From a virus (Duplodnaviria; Caudoviricetes), in IMG/VR virus record IMGVR_UViG_3300036852_000419, positions 1 through 53,263 of that record: a stretch of 53,263 nt of DNA. One strand, given 5' to 3'. The notes beneath the pieces were generated by a model. The model made no database searches. It had not been told where the DNA came from and saw only the letters and a list, made by a program, of their open reading frames with translations. The translations under genes were made by a program, and so were the position numbers. Below, one piece after another: positions 1 to 53,263 of the stretch; the stretch's first letter is position 1, and each line of letters begins with the position of its first letter.

Positions 1-127
1 AACTGAACGCGCGTGCAAACCGCGCGGGATTTTGCGCAATGACGCGCTTGCAACGTGTATCTCGTCTGACTCAGATACCAAAGCTAATTGCGCGTGGTGT
101 CCTAACAGAGCTTCACGCCATCGCTTT
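1..127. repeat. Terminal direct repeat (left copy); probable assembly overlap of a circular contig
   Basis: Bases 1-127 (aactgaacgc...catcgcttt) are identical to 53137-53263. Confidence 0.95.
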
Positions 128-165
128 TCCTCGGACTGATAATCGTGAACATTGAGCGCGCTCAT
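1..165 (-). CDS. 5' part of a hypothetical protein spanning the circular junction (about 116 aa in total, ending at 52951)
   Basis: ATG at 165 preceded by AAAGGA. The frame MSALNVHDYQSEEKRWREALLGHHAQLALVSESDE... is open and in frame with ORF 52951..53217. Confidence 0.65.
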   Translation of the reverse strand, partial: MSALNVHDYQSEEKRWREALLGHHAQLALVSESDEIHVASASLRKIPRGLHARSV

Positions 166-350
166 ATCGCGAATCCTTTCACTTTCCCTTGCACGCTACG
201 CAATGTCTCATGTTCAGAACGCTTCAGATGCGCGAGACGAATCTTGTGCGCGCGCTTGGCGTCAATGTGAGAACATGAGTAGGTTGACATGCGAAAAGCC
301 GCATGAACATTAGGTGAAACTGCGTTTTGATTTGTCATAGTGCGAACAGA

Positions 351-722
351 TTAGCTCTGCACACTCGCGTTGTCAAGCGGTTTCTGTTCTTCACTCGCGA
401 CAAGCTCAATCACGCTTGGTTGTGCTTTGGCGGAGCGCTCGTTGTCAGACTCATCGCGACGCTTGCCTGGTCCTGGAAACCCTAGCAATTGCCTGCGCAT
501 CTCACTAAGCTCGCGATATTCCTTGCTCAGTGCCAAGCGCAATCCAGGATCCTGAGTCTTGATAGCATCGCGCCAAAAGCTCATTGCGAGCTTTCGAATT
601 CGCGGCAAAACCTCTTTGTGATAAGTCGCTTTGTGCCAAGCGTAGCTTGTGGCGGAACGTGATTGTGAGCGGAGCAAGGACTTAGATGATAATCTGCCGT
701 CCGCTATGTCGAGAGTTGGCAT
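351..722 (-). CDS. Hypothetical protein, possibly small-terminase-like
   Basis: 123-aa helical basic ORF with an upstream TTGACT promoter-like element; the function is a weak guess. Confidence 0.5.
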   Translation of the reverse strand: MPTLDIADGRLSSKSLLRSQSRSATSYAWHKATYHKEVLPRIRKLAMSFWRDAIKTQDPGLRLALSKEYRELSEMRRQLLGFPGPGKRRDESDNERSAKAQPSVIELVASEEQKPLDNASVQS

Positions 723-931
723 ATCAATTCATCCGAATGTGAGGATAAGTTAAGCTCGCGAGATGAGTTGAGTCAAGCCCCTGAAAGCGAAAAAGCCCCA
801 AGCGGAGCGCGAGAGGCTGGCGAGATCTAACCTGATCTCGATTGAACCAAGTCCCGATGGGTGTTCAAACTGGTCTAAAGGCGGAGCGTAGTGGATATCA
901 ACGTAACGATAGGCTTTCATGTGATGGGTGA

Positions 932-970
932 GAAGAGAAACCCCGCTCCAGCGTGATGCCAGAACGGGGC
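932..970 (-). terminator. Intrinsic terminator-like hairpin
   Basis: Minus strand GCCCCGTTCTGGC-ATCAC-GCTGGAGCGGGGT (13-bp stem with GU pairs) followed by TTCTCTTCT. Confidence 0.55.
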
Positions 971-1063
971 GAGCAGCTATGACCTCTGCTTAAGCTTTGA
1001 CCGGGCGCAGCCAGTGTCAAGAAGGTAATGCGAGCCATGACGCGAAATATCTTCACAAACCGC

Positions 1064-1091
1064 TTGACAGGGGCGCGGGGAGTGATATGAT
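1064..1091 (+). promoter_or_regulatory. Sigma70-type promoter
   Basis: TTGACA-16 nt-(TGn)TATGAT, ending 9 nt before the ATG at 1101. Confidence 0.7.
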
Positions 1092-1100
1092 GACAGCACT

Positions 1101-1541
1101 ATGACAAAACTCATCCCTATTCCACTCCCAGAACTAGAACGCACAGCCAAGCGCTTTGAGCGCGAGATTACGCGATTGCTCAAGGCACTGAAGAAAGACA
1201 TTGGCGATGATTATCGGGCCAGCGATGATCCGGACGACAAGCTGCCTGGAATGCTGGTCACAGTCAGCACCGACAACGAATTGAGTGGCTGGAATTATCA
1301 GACCGGCGACAATAGCTATACGGGCGGTTGCTATGGGCAGTCACATTGGGCGGTGATTTATCTGTATCGCAAGAGCAATTGCGCTGATCTGGCGCACGAT
1401 GCAGTGGAGGAATTGCTTGACTTGGTTGCTAAATCGCACTCGCTGGCTGGATTTCGTGGCTGGGAAATGCGGACCGAGCGGAGGAGAGCTAAAACCCTCT
1501 TGACAGTCGCGCTCAAAGCGTGTAGAAAGGTTGGACTATGA
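1101..1541 (+). CDS. Hypothetical early protein
   Basis: 146-aa ORF directly downstream of a promoter. Confidence 0.7.
   Translation: MTKLIPIPLPELERTAKRFEREITRLLKALKKDIGDDYRASDDPDDKLPGMLVTVSTDNELSGWNYQTGDNSYTGGCYGQSHWAVIYLYRKSNCADLAHDAVEELLDLVAKSHSLAGFRGWEMRTERRRAKTLLTVALKACRKVGL
1500..1528 (+). promoter_or_regulatory. Sigma70-type promoter
   Basis: TTGACA-17 nt-TAGAAA, just before the ATG at 1538. Confidence 0.6.
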
Positions 1542-1876
1542 CACTCTACGAAGAACTTAAGATTGCAGGCACCCCGCCCACCGAGAGCGAGTGGGAAGCG
1601 ATCATTCGATACGCGGACCAGAGAGCCGAACATTTCAGCCATGACCAGTGTTGTGGTCGCGCCAGCATCCCGGCTGAAGGCGTGCTAGATCAGATTCTAA
1701 GGGGGTGTGAGAAGTGCGGACGAGTCTGGACTGAGGATCTCGCGAGTGCGCCTAAGCTTTCCACGCTTTTGATCAACGAAGCTTTCGCGCTCATGAGGCA
1801 GGCTGTGGACAGAGCGGCGCTGGAAGAACAGAGGACGAGGGATGAGTATTTTAGGGGTTTGCGCCGTGAAAGCTAA
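1538..1876 (+). CDS. Hypothetical protein
   Basis: 112-aa ORF with ATGA overlap and a CxxC motif. Confidence 0.65.
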   Translation: MTLYEELKIAGTPPTESEWEAIIRYADQRAEHFSHDQCCGRASIPAEGVLDQILRGCEKCGRVWTEDLASAPKLSTLLINEAFALMRQAVDRAALEEQRTRDEYFRGLRRES

Positions 1877-1894
1877 GCTCAGTGAGCGCCAAGC

Positions 1895-2200
1895 GTGGCT
1901 GAAGATCGCGAGAGCATGAACCCTATCCATCGTTGTCCAACGTGTCTGACCCCCCTGGTCTTCTTCGACTGCCAGGACAACGGCGTGCAGCTCTACTGCG
2001 GCTTCGGGCCGTGCGAGAGCGAGAGGGCGAACGCTGGGACTCGCGGAGTGACGCTAAGAGACGCTTTCGAGAGGCTGGAAGACGCGGTGCTGTGCGAGCT
2101 GGGGGAGCGCGATGAGCAGCGAGAGCGAGACAGAGCCAAGGAGGAAGAGAATTTTGAGTGGAAGCGGCGGGTGCGGGAGGGATCGAGGTATGCGACATGA
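1895..2200 (+). CDS. Hypothetical Cys-containing protein
   Basis: ORF in a co-oriented early cluster; CPTC motif. Confidence 0.6.
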   Translation: MAEDRESMNPIHRCPTCLTPLVFFDCQDNGVQLYCGFGPCESERANAGTRGVTLRDAFERLEDAVLCELGERDEQRERDRAKEEENFEWKRRVREGSRYAT

Positions 2201-2316
2201 ATACAGTCGAAGTCATTCAAGTGATTAAGACCACGCTTTCGAGGCGCGGTGGAGGGCGTAGCACAGAAACTGTGTGGTGATGCGAAACAACTAACAACAG
2301 AAAGCGAGAAGAGAGA

Positions 2317-2592
2317 ATGATTACCAGAAAGCTAGTGCCCGCTACGACCAAGTTCGTGGCTGGCGATGGGAGCGAACATGACACGCTGGCGGCAGCACAG
2401 AGAGCGGATTTGATTGTGTTGCTGAGCATTGCCCAAAGCAAGCACATCGTGGACACACTGACCACGGGGCCGAAGAGCATCGTCAAAGCGCGCGCTGTCA
2501 ACGGAGGCAAGAAGCCCCGAAAGCCCCGCGTAGTGGCGGAGCAGTTTGCGCTGCCGGTGGCTGAGGCAGAGGCGCAGAGCAAGAGCGCGTAG
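2317..2592 (+). CDS. Hypothetical protein
   Basis: 91-aa ORF with a purine-rich leader. Confidence 0.6.
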   Translation: MITRKLVPATTKFVAGDGSEHDTLAAAQRADLIVLLSIAQSKHIVDTLTTGPKSIVKARAVNGGKKPRKPRVVAEQFALPVAEAEAQSKSA

Positions 2593-2598
2593 CACGCC

Positions 2599-2799
2599 AT
2601 GGCTATTCGTATAATAGATGTTCCGCTAAGCCCTAACGTGGTAAAGCAGACCGTGTGTCATAATTGCGGTGTGACACTTGAGTATGTACCTGCCGATACT
2701 CGTGAGGAAGTTCGACGGGATTACACGGGGGATGCAGATACGTTCAGAGTCTTAGATTGCCCGAAATGCAAGACCAAGCTCACTGTCGCGCGCTTATGA
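2599..2799 (+). CDS. Small zinc-ribbon protein
   Basis: CHNC...CPKC motif pair. Confidence 0.6.
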   Translation: MAIRIIDVPLSPNVVKQTVCHNCGVTLEYVPADTREEVRRDYTGDADTFRVLDCPKCKTKLTVARL

Positions 2800-2996
2800 C
2801 CACCCCGCCTGACATGTCTCCTGAGGCTCCGCTGGTTGCGCTGGTGCGGGATCAGATTGTGAAAGGGAAAAGCCTATCGACTCTGGTTCACGAGGCTCGA
2901 CTCAGGAGAAAGCGTCGCGTGGTGGAAGAGCCCATCGAGAGCTTGAGCGAGGTGCTGGAGAGGGCGAAGAAGGTGAGAGAGGAGAATCCGGCGTGA
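2796..2996 (+). CDS. Hypothetical protein
   Basis: ATG at 2796 overlaps the upstream stop; its stop overlaps the next start. Confidence 0.5.
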   Translation: MTTPPDMSPEAPLVALVRDQIVKGKSLSTLVHEARLRRKRRVVEEPIESLSEVLERAKKVREENPA

Positions 2997-3991
2997 CACC
3001 ATTTACCGACATGAGCATGTGGCTGCCCAAAAGCGTGCGCGAGGAGGGTGTGTTTCGCTGTGATGCGACGACGCTGAGCGGGATTCTGAAGTGTATGCGC
3101 TACGAGGCAACGCGAACTTCGCTTTCCCGCGTGCCCTCTGGCTGGCAACGCAATCTGGGCTTCGGCGGCGCTCTGCACGCCGCGCTGGACGTGAGACAAA
3201 AGGCGATGATGCGGGGGGAGAAGGTGAGTCAGAGCGCGATGGACGCGGAGATTGAGAAAGCTTTTGCGGGCGCGGTGCTTCAAGATGACGAGTGGCTACA
3301 TTCGGGAAGATGTCGTGAGGCTGTCGGTCTTTACTGCCAGCAATATCCTAGCGAGGATTTTGAGATCATGGCGAGCGAGGTGAGTGCGGAGAAGGAGCTG
3401 GGAACTGTGCTCTATACCGAGACGTTGATGGGTATGGGCAAGGAGCATCGCGTCGAGAAAGAGTGCCGAGTCAAGTGGCAAGGCAAGGGCGACGGCATCT
3501 GGCGACGCGGGCGACACGGGCACTGTGCCGTGAAGGACACGAAATCGACCACGCAGCTCGGCGACCCTGAAATGAAGCGCAAAGAGTTCGAGATGGGGCA
3601 TCAGCTCAAGATGTATGATTGGCTCTTTAGCGACCGCGAGTGGGGCACGATTCGCGAGAATGTAGTGGATCTGGTGGTGCTCAGAGCGCCACTCGCGAAG
3701 GTGACAGCGAAGAGCCTCCCCAGGCATGAGTTCTATCGCTGGGTCATCAGCTACACTGACGAGCAGATCGAGGAAGCCAAGCGCGACGCGCTGAAGGTCA
3801 TTGGGCTCTGGCTCACTGCCTGTGCGCATCACAGCGAGCCGCCACCGATGACGGGAGCGCCGCTGGAGTGCACGTGGGGGAAGGGGTGCTGTTATCGTGA
3901 GGTGTGTGAGCAGCGGAGCGAGAAAGATCGCATGGCTTGGCTTAGCTCAGGTGCTTTTAGGGGCAACGATTTTAACCCCATGAATATGTGA
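2993..3991 (+). CDS. PD-(D/E)XK exonuclease, Cas4/RecB-like, probable Fe-S cluster
   Basis: GKGDG...VKDTKS and QLKMY motifs; an N-terminal Cys plus C-terminal CxxxxxCxxxxxC; lies next to a Sak4-like ATPase and an SSB-like gene. Confidence 0.8.
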   Translation: MTPFTDMSMWLPKSVREEGVFRCDATTLSGILKCMRYEATRTSLSRVPSGWQRNLGFGGALHAALDVRQKAMMRGEKVSQSAMDAEIEKAFAGAVLQDDEWLHSGRCREAVGLYCQQYPSEDFEIMASEVSAEKELGTVLYTETLMGMGKEHRVEKECRVKWQGKGDGIWRRGRHGHCAVKDTKSTTQLGDPEMKRKEFEMGHQLKMYDWLFSDREWGTIRENVVDLVVLRAPLAKVTAKSLPRHEFYRWVISYTDEQIEEAKRDALKVIGLWLTACAHHSEPPPMTGAPLECTWGKGCCYREVCEQRSEKDRMAWLSSGAFRGNDFNPMNM

Positions 3992-4064
3992 AGCTGAAAC
4001 CTTGTCTAGGGATCTTGGAGATAGCGTGGAATAAGCGTGAGTTTGAAATAGTTCCACAAACCTC

Positions 4065-4093
4065 TTGACACCCCGCCTCACTTCAACTAAAAG
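4065..4093 (+). promoter_or_regulatory. Sigma70-type promoter
   Basis: TTGACA-17 nt-TAAAAG in an intergenic gap. Confidence 0.5.
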
Positions 4094-4206
4094 AGAAAGC
4101 GAAAGACGACGACTATGACAACTCAAGACCAAGCTATGCCGAAAGTGCAAATGCGTCACTACGCTGCGAGACATAATGCCGACGCGATGCTGAAAGCGAG
4201 GGGGAA

Positions 4207-4392
4207 GTGAGCAAGCGTGTCGAATATCTCGTGACTTGTGCTGTGCAAACGAAGGGTCAACAGCAATGGACCGTGATGGCTACAAGTGAAGAGGAAGCCA
4301 AGTTGCGCGTTGAAGAAGGTGAGGGCGAAATAGCTGGAGAGGAATTTGATGTTCAGTCTTCCAAGGTAGTGAAAGTCGAGGTGAACTCATGA
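4207..4392 (+). CDS. Hypothetical protein
   Basis: 61-aa ORF with GAGGGG upstream, overlapping the next start. Confidence 0.55.
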   Translation: MSKRVEYLVTCAVQTKGQQQWTVMATSEEEAKLRVEEGEGEIAGEEFDVQSSKVVKVEVNS

Positions 4393-5210
4393 GCGACTTC
4401 CTCAACAGCATCATTCCCAGCGCACCCGTCGCTGCTAGTGTGACCGAGCCTCGCTCCCTGCTCATCTACAGCGATTTCAAGGTCGGGAAGAGTCAACTCG
4501 CGAGCGATCTCACGATGCGCGCCAAAGCGCTCTGGCTCGACTACGAGGACGGGAGCGAAGGGCTCCCAGGCGTCAAGATCAACGTGATCAAGCAAGTGAA
4601 CGAGATCAATGCCACGCGGCCAGAGAATAACAAGCTGAAGCGCATAGACTTTCTGCTTCAGCTCTGGCGTGAGCTTGCGGCTGAGACGCCTCCGCGCTTC
4701 GATGTGATCGTGCATGATAAGTTGGATAATCTTGAGGAGTGGGCGACCAAGTGGGCGACGGCATATTACAAAAGTACGGTCATTGGCCGTAACTGGACGG
4801 GCGATAATGTGCTCGAACTTCCTGAAGGGTCCGGCTACAGCTACTTGCGCGACAAGTTCTTAGAGCTATGGAACGCGCTCATGGCCGCTTCACCGCGCTC
4901 GATTCTGTTCACCAGCCTCCGCATGAAATACGTCGGCAAAGCTGACACGATGGTCGAGAGCAAGGATCTGGATCTGTGCGGAAAGGTGAGAAAGATCGCG
5001 GCGGGGTTCACAGACGCGCCGAGCTATATGTGGCGGGATGCACAGAGTGCGAACTGGCTGAGCTTCAAGACGAGCGAGAAAGGGACTTTCTGCGGGTGCA
5101 GGATTCCTTATCTGGAGGGGAGAGAGATCAAGATCAGCGAGAAGATGAGCGACGGGAAGGTGAAAGTGAACTGGCACGAGATTTATCCGAGCTTGTTTCC
5201 GAAGGCATAA
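4389..5210 (+). CDS. AAA_24 / Sak4-like P-loop ATPase (recombination)
   Basis: Walker A-like YSDFKVGKS, LDYEDG, Walker B-like VIVHD, and GSGY motif. Confidence 0.8.
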   Translation: MSDFLNSIIPSAPVAASVTEPRSLLIYSDFKVGKSQLASDLTMRAKALWLDYEDGSEGLPGVKINVIKQVNEINATRPENNKLKRIDFLLQLWRELAAETPPRFDVIVHDKLDNLEEWATKWATAYYKSTVIGRNWTGDNVLELPEGSGYSYLRDKFLELWNALMAASPRSILFTSLRMKYVGKADTMVESKDLDLCGKVRKIAAGFTDAPSYMWRDAQSANWLSFKTSEKGTFCGCRIPYLEGREIKISEKMSDGKVKVNWHEIYPSLFPKA

Positions 5211-5213
5211 GAC

Positions 5214-5459
5214 ATGAAACTTCACCTTAGAGCTAACGAGACCAACGCCAAGCACACACGGCTGACGCTGTTTGTGAACGGAGCTAACTGCGGTGAGCTT
5301 TGTCTGCTGAACGCTGAAGCGATCTGGCTGTGTCATATCCTGTCGAAGGGAACCGACGCGCTCTCGCCTGCTGGAAGGATTCCGATTGATTTTGTGTCGT
5401 CGGGACGATTTCCGGAGCCCGATGCGAATGAGATCGACGATTGTGTGAGAAAGCTGTGA
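5214..5459 (+). CDS. Hypothetical protein
   Basis: 81-aa ORF tightly packed in the operon. Confidence 0.6.
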   Translation: MKLHLRANETNAKHTRLTLFVNGANCGELCLLNAEAIWLCHILSKGTDALSPAGRIPIDFVSSGRFPEPDANEIDDCVRKL

Positions 5460-5475
5460 ACAATTTTCAGATTCT

Positions 5476-6202
<727 letters not shown>

Positions 6203-6300
6203 AGGTGCGACTTTAGATCGTGAGCGCTGGCGACCCCAGCTCTCCGTTCGAACGATCAGCTCTAGGCTCGCCCCGTCATAGTCGGACTGGGGCTGATCGG

Positions 6301-6402
6301 TCGAGCGAGTGGTGGAAGAGAGACACGCCCATAGCCGATGTTGGGAGTGAGAACTTACGGCAAGTGATCACTGTGCAGAGTGAGATTCTCTGCCTCGCTC
6401 GA
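6301..6402 (+). ncRNA. tRNA-like structured element (non-canonical)
   Basis: Stem TCGAGCGAG/CTCGCTCGA, D-arm-like TGGTGGAA..AGACAC, CCCA/TGGG arm, long variable arm AGTGA/TCACT, and T-arm-like GCAGAG-TGAGATT-CTCTGC; no encoded CCA. Confidence 0.55.
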
Positions 6403-9400
6403 ATGATTTCAATGATCAAGATCCCAAACCAATTCCCCGCGCTGGAGCCTCAAGGCCCCACGCGCATCGCCATCGTTCTCGATTTTCCCGACCGTGAAAG
6501 CGCTCACCAGGGCGTTGCGCTAGGCGGAGAGGCAGCGAGGCTGCTAGAAGGCGCCCTGGGTCACGTTGGGATCGCGCTCGCGAGCTGCTTCGTGGGCAAC
6601 GTCAGCCAGGTCACAGCCACGAGCTTCAACGTGCTGGCCTGGGAAGGTGAGGAGGTGCAGAGCGGCATCGCACAGCTTCGCGCTGATCTTGAACGCTTCA
6701 AGCCCAGCATCGTGGTTTGCATGGGCACGGCGGCTCTCCATCTCTTTCGCGTCGGCAACCTCGCCCCCCGCAAAGTGAAAGCAGGCTTTGATTGGCCGAG
6801 CAAGATTGGGAGCTGGAGGGGGTCGTTGTTCGAGAGCATGTGGCTGGCTAGCTGCGTGGAGAACGTGCCTGAAAGTGTGATTGTTCATGGCGTGAAGTGT
6901 CTTGCCGCTCTCCCCCCCGCCATGGTCCTTCGCGACTACGGGCTTCAGGCTTACTATCGGACGGGAGTGGGAGGGTTGGGGGATTTGGAGAGACTCAAGC
7001 AAGAGATGGGGATCTGTGAACTAACGCTTCCTCAGCGCAGTATCTGCATCGCAGCCCCTGAATATGGCTGGGGCGTGGAAGGAATCTGTGCGGAACTTTA
7101 CAAGCTGAAGGTCGCGGGTGTGCCGCTGGGCCAGGACTTAGAAGGCTATCCTGGGAATGTGACGTGCATGGCTTACGCGCCCGCTTCGAATCGAGCGCTT
7201 GTAATTCCATTCGCGCATATCGATGGGACTTCGGTGTGGAGCGAGGACGAGGAGACGCGATTGTGGCAAGCGCAGCGGGATTTGATTCTGGAGAACACAG
7301 AGCTTACGAAAGTCGGTCAGAATTACTACTGCTACGATGCGTTCGCTCTCGCGTGGACCTACGGGATTGTGGTTAAGAATATAGAAGACGCTATCCTCGC
7401 GTGGTGGGAATTGTTTCCGGAGCTTTTGAAAGGACTCGCGACTCAGACGAGCTTGCTGACGAGACAGCCGTTCTACAAGCCGGACAAGGAAGACGGCGAG
7501 TTGCAGTTCAAGAGCGATGAGGAGTTCTGGACTTACAACGGGATCGATGCGTGCGTGACGCTGGAGTGCTGGGAGAGGGAGAAGGCGTTGATGGACGCGG
7601 GGCAGCAGAGTCATTATCAGTTCAATATCTCGTTGCTTCCGGCGATTAGGTACATGATGCTCCGAGGCATCAAGTTTGACAAAGGTCGCGCGAAGGAGGC
7701 GAGAGAGAAAGCGTCGCGAGGGGCGATGGAGTTGCAGGCGGAGATTGACCAGGTGCAGGCTCGCGAGGATGGGCTGGGAACAGCGTTGTGCGATCTCTAT
7801 GCGAATCTGATGTCGAGCACGGCGTCTGAGGAATGGTTCGCAGCTCTCACCCTCCGCTGTCTCGGATGCAAGAATCCTCGCGTCAAGGTCGAGGTCGTGG
7901 AAGAGCGCTGGCAGCCGATGAGATGGAATGGAAAGAAGTGGGTGAAGGATGGGAAACGTGTTGATGCAGCGGGACGTGAGTTGCTCAGAGCAAATCCGAT
8001 TTTCAAATGCTTGGAGAAAGACACAGAGCCTTGCGTAGTGATCGAGTTAGGTCTCCTTTGGCTCAAGCCCATGCACAAGCTCACGCTCAAGCGCCAGCCC
8101 TTCGCGCCCGCCTCTCTCTCCGACTGCGAGCCTCACATCTTGGAGAGCAAGAGAGCTGAGTGGAAGAGAGTGAAAGCGATTTGGAAGGAATTAAGCTATG
8201 GACAAACTGCTGATAGAGGAAATTCGTCTGTTAAGATGGCGATTGATGAGAGAAGCGGATTACATACAAGATCATCTGCTCTCCTCGGTGAACTCTCCAC
8301 TCTTCTCGGTCTCGCCGTCAACATCGGGAGCACGAACCAAGGCGGCGACGCGCAGAGGTTCCTCTACGAAACGTGCGGTCTCAGGAGGATCTACAAAGAC
8401 GCGTGGACGGGGAGGTTGTCGTGGGAGGCGGAAGGGGAGTGGAGGAAGAGGCTCAAAGCGAAAGGATTAACATGTGAAACTGAAGCGAATCAAGAGACGC
8501 TTGGAGGATGCGATGACGTGGCTGGAGCCGCCAATGGACGCGCAGAAGGCGAGGATTCATCTATTTGCAGCGCTAAACCTGCTGGAAAGCGTTTCTCCAC
8601 CGATCAGCAAACCCTGGATAAGCTCTACGCGGCGACGCAAGACGTGAGGGTGTTGTGGTGCTTGCAGCAGCGGAGGCTGAGGCTCGCAGCCACGAATCTC
8701 GACAAAGAGATCGATGACGACGGGAGGATCAGAAGCTCGATCAGTCTCGTGAAAGAGACCGGGCGCATGGCGGCGAGTGAGAGTCCGATGGGAACGGGAA
8801 CGAACCTCCAGAGCTGGGACAAGCATCATCGTCATGTGATGGTGGCGGACGAGGGCTGCGTGATGGGGCAGTGTGATCTTGAAGGCGCTGACTCGTGGAC
8901 CGTGGCGGCGGAGTGTGCGGCTCTCGGTGACACGAAGATGCTGGAGGATCTGAGAGCGGGGCTGAAGCCTGCGAAGGGGCTTTGCTTCGGTTACTTCGAA
9001 CCGGGACTCTATCAGAATGCGAGCACGGATCTCATGAAAGCGCGCTTGAAAGAGCTGACGCTTCCGGACTGGCTTTATCCAGGCGCAAAGAGCAGTCTTC
9101 ACGGGGGGTGCTACGGGAGCGGATGGCGCACGACGATTGATACGATTCTGAAGTATTCGATGGCGGATCTGCCACTGGATCTGAAGACAGCGAGACCGAT
9201 TGTGCTTTCGAAAGAGCAAGTGGATAAGCTGAGAAGCGCGCTATTTCTACGCTACCCTGGCATCAAGGCTTGGCACGCGAAGACTGAGAAGCTCTTGCTC
9301 ACGACGGGAGTGCTTGAGATGAACACGGGGCACCGCAGGAGGATCTATCAGCGCAAAGCGGAATTCAAGCAGGGGAGAAAGGTCGCGTGTCATGAGACGC

Positions 9401-9705
9401 TGAAGGAGGTGCTGAGCAGTGCACCTCAATACTACACCACTTACAGCATCAAGCTCGCGCTACGAAATCTGTGGTATGCTGATGATAATCGCGATGGCGA
9501 GAAGTTGAAGGTTGAGCCTCTACTCTGTGTGCATGACTCGATCTTGACTCAATGGAGGCGGGAGGATGACACTTTCGCTCGTCCTTTCATGCGAGAGATT
9601 TTTCAGAACGAGATTCTGATCGCGGGGCAGAGGATTGTCATTCCTGCCGAAGGGTTTTGTTACAGTGACTGGAGCATGGACAAAGAGAAAGCTGAGAAAC
9701 TATGA
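6403..9705 (+). CDS. polA: DNA polymerase family A with N-terminal UDG(family 4)-like domain and 3'-5' exonuclease domain
   Basis: UDG-like IAIVLDFP...GVALGGEAARLL...FVGNV...PSIVVCMG; ExoI QDLEG, ExoII GQN..YD, ExoIII YNGID; ETGR, TNLQ, motif A CDLEGAD, motif B AKSSLHGGCYG, motif C VHDS. The start is probably ATG 6403 or 6412 rather than 6220. Confidence 0.92.
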   Translation: MISMIKIPNQFPALEPQGPTRIAIVLDFPDRESAHQGVALGGEAARLLEGALGHVGIALASCFVGNVSQVTATSFNVLAWEGEEVQSGIAQLRADLERFKPSIVVCMGTAALHLFRVGNLAPRKVKAGFDWPSKIGSWRGSLFESMWLASCVENVPESVIVHGVKCLAALPPAMVLRDYGLQAYYRTGVGGLGDLERLKQEMGICELTLPQRSICIAAPEYGWGVEGICAELYKLKVAGVPLGQDLEGYPGNVTCMAYAPASNRALVIPFAHIDGTSVWSEDEETRLWQAQRDLILENTELTKVGQNYYCYDAFALAWTYGIVVKNIEDAILAWWELFPELLKGLATQTSLLTRQPFYKPDKEDGELQFKSDEEFWTYNGIDACVTLECWEREKALMDAGQQSHYQFNISLLPAIRYMMLRGIKFDKGRAKEAREKASRGAMELQAEIDQVQAREDGLGTALCDLYANLMSSTASEEWFAALTLRCLGCKNPRVKVEVVEERWQPMRWNGKKWVKDGKRVDAAGRELLRANPIFKCLEKDTEPCVVIELGLLWLKPMHKLTLKRQPFAPASLSDCEPHILESKRAEWKRVKAIWKELSYGQTADRGNSSVKMAIDERSGLHTRSSALLGELSTLLGLAVNIGSTNQGGDAQRFLYETCGLRRIYKDAWTGRLSWEAEGEWRKRLKAKGLTCETEANQETLGGCDDVAGAANGRAEGEDSSICSAKPAGKRFSTDQQTLDKLYAATQDVRVLWCLQQRRLRLAATNLDKEIDDDGRIRSSISLVKETGRMAASESPMGTGTNLQSWDKHHRHVMVADEGCVMGQCDLEGADSWTVAAECAALGDTKMLEDLRAGLKPAKGLCFGYFEPGLYQNASTDLMKARLKELTLPDWLYPGAKSSLHGGCYGSGWRTTIDTILKYSMADLPLDLKTARPIVLSKEQVDKLRSALFLRYPGIKAWHAKTEKLLLTTGVLEMNTGHRRRIYQRKAEFKQGRKVACHETLKEVLSSAPQYYTTYSIKLALRNLWYADDNRDGEKLKVEPLLCVHDSILTQWRREDDTFARPFMREIFQNEILIAGQRIVIPAEGFCYSDWSMDKEKAEKL

Positions 9706-9911
9706 GCAAGAAAGCCGGATTCAGATGGAAGCAGGTAGCTCGAATGTTGGTTTATATTGACCAGTGTTCATCAGCTCAGATGTTCAGAGTGAGAACAAGC
9801 GCAGGAGTGTCAGAGCCGATGCCTTTGACTTCGCTCGAACAGGGGGTTTCATGTCCTCTGGGTGCCGGGTCGTCATATGCTGGAACATTGAGACTGAGGA
9901 GGGTGAAATGA
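9702..9911 (+). CDS. Hypothetical protein
   Basis: ATGA overlaps at both ends. Confidence 0.5.
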   Translation: MSKKAGFRWKQVARMLVYIDQCSSAQMFRVRTSAGVSEPMPLTSLEQGVSCPLGAGSSYAGTLRLRRVK

Positions 9912-10270
9912 GCGAACAGAGCGAGCTGAAATCCCACCGTCGCGGACGCACGACCTTCGAGGTGCCAGAGCGCAAGTGGCCGGTGGTCACGCGCACGATG
10001 CTGGCGAAAGCAAGTGAGTGGAATGAGATCACGAGCGCGGAGAATGTGCTGATCACGAGCTTGCTGCGGGGCTACGTGCTGGCAGTGAATGTGGAGACGA
10101 ATCTGAAAAGAGCGTTGCAGGAGGCGATGAAGAAGCGGGACGCGCTTGAACGACCTCAAGAAAGCTGTGATCCTTGGTATCATGCTCAGAAGCTTGTGAC
10201 CTGTCTCGAAGCTCAGCTCTCGCGCATCGAGCAGATCAAGGAAGAGTGGCCGCTGGAGATTGTGGGATGA
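9908..10270 (+). CDS. Hypothetical coiled-coil protein
   Basis: ATG at 9908 with GAGGAGGG upstream. Confidence 0.6.
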   Translation: MSEQSELKSHRRGRTTFEVPERKWPVVTRTMLAKASEWNEITSAENVLITSLLRGYVLAVNVETNLKRALQEAMKKRDALERPQESCDPWYHAQKLVTCLEAQLSRIEQIKEEWPLEIVG

Positions 10271-10450
10271 GAATTATCTATTTACCTTGGAGCTGGTCAC
10301 AAGAGCAATGTTTGGTTTACACGCGGCGACTTCCCGCTGATGGCTGGGCGGCTTGGTGGCGTGGAGAGCGAATAGCGGCTGCCTTTGTGAGTTCCTTCAG
10401 TCGCTCCCTTGGGTGAATCAAGGGAGCGCGCGCGTGTCGTGTGCCTTCAG

Positions 10451-10936
10451 CTAGCGAAACACCAGCGAGTAGCGCAACGCTTCCACAGGCTTGATCGCAT
10501 GGTGCCAGGGAAAGCGTGAGGGACCTGAGAGGCTGACGAGCGCGCGCGCTGGGAACTCGAAGGCCAAGCGCTCAGCACCTAAGCTCAACTCAAAAGTGCA
10601 AGCGCTCGCGAGACCGAGAATCAGGATAGGATCGCCGAATTCCAGCGGATCATAGTGAGGCAAGATCGCGCGACCGGGAAGGTATTCGTTGAGGGTGAGG
10701 GAGTCCAGAGGGCGGGGGTCGGGGAGCAGTGCGCGCAGCTCTTCCGCCCAGTCCGGCATTGGCAGCACCTTCTGATGCCCGCGATAGTCCCAGCCGAAGC
10801 GCACGACACGAGAGCGGTCGAGAGAGCGAGCAGGACTGGAGGCGAGGAGCGCGGGGAAGTGAGAGAGCAGCGAGGCTTCGAGTGCGGGGGTGATGAAGGA
10901 AGGAGTGAGAGAGGCGCTGAGGGAGGCGAGGTTCAT
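10451..10936 (-). CDS. alkB: AlkB-family 2OG-Fe(II) dioxygenase
   Basis: RVVRFGWDY, LNEYLPG..I.PHYD (HxD), WHHAI (distal His), RYSLVFR (RxxxxxR). Confidence 0.9.
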   Translation of the reverse strand: MNLASLSASLTPSFITPALEASLLSHFPALLASSPARSLDRSRVVRFGWDYRGHQKVLPMPDWAEELRALLPDPRPLDSLTLNEYLPGRAILPHYDPLEFGDPILILGLASACTFELSLGAERLAFEFPARALVSLSGPSRFPWHHAIKPVEALRYSLVFR

Positions 10937-13794
10937 TCCCGCAGCATCTTTAGAAATTGATCACGAGAGGGCTGGTTGGGGGCAGTCGGGGCGTTAGTCT
11001 GCACAGGCTCTGGAAGCTGTCCCGCTGCGGGGTTTCGTTGCACTGACTGATCCACTGAGTCTTTGATTTGATAAGCTTTCTTTGCGCCTTCGAAGCCATA
11101 GGTGCGCAGGAGAGCTTGAGCGAAGGGAGCGGAGGCGACGGCGTAGTTCACGAGTGTAGCTGAGCCTTGAGGCGTGATAGCTGTGTTCCCGAAGTAACTG
11201 CGCATCGCTGGGGAGGTGTAAAGCGTCGCGGTGAGGAAGTTCTTGAGAGCGCGCTCGACGTAGCGGAGATCGCCTTGCTCGACGATCTTGGCGATCTGTT
11301 GACCAGCTCCGATGCCGCCAGCGGAGGCAAACGCGCCTTGCTGAGCCTCGCCAGCACGCAGGTAAGTCCCTATGCTTAAGAGATCATTGAATGTGTCAGT
11401 GCTTAGGATCGAGCGCAATCGCTTGGTCGCGTTTTCGTTGTTCAGAGCGTCGATGATCTTCTGACCACTGAGCACTTCAGCACCCTGACGGTTGGAGATT
11501 GTTGCGTCATCAAGAACGCGCTTGAACGTGAGTCTGCGGATGTCTTCGATCACTTCAGGGCGGTCAGAAAGCATGCCAAGAACCTGTTGCACATCACTAG
11601 GCTCAGCCTTGAAAGCGAATTTCTCCACGAACTGAGTCGGCTTGATCTTGTCAGGCTTAAGAGTGCCCTTGGCTACGTCGCGGATGATCTCGTTGCGATA
11701 AGCGAGATCCTTATCAGCCTGTCGCTGCATCATGTAAAGGAGATTGACGCCGGAGAGATTGCCACTGGCGATAGCGGCCTGAAGCTCGTCTTCTGGTAGA
11801 GAGCCCTTCTGGAGTTGCTTGAGCACCTGGCCGCTCTCACGGAGGCGCGCAGGAGTGAGCCCGAACACATCCTTGAGAACTTCAGGAGCGTCCTTGGCGA
11901 GATCCTCCAGGCGACGCACGAAGCCAGCGCCGTCGATGGAATCAGTGAGAGGGCTCTTGTCGATCACATCATCAGCTACAGCACGGCGAAGCTGCAGGAC
12001 TTCTGTGCTGCCAGCGCCAAAGAAATCTTTGTAATCGCGATAGTAGCTCCCTGCGTTCGGGCCAGCGGTGGCCCGGCGCACTAGCTCGATATCGTTGAGC
12101 ACGCCGGGCTGGTCGGGGTCGCGAAAGATTTCAGCGATGCCACGTTTCTGAAATCGCTTTGCTTGCTCTGCGTAGTTAGCGTTCGCAGCCTGCCAGTCTT
12201 TGAGGAGCTTTGGGTCGAGTTCTTCGAGTCCGGTTTCGATGCGCTTGGTGAGGGAGTTACGGACCTGGGTGAGATAGCGAGTCTGATAGCCTTTCACGGC
12301 TTCACCCTGTGCAATGTCGTTGTCGATCTCGCGGCGCATTTGCATGAGTTCGTCGAGACGGAATTGCTGGCCTCGAAGAGACGAGAGAGCCTTGACCTTG
12401 GGAATCACATCAGGCGGCACGAACTCTCGCATGACTTCTTTGCCTTTGATGTCGCGAGTGATCGGACTGCCGTAACTATCGTAGTCGATGGCTTGAACAG
12501 TGTTTTCTTTGGTCGGGAGCTTGGCGATTAGGTCGTCAGCATCTTGAGCGAGCACGTTGCCAGGGATGTTCTTCTCTTGTGTGAGTGGGTTCGAGAAGAC
12601 TTCGTTGTAGAGCTTTTCGCTCTTTGAGCCGGGACCTAGAGCTTCTTCGCGCAGAGCAAAAGCACGTGAACGGATTCCCGCACCGAGATCCATTTTGTTC
12701 ACAGGCTGGGAGATGCTTGTGGAAGACGAGATACCTTCGAGAAGCTCTTTCTCGGCCTGAATGCGTGTGCTCTGGGAAGCTTGCTGGATAGCCTCGTCCA
12801 TGGGCTGGGTCTTGACACCGAGAGCTTCCATAGCGCGAGAGGCAGCAGCTTCTTCGTCAGGCACTGCGCCACCGCGCATGATGGTTTGGATTTCCGCGAT
12901 CTTCTGGTTGCGCTCTTTGAGAATGGCTTCGAGTGGCACTGAGGAGCCTGGTTTCTGGAGAGCGAGAGCTTCTGAGCGCTGAAGGAAAGTGCTTCCAGTT
13001 AGCTCGCCGGGAGTCATGGGGAGTTCTTTTCCGAACTTCTGGCTGAGATACTCGCCAGCGCGTCGGGCGTCGAAATTGAGCTGAGGCGAGTTGCCGAAAG
13101 GAGTGATGCCTTTGGTGATTGCTTTGGTGAAGACACCCATGCCAGCACCTAGTCCTAAGCCCAAAGCTCCGAATGCGGCTTGTCTGGTGGCGGTTTCGCC
13201 TAAATTCTGAGGCTGGCCTTCGATTTGACGCACTCCGAGTTCTTTGGCTGCGCCACCAGTGACCTCACCTCCGGTCGATAGCAGGAGTGTCTTCAGGGCC
13301 TGCCACGCGCCCGGCTGAAACGCCCCTTTGCCTTTAGAGAGCAGAGTTCCTGCGATAGACCCTGCGATTTCAGGGGCTTGACCGAGCACTGAGGCAAAGT
13401 CTCCGAAGTCCACGCCCAGGGGATCTACAAGCACGTCCTTCGGCTTTCCATTGTCCATGACAGTAACCACAGGATTGCCGTAGGAATTCTGACGCACGTT
13501 GCCGGGGCCATAAGCGGCTTCGAGGGCTTTGAACTCTTCGGGAGAGGAGGGCTGAACAGCTGAGCGAAGGCGCGTGAGAAAAGGAACGCCAGTGGATGTG
13601 TCAAAAGGGACTCCGGGGCGAGCGCCGAGCTTCTGTGCGTGCGTGTATATGCCGGTATCGGAGAGCGCAGTGACAGGCTGACGGGAGCTGGGGAGAGCGC
13701 TCTGAGCGCGCGGGAGAATGGGCTTTGTGATGTCGGGAGCGCTCGCATCACCTTGAAGCTGTTTCTGAAACTCCTCGCGTGTGATGTCGGCCAT
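10933..13794 (-). CDS. Large internal virion / DNA ejection protein
   Basis: 953 aa, helical, with Gly/Ala hydrophobic stretches; third of three ejection-like genes after the tail genes. Confidence 0.65.
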   Translation of the reverse strand: MADITREEFQKQLQGDASAPDITKPILPRAQSALPSSRQPVTALSDTGIYTHAQKLGARPGVPFDTSTGVPFLTRLRSAVQPSSPEEFKALEAAYGPGNVRQNSYGNPVVTVMDNGKPKDVLVDPLGVDFGDFASVLGQAPEIAGSIAGTLLSKGKGAFQPGAWQALKTLLLSTGGEVTGGAAKELGVRQIEGQPQNLGETATRQAAFGALGLGLGAGMGVFTKAITKGITPFGNSPQLNFDARRAGEYLSQKFGKELPMTPGELTGSTFLQRSEALALQKPGSSVPLEAILKERNQKIAEIQTIMRGGAVPDEEAAASRAMEALGVKTQPMDEAIQQASQSTRIQAEKELLEGISSSTSISQPVNKMDLGAGIRSRAFALREEALGPGSKSEKLYNEVFSNPLTQEKNIPGNVLAQDADDLIAKLPTKENTVQAIDYDSYGSPITRDIKGKEVMREFVPPDVIPKVKALSSLRGQQFRLDELMQMRREIDNDIAQGEAVKGYQTRYLTQVRNSLTKRIETGLEELDPKLLKDWQAANANYAEQAKRFQKRGIAEIFRDPDQPGVLNDIELVRRATAGPNAGSYYRDYKDFFGAGSTEVLQLRRAVADDVIDKSPLTDSIDGAGFVRRLEDLAKDAPEVLKDVFGLTPARLRESGQVLKQLQKGSLPEDELQAAIASGNLSGVNLLYMMQRQADKDLAYRNEIIRDVAKGTLKPDKIKPTQFVEKFAFKAEPSDVQQVLGMLSDRPEVIEDIRRLTFKRVLDDATISNRQGAEVLSGQKIIDALNNENATKRLRSILSTDTFNDLLSIGTYLRAGEAQQGAFASAGGIGAGQQIAKIVEQGDLRYVERALKNFLTATLYTSPAMRSYFGNTAITPQGSATLVNYAVASAPFAQALLRTYGFEGAKKAYQIKDSVDQSVQRNPAAGQLPEPVQTNAPTAPNQPSRDQFLKMLRE

Positions 13795-13797
13795 AAG

Positions 13798-15045
13798 CTA
13801 GGGGCGCTGAAGGCTGTCGAAGATGTTGAGCGCTTCGGCTTCGGTGAGCGCGCCTGCTTTTTTGGCACGAGCCACGTCTTCGAGAGTGAGAAGGTTGTCA
13901 CGGAGCAAGTCAGCAAACTCACTTTTCGCAATAGAGCGCAGCACAGTGTCATCAGGCTTCGCGCGCTGAAGTTTGAGGAGGCGGAGCTTCTGCGCAACCA
14001 CTGCGTTCTGAATGTTCGCGAGTTGGTTGAGAGCGCCCGGAGCGCCTTTCTCCCACGAGAGCACGTCGCCAGCTTGTTCGAGCTTCGTGAGTTCATAGCG
14101 ACTCATGTTGCCGGAATCGACACGAAGGCTCTTGGCGATGTTCGCGAAAGCGATAGAAGCTTTCTGGCGCGTGTCGGTGATAGGGGTAGGATCGGTGCTG
14201 CGCGGGTTAATATTCCCCTTCACGTTTTCTATGGTTTGTCCAATGATCCCGCGCACTCCGATGGCTTCAGGATTCTTCTGAATAGCTGATACAGCATCCT
14301 GGAGAGAAGCGAGCGCGGTGTCAGCTTCAGAAGAGCGTTGCTGAACCTGTGAGAGTGTCGTGGTCGTAAGCGGGCGCTGTGCAGGCACAAGAGTCGGCAC
14401 AGGACCCCCGCCTTGAGGACTCACGTCTGGCTGTCCTTGAATGTCATAGCCCAGCTCTGAGGCTTTCATCATTTGATCCACTTGGCGTAGTGAGAAGCCC
14501 ATCTGCTGAAGCTGAAGGCGCGTGGCTTCGTTTCGAGTGCGGGCTTCGGAGTTCGAGAGGCGTTGGGAAGAGAGCTGGTCGAGAGTTGCCTGTCGCTGCC
14601 CTTGCATTTCGAGTTCTCGACGCTTGATCGCGAGTTCTTCTGCGTCCTGAACGCGCTTAACGAAAACCTGAGTATGGGGATTGTTTGGGGCTTGCTGGAG
14701 AGCTTCTTGGACTCGGAGACGCTCCCAGTCGGGTTCGGGTTGCTGGTCGCCAGCCTCGCGAGACGCATCAAAAGCTGTCTTCGCTTTAGTGATAGCGGTG
14801 TTCACGTTCAGCATTTGAGCGTCGAAAGCGGCACGTTGCTGGATCTCAGCGCTCAGCTTCTGATTCTCAAGCTCAATGCCAGCGATACGGGCAGCGAGTT
14901 CGCGTTCTCTGATGCGGCGGTCGGCAGCTTGGGACTTCTGAGCTTGGTTTCGCAGCGCCAGGTCAAAGCCTTCGCCAGCGAACTTTGCTGCGTTCAGACC
15001 AGAGTTGAACCACGCGAGACGATTTGCTTCGAGATCAACGGGCAT
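13798..15045 (-). CDS. Internal virion / ejection protein
   Basis: 415-aa Gln/Ala-rich coiled coil in the ejection-gene position. Confidence 0.6.
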   Translation of the reverse strand: MPVDLEANRLAWFNSGLNAAKFAGEGFDLALRNQAQKSQAADRRIRERELAARIAGIELENQKLSAEIQQRAAFDAQMLNVNTAITKAKTAFDASREAGDQQPEPDWERLRVQEALQQAPNNPHTQVFVKRVQDAEELAIKRRELEMQGQRQATLDQLSSQRLSNSEARTRNEATRLQLQQMGFSLRQVDQMMKASELGYDIQGQPDVSPQGGGPVPTLVPAQRPLTTTTLSQVQQRSSEADTALASLQDAVSAIQKNPEAIGVRGIIGQTIENVKGNINPRSTDPTPITDTRQKASIAFANIAKSLRVDSGNMSRYELTKLEQAGDVLSWEKGAPGALNQLANIQNAVVAQKLRLLKLQRAKPDDTVLRSIAKSEFADLLRDNLLTLEDVARAKKAGALTEAEALNIFDSLQRP

Positions 15046-15049
15046 AATG

Positions 15050-15739
15050 TTAGCCTAGCGCGGCTTTCCCGGCGACGCCGACCGCTGTGTTAAGGAGACC
15101 TTGGAAGTTGCCTTCTTGCTGAGCCATATAGTTTGCCCAGGCGGCGGTCTGACCAGGGATCTGTGCGGCGAGCGCTTTCGTGTTCATTTTCTGTTGACGT
15201 TCCTGGCCTCTGATGTTGAGAAAGTCCTGAGCGCTGGGGCCAGTGAAGGAGAAAGCGCTCTGAGGCGTGGCTGTGGGGGAGAGGCCACGGAGGGCAGAGA
15301 GCCACTGAAGACCCTTGTCCTTCATGTTCAGAGAAGTGAGTCCGAGATCGCGCGCCACGAGATTGCGGTGCATGCCGCTGCCGCCATAGCCGCCGCCCAG
15401 GGAACGAGCTGCCGCTGAGCGCTGCACGATATCGCTCACATCGTCTGGGATCTGACCAGAGAGGAAGTCGCCAGCGGTGCCGAGGGCCTGGTCGCGCTGG
15501 GCGGTGAAGCCTGGGAGAGACTGCTCTAGAAGCTGATTGATCTGATCTTGACGCGAGATTGCTTCCTGACCCACGAGCTGGGTCGCGCCCGGAAGAAGCT
15601 TTTGCTGATTACCAAGAGCTTGAGCTGAAAGCGCCTCGATGTCGAGACCAGGAGTGTTCGCGATCCTGTTCAGGCGCTTACGCTGAATATCACCAGCGCG
15701 ACCACCGAGAAAAGCACTAGTAAGTCCGGCGAGAGGCAT
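15050..15739 (-). CDS. Internal virion / ejection (pilot-like) protein
   Basis: 229 aa, Gly/Ala/Gln-rich, with an AAARSLGGGYGGSG segment. Confidence 0.6.
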   Translation of the reverse strand: MPLAGLTSAFLGGRAGDIQRKRLNRIANTPGLDIEALSAQALGNQQKLLPGATQLVGQEAISRQDQINQLLEQSLPGFTAQRDQALGTAGDFLSGQIPDDVSDIVQRSAAARSLGGGYGGSGMHRNLVARDLGLTSLNMKDKGLQWLSALRGLSPTATPQSAFSFTGPSAQDFLNIRGQERQQKMNTKALAAQIPGQTAAWANYMAQQEGNFQGLLNTAVGVAGKAALG

Positions 15740-15757
15740 TAGAGGAGTCCTTTCATA

Positions 15758-16918
15758 TTATCTGAAGTCCGCGAGCAGGTAAGGGAGAGTGTTCGTCGCT
15801 TCCATGTGAGTATAAACAGTCGTGATGTCGCCAGTCATGCTGCGAAGCTCAGCTCTGAGCAGCGGGATCGCTCCACCCTTCGAGAGCGTGGCTTGGTTCG
15901 AAGCGCGCGCTTGCTTCGGTGCGACTCGGCCAAAGAAATGCGCGTCGCCTTCGAGAGTGTTCCCGTTGCGCCAGTGGAACTGAGCGAGCATGGCTTCGCG
16001 GTAGGCTTCCAGGTTCCGAAAGAGCAGCCAGTCGCGGTCAGCGCTGAGTGGGATGTGGTTAAGCTTGACGAGAGCGGTGACAGTGCGAAGCGCGTCGCAA
16101 GAGTCGTCGGTGGAGCAACACCCGCACTTCACATACTTGAAGCCAGGGATATTCGAGACGCGATACTCAGGATTGGTCTCGCTGGGCTGATAGTCGCCAA
16201 GCAAACGTTCATCGCCAGTGTTCACATCAACTTCATACATCAGCACGCGATAGCTGGTGGCTTCTTTCTGGAGAGCGGAAGGGCTGCCAGGATACCAGAG
16301 AGTCGTGGTATCAGTGTAAGGGAGAGCGAGCGTGATCTGTTCGCCGTCCTGGACTTCGCCGTCGAAGGAGGTCCGCACCCAGATGTTGTTCTCGTCATAG
16401 CCCTGGACGACAATCTTCTTACCCACGTCGGCGGAGTGCGAGGGATAGAAGCGAAGGACTTTGGAGGTCCCGCGCGTCCAGTCGAAAGAAGCGGAGAATT
16501 TCGCGCGCATGCGCATGGCGAGGTGGCCACAAGAGCACTGGCCGCGAGAGTTGCAGGAGCCGCAGGTAGAGCCGGACTCGCTGGAACAGCCGCCTTCGCA
16601 GGGATTGACTGAGGCGAGGTTCTCCGTGAACGCATACCACGAGTTCTCGATGGGAATGGGTTCGCCACAGATCGACATCTGTTCAATGGTCCCGACTTCG
16701 CGCGGCCAGACGAGGCAGGAGTTTCTTATGCAAAACTGTGCTTCCACAATGCTCCCCCACCAGCGCCCATAGACTTGCATGCGCTCCTCCGCGCCGTTGG
16801 CATAAGATAGAAATTTAGCTCTCTGTGCAGGTAAGCACAAACCCAGATCCCCTGCTATAAAAGAAGCGTCCGACATTAAATCTGAAACACGTAATCTTTG
16901 GCTCATTTGTGTTGACAA
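15758..16918 (-). CDS. Putative tail adaptor / tubular protein
   Basis: 386 aa in the structural operon, with Cys-rich loops; assigned by position. Confidence 0.5.
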   Translation of the reverse strand: MSTQMSQRLRVSDLMSDASFIAGDLGLCLPAQRAKFLSYANGAEERMQVYGRWWGSIVEAQFCIRNSCLVWPREVGTIEQMSICGEPIPIENSWYAFTENLASVNPCEGGCSSESGSTCGSCNSRGQCSCGHLAMRMRAKFSASFDWTRGTSKVLRFYPSHSADVGKKIVVQGYDENNIWVRTSFDGEVQDGEQITLALPYTDTTTLWYPGSPSALQKEATSYRVLMYEVDVNTGDERLLGDYQPSETNPEYRVSNIPGFKYVKCGCCSTDDSCDALRTVTALVKLNHIPLSADRDWLLFRNLEAYREAMLAQFHWRNGNTLEGDAHFFGRVAPKQARASNQATLSKGGAIPLLRAELRSMTGDITTVYTHMEATNTLPYLLADFR

Positions 16919-16947
16919 GCTCCTCTCGAAAACGCAAAGTTTAATAC

Positions 16948-17508
16948 ATGAATTTTGCTCTCGTTACCAACATTGAACAAGTTCCAATCAGTCATCGCGG
17001 CGCATATGCGCGTTGGAAAATTTTTCACGAAACTATGGAATTTAATGAGCGCTTCTGGAATCGTGTTGAGATCAAAGGAGAAGATGATTGTTGGCTGTGG
17101 ACAGGGGCTCAAGTCAATAGCGGCTACGGAGTCGTGGGTCTGTTGCGTCCGAATAAACGAAACATCTTGGCACATCGAATGGCCTGGATGCTTGAGAACG
17201 GAAAGGCTGTGCCTATGGGGCACTTCATCTGTCATCGCTGTGATGTGAAGCTTTGCTGCAATCCGAGACACTTGTTTCCCGGCACGCCTAAAAGCAATGT
17301 CGAGGATATGATTCAGAAAGGTCGTAGAGTCATTCTTTACGGAGTCCGTCCAGGGAATACCAAGCTTACACTTGAACAAGCAAAAGAGATTAAGAGACTG
17401 CACGCTACGGGTGAGTATTCTACTTATCGTCTGGGGAAGATGTTTGGTGTCGCACCTGTCACTGCATGGCATGTTATCAAAGGTAACAACTGGAAATGCT
17501 TGAGTTGA
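16948..17508 (+). CDS. HNH homing endonuclease with C-terminal HTH
   Basis: DCWLWTG...GYG...AHRMAW...ICHRCDVKLCCNPRHL..GT..NVEDM; lies antisense within the structural operon. Confidence 0.9.
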   Translation: MNFALVTNIEQVPISHRGAYARWKIFHETMEFNERFWNRVEIKGEDDCWLWTGAQVNSGYGVVGLLRPNKRNILAHRMAWMLENGKAVPMGHFICHRCDVKLCCNPRHLFPGTPKSNVEDMIQKGRRVILYGVRPGNTKLTLEQAKEIKRLHATGEYSTYRLGKMFGVAPVTAWHVIKGNNWKCLS

Positions 17509-17517
17509 GAACATGAT

Positions 17518-18180
17518 TTAGCGCGGGGTTTGAGGAGCTGTGTTGGTGCCAGAGGCTTTGTTCTGTATGGTCTGGGTGATAGCAGCGACACGCGCCGGGT
17601 TGCCAGGTGTGTTCGTGTAAGCCCAGGGAGAATGAAGCTCTTTCTTGAGCCAGCGACCGCCTGTGAGATTGATAGTGTTTGGATCGCTCGCGATTCCTGC
17701 GTCGTTGGCGCGCTGAATGGTGCGCGCTGTGGGAGACATGAAATTCATCCAGCGCGGAGGACCCTGATACCATTTGAGGTTCGGAGGATCGATATACATC
17801 GTCTGGCGCTGTGTGTTGGTGCCCAGAGGGTCCACTTCTTTGATCGCGTTGTAGAGCAGCGGACCACCGATGGAGTTGCCAATGAAGAGCGAGGCAGGTG
17901 GGTTAGTGCGCAGTGCGTCCTTGATCTGAGTCATAGCATTGCCCACGCCGAGACCAGCGAGACCGTGACCAGTGCCGCGCAGAGGCATCTTGTGCGCGCC
18001 GGGAGCAGCTTTGTCTATGAACGGAAAGAAAGGGTCTTCGAGCGTGGAGCCGTGGCCGCCGATGGCGATGACAGGGAGACCCTTGACAAGGGCAGCTTCG
18101 TCTTTGCGGCGCTGAGCTTCGGAGTCTAGAGGAGCGAGACCATTGGAAGCTGCGGCTGCGTTGAGGTTGAAAGCTGCCAT
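17518..18180 (-). CDS. Alpha/beta-hydrolase-fold protein (putative esterase)
   Basis: IGGHGS, nucleophile elbow GNSIGG, YIDPP and a late His. Confidence 0.6.
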   Translation of the reverse strand: MAAFNLNAAAASNGLAPLDSEAQRRKDEAALVKGLPVIAIGGHGSTLEDPFFPFIDKAAPGAHKMPLRGTGHGLAGLGVGNAMTQIKDALRTNPPASLFIGNSIGGPLLYNAIKEVDPLGTNTQRQTMYIDPPNLKWYQGPPRWMNFMSPTARTIQRANDAGIASDPNTINLTGGRWLKKELHSPWAYTNTPGNPARVAAITQTIQNKASGTNTAPQTPR

Positions 18181-18182
18181 GG

Positions 18183-18947
18183 TTAGCCGACGTAATAGAT
18201 GCGAGCAGTTCTACGAATGAAATAAACTCCTCGCACTGGATGCACCACGGGCATCGTCTGTTGCCCACTCGCGCCGTAAGTATTGTTGGCTGTGAATGGG
18301 AGTGATCGGTCAAGCACAAGGTTCACATCTTGAGCGAGATCGCCAGTGCCGCTGGCCGTGCTGCCGTTCGCGGGCACCCAATAGCCTGTGACCGAAGTGC
18401 GAACGTAGATTCCTTCTTCGTGCTTATGTGAGCCTACTTCATCTGTTGTTTGAAGATGAGCGCCTTCGCCGAAGTCCTCAGCGAGCGCGAGACTCTTAGC
18501 GGGGTTTGCTGTTGGAATCGCGCCCACGCCCATAGGAGAGCGGCCACGATATTCGGTAGCTTCTTCCCACATGGGACCAGAGGCATCACCCACTACGCCT
18601 GCGCTGCCACCGTCGTAGGTTTCGAGATCGCCTCCGCCGCCGATAGTGCCTTCGAAAAGGCGAAGGTCGTTGCCTGAAGCGGCTGCTGAGTTCGCGCGCA
18701 CCCAGAGACCCAGACTAGGATTCCACTTGTAGAACTGATTTGGATCGCTAGGCAGCCCGCCCACGGTCTTGAACCAGATCTTGGTGGTGTCAGCAGGAGC
18801 CGTGTCGCTGATGACGATGTTGTCCGTCGAGATGCTACTCTGAATCGTGGTCGCACTAATGATGTCATTCGTGAACTCTTGCAGCGAGCCAGGACAATAG
18901 CCGTCTGCGAGCGTCGGCGGAACGAGTTGAACAGGGAGCAGGGCCAT
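18183..18947 (-). CDS. Tail/collar-like structural protein
   Basis: Tail-collar-like motifs YRGRSPMGVG, GEGAHLQT.DE..SHKH and VHP...VYFIRR. Confidence 0.65.
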   Translation of the reverse strand: MALLPVQLVPPTLADGYCPGSLQEFTNDIISATTIQSSISTDNIVISDTAPADTTKIWFKTVGGLPSDPNQFYKWNPSLGLWVRANSAAASGNDLRLFEGTIGGGGDLETYDGGSAGVVGDASGPMWEEATEYRGRSPMGVGAIPTANPAKSLALAEDFGEGAHLQTTDEVGSHKHEEGIYVRTSVTGYWVPANGSTASGTGDLAQDVNLVLDRSLPFTANNTYGASGQQTMPVVHPVRGVYFIRRTARIYYVG

Positions 18948-18985
18948 TGTGAGTTATGTTATCGTTAAAGTAAGTGTATGCTCAC

Positions 18986-21388
18986 TCATGGAGTTGTGCA
19001 ATAGCTGATTGAGAGGGACCAGCCGGGGGAGCCGAGAGCGAGGTGACCGTCGAAATCACGGAGATAGTGTGCGTTCCAGCCCGTGCCAGCGGTATCCCAG
19101 TACCAGACGAAAGCGTAGCTATCCACGGGAATGCTGTTGCTGAGAGCGTAGGCAAGAAAGTCGGCCTGGAGATGAGCTTTCCACCAGAGAATGAGATCGG
19201 CATCATAGACCGTGTTCGGGTCGTCAGTGATGAGCGCGCCGTCGTTGCGCACGGGGAGACTGGTTGTGCCGTTGGTGCTATACCAGAGGTAGCCGTCGAT
19301 CTGAGTCCCGGCGCATCCGAGCACAGGTGGCGACGTGGGCGGCACGGGAGGCTCGTCTGGGACAGGAGGAGGCCAGCCTTGGTCGTCGATGAGCGGAGGC
19401 GGAGGCGGAGCGGGAGGCCAGCCGGGGGGCTCTGGGGGGTAGTCGGGGGGTGGAGCTGGCGGCGGCGTTCCCTCAGGTGGCGCCGGGGGCACGGGGTCAT
19501 CAGGATCATCAACTATCGAAGCGCAAGAATTGATTCCGTAGGTGAAGAGGAAGTTCCCACCGCACTCGCGAAAGACTTCGCAGTCTGCTTCTGCTACGCA
19601 TTGTTCATAGCGCGGCTCCGGCCAATCATAGGTCCAGAGGCGGAAGAGATCGAGCTGTGCGGGACCGTTGATTGAGAGCTTGGCTTGGAACTCGTAGCCG
19701 ATGCGCGCGATCTTGTTGGAAGCGGTTTCGCAGTCGTCGGGAGGCTGTGAGAGGAGCTTCGGGACGCGATACTGGGGCTGGTTCGGGAGCAGCGAGCAGC
19801 CGGGGAAGGTGGGCACACAGCCTTGAGTCGCGCAGTCACTCCAGCACCACTCTGAGGGCGCGGTCCAGACGGGGTAGCGGTCGGCGCGGAACGCGACACA
19901 GAAGCTCACATCTTTCACGAGATTCGAGCGGTAGAGCGTCGCGCCCATGAGACGCATGAGGTTCTTGGTAATGCCTTCGAAGCTGAAGCGATAGCTGGGA
20001 GTGTCGAGAGTCCAGGAGATCGCCTGGCTGCCGTCGGCGTCGAAGAGAGCGGAGCGAGTGACTTCGTAAAGCGAGATCTTGGAGAGCGAGTTGAGAGCGA
20101 ACGCGAAACAGCGGTCCACGCCACGGACTTGGAGATGAGAGATGTAGAGCGTGTCGAGTCCGGTCCAGAGGCCATCGTAAGCAGGGGGTGTGTCTTGGGC
20201 GAGAGACGATGCTTTCTGGAAATCGAGCGCCATGAGTCCGCGATGCACGACGCCACGCAGAGGGATCGAGACTGGCGAAGCGGTCATGAGCAGGCGGTTG
20301 TCAAAGAGCACCGCGCTGCCGTAGGCAAGGAGATCGATCTGATCGAAAGCGATGACACGGTCCATCTCGTAGCTGAGGGGGGTTGATCCCCACTTGCCTT
20401 CTTCGCGACGCGCTGCCTGAAAGCTCCTGATTCCGTCGTCAGCGCGATACCAGATGTCATTGTTAACGTTCAGCGTGGAGTAGTGACCAAGCGAGCCGTG
20501 AGAGAGCACACCCACGGTCTGGATGGGATACTCGACAACTTTCCAAAGCGTGCGGTCGAAGGGAGCGTTGACGAGGGCTGCACCGCCACTGTAGAAAACC
20601 GCGAGCGGACCCTGACCTAAAGTGGTATCGATAGTCGCCTGGGAGCGAAGAGCTGTGATCTCGTCACCCACAGTGAACGCACCGCCTTCGTTGAGAAAGT
20701 CGTTCTCGGTGAACTTGAGCACCGAGTCTCGGTAGCCATAAGCAGGCGTCCCGCTGGGTCCGAACACAAGGTCTCCCGCGATGAAGTCTCTGCCGTTGGG
20801 ATTCACGAGCCAGAGACGACCCAGCGCATATTTCATCATGCGACCGCCGGGCACTTCGCCCGCTGCGATGTTGGACTCGCGCACTGTAGCCCCGTCGTAG
20901 ATCAGCGGCACGCTCCAGCCGCCGTCTTGCCTGATCACGAACATCTCTGCTTGCTCGAACCAGACCTGAGGTTGCCAGGGCTGTGAGGCGGTCGCGGGAG
21001 TCATGTCAGTCACGATGAACGTGAGCGGATCGATGACGTAGAAGCGACCAGAGATGCTGCACAGGAGCTTGGAGACGCCAGCGTAGCGATAGATGAACCC
21101 GCCTTGCCAGAAGCCGGACTCGAAAGCGAGCTGCTCAGCCTCGGAAGCGAAGATCAGCGGACGGCAGAGAATCCCGGGGCGCTGCTTGGGAGTGCCGGAG
21201 CGAAACTGGGTGTTGGTGGCGAAAGAGAGTTGGTCTTGAGCGAGCTGGTTGGGAGAGACGCCAGAGTGAACACCGCGACCGATGTAGGAGAATCCGTCGA
21301 TGATTCGGCGCTGGTCTGAGACGCTGATACTAACCAACCTCCTTTTCCAGCCAAATGCCTGCATAGCACTGCACGCCGCCAAAAGCAT
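18986..21388 (-). CDS. Tail nozzle / stabilisation protein with Pro-rich linker
   Basis: About 800 aa, beta-rich (propeller-like), in the podovirus tail position; start codon uncertain. Confidence 0.65.
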   Translation of the reverse strand: MLLAACSAMQAFGWKRRLVSISVSDQRRIIDGFSYIGRGVHSGVSPNQLAQDQLSFATNTQFRSGTPKQRPGILCRPLIFASEAEQLAFESGFWQGGFIYRYAGVSKLLCSISGRFYVIDPLTFIVTDMTPATASQPWQPQVWFEQAEMFVIRQDGGWSVPLIYDGATVRESNIAAGEVPGGRMMKYALGRLWLVNPNGRDFIAGDLVFGPSGTPAYGYRDSVLKFTENDFLNEGGAFTVGDEITALRSQATIDTTLGQGPLAVFYSGGAALVNAPFDRTLWKVVEYPIQTVGVLSHGSLGHYSTLNVNNDIWYRADDGIRSFQAARREEGKWGSTPLSYEMDRVIAFDQIDLLAYGSAVLFDNRLLMTASPVSIPLRGVVHRGLMALDFQKASSLAQDTPPAYDGLWTGLDTLYISHLQVRGVDRCFAFALNSLSKISLYEVTRSALFDADGSQAISWTLDTPSYRFSFEGITKNLMRLMGATLYRSNLVKDVSFCVAFRADRYPVWTAPSEWCWSDCATQGCVPTFPGCSLLPNQPQYRVPKLLSQPPDDCETASNKIARIGYEFQAKLSINGPAQLDLFRLWTYDWPEPRYEQCVAEADCEVFRECGGNFLFTYGINSCASIVDDPDDPVPPAPPEGTPPPAPPPDYPPEPPGWPPAPPPPPLIDDQGWPPPVPDEPPVPPTSPPVLGCAGTQIDGYLWYSTNGTTSLPVRNDGALITDDPNTVYDADLILWWKAHLQADFLAYALSNSIPVDSYAFVWYWDTAGTGWNAHYLRDFDGHLALGSPGWSLSISYCTTP

Positions 21389-22589
21389 TCGCGATCCCGA
21401 AGCCGTCGCCTGCGTTCAGGGTCTCGCACTGCGCTTGGATTCTGATGTCCTCCGTCGCGGCTGTGATCGTGATACGGGCCTCGCCTTCGCTAGTGCTCAT
21501 GCAGGTGTCGGCAGCGGCGGATTTAGCGTTCGAGCCATAGCCAATGATCGCAGCAGTCGTGACATTGAAGAGCCGCGATTGAAAGCGATCCACCTGATAA
21601 CCGTGCATGTGCCAGTGGACGCGATAGACTCCGGTGGCCAGTGTGATCGTGTTAGCTGCAATTGAGCCTAGTCCGCCTGTGTCAGCGACCTCCGTGTTGA
21701 GCGGAACCGTGGCCCAGCCTGCGGCGGGATCGAAATCGCCTGCATTTGTGCCCGCAGCAAGCTGATGCTGATAGATGAGAATGTCCTGAGGCGTGCGCTG
21801 AACTCCGAGCGTGGTGCGCATCGCAGTGACTGTGGCATCGTCAATGACACTGCGCCCTGCGGCTGTGAGAGGGGTCTCTGCCCAGGTGTCAACACCTGTG
21901 GTGTAGGCGATGCGATCTGCCGCAGTGCCGAGAAGTGCGATGCTCGTGAGCGTGGCATCGAAAGCTTGAACAGTGACTCCGATGTCGGCGGGTTCGAGGC
22001 CGGTGGTGGGGGAGAGATAGTCGGTGCCGTCAGCAGCTATTGAAACGACGCCTGTGCCGGTAGTAGAGCGGAGGATGCCTGTAGCGAGCGCAGAGAGTGG
22101 CTGTTCGTTCGTGAGCGTCGCGTTGGGAGTCTGAGTGATATAGGTCGCGTTAACAGGCGCGGGAGAAGCTGCGGCAGCGCCTGCGGGACCTGTCACACCA
22201 CTGGGAGAGACTTTGCTATCGTTCGGAATAGCTGTCGCGGGCGCGGCGTTATCGGGATAAGTGCTCGTAGCTGCATCTTCGAGGTTCGTGAGCGTGACTC
22301 CTACGCCGTTGACGTTGAGAGCAGCCACGCGCATGTAACCAGCGACCTGGATGAAAAGCGTCTGACCAAGCGCCATCCAGGTATTGTCATCGACGACAGT
22401 GACGACGTTTGCGAGTTCAGCAGGCATCGTGAAGCCGCCATCGAGAAGAGTAAAAGCGTTAACGCCATCTGTGCCGTCAGCGCCAGCGGCTCCTGCTGCG
22501 CCGGTCGCGCCGGGGACGGTTGTGACAATGGGATCGCAACAGAGATCCTCAGCGGAGCAGCTCCCACCCTGCATTATTTGTGAACTCAC
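21330..22589 (-). CDS. Tail fibre protein with short collagen-like repeat
   Basis: GATGAAGAAGADGTDG; LTAAGRSVIDDATVTAMRTTLG fibre motif; Ala/Thr-rich. Confidence 0.7.
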   Translation of the reverse strand: MSSQIMQGGSCSAEDLCCDPIVTTVPGATGAAGAAGADGTDGVNAFTLLDGGFTMPAELANVVTVVDDNTWMALGQTLFIQVAGYMRVAALNVNGVGVTLTNLEDAATSTYPDNAAPATAIPNDSKVSPSGVTGPAGAAAASPAPVNATYITQTPNATLTNEQPLSALATGILRSTTGTGVVSIAADGTDYLSPTTGLEPADIGVTVQAFDATLTSIALLGTAADRIAYTTGVDTWAETPLTAAGRSVIDDATVTAMRTTLGVQRTPQDILIYQHQLAAGTNAGDFDPAAGWATVPLNTEVADTGGLGSIAANTITLATGVYRVHWHMHGYQVDRFQSRLFNVTTAAIIGYGSNAKSAAADTCMSTSEGEARITITAATEDIRIQAQCETLNAGDGFGIANAFGGVQCYAGIWLEKEVG

Positions 22590-22594
22590 TTCTC

Positions 22595-22624
22595 CACTCT
22601 AACACGTTCAGCCAGAGAGTCGAG
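22595..22624 (-). promoter_or_regulatory. Promoter for the tail operon
   Basis: Minus strand TCGACT-16 nt-(TGn)TAGAGT a few nt before the GTG at 22589. Confidence 0.5.
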
Positions 22625-22718
22625 CACGGATTTTAGATGAGCTAACCGCTTGACGAGAGCAAAAGAACTTCTCTAAGCTTGACATTTGACAAGGGTTTGG
22701 GTAAGCTCTGAATCAAGA

Positions 22719-23156
22719 ATGAGATGTCCAGACTGTAACAAGTTCGTTTCTTATGATGAACCTCAGTGTGAAATCGAAAGCGTAGATCTGAACGACACTT
22801 CCGTTCATGCTAGCGTAACAGTTCAATTGAATTGTGCTGATTGCGGGACCACTTTGAAAGACTCCGTGATCGAATCCGAAGTGGAGTTCGATCACAAATG
22901 CACCCAACCAGCCTCGCCAGACTTCAAAGAAGGTGAGAATGATCATTTCGAGATTGAGAATGATGGTGATCCAGAGGGCACCAGCCGAACTCAAGATAAG
23001 GATCGTAACGGGAAACAGATCAAATCGTCTCGGTATATGAGAACATTTTATGGGTTCACGCTTGAACCTGAAATCAAATGTTGCAAGTGTGGTGAAGTTT
23101 TCAGCGTTACGCTCGAAGGAGAAGAGCAGGCGAGTGGATTCAATGAATGTTGCTGA
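22719..23156 (+). CDS. Cys-rich zinc-binding protein upstream of the terminase
   Basis: CPDC, CADC, CCKC motifs; ATG at 22719. Confidence 0.65.
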   Translation: MRCPDCNKFVSYDEPQCEIESVDLNDTSVHASVTVQLNCADCGTTLKDSVIESEVEFDHKCTQPASPDFKEGENDHFEIENDGDPEGTSRTQDKDRNGKQIKSSRYMRTFYGFTLEPEIKCCKCGEVFSVTLEGEEQASGFNECC

Positions 23157-24967
23157 TGGACCTCTCTCAACATCGCTACTCCTACGGCGCGATCAAAGCG
23201 ACCTGCCCGGCGAGGCTGGAACTGGAAGCGATCAAGCGGTGTCTTTACTCTGGCGACTCTTTCCCTGGCGGCCTCACTCTCGCAGAGCACACCAAGAAGT
23301 TCTGCAAGCTCGCGATGCCTGACTTCGTGTGGCACCGCTGGAACGACATGATGATCGAGGAAGTGAGCAAGGGCGGGACGACTCCGATCTGGGGACCTGC
23401 GAGCGCAGGGAAGACAGCTTTTGCTGCTGTGGCTCCGCTGCTCGCGTGGTACTGGGCTGTGCCGGATGAATTCACGGGGCTGTGCTCGACCACGGACAAA
23501 GAGAGACTGGAGCTGCGGGTATTCGGAGAGGTCAAGATGCGGTTCAAGGAGGCACGCGAGCGCTATCCATGGCTCGCAGGGAACCTCATCGACTCGCGCC
23601 AGCGCATCACGACGGACGCGAAAGACACTGAGGGTCGTGACTTCCGCAACGGCATCCTTGGCATCGCGTGCAAGCGTGGCGGAGAGTGGCAGGGCCTGGG
23701 CGACTATGCGGGCATCAAGAACAAGTTCGTGGTGCTGATCGCCGATGAGTTTCATCTCATGCAAGAGACCATGAGTAAAGGGATCACGAATCTGAAGTCC
23801 AACAACAACAACGGACGCTTTTTCTTCGTGCCGCTAGGCAACCTCGTGGATCTGGAGACGCCGCTCGGACAAGCAGCGGAGCCCGACTGTGGCTGGGACG
23901 CGATGCCGGATAGCAAAGTGAGCCGCGTTTATAAGACCAAAGCTTTCAACGGGAGAGCAATTCAGCTTGTGGGGAAGGACTCGCCGAACTTTGATTTTCC
24001 AGCGGGACAGGAGCCGTATCCTTATTTGATCGGAAGGAACTTCATCGCTGAGCTGAAGCATGACTGTGGCGAAGGCTCACCAGAGTATATCGCGCAAGCT
24101 GGCGGCTTGATCCCACGTGTGTCGTTAGCGAACCGCGTGATCACAAAAGAAATCTGCCAGAAGTTTCAAGCATTTGAGCCTGTCGTGTGGGGGAACGAGA
24201 AGCTCGAGAAGCTATATGCAATGGATGTGAGTTATACGATTGAACACGGAGATCGCACGTGTGGAGCGCCGTTTGGGTTTGGGAAGGACATTGACGGGAA
24301 ACTCAGGCTGTGCTTTCTGGAGCCCCCGCGAGTGTTCTCGTTCTATAGCACAGGGCCACAGACGACGGTGGAGGAGCATATCGCGAACGAAGTGAAGCTG
24401 GAGCTGGCGAGACTTGAGATTCCAGACACGCACTTCTTCTATGATGGCACCGGGAGATCGAGCTTCACAGCGGCAGCGATGCGAGTGATCTCGATCAAAG
24501 TCCAGCCTGTGGAGTTTGGCGGGAGAGCGAGTGAGAGGCCAAACTTCATTGGACGGAGGTATCCTCGCGACCACAAAGACGTGAGAAAGCGCGGCGAACT
24601 GATGCCCTGCTCAGAGGTGTTTGACAAATTCGTGACTGAGCTTTGGTTCGCGACACGCTATCTCATTGAGGCTGATCAGATGCGAGACCTGCCTCAAGAC
24701 ACCGCGCGCGACGGTTTCCAGCGTCTCTGGACTCTCGTGGCAGGGAACAAGATGAGCGTGGAGAGCAAGAAGGATATGAAGAAGCGGCTCAACAGGAGCC
24801 CCGACCTCTACGACATGTTCGCAGTGGCCGTAGAAGCTGCGCGACGCCTGGGCTTCGTGATTGGCCAGGGCCTGGGAGCACGGAACTCCCGAGGCGCTGC
24901 GTGGCTGGGCGCACTGGGACGGGATTATAGAGAACAAGTGAAAGCGAAGGAGTTGAGCTACGGCTGA
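23147..24967 (+). CDS. terL: Terminase large subunit
   Basis: Walker A GPASAGKT, Walker B LIADE, coupling motif LGN; RNase H-like acidic residues YAMD, YDGTG and RSPDLYD. Confidence 0.9.
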   Translation: MLLMDLSQHRYSYGAIKATCPARLELEAIKRCLYSGDSFPGGLTLAEHTKKFCKLAMPDFVWHRWNDMMIEEVSKGGTTPIWGPASAGKTAFAAVAPLLAWYWAVPDEFTGLCSTTDKERLELRVFGEVKMRFKEARERYPWLAGNLIDSRQRITTDAKDTEGRDFRNGILGIACKRGGEWQGLGDYAGIKNKFVVLIADEFHLMQETMSKGITNLKSNNNNGRFFFVPLGNLVDLETPLGQAAEPDCGWDAMPDSKVSRVYKTKAFNGRAIQLVGKDSPNFDFPAGQEPYPYLIGRNFIAELKHDCGEGSPEYIAQAGGLIPRVSLANRVITKEICQKFQAFEPVVWGNEKLEKLYAMDVSYTIEHGDRTCGAPFGFGKDIDGKLRLCFLEPPRVFSFYSTGPQTTVEEHIANEVKLELARLEIPDTHFFYDGTGRSSFTAAAMRVISIKVQPVEFGGRASERPNFIGRRYPRDHKDVRKRGELMPCSEVFDKFVTELWFATRYLIEADQMRDLPQDTARDGFQRLWTLVAGNKMSVESKKDMKKRLNRSPDLYDMFAVAVEAARRLGFVIGQGLGARNSRGAAWLGALGRDYREQVKAKELSYG

Positions 24968-24968
24968 T

Positions 24969-25124
24969 ATGAACTGCGAAGCATGCGATGGCACGGGAAA
25001 CTCAAGCATAGCTGGCCAACCCTGCTTTCTCTGTGATGGAACCGGAAAGCGATGTGACGTTTGCGGCGAAGCTAGTGATCAAGCGGGCGAGGATGTCTGT
25101 TCTAAGTGTGAGAGTCAATCATGA
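24969..25124 (+). CDS. Small DnaJ-type zinc-finger protein (51 aa, not in the ORF track)
   Basis: MNCEACDGTG...CFLCDGTG..CDVC...CSKC. Confidence 0.6.
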   Translation: MNCEACDGTGNSSIAGQPCFLCDGTGKRCDVCGEASDQAGEDVCSKCESQS

Positions 25125-25228
25125 TCATTAGCGCTTTCATCTATATTCTGCTCGCGTGGTTCGTGGTAAGCATTGTGTTTGCGTGGCTGTGGAGCAGAGC
25201 ACCACGGGGGGAGAAGCGAGACGAATGA

Positions 25229-25406
25229 TATGAACTTTTTCCGATTCGCAACTGAGTCACCATGGTTGAGCTTTTTCATGCTGCTCATGATTTGCTCCCT
25301 ATTGTGTAAGTCATGGCGAGCACTAATGCGCTGTCTGAATGTGCGTGCCAAAGGCTGGCCTCCACCTCATGTTGACGCGAACGGCGAATTCAAGAGCGAC
25401 GACTAG
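25229..25406 (+). CDS. Small membrane protein
   Basis: Hydrophobic segment followed by GWPPPHVDANG; start is approximate. Confidence 0.45.
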
Positions 25407-25410
25407 CCCC

Positions 25411-25725
25411 ATGCCCCTCCACTCCACCTCCAAACACCCTCCCAAGGGCTGGCTCTATCGCGAACTGATCGCGGGACGATACTGGACCGCGCCGGACCCG
25501 ATGCTGGGATTTGAGATGGTGGCGAAGGCGCTGTGTGCGGCGAGAGCGAATAACAAAGTGAAGACGACGCTGGCAGAGTGCAAGGAGGCTGTTGCGAACT
25601 TCACGTGCAAGAGGCTTGACAATGATGTGCGCTGGTGCGTGCAGGCGAGTAATCCGCAAGCAGCGGCTGTGGCAGCGAAAGCGAAGCGAGAGTGTGCGGG
25701 ATGTGGAAGAAAGCGAAAGAAATGA
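25411..25725 (+). CDS. Hypothetical Cys-rich protein
   Basis: ATG at 25411; PPKGW motif and C-terminal CAGCG. Confidence 0.6.
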   Translation: MPLHSTSKHPPKGWLYRELIAGRYWTAPDPMLGFEMVAKALCAARANNKVKTTLAECKEAVANFTCKRLDNDVRWCVQASNPQAAAVAAKAKRECAGCGRKRKK

Positions 25726-25863
25726 AACTACTCGATTGGCTAAAATCTCGACAAAGCTTGCTAGCGGAGAATGAGCGTCTGCGAGCTGAAGTGTTTCACA
25801 TGCGAGCACTTCACGCTGAATGGGCGAAAAACGACTGGATGAGCACTGGGAAAACGTAAAGCA

Positions 25864-26211
25864 ATGAGCCTCACTCACTGGATTCTTTCTGGTCATAAGC
25901 CGGTCGCGCCGGAGGTGGCTGAAGCGCGCGCTCGAATCTGCGCGATCTGCCCTCTGAACGAAATCGAGGATCTCTACGAGAGCGCGAAGGGCGTGGCGGC
26001 GAGAGTGATCAAGGCGGCGCTGAGGCGAAAGCATGAGATGAAACTCACGACCGCGTATACCAAGGATCTACACGTGTGCGGGGCTTGCGGGTGTGATCTT
26101 CAGCTTCTCGTGCATGCTCCGTCTGAGACACTAGACACAGAGAAGCATCTTGCTGAACTTCATGTGAATTGCTGGCAGCTCTTGGAACTCAAAGAGGCTC
26201 AATCGCGATGA
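25864..26211 (+). CDS. Cys-rich zinc-binding protein
   Basis: RICAICPLN...CGACGC...CW. Confidence 0.65.
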   Translation: MSLTHWILSGHKPVAPEVAEARARICAICPLNEIEDLYESAKGVAARVIKAALRRKHEMKLTTAYTKDLHVCGACGCDLQLLVHAPSETLDTEKHLAELHVNCWQLLELKEAQSR

Positions 26212-27812
26212 AGCTTTTAGTAGTGATTCCGTTCACCGCTCGCGATCTTCAGCTCACACTTGGCTTGCTAGACTGGATTTCGCATCTCGGCGGCTGCCTC
26301 GACAACCCTTGTCTGCTCGTGCAAGATTGCCGACTAGCGCAGGACACAGGGAAGTCCGTGTTCGAGAGTGCATCAAAGATCTTCAAGAACGTGGAAGTGA
26401 TCTCGACACCACATCCTCTGCAAAGCGAAGTCTGGCCAGCAGGACCAAACTGGATGTTTGAGACGACGCTCCTCCACATGCAGAAGAGTAAAGCTCAGCT
26501 CCCGTGGCTCTGGCTTGAGCCCGACGCGGTGCCAATGAAAGAGGGCTGGCTGCGCGACCTGGAGAACACCTACAACAGCGTGTGCAAGCGCAAGCCCTAC
26601 GTGGGACAAGTGATTCTGCCAGGGCTGCCTAAGATGCCGAGCGAGATGCTCTCTGGCGTCGCGATCTATCCGCCCGATGCGCATAAGCTCATGCTGGGAC
26701 CGCTCTCGCAAGGCAGGCTCCGAGTTGCGTTCGACGTGAGCACGGCGCTTCACGTCGTTCCGCATGCGCTGCACACGCGCCTGATCTTCAACTGGCACGG
26801 GCTCAAAGATCTCCCGCCGACGTTCGTGAGAGTGCTAGAGCGCGGGCATCCCAAGAATGCACTCACGCTGAAGCATATCCCGCCGCAGACGGTGCTCTTT
26901 CACAGGTGCAAGGATGGGAGCCTTATCAATCTTCTGCGCGGTGACACCGATGCCACGATCCCTCAGCTCTGGATGGCGTGGAAGATGAATACGCGGATCG
27001 AGAAGCCGGGGGTGGTCTCGATTCCAGCCGTGAAGCGCAGTGAGCGTTCACCCACTTTCTACCATGTATGTGAACGACACACGCAGCGAACGCCTCAGGA
27101 CGACAAGCGCGTCATGACAGCAGTGCGGAGTTGGATCACGCTTTACAAAACTAGGCGAGTCGTGCCCACGCATCTGTGGGAGTATGACTATCCTAGGAGC
27201 GCGAGACAGCTTGGGGATAAGCGCGATCTGCCTTATTTCAAGGATGTGATCGCGGAGGGACTGTGGAGATGCAAGCGGGACGACGACGTGATTCTGTGGA
27301 CTAACGATGATACAGTGCTGCATCCGGACGTCGTGCAAGCGCTGACCGAACGCCTCAAGACCACCGACTGCGTAGGGAGCTTTCGCGTGAACTTTGACAA
27401 GGTGACGGAAGAGAGCCTCAAGCTCACCCCCCAAGCGCTCGCGGCGAATGGTGAGAAGAACGGCGATGGCACACTGCGCATTGATCTCGGTCGTGATCTC
27501 TTCGCGTGGCGCAAGAGCTGGCTGGTGGAGAACTGGCTCGCGATTCCAGACTTCCTGCTGGGCGAGCTTGAGTTCGATGTCGTGATGGCAGTGATGGTGA
27601 GGCGGGAGAGCGGAGTGTTTACGGACAAGCGCAACGTGCTTCAGATCATGCCGGGGTGCGAAATTGACAGGGGCTATGTGCTGCATGAGAAGCATGAGCG
27701 CCAGTGGACTGCGAAGGAAGCGAAGGACAGCGCGGCGAAGATTCACAACAAGAGGCTGGCGATTGAGTTTTATGCGACGAATGGGTATCCCAGTCTGATC
27801 TCGAATTTCTGA
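26208..27812 (+). CDS. Two-domain glycosyltransferase-like protein
   Basis: N-terminal LLVVIPF strand with WLEPD, and a second GT-A-like domain with ILWTNDD; ATG at 26208. Confidence 0.6.
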   Translation: MKLLVVIPFTARDLQLTLGLLDWISHLGGCLDNPCLLVQDCRLAQDTGKSVFESASKIFKNVEVISTPHPLQSEVWPAGPNWMFETTLLHMQKSKAQLPWLWLEPDAVPMKEGWLRDLENTYNSVCKRKPYVGQVILPGLPKMPSEMLSGVAIYPPDAHKLMLGPLSQGRLRVAFDVSTALHVVPHALHTRLIFNWHGLKDLPPTFVRVLERGHPKNALTLKHIPPQTVLFHRCKDGSLINLLRGDTDATIPQLWMAWKMNTRIEKPGVVSIPAVKRSERSPTFYHVCERHTQRTPQDDKRVMTAVRSWITLYKTRRVVPTHLWEYDYPRSARQLGDKRDLPYFKDVIAEGLWRCKRDDDVILWTNDDTVLHPDVVQALTERLKTTDCVGSFRVNFDKVTEESLKLTPQALAANGEKNGDGTLRIDLGRDLFAWRKSWLVENWLAIPDFLLGELEFDVVMAVMVRRESGVFTDKRNVLQIMPGCEIDRGYVLHEKHERQWTAKEAKDSAAKIHNKRLAIEFYATNGYPSLISNF

Positions 27813-27815
27813 CTT

Positions 27816-28142
27816 ATGCGCTATTACCAAAACGATTACGACTCAATTCGCCGACAAGTCGAAGCAACTGAGATGGATGATAAGCCTACCTCACAAGAAC
27901 CCATGACATTAGATTGGGTGCATGATAAAGAACGCCGTCCAGCCATCGCAAGCTGGTATCGTGTGAAGCACGGATTGAGCGAGTGGTTTGCTTATCGTTC
28001 GATTCAATCAGGTGGATGGTGGGTTAAGAAGAAGCCTGATGGCTGGGCGATGAGTCCAGAAATCACTTTGTGGCGCACGCTCGACTCAATGGGAGCTATG
28101 CAAGACACGACCGCAATCGAACTAGAACCAATCGAACCATGA
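27816..28142 (+). CDS. Hypothetical protein
   Basis: 108-aa Trp-rich ORF packed in the operon. Confidence 0.6.
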   Translation: MRYYQNDYDSIRRQVEATEMDDKPTSQEPMTLDWVHDKERRPAIASWYRVKHGLSEWFAYRSIQSGGWWVKKKPDGWAMSPEITLWRTLDSMGAMQDTTAIELEPIEP

Positions 28143-28384
28143 CCGACTCACACAAAGCACTTCTCTACGCACCGCACAAGCAAGTGTGCGCGGACTACTG
28201 GAGGCGACGCGCTGACGATATGCCCATGAAACTCAGGCAAGCGTTTCTCGCACGAGCTAACCAGCTCTGCCCCGTGTGGGGATTCGAAGCCAGCGACATC
28301 ATGCGCAACCCGCTCTATGAAGACTGGTGGACGAGGGTGCTGGGCTGGACGAGGGTGCTGGGCTGGAGGAGGCCGAACGGATGA
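28139..28384 (+). CDS. Hypothetical protein with an 18-bp tandem duplication
   Basis: ATGA overlaps; WTRVLG repeated twice. Confidence 0.55.
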   Translation: MTDSHKALLYAPHKQVCADYWRRRADDMPMKLRQAFLARANQLCPVWGFEASDIMRNPLYEDWWTRVLGWTRVLGWRRPNG

Positions 28385-29160
28385 ACTCTGTCATTAGCTT
28401 TAGCTTGTTTGGGAGTGCGCCTCTTTATTGTCAGGGTGCGCTACGAAACGCTGAGAAGTATCCCCAGCTTCTTCCCGGCTGGCGCTGTGTCTTCTTCGTA
28501 AGCTCTGACGTGCCTCAGAACGTGAAGCTCAAGCTCAAGCAAGCGGGTGCGGAGCTGCGAGACCCGGACCCACAGATCTCGAACGGGATGTTTTGGCGGT
28601 TTACTGTGCTGGACGACCTCAAAGTGCAGCGCGCGATCTTCCGTGACACAGACTCACGACCTAGCCAGCGAGAAGTTCTCGCGCTCAAGGAATGGGAAAA
28701 GAGCAGCAAGCCATTTCACTCAATGGCTGACCATGTGCATCACACGCTGCCCTTGGGCGGCGGGCTTTGGGGGGTGGATTTCTCGAAGTTTCGCGACGCG
28801 GTCTCTACGCCTCATCTCAACGACAAGCTAGAGTCAATCATTGAGCGCACTCCCTGCGTTCCACATCTCTTGCGTCACGTCACGGAAGCTATCGTGAAGT
28901 CCCGCCTCGCCACGCGCCCTTACAAGCGCGAGACCAGCTACAGTCTCGACCAGACCTTTCTCACTCACTTCATCTGGCCGCTCGCGAAGAAGCACGGGGT
29001 GCTGAGACATGATCTGGCGACGAGACACTTGTTCAGGGAGAGCGTGCCTTGGCCGGGAGGGAGTGGATTCTCAGACCTCTCGTTCGTTGGTGAAATCATT
29101 GACCAGAACGAACAACCGAACTGGAATCACCGTTTCCGAAGATTGAACTATCTGGCATGA
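28381..29160 (+). CDS. Glycosyltransferase-like protein (GT-A, DxD)
   Basis: VISFSLFG, GMFWRF, IFRDTDSR, DH..H..PLGGGLWG and DQTFL motifs. Confidence 0.65.
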   Translation: MNSVISFSLFGSAPLYCQGALRNAEKYPQLLPGWRCVFFVSSDVPQNVKLKLKQAGAELRDPDPQISNGMFWRFTVLDDLKVQRAIFRDTDSRPSQREVLALKEWEKSSKPFHSMADHVHHTLPLGGGLWGVDFSKFRDAVSTPHLNDKLESIIERTPCVPHLLRHVTEAIVKSRLATRPYKRETSYSLDQTFLTHFIWPLAKKHGVLRHDLATRHLFRESVPWPGGSGFSDLSFVGEIIDQNEQPNWNHRFRRLNYLA

Positions 29161-29876
29161 AAGAGATTTTACTAGCTTCGCATTTAGGGCTGGGGGATGG
29201 ACTTTTGATCAACGCCATCGCGCGACGCCTCGCCGAAACCTGTGCTGTCTCTGTGATCTGCAAGCCTCACAATTCAACCACTCTCGCCTTCCAGTGGCGC
29301 GACAGCGACCGAATCACCCTCGTCGAAGCCGATGACGACGCTCAAGCGCGCAAGGGCATTGCTGAGATGCGCAAGCACGGTAAGGAAGTGCTGGGGTTGG
29401 GATTCTTTGCGAAAGAGAAATTCGAGCCTCAAAGCGAGTTTGACCGCGTGTTCTATCGACAGACAGGCGTCGAGCACACAGAGCGATGGAACGGGTTCAA
29501 GTGCGCGAGGCAGGAGAGCAGGGAGATCGAAGTACCGAGCGGGAAGTATTGCTTTGTGCATGATGATCCCTCTCGAAACTTCGTGATCCCTCCTGAAGCC
29601 CTCCCGCTCAAGCGTCTCAAGATCGTGCGTCCGAGCAGGGATCTCAAGAACCGCAACGGCGACCCGTGCATTCTGTTTGATTACTGGGGGTGGCTGGACG
29701 GAGCGCAGGAGATCCATTGTTTCGATAGTTCATTCGCTATCATGGTGGATCATTTGCATTTACCTAAGTTCGAAAATAAACGACTTGTCTTACACTTAGG
29801 CTTAAGATCGAATGAATATCCACCTGCACGCATGAAGAACTGGGAAATTTTACGCCATAACACCTTCAAAGCATGA
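29157..29876 (+). CDS. Glycosyltransferase-like protein (GT-B, GT9/GT11-like motifs)
   Basis: HLGLGD N-terminal motif, FVHDD, and AQEIHCFDSSF. Confidence 0.65.
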   Translation: MKEILLASHLGLGDGLLINAIARRLAETCAVSVICKPHNSTTLAFQWRDSDRITLVEADDDAQARKGIAEMRKHGKEVLGLGFFAKEKFEPQSEFDRVFYRQTGVEHTERWNGFKCARQESREIEVPSGKYCFVHDDPSRNFVIPPEALPLKRLKIVRPSRDLKNRNGDPCILFDYWGWLDGAQEIHCFDSSFAIMVDHLHLPKFENKRLVLHLGLRSNEYPPARMKNWEILRHNTFKA

Positions 29877-30358
29877 AACAAATATCGCTCTCTCGTGGTT
29901 TTAAAGCAATGGTCGATGACTGCGATTATGACCGTATCGGTCAATACACGTGGTCAGTGAAACAATGCAAAGGCTCTATCTACGCACATCGCCAAGTTTA
30001 CCTGCCCCATAAAACTACAGAGACAATGCACCGCTTTGTTCTGGGCCTTAAAATCGGAGATCAGGAAATTGATCATAAAGATGGCAATGGATTGAACAAC
30101 ACGCGTGAGAATCTCAGGCTAGCTACGCGTGGTCAAAATATAGCTAATCGACAGCCTTATAAAAATTCTCCATTGGGTTTCAAGGGCGTCAAGAAACAGA
30201 AGAATCGTTATCTATGCCGTGTGGGTCCGGGCGGGACCACTTATGTAGGCTCGTTCAAGACGCTTATTGAAGCCTCGCTCGCACGCGACTATTGGGCAGT
30301 GCATCTTCACGGTGAATTTGCTCAACTCAATCCTTACCCCAAGGATCTCGCAATATGA
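29873..30358 (+). CDS. HNH endonuclease with AP2-like domain
   Basis: MHRFVLG, IDHKDGNGLNNTRENLR, FKGV, A..ARD...LHGEFAQLN. Confidence 0.9.
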   Translation: MKQISLSRGFKAMVDDCDYDRIGQYTWSVKQCKGSIYAHRQVYLPHKTTETMHRFVLGLKIGDQEIDHKDGNGLNNTRENLRLATRGQNIANRQPYKNSPLGFKGVKKQKNRYLCRVGPGGTTYVGSFKTLIEASLARDYWAVHLHGEFAQLNPYPKDLAI

Positions 30359-30406
30359 CCACTGCTCACATTATCACACTCCTTCTGGCCGCACTCCACC
30401 AATTCA

Positions 30407-31234
30407 ATGAGTCCTAACACACCGCTTCTATTTTTCACACTGGTCTTGGACGGTCATCCGTTCCTGCCGCTCATCTATTCTGAACTGCGAAAGCTAGACT
30501 TCGAATGGTCATGGTGGGTGATGGAAGGTGTAGCCGCAGCTCAAAATTGTTCGAAGTGGTGCAAGCAGCTTCCCCCTCGCCTCTCTCGCGACGGCACCAC
30601 TGGCTACCTCGAAGCGCTCGCGAGCTTTGACAAGAGAGTGCTTCATGTGCCTCGCGACCTCTGGCCCGGCGGCAAAGTCCAGATGTGCAACTTCCCGCTT
30701 CAACAGCTTCACGAGCCGCGCTTGCTCTGGCAGATTGACAGTGACGAAATCTGGACCGCTGAACAGATCAAGACCATGAGAGCGCTGTTCATTCGGAACA
30801 AGGCTAAGAACTGTGCTTACTTTAGGTGTCGCTACTTCGTGGGTCCTGACATTATGATCACGAGTCGTGAGGGCTTTGGAAACAACAGCGCATACGAGTG
30901 GCATCGTGTGTGGAAGATTGAGCCGGGGACGAGATTTGTGAGTCATGAGCCTCCGAAGCTGGAGGGAGCGGGATCGAAGTGGAATCCGATTCCGTTCACG
31001 CACGAGGAGACTGAGAAGGAAGGGCTGGTGTTTGATCACTGGGCATGGGCTACGCCTGCTCAAGTCACAATGAAAATGGATTACTATGGATCTCCGAACA
31101 ACGAAAAAGGTGCGCTCTATGCTGGGCTGAGGGAGAAATGGCGAGCACTTCAGAGAAATGAGAAGTGGCCAGTGGCTCAGCTCAGTGAATTTATGCCTTT
31201 TGTGGGCGAGAACGTGACAGCCAATCGAATATGA
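30407..31234 (+). CDS. GT2-like glycosyltransferase
   Basis: SRDGTT, WQIDSDE (DxD), FVSHE and FDHW motifs. Confidence 0.75.
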   Translation: MSPNTPLLFFTLVLDGHPFLPLIYSELRKLDFEWSWWVMEGVAAAQNCSKWCKQLPPRLSRDGTTGYLEALASFDKRVLHVPRDLWPGGKVQMCNFPLQQLHEPRLLWQIDSDEIWTAEQIKTMRALFIRNKAKNCAYFRCRYFVGPDIMITSREGFGNNSAYEWHRVWKIEPGTRFVSHEPPKLEGAGSKWNPIPFTHEETEKEGLVFDHWAWATPAQVTMKMDYYGSPNNEKGALYAGLREKWRALQRNEKWPVAQLSEFMPFVGENVTANRI

Positions 31235-31722
31235 GTGAACCTAAGGGACAGATCCTGCCAGATAGTGAGTTCGGCGACCTGCTGACGAGTCTTGCGACAC
31301 AGAGCCAGACGATTCTTGAGATCGGCACCTGGCACGGCAAGGGCAGCACGCTCTGCCTGGCACGAGGTTTGAAGCGACCAGATCAGCACATGTGGACCGT
31401 GGATCGGGACAAAGCCGTGTGGGAGGAAGCGCGAGGCTACTACAAACATGAGCCGAGAATCACTTTCCTGAACGCTCGCACTGTGGATGTGTTGACGCAG
31501 CTTCCGATAGAGTTCGATCTCGTGCTCTTCGACGGAGCAGACGAGGATACGAACGAAGAGTTTGATCTGCTACTACCAAGACTCAACCGCTTCGTAGCGC
31601 TCGACGACACGAACGTGCAAAAAAACGAACGTCAGGTGAAGCTGCTCACTGCATGGAACTGGAAGCTCATCAAGCATCGCACCGGCGACCGCAACGGCTG
31701 GGCAGTGTTTGAACGGCCATGA
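31231..31722 (+). CDS. Class I SAM-dependent methyltransferase
   Basis: ILEIGTWHGKGST, TVD, FDLVLFDGA, ALDDT. Confidence 0.85.
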   Translation: MSEPKGQILPDSEFGDLLTSLATQSQTILEIGTWHGKGSTLCLARGLKRPDQHMWTVDRDKAVWEEARGYYKHEPRITFLNARTVDVLTQLPIEFDLVLFDGADEDTNEEFDLLLPRLNRFVALDDTNVQKNERQVKLLTAWNWKLIKHRTGDRNGWAVFERP

Positions 31723-32387
31723 CACCGAATCTTCAAGTAGTGGTGCTCGCGCATGGGAATGGAGTGGCTGCGTTCAGACAGCACGAGAAATTCTGGCTCG
31801 CGCACAAAGCTCCGCTGCTCGTGATCTGTCCTGAAAATGATCCTCTGAAGTCTTCACACGAGACTCACAAGGTCGCACAGGCAGCGCACAGCGGAGAGCA
31901 GGCAGCGCAGCGTCTTGGCGACATGCTTTATCTCTTAGAAGCGCGTTCGTGGGATCAGTGCATTATCTATGAGTATGATAGCTTTCTGCTGACACCGCGA
32001 TTGCCAGAGCCTCACGGACTCTATGGCATCACATTCCGCAACCAGGAAGCTCCCAAGTTTATGGCTCCGACCTATGTGAATCCGCCGTGGTTTGTGGATA
32101 GGAGGTCGTTTGATCTAATGATGGCAAAAGCGAAAGCTTATCCGACGGTGAAGGAGCTGGGGTTTGCGGATAGGTTCATCTCAGCGCTCGCTTTCCTAGC
32201 AGGCATCCCGATTCTCTCTTATGATCCTCCCGGCTATAGCAAAGGCACGATCACTTATAGTGATCTTCCACATCTGGATGCGCGGATCAAATATGACCAC
32301 TGCTATGCTTTCCATGGCATCAAACAGAGCTTCGTGCTCAAAGCGATAGAAGACTTCTGGGATGAAGCGAATCCACTCGCAACGTGA
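31719..32387 (+). CDS. Glycosyltransferase-like protein
   Basis: VVVLAH, IIYEYDS and FHGIK motifs; lies within the GT cluster. Confidence 0.55.
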   Translation: MTPNLQVVVLAHGNGVAAFRQHEKFWLAHKAPLLVICPENDPLKSSHETHKVAQAAHSGEQAAQRLGDMLYLLEARSWDQCIIYEYDSFLLTPRLPEPHGLYGITFRNQEAPKFMAPTYVNPPWFVDRRSFDLMMAKAKAYPTVKELGFADRFISALAFLAGIPILSYDPPGYSKGTITYSDLPHLDARIKYDHCYAFHGIKQSFVLKAIEDFWDEANPLAT

Positions 32388-32396
32388 CATGAGCCT

Positions 32397-32588
32397 ATGA
32401 TCCGAGCAAAAATCGATCCCATGTTAGCTGAAGTCAGTCGCTACGATCTCGTAGTCTGGCTAAATCGAAACTGGTCGAACATCGGTCTGTGGTTACTACA
32501 TGGGAAACGGATCTACCTCGCTGACCCCACTGTCAAACGCGTTACCATCGGTCTCACGGTTACAGTTGTGGAACGCAAGAAATCCTGA
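32397..32588 (+). CDS. Hypothetical protein
   Basis: 63-aa ORF filling the gap before the portal gene. Confidence 0.45.
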   Translation: MIRAKIDPMLAEVSRYDLVVWLNRNWSNIGLWLLHGKRIYLADPTVKRVTIGLTVTVVERKKS

Positions 32589-32600
32589 TACCTTCCTCCA

Positions 32601-34967
32601 ATGCGCTTCAAAGATGCTGACAAGATCCACACCGCGCTGGAGTCCATGCGCTTGGCAAATTATCCGTGCGCGCTGAACCGGGCGAAGGTCAATGACCTGT
32701 TCAACGGGAATCCGCCGTGGAGCGAGGATGAGAGGCAAAAGAATAAGATTTTTCACAACGCGAATCCGCTCTATGGGACGAGGATTGCGCACAGCGCGCG
32801 CACGAACCTGAACAACGCTTTTCTGAAGCCAGGGAACTATTTCAAGGTCTCGCTCGATGCGCCTCTGAGTCTCGTCCCCCGTCACAAGCGCGACGAGTGG
32901 GGACGAGTGATCACTGCCGAGATCAATCGCTTGCTCAAGCGCCAGCAGCAGTTCAATGACATGTGGGATCAGACGAACGCGCAAGTCGTGCTGCATGGGC
33001 TGGGGCCAGTGTGGTGGAGCCAGAATCAGGAGAATCCGCTGCCACGGTCGATTGGCATCGAAGACGTGCTCGTGCCTGCGCAGACCTTGCTCGATTTCTC
33101 GAATCTGGAGTTCTTCGGAATCTATCGCCAGTGGACCTATGCGGAGCTGTTTGATATGACGCATGGGCGCGCGACAGATCCTGGCTGGAACATGCCGCTG
33201 GTGAAGCAGCTTCTTGAAACCCTCGGCAAACAAGACCTCCAGAGCATCGTGATGGGCAATCGCTGGCTGATGCCAGAGAAACTGAGCGAGGATCTGAAGG
33301 AAAACGCGGGACTCTTCATGACATCTGCCGCGCCGACGCTCTTCGTCTGGGACTTCTATTTCCGCGACTACAGCGAGAGCGATGACAGCGATCAGTTCTG
33401 GAACCGGCGCGTGGTGCTGGATTATCAGCAAATGCAACCGGAGGCGATGCGCTCGGCGCTCAGCAGCACTGCGAAAACGAACTTCCTTTACACGAAGGAT
33501 AAGTATGTCGATGCGCTCTCGCAAGCGATTCACTGGCAGGTTGGGAATTGCTCGAACGTCGCACCGTTTCGCTACTACAGCGTGCGCTCGCTGGGCTTCT
33601 TGCTTTACGCGGTGCTCCAGATCCAGAACCGTCACTACAACCGCTTCATGGACAGCGCGAGCGGGAACCTACTGGAGCTTTTCAGGAACGTGGGCGAGGA
33701 TGACAGAGAGCGCCTGGAAAAGGTGGATCTCTATCACATGGGGATTGTGCCAGACGGACTCTCTTTCGTGACAGCAGCAGAGCGCCACGAGATCAACGAG
33801 CCGCTGCAACAGATGGCCTTTGCGATGAACAAGCAGCTCATGGGTGAGAGCAGCAGCACTTACATGCCTGAGGTGGACACGGGCACTGAAAAGGAACGCA
33901 CCTTGGGTGAGGCACAGATTGCGCTTCAAACGAGTGTGAGCCTTGCGAACGGGCTACTGAACCAGGGCTATAATCGCGCGGTGCATCTTTATCGTGAGAG
34001 CTGTCGGAGGTTCTGCATGAAAGGGACCAAGAACAAGCTCGCGAAGGAGTTTCAGGAGCGTTGCCAAGTGAACGGCGTGCCGCGCGAAGTGCTCGACATT
34101 CAACACTGGGACGTGGAACCTGAGCGCGTGCTGGGCGGCGGGAACAAAGCGGTCGAGGGTATGCAAGCGAACCGGCTGATGGCCGCGAAGGGACAGTATG
34201 ATCCGGATGCGCAAAGACAGATCTTGAGAATCTACACCGAGGCGAACACTGATGATCCCAAGCTGGCTGAGCTGCTCGTGCCGATGGATGAGAAGCCTAT
34301 CAGTGACGCGACACAGCTCGCGACTCTCGCAATGGGCTCGCTCATGGCTGGGCTGCCGGTCGTGCAAAAGCGCGGTATCGCTCACGTGGACTATGTGCAG
34401 ACTATGCTTCAGCTGACTGGACAGGTGCTCCAGCAGATCGAGCAGCTCTTTGAGGTGCCTCAGAGCATGAGCATCAGGATACAGAAAATTGGTGGCCTGG
34501 CGAACGCTTTGGAGCACGTGAAAGAGCATCTGGATATGATCGCGCCGGACCCGACGGCGAAGGAGCAGGTGAGGCAATTTGAGGAGGAGTTGATGAGACA
34601 GGGAAGCGCATTGCAAGGGTTTGCTCAGCAGACGACTGAGGAGATGGAAGCGGCGAACCCGCAAGCGCAGGATGAAGAGGCGGCGAAAGCGCAAGCGAAG
34701 ATTCAAGCGATGATGCTGGAGGCTCAGACACGTGCAGCCAACAAGGACGCTGACGCAGCTCAAAAGCGCGAGCACAAGGATGCTCAGTGGACCTCTGAAG
34801 AACGCCGTCGCGACGCGAAACAAGCGCTGGAACTTGAGCGCAAGCGAGAGCTTCTTTCTGCTGATGTCGAAAGTAAATTGATTCAAACCCAGGCTGATGT
34901 CGCCGCGAAGGATCTCACTACTGAGGCTGAGATAAGGCGTCCCAAACCCGCGAAAGGAAGTGACTAA
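32601..34967 (+). CDS. Portal protein (P22-like, long C-terminal helical barrel)
   Basis: 788 aa, ERTLGEAQI motif, Gln/Ala-rich helical C-terminus; sits between terL and the scaffold gene. Confidence 0.75.
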   Translation: MRFKDADKIHTALESMRLANYPCALNRAKVNDLFNGNPPWSEDERQKNKIFHNANPLYGTRIAHSARTNLNNAFLKPGNYFKVSLDAPLSLVPRHKRDEWGRVITAEINRLLKRQQQFNDMWDQTNAQVVLHGLGPVWWSQNQENPLPRSIGIEDVLVPAQTLLDFSNLEFFGIYRQWTYAELFDMTHGRATDPGWNMPLVKQLLETLGKQDLQSIVMGNRWLMPEKLSEDLKENAGLFMTSAAPTLFVWDFYFRDYSESDDSDQFWNRRVVLDYQQMQPEAMRSALSSTAKTNFLYTKDKYVDALSQAIHWQVGNCSNVAPFRYYSVRSLGFLLYAVLQIQNRHYNRFMDSASGNLLELFRNVGEDDRERLEKVDLYHMGIVPDGLSFVTAAERHEINEPLQQMAFAMNKQLMGESSSTYMPEVDTGTEKERTLGEAQIALQTSVSLANGLLNQGYNRAVHLYRESCRRFCMKGTKNKLAKEFQERCQVNGVPREVLDIQHWDVEPERVLGGGNKAVEGMQANRLMAAKGQYDPDAQRQILRIYTEANTDDPKLAELLVPMDEKPISDATQLATLAMGSLMAGLPVVQKRGIAHVDYVQTMLQLTGQVLQQIEQLFEVPQSMSIRIQKIGGLANALEHVKEHLDMIAPDPTAKEQVRQFEEELMRQGSALQGFAQQTTEEMEAANPQAQDEEAAKAQAKIQAMMLEAQTRAANKDADAAQKREHKDAQWTSEERRRDAKQALELERKRELLSADVESKLIQTQADVAAKDLTTEAEIRRPKPAKGSD

Positions 34968-35132
34968 ACGATTATGAGTAGTGAACACATGCCTGAAATT
35001 AGACTCACGCGCCACGATCCTGACGTTCTCGGACGTGCCGCTTATGACGCTTACTGCGAAACACGTGATTGGAAATCTTTTCGAGGTGAGCCTTTACCTC
35101 AGTGGTCGGACGATGAATTGAATCCTTAGACC

Positions 35133-35453
35133 ATGCCCCTCCCCTCACCCAAATCCCGCTTTCTCTCCGACCCCAAGCGAGCTGAACGCTGGGCTGATCT
35201 CGTGGCGAGTGCTGAGTTTCAGCTCGCGCTTGATCACGCGCTGCTTCAGATGCTCTACGAGGGCACAACGCTGCCTCCGGTTTATGACGCACAAGCCAGA
35301 GCGCATCAGCTCGACGGTGCAAAGCGACTGTCTTTGATTCTTCAGCGCCTCGGAGAGCGAGAGCTGCCGGGAGAGAAAGCCCCTGAGACGATTCTTGATT
35401 ACCGGCCTGCGAAAGTGCCAGCGCATTTGCAGCCAGCGAAACCACAACCATAA
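35133..35453 (+). CDS. Hypothetical protein (post-portal)
   Basis: 106-aa helical ORF in a typical position after the portal gene. Confidence 0.65.
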   Translation: MPLPSPKSRFLSDPKRAERWADLVASAEFQLALDHALLQMLYEGTTLPPVYDAQARAHQLDGAKRLSLILQRLGERELPGEKAPETILDYRPAKVPAHLQPAKPQP

Positions 35454-35710
35454 CTATGCAACGCTTACTCACTAAACTTCAGATTCTCTATTGGATACGC
35501 CCTATTCGCAGATTGCTACACCGAGCCAAGCATCTTCATTACTGGACGCAGCCGGGTCAGCGATTCTTTCGTTGCACTGACTGCGGTCATCACTGGTCTC
35601 GACCTGAATGAACGAGATCGAAAAGGCTACACGCAATCTGATGAAGTTCTTAGAGAACTCCGGGACCACTGCGGATTAGCCGATTGACTTGATTGCACGA
35701 AACCGAAGCA

Positions 35711-35881
35711 ATGAACACCATTCACGAACCCGAAAACATACTCAAGCTATATTGGTGTCCCACTTGTGATCGCACTAATCGAACCGTGCGTCTTGGTCGC
35801 AAACATTATGCACGTGGCAAACTCTGCCCAGGAGAGCCTGTCACACTAATCTATAAGCTAGTTCAATCCCCAACCCACTGA
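35711..35881 (+). CDS. Small Cys/His protein
   Basis: WCPTC...H...C motif. Confidence 0.45.
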   Translation: MNTIHEPENILKLYWCPTCDRTNRTVRLGRKHYARGKLCPGEPVTLIYKLVQSPTH

Positions 35882-35888
35882 ACCCACC

Positions 35889-37229
35889 ATGCCAGGCATA
35901 GCACAACCACCAGGAATTCCTTCCATTGACCCCACGCCGGGACCGAACGACATCACGAGCTTTGAGCAGGCGCAGGCTCTGAGCACAGCGCCGGAGAGAA
36001 GCGCAACGCCGGAGCCGGGAGGGAGAAGTGCGCCTGCTGCTTCTGCGCCCGCAGCCCCCGCCAAAGAGATCCAGCTCTCCGCTCCACGCGACGAGAACAA
36101 GCCGGATCAGTTCCCACAGAGCGTGTGGGATGATCTGGATAAGATTGCGAAGCCAGAAACGAAGACTGAGGCGAAGGCTGAAGCGCCCGCTGCGGAGGCA
36201 ACTGAGACCACGCCCGCCACCGAGCCTTCCACCCCCGACCCCACTCTCGAAGCCGATCTCGACAAGCAAGCGAACGCTTTCAAGACTCCCAAGGAACTGC
36301 GCAACGCTTACAAAGAGACTCTGAAGCGCGAGCGGGCGCTGGCGGCGGAACGAGAGAGCCTCACGAAGCGCGTGACCGAGTTCGAAGCTAAGCTCAAGAA
36401 CGGCGACCCGGAGCAGGTCAAGGCTCTGAGCACTGAGCTGGAAACGCTGCGCAAGGATCGTGAAGCGCTGCTCTCGCGAGTCAAAGCTCTCGACTTCACC
36501 CAGCATCCAGAATTCCACGACAAATATGTCCAACCGCTCGCCAAAGAGCTAGGCAAAGCTTATGCGTTCGTGAAAGAGCTGAAGCTGAACGACGATGCCA
36601 CGGGCACGCAACGTGCAGCCACGGAGAGCGATTTCAAGCAACTCCTAGGACTCCCGGCACAGGAGGCGGGTGAGCTGGCTGAGAAGCTCTTTGGGAGATA
36701 TGCGGCGACGCGGGTGCTCAATCACCGCGACCGCGTGATCGAGCTGAAGACCGCTGAGAACGAAGCACGCGCGGAAGCCTCGAAGCTCGCTGACGAGAGC
36801 CAACAGCGCGCGAGCGTAGAGAACACTCAAGCGCACCAGAAGCGCATGGCAGTGTATCAGAGTCGACGCACAGAGATCGAGACAAAGCATGCGGATCTGT
36901 TCAAGGCGAAAGAGAATGACACAGAGGCGCTGAAAGTGCTAGAGAGCGGACGGCAACTCGCACAGCTTTTGGAAGACGAGAGCATCGACGATGAAAGCCG
37001 CACGAAGATCGCAACGGACCTCCGCATGCGTGGCGAAGCCTTTGGTCACGTCGTGCTCCAGCGAAACCGGGCTCAGGCTCAGCTCGCTGAAGCGCTCAAG
37101 AAGCTAGCTGCCTACGAAAAGAGTGCTCCGCGAGATGGCGACGCGCCCACGCAACTTCCGGGAGACGCGCCTGTGGACCCGATGGAGAAGAGCTTGAGAG
37201 GACTGGAGAGGATCGCGAGACCAGTTTGA
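35889..37229 (+). CDS. Capsid scaffolding protein
   Basis: Pro/Ala/Glu-rich disordered N-terminus followed by a long coiled coil; lies downstream of the portal gene. Confidence 0.7.
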   Translation: MPGIAQPPGIPSIDPTPGPNDITSFEQAQALSTAPERSATPEPGGRSAPAASAPAAPAKEIQLSAPRDENKPDQFPQSVWDDLDKIAKPETKTEAKAEAPAAEATETTPATEPSTPDPTLEADLDKQANAFKTPKELRNAYKETLKRERALAAERESLTKRVTEFEAKLKNGDPEQVKALSTELETLRKDREALLSRVKALDFTQHPEFHDKYVQPLAKELGKAYAFVKELKLNDDATGTQRAATESDFKQLLGLPAQEAGELAEKLFGRYAATRVLNHRDRVIELKTAENEARAEASKLADESQQRASVENTQAHQKRMAVYQSRRTEIETKHADLFKAKENDTEALKVLESGRQLAQLLEDESIDDESRTKIATDLRMRGEAFGHVVLQRNRAQAQLAEALKKLAAYEKSAPRDGDAPTQLPGDAPVDPMEKSLRGLERIARPV

Positions 37230-37429
37230 AAGCGAGGTGATACCTGGTGTGGCCTTTTCCGAATCAAGATCCGAAACTGAATGATAAAGGTCCCGTGCCC
37301 ATAGCGGGGTCGCGCATCCGCTCTATCAAACACGCCCTCAGCTCCTCGGCGGCTCCTTGCAAGTGAGCGTGATAGTAATGATCGCGCCCACTCCGACGCC
37401 TGCCAAAAAGCTCGCTATCAGGAGCCAGA

Positions 37430-37693
37430 TCATTTTCTGAGTGCAGTAGCGGGTGTCGAATCCAAGCGTTTCAAGCGCTCATCTATCCTCACCAGAATTT
37501 CATGATCAATGTCCCGCTTCTCGCGAATCTCAGTGATAGCTTTCCAAGCGAGCGCATTGTTCGTCACGATAGCTTTCTCGGCAAGCTCAAGTCGATAAGG
37601 AATGATCGCCCAGGCTCCGATAGCGCCCAGAATACCTGCTAGGAGAGCAAGCAGCTTTGCAGCTGACATGAAAGATGGTTTGGAGTCAGTCAT
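37430..37693 (-). CDS. Membrane protein (holin/spanin-like)
   Basis: One TM helix plus a coiled coil ending ILVRIDERLK. Confidence 0.55.
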   Translation of the reverse strand: MTDSKPSFMSAAKLLALLAGILGAIGAWAIIPYRLELAEKAIVTNNALAWKAITEIREKRDIDHEILVRIDERLKRLDSTPATALRK

Positions 37694-37902
37694 TGCCGTT
37701 TGATCGTGATGGTGCCATCTGGCGCGATAGTAGTCACACTGTTAGTGCCGGGGTTCGCACGTTGAAGTGAGACATTGCCGTAGATGGTCGTGACGCGCAT
37801 ATTGACCGTAGCGGTGTCTTTGGAGAGCGCACGAAGCAACGGAGCCGTGGAGCACCCGCTAAGGAGCAGGAGACTGAAGAGCAATAACAGGTGTAGTTTC
37901 AT
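37690..37902 (-). CDS. Lipoprotein (o-spanin-like)
   Basis: Signal peptide with lipobox LLSGC; overlaps the upstream membrane-protein gene. Confidence 0.6.
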   Translation of the reverse strand: MKLHLLLLFSLLLLSGCSTAPLLRALSKDTATVNMRVTTIYGNVSLQRANPGTNSVTTIAPDGTITIKRQ

Positions 37903-38158
37903 TCTGAACTTTCTCAGCGTGCTGGCTGACAGACTGGTCTATAAACGTGCGCAACGTGGTCAAACCGACAATGAGCACTGTCAGCGCTGACTTGAACCAG
38001 TCTAGCCAGTGCATGTTCGCGAGCTGATCTGCGCTCAGGCCATCCATCTCGCTAAGCGCTGCCGTGAGAGTCGCGATAGCCATATAGAGCCCGCCACGAA
38101 AGATCACCGGCCACCAGAGCACTGTGCTAGCTGTGCTACGCTTAAGGAATTCAGTCAT
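37859..38158 (-). CDS. Holin-like two-TM protein
   Basis: Two hydrophobic helices in 99 aa. Confidence 0.5.
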   Translation of the reverse strand: MTEFLKRSTASTVLWWPVIFRGGLYMAIATLTAALSEMDGLSADQLANMHWLDWFKSALTVLIVGLTTLRTFIDQSVSQHAEKVQNETTPVIALQSPAP

Positions 38159-38610
38159 TGGATGAGATAGCTAAAAGTGAAATACATGGCACGATTCACA
38201 GGATCTATAGCTGTGAATTCGAGTTGAGCACGATCATTAGCAGAATCCGCATAGATAGCTGAAGCCTGACCGGAAATCTCGGTTGAAACCCCCGTGCCGC
38301 CACATTGATTAACTGACGAGAAATTAGATGCCACAGGCAAAGACACACCAAGCTGAGTCGCCACAGGTATCAGTGTGGGATCAATGTCAGCCCGACCTGA
38401 CACAAAAACCATCGATCCAACTCGGCTATACTGACAAACATAAGCTGTCGAAGCTGAGACGTTTGCGACCGCCGTGAGCACGGGCGTATAAGTTCCACTC
38501 GAAACTTGAGCAACATTATTCAGATTATCAACAGAAGTGGCTGAGTGTGCAACCCACCAAAACAGCATAATCGCCAATAAGCCAACCCAGAATATACGCG
38601 AGATTTTCAT
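38155..38610 (-). CDS. Fibre-tip-like beta protein with N-terminal signal peptide
   Basis: MKISRIFWVGLLAIMLFWWVAHSA followed by GTYTP, YSRVGSMV and SLPVA motifs. Confidence 0.65.
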   Translation of the reverse strand: MKISRIFWVGLLAIMLFWWVAHSATSVDNLNNVAQVSSGTYTPVLTAVANVSASTAYVCQYSRVGSMVFVSGRADIDPTLIPVATQLGVSLPVASNFSSVNQCGGTGVSTEISGQASAIYADSANDRAQLEFTAIDPVNRAMYFTFSYLIQ

Positions 38611-40724
38611 GGACTCGGTTCCATTAGCAACCATGCCACAGTGCTTGTGTCACCGTTTGCGCTGCTTGTGATCGTAAATGACGTTGAGGCTGTGCGCGCG
38701 CTCACTCTCACGAAGCCCACAGTACCTCCGTCTGCGTTGCCAGTGAGAAAGATCCTAGTATTCGCCGTAACGCTTGTGTTGTTTACAACCACGCTAGCCG
38801 GACTTCCACCATCAAGAACAGCGGTTCCCATACGAGCATTGGAGCCCTCCTTAACTCTGAATCCAGCACCAGCTACCGATGTCTGAATATGCGAAATGGC
38901 TGATATTACGCCCGAGCCAGGATCAGATTCAGCACCTACATTAAGACTCCCGTTTATGGCAACTTTAGCTAGAGGAGCCGTAAATCCCCCCACACCTAGA
39001 TTCTGCCCCACGGTACTGATAAATAGATAAAGATTTCCATCTTGTTTAAACTCCGTGATGGTATTAGCTCCAGACGCAGTTGAGTCTGTATGAAGTTCAA
39101 GTGACCCAGTGGCGGAGTTTCCATCGATTTTAGCGAATGGCGTTACACCCGCTCTTTGGAACCTTAAAACAGGCGTGCTGCCGGAAATCACTAAGGTAGC
39201 AGCTGGGTCATTTGTCCCGATACCCACATTAGAGTTTAATTCTATACTTCCTGTGCCTGAAGGAAGAATACTGAAGCTTATATTATCGTCTCCTGAGCCC
39301 GCAGTATCAGCGGCCAAAGTAATGCGGTTAGAAGCGATTGTGGTTTTTAAGCGTTCGTGATTGCCTCCATTGTCATTGAGTCTCTGTGGGGCGTAAACAG
39401 TTCCACCTTGCGGGGTATAAAAATCAGGTGTGAGAAAGACCCCTTGGTCTAATAAAGTTTGAAACCATGCATTAGTAGCCGTTCCGACACAGTCGGAAAA
39501 CAGTGAAGGAATCGAAAATATCCCACCACTGACGGTATTATTCGACGCAAATACAATAGGGCGATGTGTGGCGGTCCATGCAGTTGACCATTTTCCACCT
39601 GTGATCTGTGTATTAATCAATAATCTATTTCGATTTGCACCGCGAACAGATGGGGTTGCAAAATCCCATGCTAAGCCAAGTCTGAATAGATCATAAGTTA
39701 TAGACTCACTAAACATCTGATCAAAACAAATACTCCTAGTTCCTGTTTCATCCCCTTGATTCAAAGGATCTATATGAACCCCAACCAAACATGATTCTAT
39801 TCTAGGAGTCGTGAAAATCTGATTCGACACTCTGGTCGTGTTATCTGTAGTCAGAATTAGTATTCCGTAATGGCATTGCTGTGCTGCAAATCCCGTCCAG
39901 TTCGCAAGAGATGAATTTCCGTCGCAATGCAATCCTATAAAATTATCCATGCTGGCAACCTTCGTTGCGTTGACCGGAAACGCAAACTCTGTCCTCAACC
40001 CTTTATAGCAACGACGTATAAGAATGTTATCCAATCTGACATCAAGCGCATTTAACACTTCCAGACCAACTGTAGTGGTTGTATTAGTGACTACACCTAT
40101 GGGATTTGAGGGCTCAGGACCGAGAATGTAGAGATTTCGAATTGCTGTAAATCCGCGTTCATTCACGTTGGCGGCTGACGTAGCTCCTATTTTAAGAAGG
40201 CTCCCAGAAGTTAATCCAGAAGCTGAAAAATCAAGCGTAGCTCCGTTGCCTTCAATGACCCAGGTTTGAACCGGGCTATTCACAGAGTCACTCTGGAGAG
40301 TTTTTACTGAAGTTAGAACGTAAGTCTTTGGTTGAAGTTTTAAAGTGGTTCCGTTAGTGCGCAGAAAATCTAACCCAGCTTGAAATGCTGAATCCCCAGA
40401 GCCGAAATATTCTGGAAATACCTCACCATCAAATTGTCTTATCCATCTCCCTGCTACTCCCGTGGACGGAAATACTATGCCGAGATTCGTGGCTGTGACG
40501 CTTGCAGGAGTGAAAAAGAATAGGCCACCTCCGCCATCATTAGCTGTGACACGGCCTGTAACGAGAGCAGAGAGACGGCTGTTGGCAGGGACGTTCTGCA
40601 CTGTGGCAGCAACCATCTCAGTTACGGTTTGATAACGAACTGTAGGAGTTGTGCCTGTGCCGCCTTGAGATAATGCGAGAATGATGCTCATCGCGAAGAT
40701 AAGCAATGAAGCTAGATGTTTCAT
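38607..40724 (-). CDS. Tailspike-like beta-helix protein with signal peptide
   Basis: ATG at 40724 (MKHLASLLIFAMSIILALSQ); DGGGG..GRW domain, PEYFG..D.AFQAG beta-helix entry, AT-rich central domain. Confidence 0.75.
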   Translation of the reverse strand: MKHLASLLIFAMSIILALSQGGTGTTPTVRYQTVTEMVAATVQNVPANSRLSALVTGRVTANDGGGGLFFFTPASVTATNLGIVFPSTGVAGRWIRQFDGEVFPEYFGSGDSAFQAGLDFLRTNGTTLKLQPKTYVLTSVKTLQSDSVNSPVQTWVIEGNGATLDFSASGLTSGSLLKIGATSAANVNERGFTAIRNLYILGPEPSNPIGVVTNTTTTVGLEVLNALDVRLDNILIRRCYKGLRTEFAFPVNATKVASMDNFIGLHCDGNSSLANWTGFAAQQCHYGILILTTDNTTRVSNQIFTTPRIESCLVGVHIDPLNQGDETGTRSICFDQMFSESITYDLFRLGLAWDFATPSVRGANRNRLLINTQITGGKWSTAWTATHRPIVFASNNTVSGGIFSIPSLFSDCVGTATNAWFQTLLDQGVFLTPDFYTPQGGTVYAPQRLNDNGGNHERLKTTIASNRITLAADTAGSGDDNISFSILPSGTGSIELNSNVGIGTNDPAATLVISGSTPVLRFQRAGVTPFAKIDGNSATGSLELHTDSTASGANTITEFKQDGNLYLFISTVGQNLGVGGFTAPLAKVAINGSLNVGAESDPGSGVISAISHIQTSVAGAGFRVKEGSNARMGTAVLDGGSPASVVVNNTSVTANTRIFLTGNADGGTVGFVRVSARTASTSFTITSSANGDTSTVAWLLMEPSP

Positions 40725-40731
40725 GTGAAAA

Positions 40732-41115
40732 TCAGGCCCAGCCGACATTTGTCCCGACTGTGCCTTGGAAAGTGTATTTCGCACCAGTGTCGAGAGCTGT
40801 GACGAGCTGCCCACAGAACAAGCCTGTGACCACACCGTTAGGATCAGTGGGCGTGCATCCAGGAAGTGCGTTGACAATGTTCGTGTTGATCTCACATAGA
40901 AGCTGAACCATCACGAGCCGAAGCATTCCCGCTGGCAGCGCCGCAAAGCACGCTGCATCATCCATCAGATCTTGAACATTGCATTCAGCCACAGGATCTA
41001 TCGCTTGAAGAATTCGACAGAGAAGTACTGCTTGGAGCGCATCGAGCTGGCCGCTGGTTTCGGCTGCGAAACACGCTGCATCGGCTGTGAGTTCTGAAAC
41101 CGAGCACTCAGCCAT
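40732..41115 (-). CDS. Cys-rich protein with internal repeat
   Basis: Two copies of C.V..L..DAACFAA...G.L......LLC.I. Confidence 0.7.
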   Translation of the reverse strand: MAECSVSELTADAACFAAETSGQLDALQAVLLCRILQAIDPVAECNVQDLMDDAACFAALPAGMLRLVMVQLLCEINTNIVNALPGCTPTDPNGVVTGLFCGQLVTALDTGAKYTFQGTVGTNVGWA

Positions 41116-41121
41116 TTCATG

Positions 41122-41460
41122 TTAGGGGTTGAGAGATTGGATAATACGGCACTGAAGATAGACCTGCATTGCTTCAAGGTCTTTCGCTTGAAAGCACTCC
41201 AACGCTTTACAATCACCTAGTTCAAGGCCCTCACAAACAGTGGTCGCTTGCAAAAGTCTGAGCTGACCGGCAGAGAGACAGGTGAGATCCACCGCTGCGG
41301 CTGACTCAAGAATACTATCCCAATTTCCGCATGAAAACTCCCCATCGAGTTCTGCAAAGATAGCGCAGAGCAAGAGCAAGAGCATCTCTTTCTGTTTGCG
41401 CGCACTCGCGAACTCCAAACAAGGAGACGCTACGGCTACTGTTAAAAGATCACATGCCAT
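41122..41460 (-). CDS. Cys-rich protein, distant paralogue of its neighbour
   Basis: Similar C...L...LLC spacing (CLSAGQLRLLQ, LEAMQVYLQCRII). Confidence 0.65.
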   Translation of the reverse strand: MACDLLTVAVASPCLEFASARKQKEMLLLLLCAIFAELDGEFSCGNWDSILESAAAVDLTCLSAGQLRLLQATTVCEGLELGDCKALECFQAKDLEAMQVYLQCRIIQSLNP

Positions 41461-41475
41461 GAAAGATCCTTTCGC

Positions 41476-43020
41476 TTATGGAGTCGGTTTGATAATGAGC
41501 CAGTTGACTACGCTGTCGTCTTGAGCGTCAGTGCTATTGACAGTGAACGAAACTCCGTTTGAGATCGTGTAACTTAAATGACCGAATTCAGCAGCAGTGC
41601 CGGAGACGCGCTGAATGAAAATCCGATCCCCGGTGGCTGCGCTAGTGTTAGAAACCGCGATAGTGCCGCCAGAGAGAGTAGCCGTCCCCATCCTGGCATT
41701 ACTGCCCTCTTTAATCTGAAATCCATTGCCAGCAGTGCCAAGCACAACATTTCCATTGCTCGCGGTAATTGCTCCGAGAGTCGCTGTGAGCGTGCCAGTG
41801 GCTGTGACGTTACCAGTTGTTCCCGCGTCAACAATCGTCATCAAGCTGTTTGAGCCGTCGGTGACATTCACAGTTCCATCCACGGTGTTATTCAGTGCCT
41901 CGCCGTTAACTAGAGTCAGAACTCCCGTGGATGAGAGAGTGAGCTTTGTAGTGGCTGTCTCACTCGCACCTGTCTGGAAGATGAGCGAGGAGGCGTTGCT
42001 CGTGGCAGAGAAAGTGCCTTCTGCAACTGTGGCGATGGAGCCCGCGACAAGATTCGCATCAGTGCCTGCGGCGTCAAGCGGAGCGTAGAAATTGATCCTG
42101 CCAAGCACGTCGTTGAGAACTACTGAGGGTTCTTTGGTGCCGAGAGTGAGAATCGCCCCGGATGTAGTAAGACCGCCTTGGATTTCAGTTAAAGACGCAG
42201 GTGCCGTAGTGCCGACGCCGACAAGCCCAGCACTTGTAATTCTCATCCATTCCGATATTACACCCCCAGAATTACCCGTATGAAACCGAAGAGCGCCAGA
42301 TTCGTCTCCAGCAGACCCATTCTCTTTATAACCGTCGATAATTCCCAAAGTACTAGTTGACGTTTGTGCTGTGTTGTAACCGGAAAAGTAAAGCGTCGCT
42401 CCGACACCCTGAACCATCGAAGTCGTGTCTCTTAAATATAAAACAGCATTACCGGAAGAGCCAAAACTCTTAGCTACTGTTTTATCCACGTGTAAAGCCG
42501 TCAACGGATTAGCTGTCCTGACACCTACATTGCCAGAAGTTGCGTTAAGGATCGTATTGTTACCGATATTGTTGATATGAAGATTCTTACCGCTGAAGGT
42601 CTGAATGTAAGCGATGTCGTTATCTGCGCCGATACCAAGTAAATTGGTAGCACCTGCACCACGCAAGAGTTTCCATGCATACTCTGTGTCGATAGCTGGA
42701 TTAACAGCGGCTGTCTGATAAGCCACACTCGTCGGTAGCTTCCACCAGCGACCGTTGTTGTTCACGGGCTTGAAGACTGCGTAAACGTTCGTGACAGCGC
42801 TAGAGTTACCGTCGTAGAAGAACATCCCACCCAGACCGTCGTCGCGAGCACTGCCACCACCTACCCAGGCGGTGACTTTGGCGTCGGAGCCAAAGAGCGT
42901 GATCTGGAGCAGCGCGTTGATAGAGTCCACGCGATACTGAGTGGGACCGGACTGAGCGAGCGCGGGCAAGGCTGTCGAGAGCAGAGCTAGCGTGGCGAAG
43001 AGAGAAGTGAATAGTTTCAT
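41476..43020 (-). CDS. Tail fibre-like protein with signal peptide
   Basis: ATG at 43020 (MKLFTSLFATLALLSTALPALAQ); GNVGV.T.NP and MRITSAGLVGVGTTAP repeats; shares N- and C-terminal domains with 38607..40724. Confidence 0.75.
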   Translation of the reverse strand: MKLFTSLFATLALLSTALPALAQSGPTQYRVDSINALLQITLFGSDAKVTAWVGGGSARDDGLGGMFFYDGNSSAVTNVYAVFKPVNNNGRWWKLPTSVAYQTAAVNPAIDTEYAWKLLRGAGATNLLGIGADNDIAYIQTFSGKNLHINNIGNNTILNATSGNVGVRTANPLTALHVDKTVAKSFGSSGNAVLYLRDTTSMVQGVGATLYFSGYNTAQTSTSTLGIIDGYKENGSAGDESGALRFHTGNSGGVISEWMRITSAGLVGVGTTAPASLTEIQGGLTTSGAILTLGTKEPSVVLNDVLGRINFYAPLDAAGTDANLVAGSIATVAEGTFSATSNASSLIFQTGASETATTKLTLSSTGVLTLVNGEALNNTVDGTVNVTDGSNSLMTIVDAGTTGNVTATGTLTATLGAITASNGNVVLGTAGNGFQIKEGSNARMGTATLSGGTIAVSNTSAATGDRIFIQRVSGTAAEFGHLSYTISNGVSFTVNSTDAQDDSVVNWLIIKPTP

Positions 43021-43080
43021 TTTCAGCTTAGAGATAGAGTTCAAGTTTTTCAGGTTCAAAATGAGAGTTCAGCGTCGTAA

Positions 43081-44625
43081 TTATGTGACCCAGGTGATCT
43101 CCACGTCGTTACAGGTGGGCTCGGTGAGCAGGATCTGAGTGCCTTCCTGGACCCAGAGACCAAGAGAGCTGTAGCTGGCGTTGAGGCTGACCACGAGGTC
43201 TGTGATCGTGGCCTCCGAGATTGCAGGACCAGTGACCACCGTGCCATCGCAAGTGATGGTGTTCGCGGCAATGACAAAGTTACCGTCAGCATCCTCCTCC
43301 GGCGTGAAGCTCAGCGTTGAGCCTTCGCAGCGGTCGTTGGAGCTGTTGTAGTATTGATAGGGGTAGCCAGGGTCGGCTGCGCATGTATCCACGGTAACGA
43401 TGACAGCGGCCTCGCGCTTGTGGAAGATTAGCTCGCTGAACTCCACATACTGAGGCTTGAACGCGAGCTTGAAGTCAGCGAGAAACTGACCTTTGTTCCG
43501 GCGCTTGTTCTCGATAGTGCGTCCGTTGCAATCCTCGCCGAGGTTATCCATGACGAATTGCCACTGACCACCGAGAGAGCGGTTAGCGAAGGGCATGAGC
43601 GGGTTGACGCTCTCAGTGCGAGCGATGAGGACCATGCCCGCGCGTCGATGCCAGATGTGAGACCACTGATACTGCGCGGTCTCAAAATCAGGGTTGTATT
43701 CGCTGCCAATGCCTTGAGTGGCAGCGACGTTGCGATACGGGAGCACGACCTGCATGCGGTTGGCGCTGCCAGCGGGGTCGGGGCTGTGGTTGAAGCGGAT
43801 GATGAACGGATCAACGCGCGTCACATACTGACCGAGCTGTCCGTTGAAAGCATATTTGTAGAACTTGTTCGCGGCTTCCCACTCTTGAAAGCGCCACTTG
43901 TCATTGACGTTGGAGTCAGCGATGGCTTTGTCGAGATCCCAGAGAGTATTGTAGTCGGTGACGAGTTCGATCAGCGGTGGCATGTCCTTGAAAGGCTGCT
44001 TACCGAAGTAGCCTTCGAACATGAGGCGACCGACACGGCGCTGAAGCATCTGAGGGGTGAGCTTAGAGGTCGGGATCGCTGACGGGATCATGTAGATCTC
44101 ATCGTTCCCCACCACGCTCCACGTGTAAGTGAACTCCGTCATGGTAGCGTTCGCGACCCACTTCTTGCCAGCGTGATCGGCAGCGCGCTTGCGGAGATAG
44201 AAAGACATGATGCGCGAAGTAGCAGGGCGCAGGATATCGGAGACGATCTGAGCGAAGTGCTCTTTGGCGCGCGTGACTTGGAGGATCTGATCGAAACAGA
44301 GGAGATCAGTGACCCAGCTCTGTTGTTCGAGAGAATATTCTACGCGATCATAGCCCCAGCCGATGAGGTTCTCGTTAGGGTCGCAAGGCGTTCCGATACA
44401 AGAACCTGCGGGCGTCGCCTCCCACTCCTTCGTCACATTCGGCATGACCTGCCGAAAGCGATCAAAGACGTGAGTATTGTTCGAGAAGGGCTCCCATTGA
44501 CCGGTTTCGACGTGACCAATCCAGCCGTCTTCGGGGCGAATGTCGCGGATGATTAGCTCGTCGTAGACGGGCGTTTGGGTGACTAAGAACTCTGCGAACT
44601 GCGTGCCTGTGACACATTGGCTCAT
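43081..44625 (-). CDS. Major capsid protein (with C-terminal extension)
   Basis: 514 aa, first gene after a strong promoter, no other MCP candidate; assigned by size and context. Confidence 0.7.
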   Translation of the reverse strand: MSQCVTGTQFAEFLVTQTPVYDELIIRDIRPEDGWIGHVETGQWEPFSNNTHVFDRFRQVMPNVTKEWEATPAGSCIGTPCDPNENLIGWGYDRVEYSLEQQSWVTDLLCFDQILQVTRAKEHFAQIVSDILRPATSRIMSFYLRKRAADHAGKKWVANATMTEFTYTWSVVGNDEIYMIPSAIPTSKLTPQMLQRRVGRLMFEGYFGKQPFKDMPPLIELVTDYNTLWDLDKAIADSNVNDKWRFQEWEAANKFYKYAFNGQLGQYVTRVDPFIIRFNHSPDPAGSANRMQVVLPYRNVAATQGIGSEYNPDFETAQYQWSHIWHRRAGMVLIARTESVNPLMPFANRSLGGQWQFVMDNLGEDCNGRTIENKRRNKGQFLADFKLAFKPQYVEFSELIFHKREAAVIVTVDTCAADPGYPYQYYNSSNDRCEGSTLSFTPEEDADGNFVIAANTITCDGTVVTGPAISEATITDLVVSLNASYSSLGLWVQEGTQILLTEPTCNDVEITWVT

Positions 44626-44794
44626 GATAAGGAAATCGTTAATGCAAAGCTAATGCTTCGCTTACTCGCGCTTTTCAGAGCGCACTGTGACGAACGATTT
44701 CCTATCTGGACCCCCGCGTGCTAAGAGCTTCGTCAGATGCTCAGACCGCTAAACGCAGATTTCGGTGACGAATCCGATACATCCTACTTTCGGA

Positions 44795-44823
44795 AGTCTA
44801 TATCGTTAACGGAAGACTGTCAA
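44795..44823 (-). promoter_or_regulatory. Promoter of the capsid operon
   Basis: Minus strand TTGACA-17 nt-TAGACT. Confidence 0.7.
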
Positions 44824-44938
44824 GGAGAGAATTGTTCCACGTGATACAAAGAAGAAGCCCCGTTAGCTGAAGCTAGGAGGCCGTAACCGAAGCTAACCAG
44901 AGACGCGACTCTAGCACCCCTCCGCCTCGCGTGTCCAG

Positions 44939-44974
44939 CAAAAAGCCCCTGAACGCGTGACCGCTCAGAGGCTT
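44939..44974 (-). terminator. Intrinsic terminator-like hairpin
   Basis: Minus strand AAGCCTCTGAGCG...CGTTCAGGGGCTTTTT. Confidence 0.6.
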
Positions 44975-45046
44975 CGAGGCTCCACACGGAACCTGGACGT
45001 GGTTTTCGTGCAAAAGAAGGCTAACAGCGTCTGAGTCTCCAGTCTA

Positions 45047-45088
45047 GAAAAAAGAGCCCCGCTCTTGTAATGCACGAAAGCGAGGCTT
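45047..45088 (-). terminator. Intrinsic terminator-like hairpin
   Basis: Minus strand AGCCTCGCTTT...AGAGCGGGGCTCTTTTTT. Confidence 0.6.
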
Positions 45089-45150
45089 CAGCGTTCCCTA
45101 CAGATCAGCGCGAGAAAGGCATCTCGCTATGGACAACTCCTTGAAAAAGC

Positions 45151-45372
45151 TTATGGCACATCCTGCTCTTTAAACTTCGCGACGGGTTCACGAGGCGAGA
45201 TTTCCCATGGCATCGGACCGACTTTGAGGTGATTCACGTGAGCCAGCGGGTCGCCAGCGTCGCTCGCGAGCGTGGACTTCGAAACTACTTTCGAGGTCCA
45301 GAGCATGGAGTCGGTGGAGGGAGCTGAGCCGATGCTGGTCAGCTTGGCGGCGGGGTTGAGCATTTCGTTCAT
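45151..45372 (-). CDS. Hypothetical protein
   Basis: ORF ahead of a terminator; start is approximate. Confidence 0.45.
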   Translation of the reverse strand: MNEMLNPAAKLTSIGSAPSTDSMLWTSKVVSKSTLASDAGDPLAHVNHLKVGPMPWEISPREPVAKFKEQDVP

Positions 45373-45376
45373 AAGA

Positions 45377-45610
45377 TTAGCAGATGATCTCAGGGAGCCA
45401 GTGAGGTGTCGTAGTATCTCGCGTAAACATCGGAAGTCCCCATTGTGGATAAGGCACTGATTTCTCGACCACACGCTCGATCACCGGAAATACGTTGCGC
45501 GGCGAGAGCGTCTCGTTGAGCACTCGCTGAAGCTCTTTAGCTTCTTCGAGAGTGAGTTCCAGAGTGTGAGTACCGACTGTGAGAATGAGCTTTTCGAGTT
45601 TGGCTTTCAT
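45377..45610 (-). CDS. Hypothetical protein
   Basis: MKAKLEKL...ELTLEEAKELQRVLNE. Confidence 0.55.
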   Translation of the reverse strand: MKAKLEKLILTVGTHTLELTLEEAKELQRVLNETLSPRNVFPVIERVVEKSVPYPQWGLPMFTRDTTTPHWLPEIIC

Positions 45611-45698
45611 GAGAGTGGTTGCGAAGCCTTCGAGTTGCACGAAGCTAAACCTGGTTATGAGCCGGGTTCAGACAATTGGCCTGCCGCCCGCAATAAAA

Positions 45699-45905
45699 TT
45701 AGACTGGTTCGCCCGGCTTGCCAGGATCAGTCGTGCCGTCGTAGCCGCTACTGCCGCTGGTGATGATGGTCGCGCTCGACTTGGGACTGCCGCCGTCGGC
45801 TCCGACGGCGCTAGTGTGGAGCTGCATCAACGTAGCCTCAGAACTAAACATAGGCGTCGGTGTAGGCATAGAGAGCGGCACAAGAGTTTGGGAATTCGAA
45901 TTCAT
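45699..45905 (-). CDS. Small Ser/Thr/Gly-rich protein
   Basis: ORF downstream of a minus-strand TTGACA. Confidence 0.45.
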   Translation of the reverse strand: MNSNSQTLVPLSMPTPTPMFSSEATLMQLHTSAVGADGGSPKSSATIITSGSSGYDGTTDPGKPGEPV

Positions 45906-45916
45906 GGTAAAAGATG

Positions 45917-45942
45917 TTGACATTTCCCCTAGAAATTGTCAA
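45917..45942. promoter_or_regulatory. Inverted repeat made of two opposed TTGACA boxes at a strand switch
   Basis: TTGACATTTC-CCCTA-GAAATTGTCAA. Confidence 0.55.
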
Positions 45943-46071
45943 GCTCTCTCTCGTGACGCTCGTATTTCAGACAACAACTCTTTCCGTGCATGTGGAGCCG
46001 CTTAGAACGGATGAGCGTCACAACTCCCTTTCTGATTTCTCTACATGCGCGATTTTCTAAGGAATGGTCAA

Positions 46072-46689
46072 ATGAGCAAAGCAACTCAAATCGGGACAGA
46101 CATCAGCAACGACGGACAGTTTACGGTGGACTGCTCGAAACCTTACATTGCCACAGTGGTCATCGAAGGCGTGTGCGATCTGTTGTTTCATCGCTGGTCC
46201 AACGAAGATGTGGAAGCTAAAGGGAATGCTGCTAAAGGCAGCAAAGCCAAGAAGCAGGACAACCTGGAGGCTTACGTGTATCGCACCGATGACGGGATGC
46301 TAGCTATTCCCGGCACTTACCTGAGAGGCGCAATTGTGGCCGCAGCCAAATTCAAGCAAGACCCACGCTCACCTCGCAAGTCAATGTGTGATCTGGCGAA
46401 GGCTGCTGTGGTACCGCTTACTGTACTGGCGTCACTTGGAGTGAAAGCTTGGGATTACGAGGACAGGCAGCGAGTCACAATCCAGCGCAATGCCATCACG
46501 CGCTGCCGTCCTGCTATGAAAACTGGATGGAGAGCTGAATTTAACCTGCTTTGCAATCTTCCAGAATATGTGTCGCCGCAGTGCTTGAATGAGCTTATTC
46601 AGAGCGCAGGGAGACTGATCGGGCTGGCTGATTTCAGACCTAGCTACGGAAGATTCTCAGTGATTGGATTTTCAGTCCATCAGGACTGA
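46072..46689 (+). CDS. Stand-alone RAMP/Cas7-like protein
   Basis: N-terminal strand VVIEGVCDLLFH; AIPGTYLRGAI, similar to the RAMP IPGSSLKGAlR helix motif; C-terminal Gly loop IGLADFRPSYGRF. ATG at 46072 has AAGGAA upstream; alternative start at 46045. Confidence 0.75.
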   Translation: MSKATQIGTDISNDGQFTVDCSKPYIATVVIEGVCDLLFHRWSNEDVEAKGNAAKGSKAKKQDNLEAYVYRTDDGMLAIPGTYLRGAIVAAAKFKQDPRSPRKSMCDLAKAAVVPLTVLASLGVKAWDYEDRQRVTIQRNAITRCRPAMKTGWRAEFNLLCNLPEYVSPQCLNELIQSAGRLIGLADFRPSYGRFSVIGFSVHQD

Positions 46690-46894
46690 GTTGGAGTAAG
46701 ATCGGATGGGGTGCGATGTGGTCTGGTTTGGTCGTGCTGGGTCCGGTTCGGTGTGGCGAGATGCGGTGCGATTTGGTCTGATCGGGTTAGGTAGTGTGTG
46801 TTGTGGTATGATTAGGCTTGGCACGGTTAGGTCAATCGAGGTCCGCTACGGTGCGGTTGCGGTGTGCTTGGTTAGGGTGCGTTATGTCAGGGTA
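46690..46894 (+). ncRNA. Pentamer-periodic (GGY-NN)n array, putative guide RNA of the RAMP protein
   Basis: 41 consecutive 5-nt units; 21 start with GGT/GGC and 7 with GAT, while positions 4-5 vary. Flanked by the RAMP stop codon and a terminator. Confidence 0.75.
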
Positions 46895-46897
46895 TTC

Positions 46898-46936
46898 AAG
46901 ACTCAGGTCTCGAAAGGGATCTGAGTCTTTTCTTTT
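46898..46936 (+). terminator. Strong intrinsic terminator
   Basis: AAGACTCAGGTCTC-GAAA-GGGATCTGAGTCTT followed by TTCTTTT. Confidence 0.85.
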
Positions 46937-46981
46937 GTAACTGCCTCTGAGCCTTGCAAGCGAGAAGTGAAGAGAAAATGC

Positions 46982-47010
46982 TTGACGCTGGCTCATTGAG
47001 CGTGTAGAAG
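46982..47010 (+). promoter_or_regulatory. Sigma70-type promoter
   Basis: TTGACG-17 nt-TAGAAG; shares GCGTGTAGAA with the promoter at 1500. Confidence 0.6.
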
Positions 47011-47022
47011 GGAGAGCGAAAG

Positions 47023-47316
47023 ATGACCAACCCACTCGAAACAGCTTCAGTGCCTCTCGCGCTCCAGCCTCCCCCCCGCGAAGACCGCCGCCTGCGCTGG
47101 TATCACGCCAAGCTCGCGTTGGGGCTCTGCGGGACGTGTGGCTCGAAGCCGCGCGCTCAGGGCTGTGACGGAAAGCTGTCAGTGAAGTGTGTCGAGTGTC
47201 TGGTGAGCGCGAGAGCGAGAGAGCGCATCAAGCACGGCTGGAAACCGCGATATGTGAGCGGGATGGGCAGGCGAATTTGGCATGGAGCGAAGCGAAGTGA
47301 GGAGGTGGTGTCGTGA
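47023..47316 (+). CDS. Basic zinc-finger-like protein
   Basis: GLCGTCG...KCVEC. Confidence 0.6.
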   Translation: MTNPLETASVPLALQPPPREDRRLRWYHAKLALGLCGTCGSKPRAQGCDGKLSVKCVECLVSARARERIKHGWKPRYVSGMGRRIWHGAKRSEEVVS

Positions 47317-47675
47317 GCACTTGGCTATGCGCACAATGCTCAGCCGAATTCAGAACTGAAGCGACTTTGCACGAACATTGCTTGATCGCACACTTGACGG
47401 ATAAACAGCTTCCCCTCCCTCAGATCTTTCTCGACGCCGCCGCACTGATCTCTGGACCGCGCCACGAAAGCTATGGTGACTACGCTGATGAAGCTAATCG
47501 AATCGCTGCGGGATGGAGCGTGCTCATCCAGGCTCCTGTTCAACCTCGTCACGTGCCTATGATGATGGTCTGGCTCAAGCTGATGCGAGAGACACATAAG
47601 CCGGGACAAGATAATAGAACTGATGCGGCGGGCTATCTCGCGCATTTGGATAAGATGATGCAGACAAAGCTATGA
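47313..47675 (+). CDS. C2H2 zinc finger fused to a DUF6378-like domain
   Basis: CAQC-x3-F-x5-L-x2-H-x4-H, then AAALISGPRHESYGD...MVWLKLMR...DNRTDAAGY. Confidence 0.7.
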   Translation: MSTWLCAQCSAEFRTEATLHEHCLIAHLTDKQLPLPQIFLDAAALISGPRHESYGDYADEANRIAAGWSVLIQAPVQPRHVPMMMVWLKLMRETHKPGQDNRTDAAGYLAHLDKMMQTKL

Positions 47676-47899
47676 CCCCTGATCACAACCAGACTGAAGA
47701 TCCTCAGAACGTGCTGCCGGAGGAGATTCCATGTGAGCCCCGCTCAGAACGTCTCAAGCTCAGAGCACTTCAGCGCGAGAGTGAGAGGCGCGCGAACATG
47801 GCGTGGGTGCCGAAGGTGGGCGCGACACGATGGCAGGACAGGCGAGGGCAGCGCTACGAGCGGCTGAAGAATGGGCAGATTGTGAGGGTGAGCGAGTGA
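47672..47899 (+). CDS. Hypothetical protein
   Basis: 75-aa ORF with overlapping start and stop. Confidence 0.55.
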   Translation: MTPDHNQTEDPQNVLPEEIPCEPRSERLKLRALQRESERRANMAWVPKVGATRWQDRRGQRYERLKNGQIVRVSE

Positions 47900-48276
47900 A
47901 CTCCCCTCTCTACCTCACCGGCCTCACTCCCGATGGCGTCCCTCTCTACGGAGGATTCTTCGAAATGCAGGATCGCGAAGGCTTCCCGCTCGACGCTTCC
48001 TGGGAAGAATGCAGAGCGCGTGGCCTCCACATCGACTGGCTGGAAGCACTCTGCAAGTGCTGGCTGAATGACGTGCTGAAGTTTGAGAGCTTTGTGAAGC
48101 ATGCAGAGATACTGGAGCCGGAAGCTCAGATACGCGAGAAGTTCAAAGCAACTGGCGCACTTGTGCTAGCTGAGAATCCTGAAATGAAAAGTGAACCAAA
48201 TCCTGTGAGCGCTGTGTGCGAGCATATCCTCAAAATTAAGCACGCGTTCACAGCTAACCTTGCTCCCACACCATGA
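47896..48276 (+). CDS. Protein with an alanyl-tRNA-synthetase-like helical motif
   Basis: FFEMQDREGFPLDASWEECRARGLHID resembles the AlaRS F.LYDTYGFPLDLT....RERG..VD segment. Confidence 0.55.
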   Translation: MNSPLYLTGLTPDGVPLYGGFFEMQDREGFPLDASWEECRARGLHIDWLEALCKCWLNDVLKFESFVKHAEILEPEAQIREKFKATGALVLAENPEMKSEPNPVSAVCEHILKIKHAFTANLAPTP

Positions 48277-48509
48277 ACTCCACCACCGGCCCCGCTTTCG
48301 TCTGCGGCGTCAACCATGCCCTGGCTGCCATCAAGCTCGCGATGCGCTCAGGCGACCGCTCTCAGGCAAAACTCTTCCACTCCTTCGCCCCCGGCAGCGA
48401 ACAAGAGCTTGCCTTCGACGAGGGCGCGCAGTATGCCACAGTGAGAGCGATGGCGGGAGCGGAGTTTGCGGTGCAGTGCAGGAGTGAGTATGAACCGCGA
48501 GACAACTGA
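48273..48509 (+). CDS. Hypothetical protein
   Basis: 78-aa ORF with ATGA overlap. Confidence 0.55.
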   Translation: MNSTTGPAFVCGVNHALAAIKLAMRSGDRSQAKLFHSFAPGSEQELAFDEGAQYATVRAMAGAEFAVQCRSEYEPRDN

Positions 48510-48514
48510 CAACT

Positions 48515-49051
48515 ATGCCTGACTTTCACTGCCCTAAATGCTGCATAAGCTGGCACAGCGAAGATGATCGATGTCCAAACTGTGTCAGCGATTCCACGAA
48601 CAACCCACTGCACGCGTATTGCGACAAGCCCATGACCCCACCACGACAACTCTCCCGCTCCACTCTCATCCTCATCATCTTCCTCTCGTTGCTGAGCGCT
48701 GTGGGTTATAAGCTGTGGGAACTCAAGAAAGCGAATGATCAGACCATAGAGCGCCTTCTCGCCGCGCGCAACGGACAGCCCTCTGCGACTCACACACAGC
48801 AGGCGCTGACTTTCTCGCGCCCCTGGCTGCGCTCGACCAACGGCGCGGCGCTCTTCGCGTTCACTGACAGCGAGTGGAGCACGCTCACGAATCTTTATCC
48901 TGAGAAGCTGGCTGAGATCACGATGCCGCCGACGCTGATCTTTGCTGAGGGCTATGTGATGAAAGTGAGCGAACGCGTGTTTGAGAGCCTGAAGAGCGAG
49001 CTGCCCGCGAGCTGCCTTCAGACCAACCCTGTCTGGTTCCTGAAGCCATGA
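48515..49051 (+). CDS. Membrane-anchored protein with N-terminal Cys motif
   Basis: CPKC..CPNC followed by a TM helix; an internal start near 48632 is possible. Confidence 0.55.
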   Translation: MPDFHCPKCCISWHSEDDRCPNCVSDSTNNPLHAYCDKPMTPPRQLSRSTLILIIFLSLLSAVGYKLWELKKANDQTIERLLAARNGQPSATHTQQALTFSRPWLRSTNGAALFAFTDSEWSTLTNLYPEKLAEITMPPTLIFAEGYVMKVSERVFESLKSELPASCLQTNPVWFLKP

Positions 49052-49359
49052 CCCTGCGCGACATCAAATATCGTTCTGCCACTTGGCGACGCGCTCAGCG
49101 AAAGCTGCGCAAGAAGCTCTGTGTCGCATGTGGTTCTCCTCACGGTCAGCTTGAGCTTCATCATATCCACTATGAAAATCTTTCTGAAATTGACTCAAAC
49201 CAGACTATGACGCTCTGCACCTCCTGTCACTTCCTGATCCATCTGCTCAGTCGTCAACTGAACCTGAACATCGAACAAATCGGTCCTACTGAAGCTCGTG
49301 ATCTCGCTTTCGATGTCACTATCGAGCGCTCTCGTCAACTAAGTCTCCCCTTCCCATGA
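49048..49359 (+). CDS. HNH endonuclease-like protein
   Basis: CVACG...LELHHIHY...TLCTSCH...H. Confidence 0.8.
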   Translation: MTLRDIKYRSATWRRAQRKLRKKLCVACGSPHGQLELHHIHYENLSEIDSNQTMTLCTSCHFLIHLLSRQLNLNIEQIGPTEARDLAFDVTIERSRQLSLPFP

Positions 49360-49664
49360 GCTGCCGCCAGGTCAACTACGCGAATCGCCGGAAGGCTGAG
49401 CTAATCGCTGCGATGGGCGGGCGCTGCTGGGGATGTGGCGCGACTCACGACCTCCAGATAGATCATCCAAATGGACGCGACTGGAAACCACGTGAGAAAA
49501 GTTTCTGTCATCGCATCATCATTTACTGGCGCGAGTGGCTGCGTCATGAGGTGCGCTTGCTTTGTGCGACCTGCAATGAGGATCGGCGCTACAACGGCGT
49601 CGAGCTTCCGTTTCCGGGAGCTATGCTGGAAGCTGAGCCTGCTGATCCTTCGGTTCCTTTCTGA
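49356..49664 (+). CDS. HNH endonuclease-like protein
   Basis: GGRCWGCG...LQIDH...LLCATCN. Confidence 0.75.
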   Translation: MSCRQVNYANRRKAELIAAMGGRCWGCGATHDLQIDHPNGRDWKPREKSFCHRIIIYWREWLRHEVRLLCATCNEDRRYNGVELPFPGAMLEAEPADPSVPF

Positions 49665-49988
49665 CCCCCTTTCATGCTTCTGGATTATGAAGTATCAATT
49701 TTGCGCGTGACTGGGAAGTTCTCGCTCCCTGGTCAGAAAAGAATCGAGGTGAAAATGAAAAAGCGAAGCTTTGATCACAACCTATGAGACGCCCTGTCTT
49801 CTCCTCCTTCGCCATGGTCCCTGTGAGCCTTCGCTGCTCGTGCGGGCGCGTGATCACAAACCTGCGCAGACCAGGAGAGGTTCCACAAGTGGTGCCCAGC
49901 GGCTGCTCATGGTGCTGGCCCCGTTGGATCGAACGAAGACTAGCCAGAGCCTTAGAAGCCGGATCACCTCTTTACGCATGGAAAGATT

Positions 49989-50231
49989 ATGAGCATTGAA
50001 CCGAGACCACTGACACCTGAGCACTTCGCAGCAGCACAAACTGGCTGGCCTGATCAAGTTCCCTGGTCAGCGCAACAGATCTCCCAAATCTTGACCGAAC
50101 GGAAAATGTCACTCTTTGCCGCCAGAGGGCTTGTCGCACAGCGACCGCCAACGCACTCCCGGCAGCGAGCCACGATCCCTCCTGGAGCCCTCGTGCGCGC
50201 GAACCCCGGGCTGCTGAGGAGAATGCTGTGA
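49989..50231 (+). CDS. Hypothetical protein
   Basis: 80-aa ORF overlapping the next start. Confidence 0.45.
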   Translation: MSIEPRPLTPEHFAAAQTGWPDQVPWSAQQISQILTERKMSLFAARGLVAQRPPTHSRQRATIPPGALVRANPGLLRRML

Positions 50232-50476
50232 GCGACTCCAGCCCCAGTGTCACCCTCGGTCCTGTCTCCTCGCCTCTGATGTGGCCTCCCGGCATCCCCG
50301 TCGTGGCAGCAGTGGAGTGGAGAGCGCCGGAGCTGAAGCCGGAGCAAGAGTGGGATATCTTCTCAGTGGAAACATTTCGACCCTCTACTTACATGTGCTT
50401 CCCGTGCCCTATTTACAACGCGCGCTTACCACGCGATAACCCCCGCGACCGCCTCTCCGTTCGCGTCCAGCCTTGA
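50228..50476 (+). CDS. Hypothetical protein
   Basis: 82-aa ORF with GAGGAG upstream. Confidence 0.45.
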   Translation: MSDSSPSVTLGPVSSPLMWPPGIPVVAAVEWRAPELKPEQEWDIFSVETFRPSTYMCFPCPIYNARLPRDNPRDRLSVRVQP

Positions 50477-50666
50477 CTTCGCGAGCGCGAGGGTGGTAGA
50501 GTCTCAGCAGGTCGAGCAACCCTTGACCACGGCATTGAAGCTGCCGCACATAAAATGATCAGACAACATTCAAAAGAGCCTCCTTCCCCTGTCCTGACTG
50601 CCGCTTTTCTTTCTGGTCGGCGGGACTTCACGGTCGGGACAAGGGAAGTGGGCTTTTACAACGCAT

Positions 50667-50927
50667 ATGTTTGACCGCCCCACATGCTCCGCTGAAACTG
50701 CCTTAGAACAAGCCGGGATGACTGCTCACCAGTATCTCGGACAAGCCATTAAAGCCATCGAATTCTGGTTCGGAAAAGGCTATGCTGAAAAACACCCTGA
50801 ACTAGTTTGCGCCATGATCAAGTGCGAGGTCCAAGACTTCAACTGCGTGGCCTACCAAGTTGCCCTGTATGCCATCAGTGACAATCTAGAGCAGATCTCC
50901 ATTGCTCTCGACAAACTCACACCCTAA
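50667..50927 (+). CDS. Hypothetical phage protein
   Basis: 86 aa; FGKGYAEKHPELV motif. Confidence 0.6.
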   Translation: MFDRPTCSAETALEQAGMTAHQYLGQAIKAIEFWFGKGYAEKHPELVCAMIKCEVQDFNCVAYQVALYAISDNLEQISIALDKLTP

Positions 50928-50937
50928 CTCAGTCACG

Positions 50938-52239
50938 ATGCTCACCATGTCCACGCGCAATATCAACGCCTACTACGATAACGAGCACCACACCTACTGG
51001 GTCGAAGGAGACAAAGGATGGATTAGTGTCAGCGAAACCAGCCTAGTTCGTCACCTTCGGAAAGACGGCTATTGCCACAAAACAGTCATCAAAGGCTCGC
51101 TTCTCACCACAGTTGATCAGGAAATCCTAGATATCCAGAACAATTTCGCTGTGGATTACGCCGGACCCATCGCCGGATGGAACAAAGGCTACTATGACCT
51201 CTACGGAAAGCGCGTTCTCGTCACTTCTTCTCCAAAACTTCTTGTTCCAGCCGAAGGTGACTGGAGTTTATGGGAAGCTTGTCTCAATGCGATCCTGGGA
51301 CGGGTTGAACACGGCAAAATTCAGGTCCTGACATGGAAAGCGAACGATAAACTCTTCCTAGAATGCCTCTACGGGCAATTCTATCGACCTGGTGCCGCCA
51401 CTTTTCTCATCGGAGGCGCTGACGCTGGCAAAAGCTTCTTCCAAGACCGGCGCACGACCTACTACGGCGGTCGCGTGGCTAATCCGTGGCTCTTCATTCA
51501 AGGAAAAACACCTTTCAATGAAGAACTAACCGCTGCCGAGCATCACAAGGTCAGCGATCCTCACATCTACAAGCGCGAAGACCGTGCTGATCTCGCTGAC
51601 ATGATCAAAAATTTCCTCTTCGACGAGGCTCAATCTAGCCACGGCAAGTGCAAGACCGCAATTTCTCTGCCTCCCCGACGTCGCATGAGTTTTTCCTGCA
51701 ACAAAGAGCTTCACAACATGATTGTGCCCTCTCTCGACGCCTCCATGCTGGACAAACTGGATCTCAATCTCTGCTCGGACAACTCTGTTCCGCCTCCGGG
51801 CTACGAAAACATCCCTTATGGAGACCTCATCAAGCGCGTGGAAGCTGAACTCCCCGCCTACGTATGGCATCTCCAGAACGAATTCAAGATCCCGGTCGAG
51901 ATGCAGGCTCGTCGCTGCGGTGTCAAGACTTGGCATCATCCGGAACTCGTGCATCTGATCAACGAGAACCTTCGCGAGACCCAGCTTGAGCAAGTCTTGG
52001 TGGACTATAACTTCTTCCAGAACGGCCCTTGGGAAGGCGACTATCAGGATTTTCTGAAAATGCTTGAATTCCTGAGTAGTTATTCTGATGTGAAATCCTT
52101 CACAGACAAACCAGCCATTCTCCCTTATCTCCTCTCTAAGCTTCAGTCCCGCTACCCCGACCGCTATCTCCGTACCGGCTCAAGAGTAGGCAAACGACGC
52201 CAAGGTTGGAAGATTTTCCCTCCAAAAGACCTCAACTAG
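50938..52239 (+). CDS. Primase-associated P-loop helicase (SF3/DUF5906-like)
   Basis: FLIGGADAGKSFF Walker A, PFNEEL and FSCN motifs; followed by an origin-like repeat region. Confidence 0.7.
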   Translation: MLTMSTRNINAYYDNEHHTYWVEGDKGWISVSETSLVRHLRKDGYCHKTVIKGSLLTTVDQEILDIQNNFAVDYAGPIAGWNKGYYDLYGKRVLVTSSPKLLVPAEGDWSLWEACLNAILGRVEHGKIQVLTWKANDKLFLECLYGQFYRPGAATFLIGGADAGKSFFQDRRTTYYGGRVANPWLFIQGKTPFNEELTAAEHHKVSDPHIYKREDRADLADMIKNFLFDEAQSSHGKCKTAISLPPRRRMSFSCNKELHNMIVPSLDASMLDKLDLNLCSDNSVPPPGYENIPYGDLIKRVEAELPAYVWHLQNEFKIPVEMQARRCGVKTWHHPELVHLINENLRETQLEQVLVDYNFFQNGPWEGDYQDFLKMLEFLSSYSDVKSFTDKPAILPYLLSKLQSRYPDRYLRTGSRVGKRRQGWKIFPPKDLN

Positions 52240-52261
52240 ACTCTCTGCGCGTGTCTTCACA

Positions 52262-52526
52262 GTGACGCCCAGCGCGTCACCCCCTCTAGACCCTCGTCAC
52301 CGAGGTTAAGTGCTTCTCTCTCACAGCCTTCCAAGACCCAGGTGACGCGGTGACGAGGGTTTCCCACTTTCGCTCTCTCTGTATATATACTACTACTCTC
52401 TATACTTATAATAGTGAAATAGGCTCGTCACCTCGTCACTAACTTCGGGAAGTGTCTCAGACAGAGCAGCTTTCCGAGGTGACGAGGGTGTCGAGAGGCG
52501 CGTCATGGGGTCGTCAAAGGCGTCAC
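52262..52526. repeat. Putative replication origin: GTGACG/CGTCAC iterons around an AT-rich core
   Basis: Nine exact and two near copies in both orientations; AT-rich tract at 52381-52420. Confidence 0.7.
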
Positions 52527-52950
52527 CTATAAAACGGCACAAGTTAATGTGAGAGAAAGAGTTCGAGAAGATGACACGGGTAGATCTAAAAAGCTAACTT
52601 TCCTTCGAAACGGGACTCAAACCACGCTCCCTGCGCTATATGGGTGCCTACCCCCAGGGGTGGGAGAGACGGTCGCTCTGGCGAGAAAGCATGCTTATGG
52701 GACCCTAAGCGAGTGAGTTCTGAAAAGTGAACATTTTCTCTGGGACACCCTATCAATCACTCAGCTTCCCTCCAGCGGGGGTGCCGGGTAGGGGTCCGGC
52801 GCACGGTTCGCTGCCAGAAAAACGATCCCTTAGAGTCGCGACACTATGAGCGGCTGGTCCTGATCCTGAGCGCGAGCGTGCGACAGGGCCAGAGCTGAGC
52901 TGAGAGCGCAGCCCTGAGCGGAGAGCGTCAGGGCGGAGAGAGAGAGAGAG

Positions 52951-53263
52951 TTAAGCGCATGGCTCGTAAAGATAGCCAGCTAGACCATATCTACGCCAGT
53001 TGTTCCTTCGACACCATGTGAAAAGCTCAAGACAATCAGAGAACACAGGCGAGACTCTCGAGCCTGGCTCGCGATGAGAGTCACCAGTGAATAGCCAGCA
53101 TCCGATTTCGCCTGTATCAGGTTCGACACATTGAATAACTGAACGCGCGTGCAAACCGCGCGGGATTTTGCGCAATGACGCGCTTGCAACGTGTATCTCG
53201 TCTGACTCAGATACCAAAGCTAATTGCGCGTGGTGTCCTAACAGAGCTTCACGCCATCGCTTT
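52951..53263 (-). CDS. 3' part of the junction-spanning hypothetical protein
   Basis: Continues the frame starting at ATG 165. Confidence 0.65.
   Translation of the reverse strand, partial: KRWREALLGHHAQLALVSESDEIHVASASLRKIPRGLHARSVIQCVEPDTGEIGCWLFTGDSHREPGSRVSPVFSDCLELFTWCRRNNWRRYGLAGYLYEPCA
53137..53263. repeat. Terminal direct repeat (right copy)
   Basis: Identical to 1-127. Confidence 0.95.

What the first reader, a model, noticed from the sequence alone, without database searches (positions are those of the whole stretch)
46072..46936. Stand-alone RAMP/Cas7-like gene plus a GGY-NN pentamer RNA and terminator: candidate non-CRISPR RNA-guided system
Seen: a ~205-aa protein with RAMP-like motifs (first strand, IPGTYLRGAI helix, terminal G-rich loop GLADFRPSYGRF). 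From the base after its stop there is a ~205-nt tract with strict 5-nt period, then a near-perfect GAAA hairpin and U-tract. No other cas effector genes and no repeat-spacer CRISPR array are visible in the genome. Known: Cas7/Csm3-type RAMPs polymerise along guide RNA at a fixed number of nucleotides per subunit. Inference: the protein oligomerises on this RNA with one subunit per pentamer. It would bind the constant triplet and display the variable dinucleotides to read a gapped DNA/RNA target, for example to silence competing phages or host genes. I recall a recent report of a similar phage architecture under the name VIPR, but I cannot verify that here, so novelty must be checked.
Basis: partly seen in the sequence, partly recalled or inferred. 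Interest (0 to 1): 0.97.

Follow-up and report, generated by a model that had tools for sequence, protein, structure and literature searches.

The report
VIPR guide-RNA system in soil phage
A complete soil-phage genome carries a small Cas7-like protein gene followed directly by a five-base-repeat guide RNA, which makes it a new example of the VIPR RNA-guided DNA-silencing systems first described in 2026 preprints.

Summary
A 205-aa gene (46072-46689) is followed from the next base by 41 pentamers in one register (46690-46894). A 14-bp GAAA hairpin and T-run follow (46898-46936).

The protein has a RAMP/Cas7 fold. A profile of the family matches the solved SUSP1 Vipr protein (PDB 36pp, E 1.3e-17). 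The residues that hold the GGY triplet in SUSP1 are kept: H40, R146, D187 and R189, with F188 in place of Trp.

35 of 44 related loci carry the same kind of pentamer array within 1 kb of the gene. The window has no CRISPR array, Cas1 or Pfam RAMP match.

This is a VIPR system (Vipr + vrRNA), published in preprints of April-October 2026. Here it rests on homology only.

Local features:
- no vap gene;
- one long array in the vipr 3' UTR, 41 units against 9-16 in SUSP1;
- 7 GAT units;
- a plain terminator as tail.

No natural target and no RNA data were found, and the VIPR type could not be assigned.

This scan has noted VIPR-like loci before: 537 findings in at least 405 genomes.

Verdict: a real feature and a new member of a known kind, of modest interest.

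The parts
46059..46063 (+). Ribosome-binding site AAGGA, 8 nt before the ATG of vipr
   Evidence: Read directly from the sequence.
46072..46689 (+). vipr gene: a 205-aa minimal RAMP/Cas7-like protein. The predicted fold has an RRM core, a helical insert (about residues 44-68), a thumb hairpin (129-149) and a G-loop (184-194).
   Evidence: ORF listed. phrog_4652 matches at E 7.3e-16. PDB 36pp 'SUSP1 Vipr protein' matches at E 5e-05 with the single sequence and at E 1.3e-17 with the profile, over chain residues 5-190 of 202. The AF2 model has pLDDT 94.6. Fold searches give Cas7/Csm3/Cmr4 matches: Foldseek E 3.5e-07 and Z up to 12.2.
46690..46894 (+). vrRNA array: 41 pentamers of the form G-R-Y-N-N in one register, starting at the base after the stop codon. 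By triplet: 18 GGT, 3 GGC, 7 GAT and 13 degenerate.
   Evidence: The triplet carries about 1 bit per position and the NN positions about 0 bits. No fold beyond chance.
46898..46936 (+). 3' end of the transcription unit: a 14-bp stem with a GAAA loop and a T-run. It is an intrinsic-terminator-like hairpin and takes the place of the vrRNA 'tail'.
   Evidence: terminator scan; z -4.70, and 0 of 200 shuffles fold as well.

Best explanation
The locus is a VIPR system (Viral Interference Programmable Repeat) carried as an accessory cassette of a complete 53-kb tailed phage from soil.

Proposed working, with each step marked:
1. vipr and the pentamer array are transcribed as one unit that ends at the hairpin terminator. 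This is inferred: there is no gap and no terminator between them.
2. Vipr protomers load along the RNA, one per pentamer. They hold the G-R-Y triplet through the beta-sheet His (H40), the thumb Arg (R146) and the G-loop D-F-R (187-189), and they expose the two variable bases. This is inferred from homology to the SUSP1 cryo-EM structures.
3. The filament reads double-stranded DNA by pairing each NN with two target bases and skipping every third. Binding represses transcription of the bound gene, most likely in a competing phage, satellite or prophage. This is inferred from the published system. No target was found here.
4. The 41 units probably hold three or four guides of about 10-12 units rather than one guide. 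This inference is weak. It rests on the lengths of the matching segments in related arrays.
For: Protein.
- Direct sequence homology to the experimentally solved SUSP1 Vipr.
- Of the five SUSP1 residues that contact GGY (named in 10.64898/2026.04.26.720927, section 5), four are kept and the Trp is Phe (alignments).
- R146, D187 and R189 are at least 90% conserved in 61 diverse family members.
- A confident RAMP fold model. Its 29 hits at Z of 8 or more are almost all Cas7-type chains.

RNA.
- The only period-5 array in 53 kb abuts the gene.
- The triplet is informative and the NN positions are not.

Family.
- 35 of 44 related loci have an array of 8 or more units within 1 kb of vipr. That is 80 arrays in 66 kb near the gene, against 3 in 84 kb further away.
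- Across the 80 arrays called on the held loci and the window, the NN positions are close to uniform.

Context.
- The record is a whole virus.
- No CRISPR array, Cas1 or Pfam RAMP match.
- The closest IMG/VR relative found by capsid protein (L051, 76% identity) has other genes at the syntenic place and no vipr, so the cassette is accessory.

Targeting rule in this clade.
- 12-unit guides from all arrays give more high matches under a 1-nt skip than under 0 or 2. Guides scoring 19 or more of 24 number 53, against 17 and 8.
- They also beat unit-shuffled guides. Guides scoring 20 or more number 15, against 3, 2, 0 and 1.
- Two arrays of Planctomycetota loci (Vipr 56% identical) match the ParB-methylase gene beside vipr in sibling loci at 21 of 24, with the skipped base on the wobble position. 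Their own copies score 18 of 24.
Against: - No RNA data exist for this phage, so expression, processing and binding are untested.
- No target above chance was found in the phage itself, in 50 held loci or in IMG/VR.
- 13 of 41 units miss G-R-Y, and 7 units are GAT. In SUSP1, GGY>GAY was one of the substitutions tested (legend of fig. S12), and the Results say that perturbing GGY abolished silencing.
- No vap accessory gene was found. The paper calls a vap 'typical' of VIPR loci.
- The 3' tail is a plain terminator, not the pseudoknot of the SUSP1 clade.
- At 41 units the array is far longer than the 9-16 units described for vrRNAs.
- The enrichment under the 1-nt skip is inflated by overlapping sliding guides. 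A reversed-guide control gave 6 guides at 20 or more.
Confidence: 0.87

Rival explanations
1. The array is mainly a decoy or sponge rather than a set of working guides. It would titrate or redirect Vipr proteins, the phage's own or a rival's, in the way that satellite-borne solo vrRNAs redirect SUSP1 VIPR to decoy sites.
For: Decoy vrRNAs are described in 10.64898/2026.10.15.759431 (abstract and section 8 read). No target was found for the window's array. One third of the units are degenerate.
Against: The array sits in cis with an intact, conserved vipr gene. That is the arrangement of working systems. The decoys in print are solo RNAs on elements without vipr. Failure to find a target is expected when the host and its mobile elements are unknown.
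Confidence: 0.05
2. The protein is a RAMP with another job in this clade, for example RNA binding or processing, or RNA targeting. The DNA-silencing mechanism of SUSP1 would then not carry over.
For: Identity to SUSP1 Vipr is low: the single-sequence match covers only the C-terminal 66 residues. The nearest solved folds other than Vipr are RNA-targeting type III and type VII Cas7 proteins. There is no vap gene.
Against: The residues that hold GGY are kept. Related arrays give their best matches under the DNA-type 1-nt skip rule, on wobble phase. The paper reports that all seven types share the repeat code (Results, section 9).
Confidence: 0.05
3. The tract is a decaying or non-functional simple repeat, or it codes for protein (ORF 46706-46924, 72 aa).
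For: 13 of 41 units are degenerate. Mechanical ORFs overlap the tract.
Against: A period of 5 does not fit codons. The register is held over 205 nt. The NN positions carry no information while the triplet does. The same arrangement recurs in 35 of 44 related loci, with arrays on either side and either strand. The ORFs through such arrays are artefacts of the repeat.
Confidence: 0.02

Closest known systems
VIPR systems (Vipr protein + vrRNA). The reference is the type II system of Escherichia phage SUSP1 (bioRxiv 10.64898/2026.04.26.720920, .720927 and 10.64898/2026.10.15.759431; PDB 36pp).
   Same: - A protein of about 200 aa with a minimal RAMP fold.
- Homologous G-loop and thumb residues.
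- Tandem pentamers with a fixed triplet and variable NN.
- A viral genome, with no cas genes and no CRISPR array.
   Different: - Only distant sequence similarity: single-sequence E 5e-05, profile E 1.3e-17.
- No vap gene.
- A single array of 41 units lying in the 3' UTR of vipr, instead of separate ~100-nt vrRNAs of 9-16 units.
- GAT units are tolerated, and the residue that stacks on G2 is Phe instead of Trp.
- The tail is a terminator hairpin, not a pseudoknot.
- The target is unknown.
- The type (I-VII) could not be assigned, because the figures and supplements that define the types are not held.
'Staggered' vrRNA arrays and non-canonical VIPR repeats (legend of fig. S18 of 10.64898/2026.04.26.720920; GAC/NN and similar patterns in 10.64898/2026.10.21.760802, passages read)
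   Same: Long uninterrupted pentamer arrays without tails between the guides. Repeat triplets that depart from GGY.
   Different: Whether the window's tract is cut at 1-nt-overlapping positions as in those arrays cannot be told without RNA ends. In the window GAT is a minority unit, not the dominant one.
Cas7-family backbone subunits of class 1 CRISPR effectors (Csm3, Cmr4, type VII Cas7)
   Same: RRM core, thumb hairpin and G-loop. The predicted fold matches at Z 10-12. These subunits polymerise along a guide RNA at a fixed step.
   Different: The step is 5 nt rather than 6. There is no CRISPR array and there are no partner cas genes. The Pfam RAMP model is not matched. The guide code is gapped.
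TIGR-Tas tandem interspaced guide RNA systems (recalled; named in passages of 10.64898/2026.10.21.760802)
   Same: A non-CRISPR guide array made of short tandem units beside its effector gene, often in viruses.
   Different: The array period is 18 nt and the effector fold is different. Nothing in the window resembles it.

Membership tests
VIPR system | Vipr protein: a minimal RAMP with an RRM core, a thumb and a glycine-rich loop, homologous to described Viprs | tested here: met
   The profile of 61 family members matches PDB 36pp 'SUSP1 Vipr protein' at E 1.3e-17 over chain residues 5-190 of 202. The single sequence matches at E 5e-05. The AF2 model has pLDDT 94.6. Cas7-type fold matches: Foldseek E 3.5e-07, Z 12.2.
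VIPR system | Residues that hold the GGY triplet in SUSP1 (H17, R138, D177, W178, R179) | tested here: met
   The aligned residues are H40, R146, D187, F188 and R189. Four are identical and Trp is replaced by Phe, also aromatic. R146, D187 and R189 are at least 90% conserved in alignment A1.
VIPR system | vrRNA: at least 4 tandem GGY/NN (YNNGG) pentamers beside vipr | tested here: met
   41 units in register from the base after the stop codon. 21 are strict GGY and 28 are G-R-Y. It is the only such array in 53 kb.
VIPR system | NN positions variable while the triplet is conserved | tested here: met
   Within the array the information is 1.00/0.83/1.04 bits for the triplet and 0.10/0.00 bits for NN. 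Across the 80 arrays called on the held loci and the window, NN is near uniform. Comparison with near-identical phages was not possible: the second sample is identical.
VIPR system | Conserved structured 3' tail after the repeats | tested here: inconclusive
   A strong hairpin with a T-run follows the array. It looks like an ordinary terminator. The 60 nt after the terminal arrays of relatives fold no better than random 60-mers (mean -16.0 against -16.3 kcal/mol).
VIPR system | vap accessory gene next to vipr (called typical, not universal; six vap genes are named for seven types) | tested here: not met
   The neighbours have no DNA-binding or nuclease family match. No neighbour is shared with the related loci. 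The next ORF (47023-47316) lies after the terminator.
VIPR system | RNA is expressed and co-purifies with Vipr | not testable with these tools
   Only two DNA soil-metagenome runs hold the stretch.
VIPR system | Targets that obey the 1-nt skip rule (NNx) in other mobile elements, with no self-target | tested here: inconclusive
   No self-target above the shuffled null, as the paper reports for its systems. No convincing outside target. Related arrays do show skip-1 matches on wobble phase.
CRISPR-Cas class 1 effector (Cas7/Csm3/Cmr4) | RAMP fold | tested here: met
CRISPR-Cas class 1 effector (Cas7/Csm3/Cmr4) | Association with a repeat-spacer array and other cas genes | tested here: not met
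   No repeat families. No tandem repeat with a CRISPR-like period. No Cas1. No Pfam RAMP match anywhere in the record.

The most novel reading that the evidence does not exclude
The 41-unit tract is not cut into guides of 9-16 units. It works as one ~205-nt guide, or as a continuum of overlapping guides, in the 3' UTR of the vipr mRNA. More than 40 protomers would then read about 120 bp of gapped target. The code is relaxed at the second position (G or A), and this relaxation goes with changes in the residues that touch that base: Phe for Trp in the window's clade, and Gln-Tyr plus loss of the thumb Arg in a sister clade rich in GAC units.
Probability: 0.12. Interest if true: 0.5.

Novelty: new member of a known kind. 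Interest (0 to 1): 0.25.

Why it matters
VIPR is a class of RNA-guided DNA binders described only months ago, and it has been proposed as older than CRISPR. This locus adds a complete, uncultivated soil-phage example with a very compact layout: one gene, its 3' UTR as the guide array, one terminator and no accessory gene.

Its clade is large: 3826 proteins at E of 0.001 or less. Its arrays are long, with a median longest array of 22 units and a maximum of 87.

The locus does not change the picture for a specialist. It does give a clean minimal construct for two questions: whether long arrays are processed, and whether A is tolerated at the second repeat position.

Tried and rejected
Targets.
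- The array's NN code was scanned under the 1-nt skip rule against the phage itself. Skips of 0 to 3 were also tried. Nothing exceeded shuffled guides.
- The best self-match is units 24-35 on vipr itself (46494-46528), at 19 of 24. That equals the null maximum and is off the wobble phase.
- Scans against all held loci and against two capsid-related phage loci found nothing above the null.
- Five exact NNx seed patterns were searched in IMG/VR: units 11-21, 3-11, 12-20, 21-29 and 30-38. They gave 0, 0, 0, 1 and 0 hits.
- The one hit (L050) matches units 21-30 at 20 of 20 and does not extend. It lies between two genes of a 38% GC contig. I treat it as chance.
- An array of L031 matches window 5738-5772 at 20 of 22, but the skipped base falls on codon position 1. 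I left this as unexplained.

Array structure.
- I tested whether TGCTN and TGTGT units mark guide boundaries. Across 80 arrays the interruptions are simply one-mismatch variants of the repeat, so I dropped the idea.
- No Rfam family, and so no hammerhead, matches in 45600-47400.
- The consensus scan finds no + strand sigma-70-like promoter before vipr or before the array.

Other checks.
- No RNA holder was listed for the stretch. A second soil sample holds identical pieces, so it gave no variation to analyse.
- Complex prediction with three copies of the protein returned no verdict.
- The host was not identified.
- The type (I-VII) was not assigned. The figures and supplementary data that define the types are not held or are closed, and they may already list this clade.

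Full report
WHAT IS THERE

The window is a whole virus record of 53,263 bp with direct terminal repeats, rated 100% complete. On the + strand an ORF runs from 46072 to 46689 (205 aa), with AAGGA 8 nt before the ATG.

From the base after the stop codon, 41 pentamers stay in one register to 46894.
- 28 of the 41 fit G-[GA]-[CT]-N-N: 18 GGT, 3 GGC and 7 GAT. 21 fit strict GGY.
- The three scaffold positions carry 1.00, 0.83 and 1.04 bits. The two N positions carry 0.10 and 0.00 bits.
- Autocorrelation is 0.51 at lags 5 and 10, against 0.23-0.33 at other lags. The ten strongest period-5 windows of the whole record all lie at 46601-46826.
- Frames of 41 units across both strands hold on average 2.5 conforming units (sd 1.65). 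The best + strand frame away from the locus holds 11.
- A stricter caller finds no other array in the record.
- Tandem Repeats Finder does not list the tract, so the period is real but degenerate, not 'strict'.

The tract has no fold beyond chance (z -1.03). It is followed at 46898-46929 by a 14-pair GAAA hairpin and a T-run. That hairpin has z -4.70, and 0 of 200 shuffles fold as well.

THE PROTEIN

Pfam gives nothing. PHROGs gives phrog_4652, of unknown function, at E 7.3e-16.

Against the sequences of solved structures, the single protein matches 36pp, 'SUSP1 Vipr protein', at E 5e-05 over its last 66 residues. A profile of 61 diverse relatives (A1) matches the same chain at E 1.3e-17, over residues 5-190 of 202.

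The cryo-EM preprint names the residues that hold the GGY triplet: H17, R138, D177, W178 and R179 (10.64898/2026.04.26.720927, section 5). In the alignments these fall on H40, R146, D187, F188 and R189 of the window's protein. R146, D187 and R189 are at least 90% conserved in A1.

The AlphaFold2 model is confident (pLDDT 94.6, pTM 0.87). It shows a beta-alpha-beta core, a helical insert, a long beta hairpin (129-149) and a loop at 184-194.
- Foldseek returns Cas7-family chains of type VII and type III complexes, from E 3.5e-07.
- The independent aligner gives Z 12.2 (Cmr-beta), 11.9 (Csm) and 11.8 (Csm3). 29 chains reach Z of 8 or more, nearly all Cas7-type.

THE FAMILY AND ITS ARRAYS

The family is large. 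3826 proteins match at E of 0.001 or less among 4069 candidates. Among 50%-identity representatives, 1143 match. Only 1 of 50,697 deposited phage records holds a relative. That is phage DSL-LC04, 49.8% identical, where the gene is annotated as a helix-turn-helix regulator.

I fetched 9 viral, 5 genomic and 33 metagenomic loci, plus the DSL-LC04 locus. After dropping my own locus L011 and four duplicate contigs (L022, L028, L043, L044), 44 loci remain.
- 35 of the 44 have an array of at least 8 conforming units within 1 kb of vipr. That is 80 arrays in 66 kb near the gene, against 3 in 84 kb elsewhere.
- Of the 9 without such an array, three are cut at or inside vipr. Two (L041, L025) have a period-5 tract with another triplet directly after the gene.
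- Arrays lie upstream, downstream or on the opposite strand.
- The longest array per locus has a median of 22 units and a range of 10-87. The window's 41 units are therefore long but not unique in this clade.
- Across the 80 arrays called on the held loci and the window, the triplets are GGC 806, GGT 243, GAC 185 and GAT 26. The NN positions are near uniform.

WHAT IS KNOWN

A search for 'VIPR', 'phage' and 'RNA-guided' and one for 'vrRNA' found three preprints of one laboratory and one of another.

10.64898/2026.04.26.720920. I read the abstract, all Results, the Discussion, methods sections 18, 20, 26 and 27, and the supplementary figure legends. It defines VIPR as follows:
- a Vipr RAMP protein with vrRNAs of 9-16 YNNGG repeats and a 3' tail;
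- a 1-nt skip rule for double-stranded DNA targets;
- transcriptional silencing of competing mobile elements;
- seven types and six vap genes;
- staggered arrays, ribozyme-spaced arrays and single-guide layouts.

10.64898/2026.04.26.720927. I read the abstract and sections 5 and 6. It gives the filament structure.

10.64898/2026.10.15.759431. I read the abstract and sections 8 and 17. It shows the biology with a satellite, and it describes decoy and solo vrRNAs.

10.64898/2026.10.21.760802. I read passages only. It reports 99 period-5 clusters, including non-canonical triplets such as GAC/NN.

Figures and supplements are not held, so I could not see which type this clade belongs to, or whether it is already listed.

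HOW IT MOST LIKELY WORKS

By homology, Vipr protomers bind one per pentamer and hold the triplet. They present NN to pair with two of every three target bases, and this silences the bound gene.

Shown here: the homology, the conserved contact residues, the fold, and the array with its family-wide linkage to the gene.

Inferred: co-transcription with vipr, loading of the protein, DNA targeting and the biological role.

The cassette is accessory. The nearest IMG/VR relative by capsid protein (L051, 76% identity) has a 505-aa gene and XRE-like small genes at the syntenic place, between the capsid gene and the DUF6378 gene. It has no vipr.

TARGETS

None was found for the window's array.
- Self-scans stay within shuffled nulls under skips of 0 to 3. 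This fits the paper's report that its guides gave no self-targeting hits at 80% or more NN match.
- Held loci and capsid-related loci give nothing.
- Five exact seeds in IMG/VR give one hit that does not extend.

As a check of the rule in this clade, I scanned 701 twelve-unit guides from all arrays against all held DNA.
- A skip of 1 gives 53 guides with 19 or more of 24 matches, against 17 for a skip of 0 and 8 for a skip of 2.
- Real guides give 15 at 20 or more, against 3, 2, 0 and 1 for unit-shuffled guides and 6 for reversed guides. Overlapping guides inflate the real count.
- Two arrays of Planctomycetota loci match the ParB-N/DNA-methylase gene that lies beside vipr in sibling loci. They match at 21 of 24 with the skipped base on the wobble position, and their own copies score 18 of 24.
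- In these cases, and in the L031 match, only 11-12 consecutive units match. This is the (weak) basis for reading long arrays as strings of shorter guides.

POINTS AGAINST, AND OPEN POINTS

- There are no RNA data.
- There is no vap gene.
- One third of the units are degenerate.
- Seven units are GAT. A GGY>GAY change was among the perturbations tested in SUSP1 (legend of fig. S12), and the Results say that perturbing GGY abolished silencing.
- The tail is a plain terminator, and tails are not detectably structured across relatives.

VERDICT

The system is already in print, and this scan has noted it many times on other DNA: 537 findings in at least 405 genomes. It is a new member of a known kind. 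Interest 0.25.

Noticed in passing
L006, L010, L029, L030, L033, L036, L037, L039, L045 against the window and L001-L005, L007, L012-L021: Protein and repeat vary together. Loci with a G-loop reading D-F-R-P and a thumb reading R-x-R-P (the window's kind) have 8% GAY units (49 of 630). Loci with Q-Y-R-P and a thumb T-S-P-G, where the thumb Arg is lost, have 13-50% GAC units. In that second group the arrays lie on the strand opposite to vipr, starting about 14 nt after its stop. L025, whose Asp is replaced by Thr, has a TGY-like period-5 tract. In the passages I read, the preprints name odd triplets but not this residue co-variation.
   Followed up: partly
L014:4636-4695 against L012:5185-5219 and L013:5151-5185; L013:6319-6378 against L012:6064-6098: Arrays of Planctomycetota VIPR loci match the ParB-N/N6_N4 DNA-methylase gene beside vipr in sibling loci at 21 of 24 bases, under the 1-nt skip rule and with the skip on the wobble position. 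Their own copies score 18 of 24.
   Followed up: partly
window 5738-5772 (in gene 5476-6168, no Pfam family): [quoted passage not shown]
   Followed up: partly
window 44626-47022 against L051:1259-4044: The stretch between the capsid gene and the DUF6378 gene is a variable slot. The window holds two small minus-strand ORFs, vipr with its array, and a Cys-rich 97-aa ORF. The 76%-related phage fragment L051 holds a 505-aa gene and XRE-like small genes instead.
   Followed up: partly
L001 (phage DSL-LC04, OR003939.1 22429-23046): The only deposited phage with a relative of this protein annotates it as a 'helix-turn-helix transcriptional regulator'. Three pentamer arrays lie just upstream of it and are not annotated.
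   Followed up: partly
L007:3732-3921 and L007:4624-4913: The two arrays flanking one vipr gene (38 and 58 units) share their last units and the same hairpin tail. The longer array contains an internal duplication of an 8-unit block, which suggests that arrays grow by duplication.
   Followed up: no
window 46982-47010: TTGACG, a 17-nt spacer and TAGAAG lie just before the next gene (47023). The genes downstream of the VIPR terminator may therefore have their own promoter. This was read by eye, and the scan did not list it.
   Followed up: no

What the first reader, a model, noticed from the sequence alone, without database searches (positions are those of the whole stretch)
46690..46894. Information content of the pentamer array: constant triplet, variable dinucleotide
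In register from 46710 the units read ggtGC gatGT ggtCT ggtTT ggtCG tgcTG ggtCC ggtTC ggtGT ggcGA gatGC ggtGC gatTT ggtCT gatCG ggtTA ggtAG tgtGT gttGT ggtAT gatTA ggcTT ggcAC ggtTA ggtCA atcGA ggtCC gctAC ggtGC ggtTG. Phase is kept without indels over 41 units while positions 4-5 vary freely. A drifting microsatellite would homogenise, and coding DNA has period 3. Off-consensus units (for example 46735, 46795-46800, 46835) may separate individual guides. Inference: the NN string encodes one or more target sequences.
Basis: partly seen in the sequence, partly recalled or inferred. Interest (0 to 1): 0.85.

Follow-up and report, generated by a model that had tools for sequence, protein, structure and literature searches.

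The report
Phage VIPR guide-RNA pentamer array
The five-base repeat tract is real and is the guide-RNA array of a VIPR system, a CRISPR-like phage weapon first described in 2026 preprints, so it is a new example of a known kind.

Summary
The 5-nt periodicity is real. Lag-5 identity is 0.51, against 0.32 ± 0.03 in 2000 shuffles. Entropy is 0.56/1.18/0.65 bits at positions 1-3 and 1.93/1.94 bits at positions 4-5. The phase holds for 32 units (46700-46859), not 41. A 1-nt shift at 46860 precedes 7 weaker units and a terminator hairpin (46898-46929).

The array starts 10 nt after a 214-aa gene. That gene's profile hits the solved SUSP1 Vipr protein (PDB 36pp, E 8e-10), and its model has a Cas7/Csm3 fold. 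Two 2026 bioRxiv preprints describe this system, VIPR: one Vipr protomer binds each GGY, and the NN bases pair with DNA while skipping one target base per unit.

Of 159 non-redundant homologous loci with both flanks evaluable, 155 carry such arrays. In an all-against-all test, guides of this clade matched other loci only under the 1-nt-skip rule (363 seeds against 2-4 shuffled). Off-consensus units lie inside matched guides, so they are not separators.

No target was found for the window's own guides, either in the phage itself, in 245 related loci, or in six IMG/VR tile scans. This scan had already noted VIPR on at least 24 other genomes. Verdict: new member of a known kind.

The parts
46045..46689 (+). 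vipr gene: a 214-aa stand-alone RAMP/Cas7-like protein. A database copy starts at the second Met and gives 205 aa.
   Evidence: No Pfam, NCBIfam or PADLOC hit; phrog_4652, function unknown. The profile of 49 homologues hits PDB 36pp_D 'SUSP1 Vipr protein' at E 8e-10. The AF2 model has pLDDT 86.8. Foldseek top hits are Cas7/Csm3 subunits of type III and VII complexes, best E 2.7e-7, TM 0.41-0.54. G-loop D196-F197-R198-P199 and thumb R155-P156 align with SUSP1 D177-W178-R179 and R138, and are invariant or nearly invariant in A1.
46700..46859 (+). In-phase GGY/NN pentamer array of 32 units. The first two units and five later ones read GAT. It probably holds two or three guides.
   Evidence: Matched guide stretches in relatives are 8-16 units long.
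46860..46860 (+). Single extra base that shifts the pentamer phase by +1.
   Evidence: register. A 1-nt gap is the commonest spacing between adjacent in-phase segments in relatives: 34 of the 117 gaps of 30 nt or less tallied.
46861..46895 (+). Seven further, more degenerate pentamers. This is either the 3' part of the last guide or a tail.
   Evidence: unit list. Function is inferred only.
46898..46939 (+). Intrinsic terminator: a 14-bp hairpin followed by a T-rich run. It marks the 3' end of the array transcript and fixes the transcribed strand as +.
   Evidence: 14 pairs, 6 G-C, loop 4, then a T-rich tail. RNAfold gives -22 kcal/mol for the 50 nt. The hairpin also appears in the 256-nt fold.

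Best explanation
The tract is the vrRNA (guide RNA) array of a VIPR system carried by an uncultured soil phage.

Proposed mechanism:
1. The array is transcribed on the + strand, most likely together with the vipr gene that ends 10 nt upstream, and stops at the hairpin terminator.
2. Vipr protomers polymerise along the RNA, one per pentamer.
3. Each protomer pair sequesters the G-G-pyrimidine triplet. This keeps positions 1-3 constant and position 3 always a pyrimidine.
4. The two following bases are presented for pairing with double-stranded DNA.
5. In the target the paired dinucleotides are separated by one skipped base, usually a codon's third position.
6. Binding silences genes of competing phages or prophages.

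Shown here: the array's statistics, the Vipr homology and fold, the family-wide gene-array linkage, and the 1-nt-skip code in this clade.

Taken from the two preprints: the filament structure, DNA binding and silencing.

Inferred: co-transcription with vipr, the number of guides (probably two or three, since the array holds 32 + 7 units and matched stretches in relatives are 8-16 units), and the identity of the targets, which is unknown.
For: (1) Periodicity and information content.

(2) The upstream gene is a Vipr homologue.
- PDB 36pp_D E 8e-10.
- RAMP fold.
- GGY-contact residues reported for SUSP1 Vipr align with invariant or nearly invariant residues of this clade.

(3) Gene-array linkage.
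- 155 of 159 non-redundant loci with both flanks evaluable carry a GGY/NN array within 400 nt of the homologue.
- Array density is 2.9 per kb near the gene against 0.022 per kb more than 1.5 kb away.
- Arrays lie on the gene's strand in 121 of 177 upstream and 135 of 177 downstream flanks, and on the opposite strand in 3 and 3.

(4) Code test.
- 8-unit exact seeds: skip 1 = 363, shuffles 2-4.
- 10-unit seeds: 47 against 0-1.
- Skips 0 and 2 stay at shuffle level.
- 265 guide-target alignments, none within a guide's own locus.
- 16 distinct matched guides of 8-16 units.
- In the 114 target sites inside vipr genes, where the frame is known, the skipped base is codon position 3 in 114 of 114.

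(5) No self-target above shuffles in the window, as the preprint reports for its systems.

(6) A terminator lies on the + strand directly after the array.
Against: - No natural target of the window's own guides was found.
- No RNA data exist for this phage.
- The array departs from the characterised type II vrRNAs. It has 32 in-phase units against 9-16, and 10 of 30 core units are not GGY (5 are GAT, against 1.3% of units in the family).
- No conserved 3' tail was recognised.
- No accessory (vap) gene was recognised. None of the 9 neighbouring ORFs tested is a conserved vipr neighbour in relatives.
- The five shortest family matches (8 units) are within the 2-4 hits expected by chance.
Confidence: 0.9

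Rival explanations
1. The array is a protein-binding scaffold or decoy RNA. Vipr coats it through the GGY triplets, but the NN bases carry no target information and vary because they are unconstrained.
For: No target was found for the window's NN string. Entropy near 2 bits at positions 4-5 is also what neutral drift would give.
Against: Guides of the same protein clade match other phage loci far above shuffles, and only with a 1-nt skip. The preprints report reprogramming of specificity by changing only the NN bases.
Confidence: 0.05
2. The array is a decaying, no longer functional VIPR array. It has many off-consensus units and a phase slip, and it is kept only by chance.
For: 10 of 30 core units are not GGY, there is a +1 slip at 46860, and the last 7 units are weak. 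No accessory gene was recognised.
Against: Position 3 is a pyrimidine in 30 of 30 core units and position 1 is G in 27 of 30. The vipr gene is intact with its contact residues. Off-consensus units make up 32 of 166 units inside matched, apparently working guides of relatives. The preprint also notes frequent internal degeneracy of vrRNAs. A second soil study holds the identical sequence.
Confidence: 0.03
3. The tract acts as DNA, for example as phased protein-binding sites, or it is the coding sequence of the 72-aa ORF 46706-46924.
For: An ORF spans the tract. In 3 of the first 6 loci (L002, L004, L006) the G-rich strand is opposite to the gene.
Against: A 5-nt period is incompatible with codon structure. 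The 72-aa product has no Pfam hit. Arrays lie on the gene's strand in 121 and 135 of 177 flanks, against 3 and 3 on the opposite strand, which fits a transcript. A + strand terminator follows the array.
Confidence: 0.02

Closest known systems
VIPR (Viral Interference Programmable Repeat) systems: Vipr protein plus vrRNA. Sources: bioRxiv 10.64898/2026.04.26.720920 and 10.64898/2026.04.26.720927. Characterised examples are the type II systems of Escherichia phage SUSP1 and a Pseudomonas fulva prophage. Vipr structure: PDB 36pp.
   Same: - A small stand-alone RAMP protein encoded by a phage.
- An adjacent array of GGY/NN pentamers with hypervariable NN.
- A 1-nt-skip match between NN strings and other phages' genes, with the skipped base at the wobble position (shown here for the clade).
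- No self-targeting.
- G-loop D-aromatic-R and thumb R-P residues conserved.
   Different: - Only distant sequence similarity to SUSP1 Vipr (profile E 8e-10; tblastn against the phage collection found only DSL-LC04).
- One uninterrupted 32 + 7-unit array instead of about 100-nt vrRNAs of 9-16 repeats each with its own tail.
- The 3' end is a plain terminator hairpin, not the pseudoknot tail reported for the SUSP1 clade.
- F replaces W at the G2-stacking position.
- GAT units are frequent.
- No vap gene was recognised.
- The VIPR type (I-VII) could not be assigned, because the classification data are in supplements that were closed.
VIPR 'staggered vrRNA arrays' (legend of fig. S18 of 10.64898/2026.04.26.720920, seen as a passage)
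   Same: A continuous pentamer tract without tails between guides. Relatives of this locus show in-phase segments joined most often by a 1-nt offset (34 of the 117 gaps tallied), and the window has one such offset at 46860.
   Different: The figure itself was not visible. Whether the window's array is processed into abutting guides is untested.
Cas7/Csm3 backbone subunits of class 1 CRISPR-Cas effector complexes (types III and VII)
   Same: Closest solved folds in the library searched: 155 chains at E 0.001 or better, best 2.7e-7. They share RRM core, thumb and G-loop, and they oligomerise along a guide RNA.
   Different: The window has no CRISPR repeat-spacer array: 0 direct-repeat families of 20 nt or more within 200 nt. 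No Pfam, NCBIfam or PADLOC match was found among the neighbouring ORFs tested. The RNA period is 5 nt with 3 bases sequestered, not 6 nt with 1 flipped.
TRAP (trp RNA-binding attenuation protein) binding sites in Bacillus. This comparison is recalled from memory and was not tested.
   Same: A phased constant triplet separated by short non-conserved spacers, because one protein subunit binds each triplet.
   Different: The TRAP spacers carry no information and the protein is an unrelated ring. This is an analogy of logic only.

Membership tests
VIPR system | Vipr protein: a stand-alone RAMP with RRM core, thumb and glycine-rich loop, homologous to characterised Vipr | tested here: met
   The profile of 49 homologues hits PDB 36pp_D 'SUSP1 Vipr protein' at E 8e-10 over residues 75-203. 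AF2 pLDDT is 86.8. Foldseek top hits are Cas7/Csm3.
VIPR system | Residues that hold the GGY triplet (SUSP1 H17, R138, D177, W178, R179) | tested here: inconclusive
   In the alignment R138-P139 aligns with R155-P156, and D177-W178-R179 aligns with D196-F197-R198. D196, R198, R155 and P156 are invariant and F197 is at least 90% conserved in A1. H17 lies outside the aligned range. Invariant H49 is only a candidate for it.
VIPR system | Array of YNNGG / GGYNN tandem repeats (at least 4 units) beside the vipr gene, with a conserved triplet and hypervariable NN | tested here: met
   32 in-phase units start 10 nt after the stop codon. Entropy is 0.56/1.18/0.65 bits against 1.93/1.94 bits. 155 of 159 evaluable relatives carry an array within 400 nt of the gene.
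VIPR system | NN dinucleotides match natural DNA targets under the 1-nt-skip rule | tested here: inconclusive
   Met for the protein clade: 363 seeds against 2-4 shuffled, and the skipped base is at codon position 3 in 114 of 114 sites inside vipr genes. Not met for the window's own guides, for which no target was found.
VIPR system | No self-targeting by the locus's own guides | tested here: met
   The best matches in the window phage equal the shuffled controls for skips 0-3. 0 of 265 family alignments fall in the guide's own locus.
VIPR system | Array is expressed as small RNA that co-purifies with Vipr | not testable with these tools
   No RNA run is listed for this DNA. Only a + strand terminator supports transcription.
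VIPR system | Invariant structured 3' tail after the repeats (a pseudoknot in the SUSP1 clade) | tested here: inconclusive
   The window has a 14-bp terminator hairpin. Among relatives, 21% of 311 array ends have a 50-nt fold of -20 kcal/mol or lower, against 8% of controls, and the medians do not differ. I saw no conserved tail sequence in the loci printed.
VIPR system | Accessory vap gene next to vipr | tested here: inconclusive
   Of the 9 neighbouring ORFs searched against the 245 related loci, 7 had no hit. The DUF6378 ORF hit 4 loci and the 514-aa upstream ORF hit 5. No Pfam, NCBIfam or PADLOC hit for the ORFs next downstream except DUF6378. Sequences of vap1-6 were not available. With six vap genes for seven types, one type may lack a vap; that is my inference.
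CRISPR-Cas class 1 | Repeat-spacer array and additional cas genes | tested here: not met
   0 direct-repeat families of 20 nt or more within 200 nt in the window. No defence-system model hit for the Vipr gene or the 3 downstream neighbours tested.

The most novel reading that the evidence does not exclude
The window's array may not be a string of ordinary 9-16-unit guides. It could be used as one very long vrRNA, with 32 or more protomers and a gapped target of about 95 bp. Alternatively, its unusually frequent G-A-U units mark where Vipr filaments start. These units cluster at units 0, 1 and 3, at 12, 14 and 16, and at 22, which would split the tract into guides of 12, 10 and 10 units. Either case would be a processing or assembly signal not described for VIPR, in a system that works without a vap gene or a structured tail.
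Probability: 0.12. Interest if true: 0.5.

Novelty: new member of a known kind. Interest (0 to 1): 0.3.

Why it matters
This finding shows that a reader working from raw sequence alone recovered the logic of a newly described RNA-guided system: a constant triplet for the protein and a variable dinucleotide for the target, with a 1-nt gap.

For the field, the locus adds a soil-phage member from a Vipr clade far from the characterised SUSP1 and P. fulva systems. The clade-wide test here is an independent computational confirmation that the 1-nt-skip, wobble-skipping code holds in it. That test also found one guide aimed at the most conserved (G-loop) coding stretch of 114 rival vipr genes.

The finding does not open a new question. 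The kind is published, and this scan has already met it on at least 24 other genomes.

Tried and rejected
Searches that found nothing useful:
- Rfam, whole window at gathering thresholds: 0 matches.
- Tandem Repeats Finder did not report the array at all, because the units are too unlike one another.
- Pfam, NCBIfam and PADLOC gave nothing for the Vipr gene.

Targets of the window's own guides:
- Window phage, with the array masked. Best windows of 8, 10 and 12 units equal the 20 shuffles for skips 0-3.
- 245 related loci (2.3 Mb, both strands). Skips 0-2 did not exceed the 10 shuffles at any of the five window sizes (8-16 units). Skip 3 exceeded the shuffle maximum by one matched base at 14 and 16 units (23 against 22, 25 against 24), both in L138. 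I treat that as chance or residual array sequence. An earlier version of this script timed out.
- IMG/VR, six exact 8-unit tiles (units 0-7, 8-15, 16-23, 24-31, 2-9 and 20-27). They gave 5, 8, 19, 4, 16 and 19 stretches, 71 in all.
- None of the 71 extended beyond 10 units.
- The best was L299, 10 units at 20 of 20. It lies in an AT-rich stretch with no ORF of 60 aa or more. I estimate that about 0.5-0.8 such extensions are expected by chance among the 71 hits.
- Four related contigs (L284, L288, L292, L296) matched 9 units.
- Exact tiles miss targets with mismatches or with fewer than about 11-15 perfect units, so this is a weak negative.

Other negatives:
- No guide of the 245 loci hits the window phage at 18 of 20 or better: 0 hits, against 1-3 in shuffles for skip 1.
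- Sequencing runs: no RNA holder is listed. Two soil-metagenome DNA runs hold the stretch, and one of them may be the source. Their contigs show no differences in the array, so there is no strain variation to read.
- Codon phase judged from the longest open frame was ambiguous in this G+C-rich DNA. I replaced it with the sites inside vipr genes, where the frame is known.
- A 3' hairpin as a general tail: the medians do not differ from controls.
- AT or AA as a terminal NN: only about 2-fold enriched in the last three units, too weak to place guide boundaries.
- The VIPR type could not be assigned. The figures and data files of the preprint that define the types are supplements or images that I could not see.

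Full report
**Observation.** The sequence at 46700-46895 reads as the finding says. The 30 pentamers listed from 46710 are exact. Base identity is 0.45-0.51 at lags 5, 10, 15, 20, 25 and 30, and 0.21-0.36 at other lags. Lag-5 identity is 0.510, against 0.316 ± 0.031 (maximum 0.400) in 2000 dinucleotide-preserving shuffles. The tract is the highest-scoring 205-nt window of the whole 53-kb sequence.

In the 30 core units, positions 1-3 carry 0.56, 1.18 and 0.65 bits of entropy. Positions 4-5 carry 1.93 and 1.94 bits. Position 3 is a pyrimidine in 30 of 30 units. Exact GGY makes up 20 of 30 units, GAT 5 of 30, and other triplets 5 of 30.

The statement that phase is kept over 41 units needs correcting. 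The in-phase run is 32 units (46700-46859). One extra base at 46860 shifts the phase, and seven weaker units follow to 46895. No second array exists on either strand of the window.

**Surroundings.** The window is the whole assembly, 53,263 bp. It is a tailed-phage genome with tail-fibre-like proteins, a family A polymerase and DUF6378. Overall G+C is 55%.

The array begins 10 nt after the stop codon of a 214-aa ORF (46045-46689, + strand). It is followed directly by a 14-bp hairpin and a T-rich run at 46898-46939, also on the + strand. No sigma-70-like promoter was found on the + strand between the gene and the array. Co-transcription with the gene is therefore the simplest reading, but it is an inference.

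**The protein.** The ORF has no Pfam, NCBIfam or PADLOC match, and it falls in phrog_4652 of unknown function. It belongs to a large family:
- 4682 proteins at E 0.001 or better among 5265 candidates in the word-indexed search.
- 1131 cluster representatives at that threshold in the exhaustive search.

A profile of 49 members (A1) hits one solved structure, PDB 36pp chain D, 'SUSP1 Vipr protein', at E 8e-10 over residues 75-203. An AlphaFold2 model (pLDDT 86.8, pTM 0.78) is most similar to Cas7/Csm3 subunits of type III and VII CRISPR complexes. Foldseek E-values start at 2.7e-7, TM-scores are 0.41-0.54, and 155 chains score E 0.001 or better.

In the alignment, SUSP1 R138-P139 falls on R155-P156, and D177-W178-R179 falls on D196-F197-R198. 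The cryo-EM preprint names these SUSP1 residues as the contacts of G1, G2 and Y3. In this clade they are invariant, and F197 is at least 90% conserved. H17 lies outside the aligned range.

**What is known.** A full-text search for 'pentanucleotide repeat', 'phage' and 'noncoding RNA' returned bioRxiv 10.64898/2026.04.26.720920. A second search returned its companion, 10.64898/2026.04.26.720927.
- Of the first I read the abstract, the whole Results and Discussion, Methods sections 18, 20, 26 and 27, and the legends of figs S17-S22 as passages.
- Of the second I read the abstract and Results sections 5 and 6.

They describe VIPR systems as follows:
- A roughly 20-kDa phage-encoded RAMP (Vipr) polymerises on vrRNAs made of GGY/NN pentamers, one protomer per repeat.
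- Vipr sequesters the GGY triplet and presents the NN bases.
- The NN bases pair with double-stranded DNA in which one base is skipped per unit, generally the codon wobble base.
- The outcome is transcriptional silencing of competing phages.
- Seven types are distinguished, with array architectures that include 'staggered' arrays without tails between guides.

**Family-wide linkage.** I fetched 245 loci encoding relatives: 6 by the single protein, 1 from GenBank, and 80, 80 and 78 by the alignment from IMG/VR, metagenomes and GTDB genomes. I scanned them with a simple GGY-phase detector.
- After removing identical genes, 202 loci remained.
- Of the 159 with at least 400 nt on both sides, 155 carry an array within 400 nt of the gene.
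- Density is 2.9 arrays per kb near the gene, against 0.022 per kb more than 1.5 kb away.
- Arrays lie on the gene's strand in 121 of 177 upstream and 135 of 177 downstream flanks, and on the opposite strand in 3 and 3.
- Segment length has a median of 15 units (quartiles 11-23, maximum 137).
- The commonest gap between adjacent in-phase segments is 1 nt (34 of the 117 gaps of 30 nt or less tallied). The window shows this gap at 46860.

**The code in this clade.** I took the NN strings of 488 distinct family array segments plus the window's own two-part array (490 entries, 9445 units). I looked for exact spaced-seed matches in all loci plus the window, with the arrays masked. I tested 0-3 skipped bases and five order-shuffled controls each.

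| Seed length | Skip 0 | Skip 1 | Skip 2 | Skip 3 | Shuffles |
|---|---|---|---|---|---|
| 8 units | 5 | 363 | 5 | 27 | 0-14 (skip 1: 2-4) |
| 10 units | 0 | 47 | 0 | 7 | 0-1 |

The skip-3 excess is probably unmasked array remnants.

The skip-1 hits form 265 guide-target alignments, none within the guide's own locus. They come from 22 segments, or 16 distinct guides, whose matched stretches are 8-16 units long. The five 8-unit cases are within chance expectation.

One guide (L101) matches the minus strand of the G-loop-coding end of 114 other vipr genes. In these 114 sites, where the frame is known, the skipped base is codon position 3 in 114 of 114. [quoted passage not shown]

Off-consensus units occur inside matched stretches (32 of 166 units), and 29 of those 32 pair at both bases. 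They are tolerated guide units, not separators.

**The window's own guides.** No target was found.
- In the phage itself the best matches equal the shuffles for all skip lengths. That is the expected absence of self-targeting.
- In the 245 loci nothing convincing exceeded shuffles. Only skip 3, at 14 and 16 units in L138, passed the shuffle maximum, and only by one matched base.
- Six exact 8-unit tiles scanned over IMG/VR gave 71 stretches. None extended past 10 units.
- The single 10-unit match (L299) lies in AT-rich non-coding DNA and is within chance expectation.
- No guide of the relatives hits this phage.

These searches are weak.

**How this locus differs from the characterised systems.**
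- The array is one continuous tract of 32 + 7 units, where SUSP1-type vrRNAs have 9-16 repeats each with its own tail. This fits the 'staggered array' class best, but processing is untested.
- G-A-T units are 5 of 30 here, against 1.3% of units in the family.
- The 3' end is a plain terminator hairpin. Among relatives, strong 3' hairpins occur at 21% of 311 array ends against 8% of controls, so they are not universal.
- No accessory gene was recognised. In 30 of 155 relatives a RusA-family gene follows the first array, often with a second array after it. The window has none at that place.

**Rivals.** Three alternatives were considered:
- A pure scaffold or decoy RNA.
- A decaying array.
- A DNA-level or coding role.

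The family-wide target matches, the strict pyrimidine at position 3, the intact protein, the strand bias and the terminator all argue against these. Together I give them about 0.1.

**Verdict.** The kind is already published (two 2026 preprints), and this scan has met it on at least 24 other genomes. It is a new member of a known kind. The clade-level confirmation of the code is a modest addition, and the window's own targets remain unknown.

Noticed in passing
L101:1400-1464 (guide); targets at about 3050-3100 of many loci, e.g. L045:3068-3099: [quoted passage not shown] The skipped base is at codon position 3 in every case. This looks like an anti-VIPR guide aimed at the part of the rival gene least free to mutate.
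   Followed up: partly
window 46700-46814: G-A-T replaces G-G-Y in 7 of the 32 in-phase units (units 0, 1, 3, 12, 14, 16 and 22), against 1.3% of units in the family. The clusters would split the tract into 12 + 10 + 10 units. Whether this is chance or a signal is open.
   Followed up: partly
related loci, e.g. L016:2206-2417 and L059:3185-3676: Long arrays are built of in-phase segments joined most often by exactly 1 extra base (34 of the 117 gaps tallied). This may be the sequence signature of the preprint's 'staggered' arrays.
   Followed up: partly
related loci, 3' ends of arrays (one search list): The last one to three units of many arrays read GGCAT or GGCAA. NN = AT is 12-16% in the last three units against 6-10% further in. 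Matched guide stretches often stop at or just before these units.
   Followed up: partly
L011:3199-3540 and 29 other loci: A RusA-family endonuclease gene follows the first downstream array in 30 of 155 relatives, often with a second array after it. Whether it is an accessory gene or just the neighbouring recombination module is unknown.
   Followed up: partly
L007 (GenBank OR003939.1, phage DSL-LC04) 2215-3121: The Vipr homologue of this deposited phage is annotated 'helix-turn-helix transcriptional regulator'. Three GGY/NN segments (2215-2467) lie just upstream and are not annotated.
   Followed up: no
L002:1738-2394, L004:3612-3681, L006:3638-4379: In a few loci the array's G-rich strand is opposite to the vipr gene, so the array is convergent with it. 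L006 has a 95-unit in-phase segment.
   Followed up: no
window 44626-46044: About 1.4 kb between the divergent 514-aa structural gene and vipr has no ORF above 113 aa and no pentamer array. Two relatives (L058, L067) share the arrangement of the 514-aa homologue followed by vipr.
   Followed up: no
table: The closest Vipr homologues in genomes (60-63% identity) are mostly in Phycisphaerales/Phycisphaerae MAGs. This is a weak hint at the host lineage of this soil phage.
   Followed up: no
window 47023-47316: The first ORF after the terminator encodes a 97-aa cysteine-rich protein with several C-x-x-C-like pairs. It has no family hit and no homologue beside vipr in the 245 loci.
   Followed up: partly
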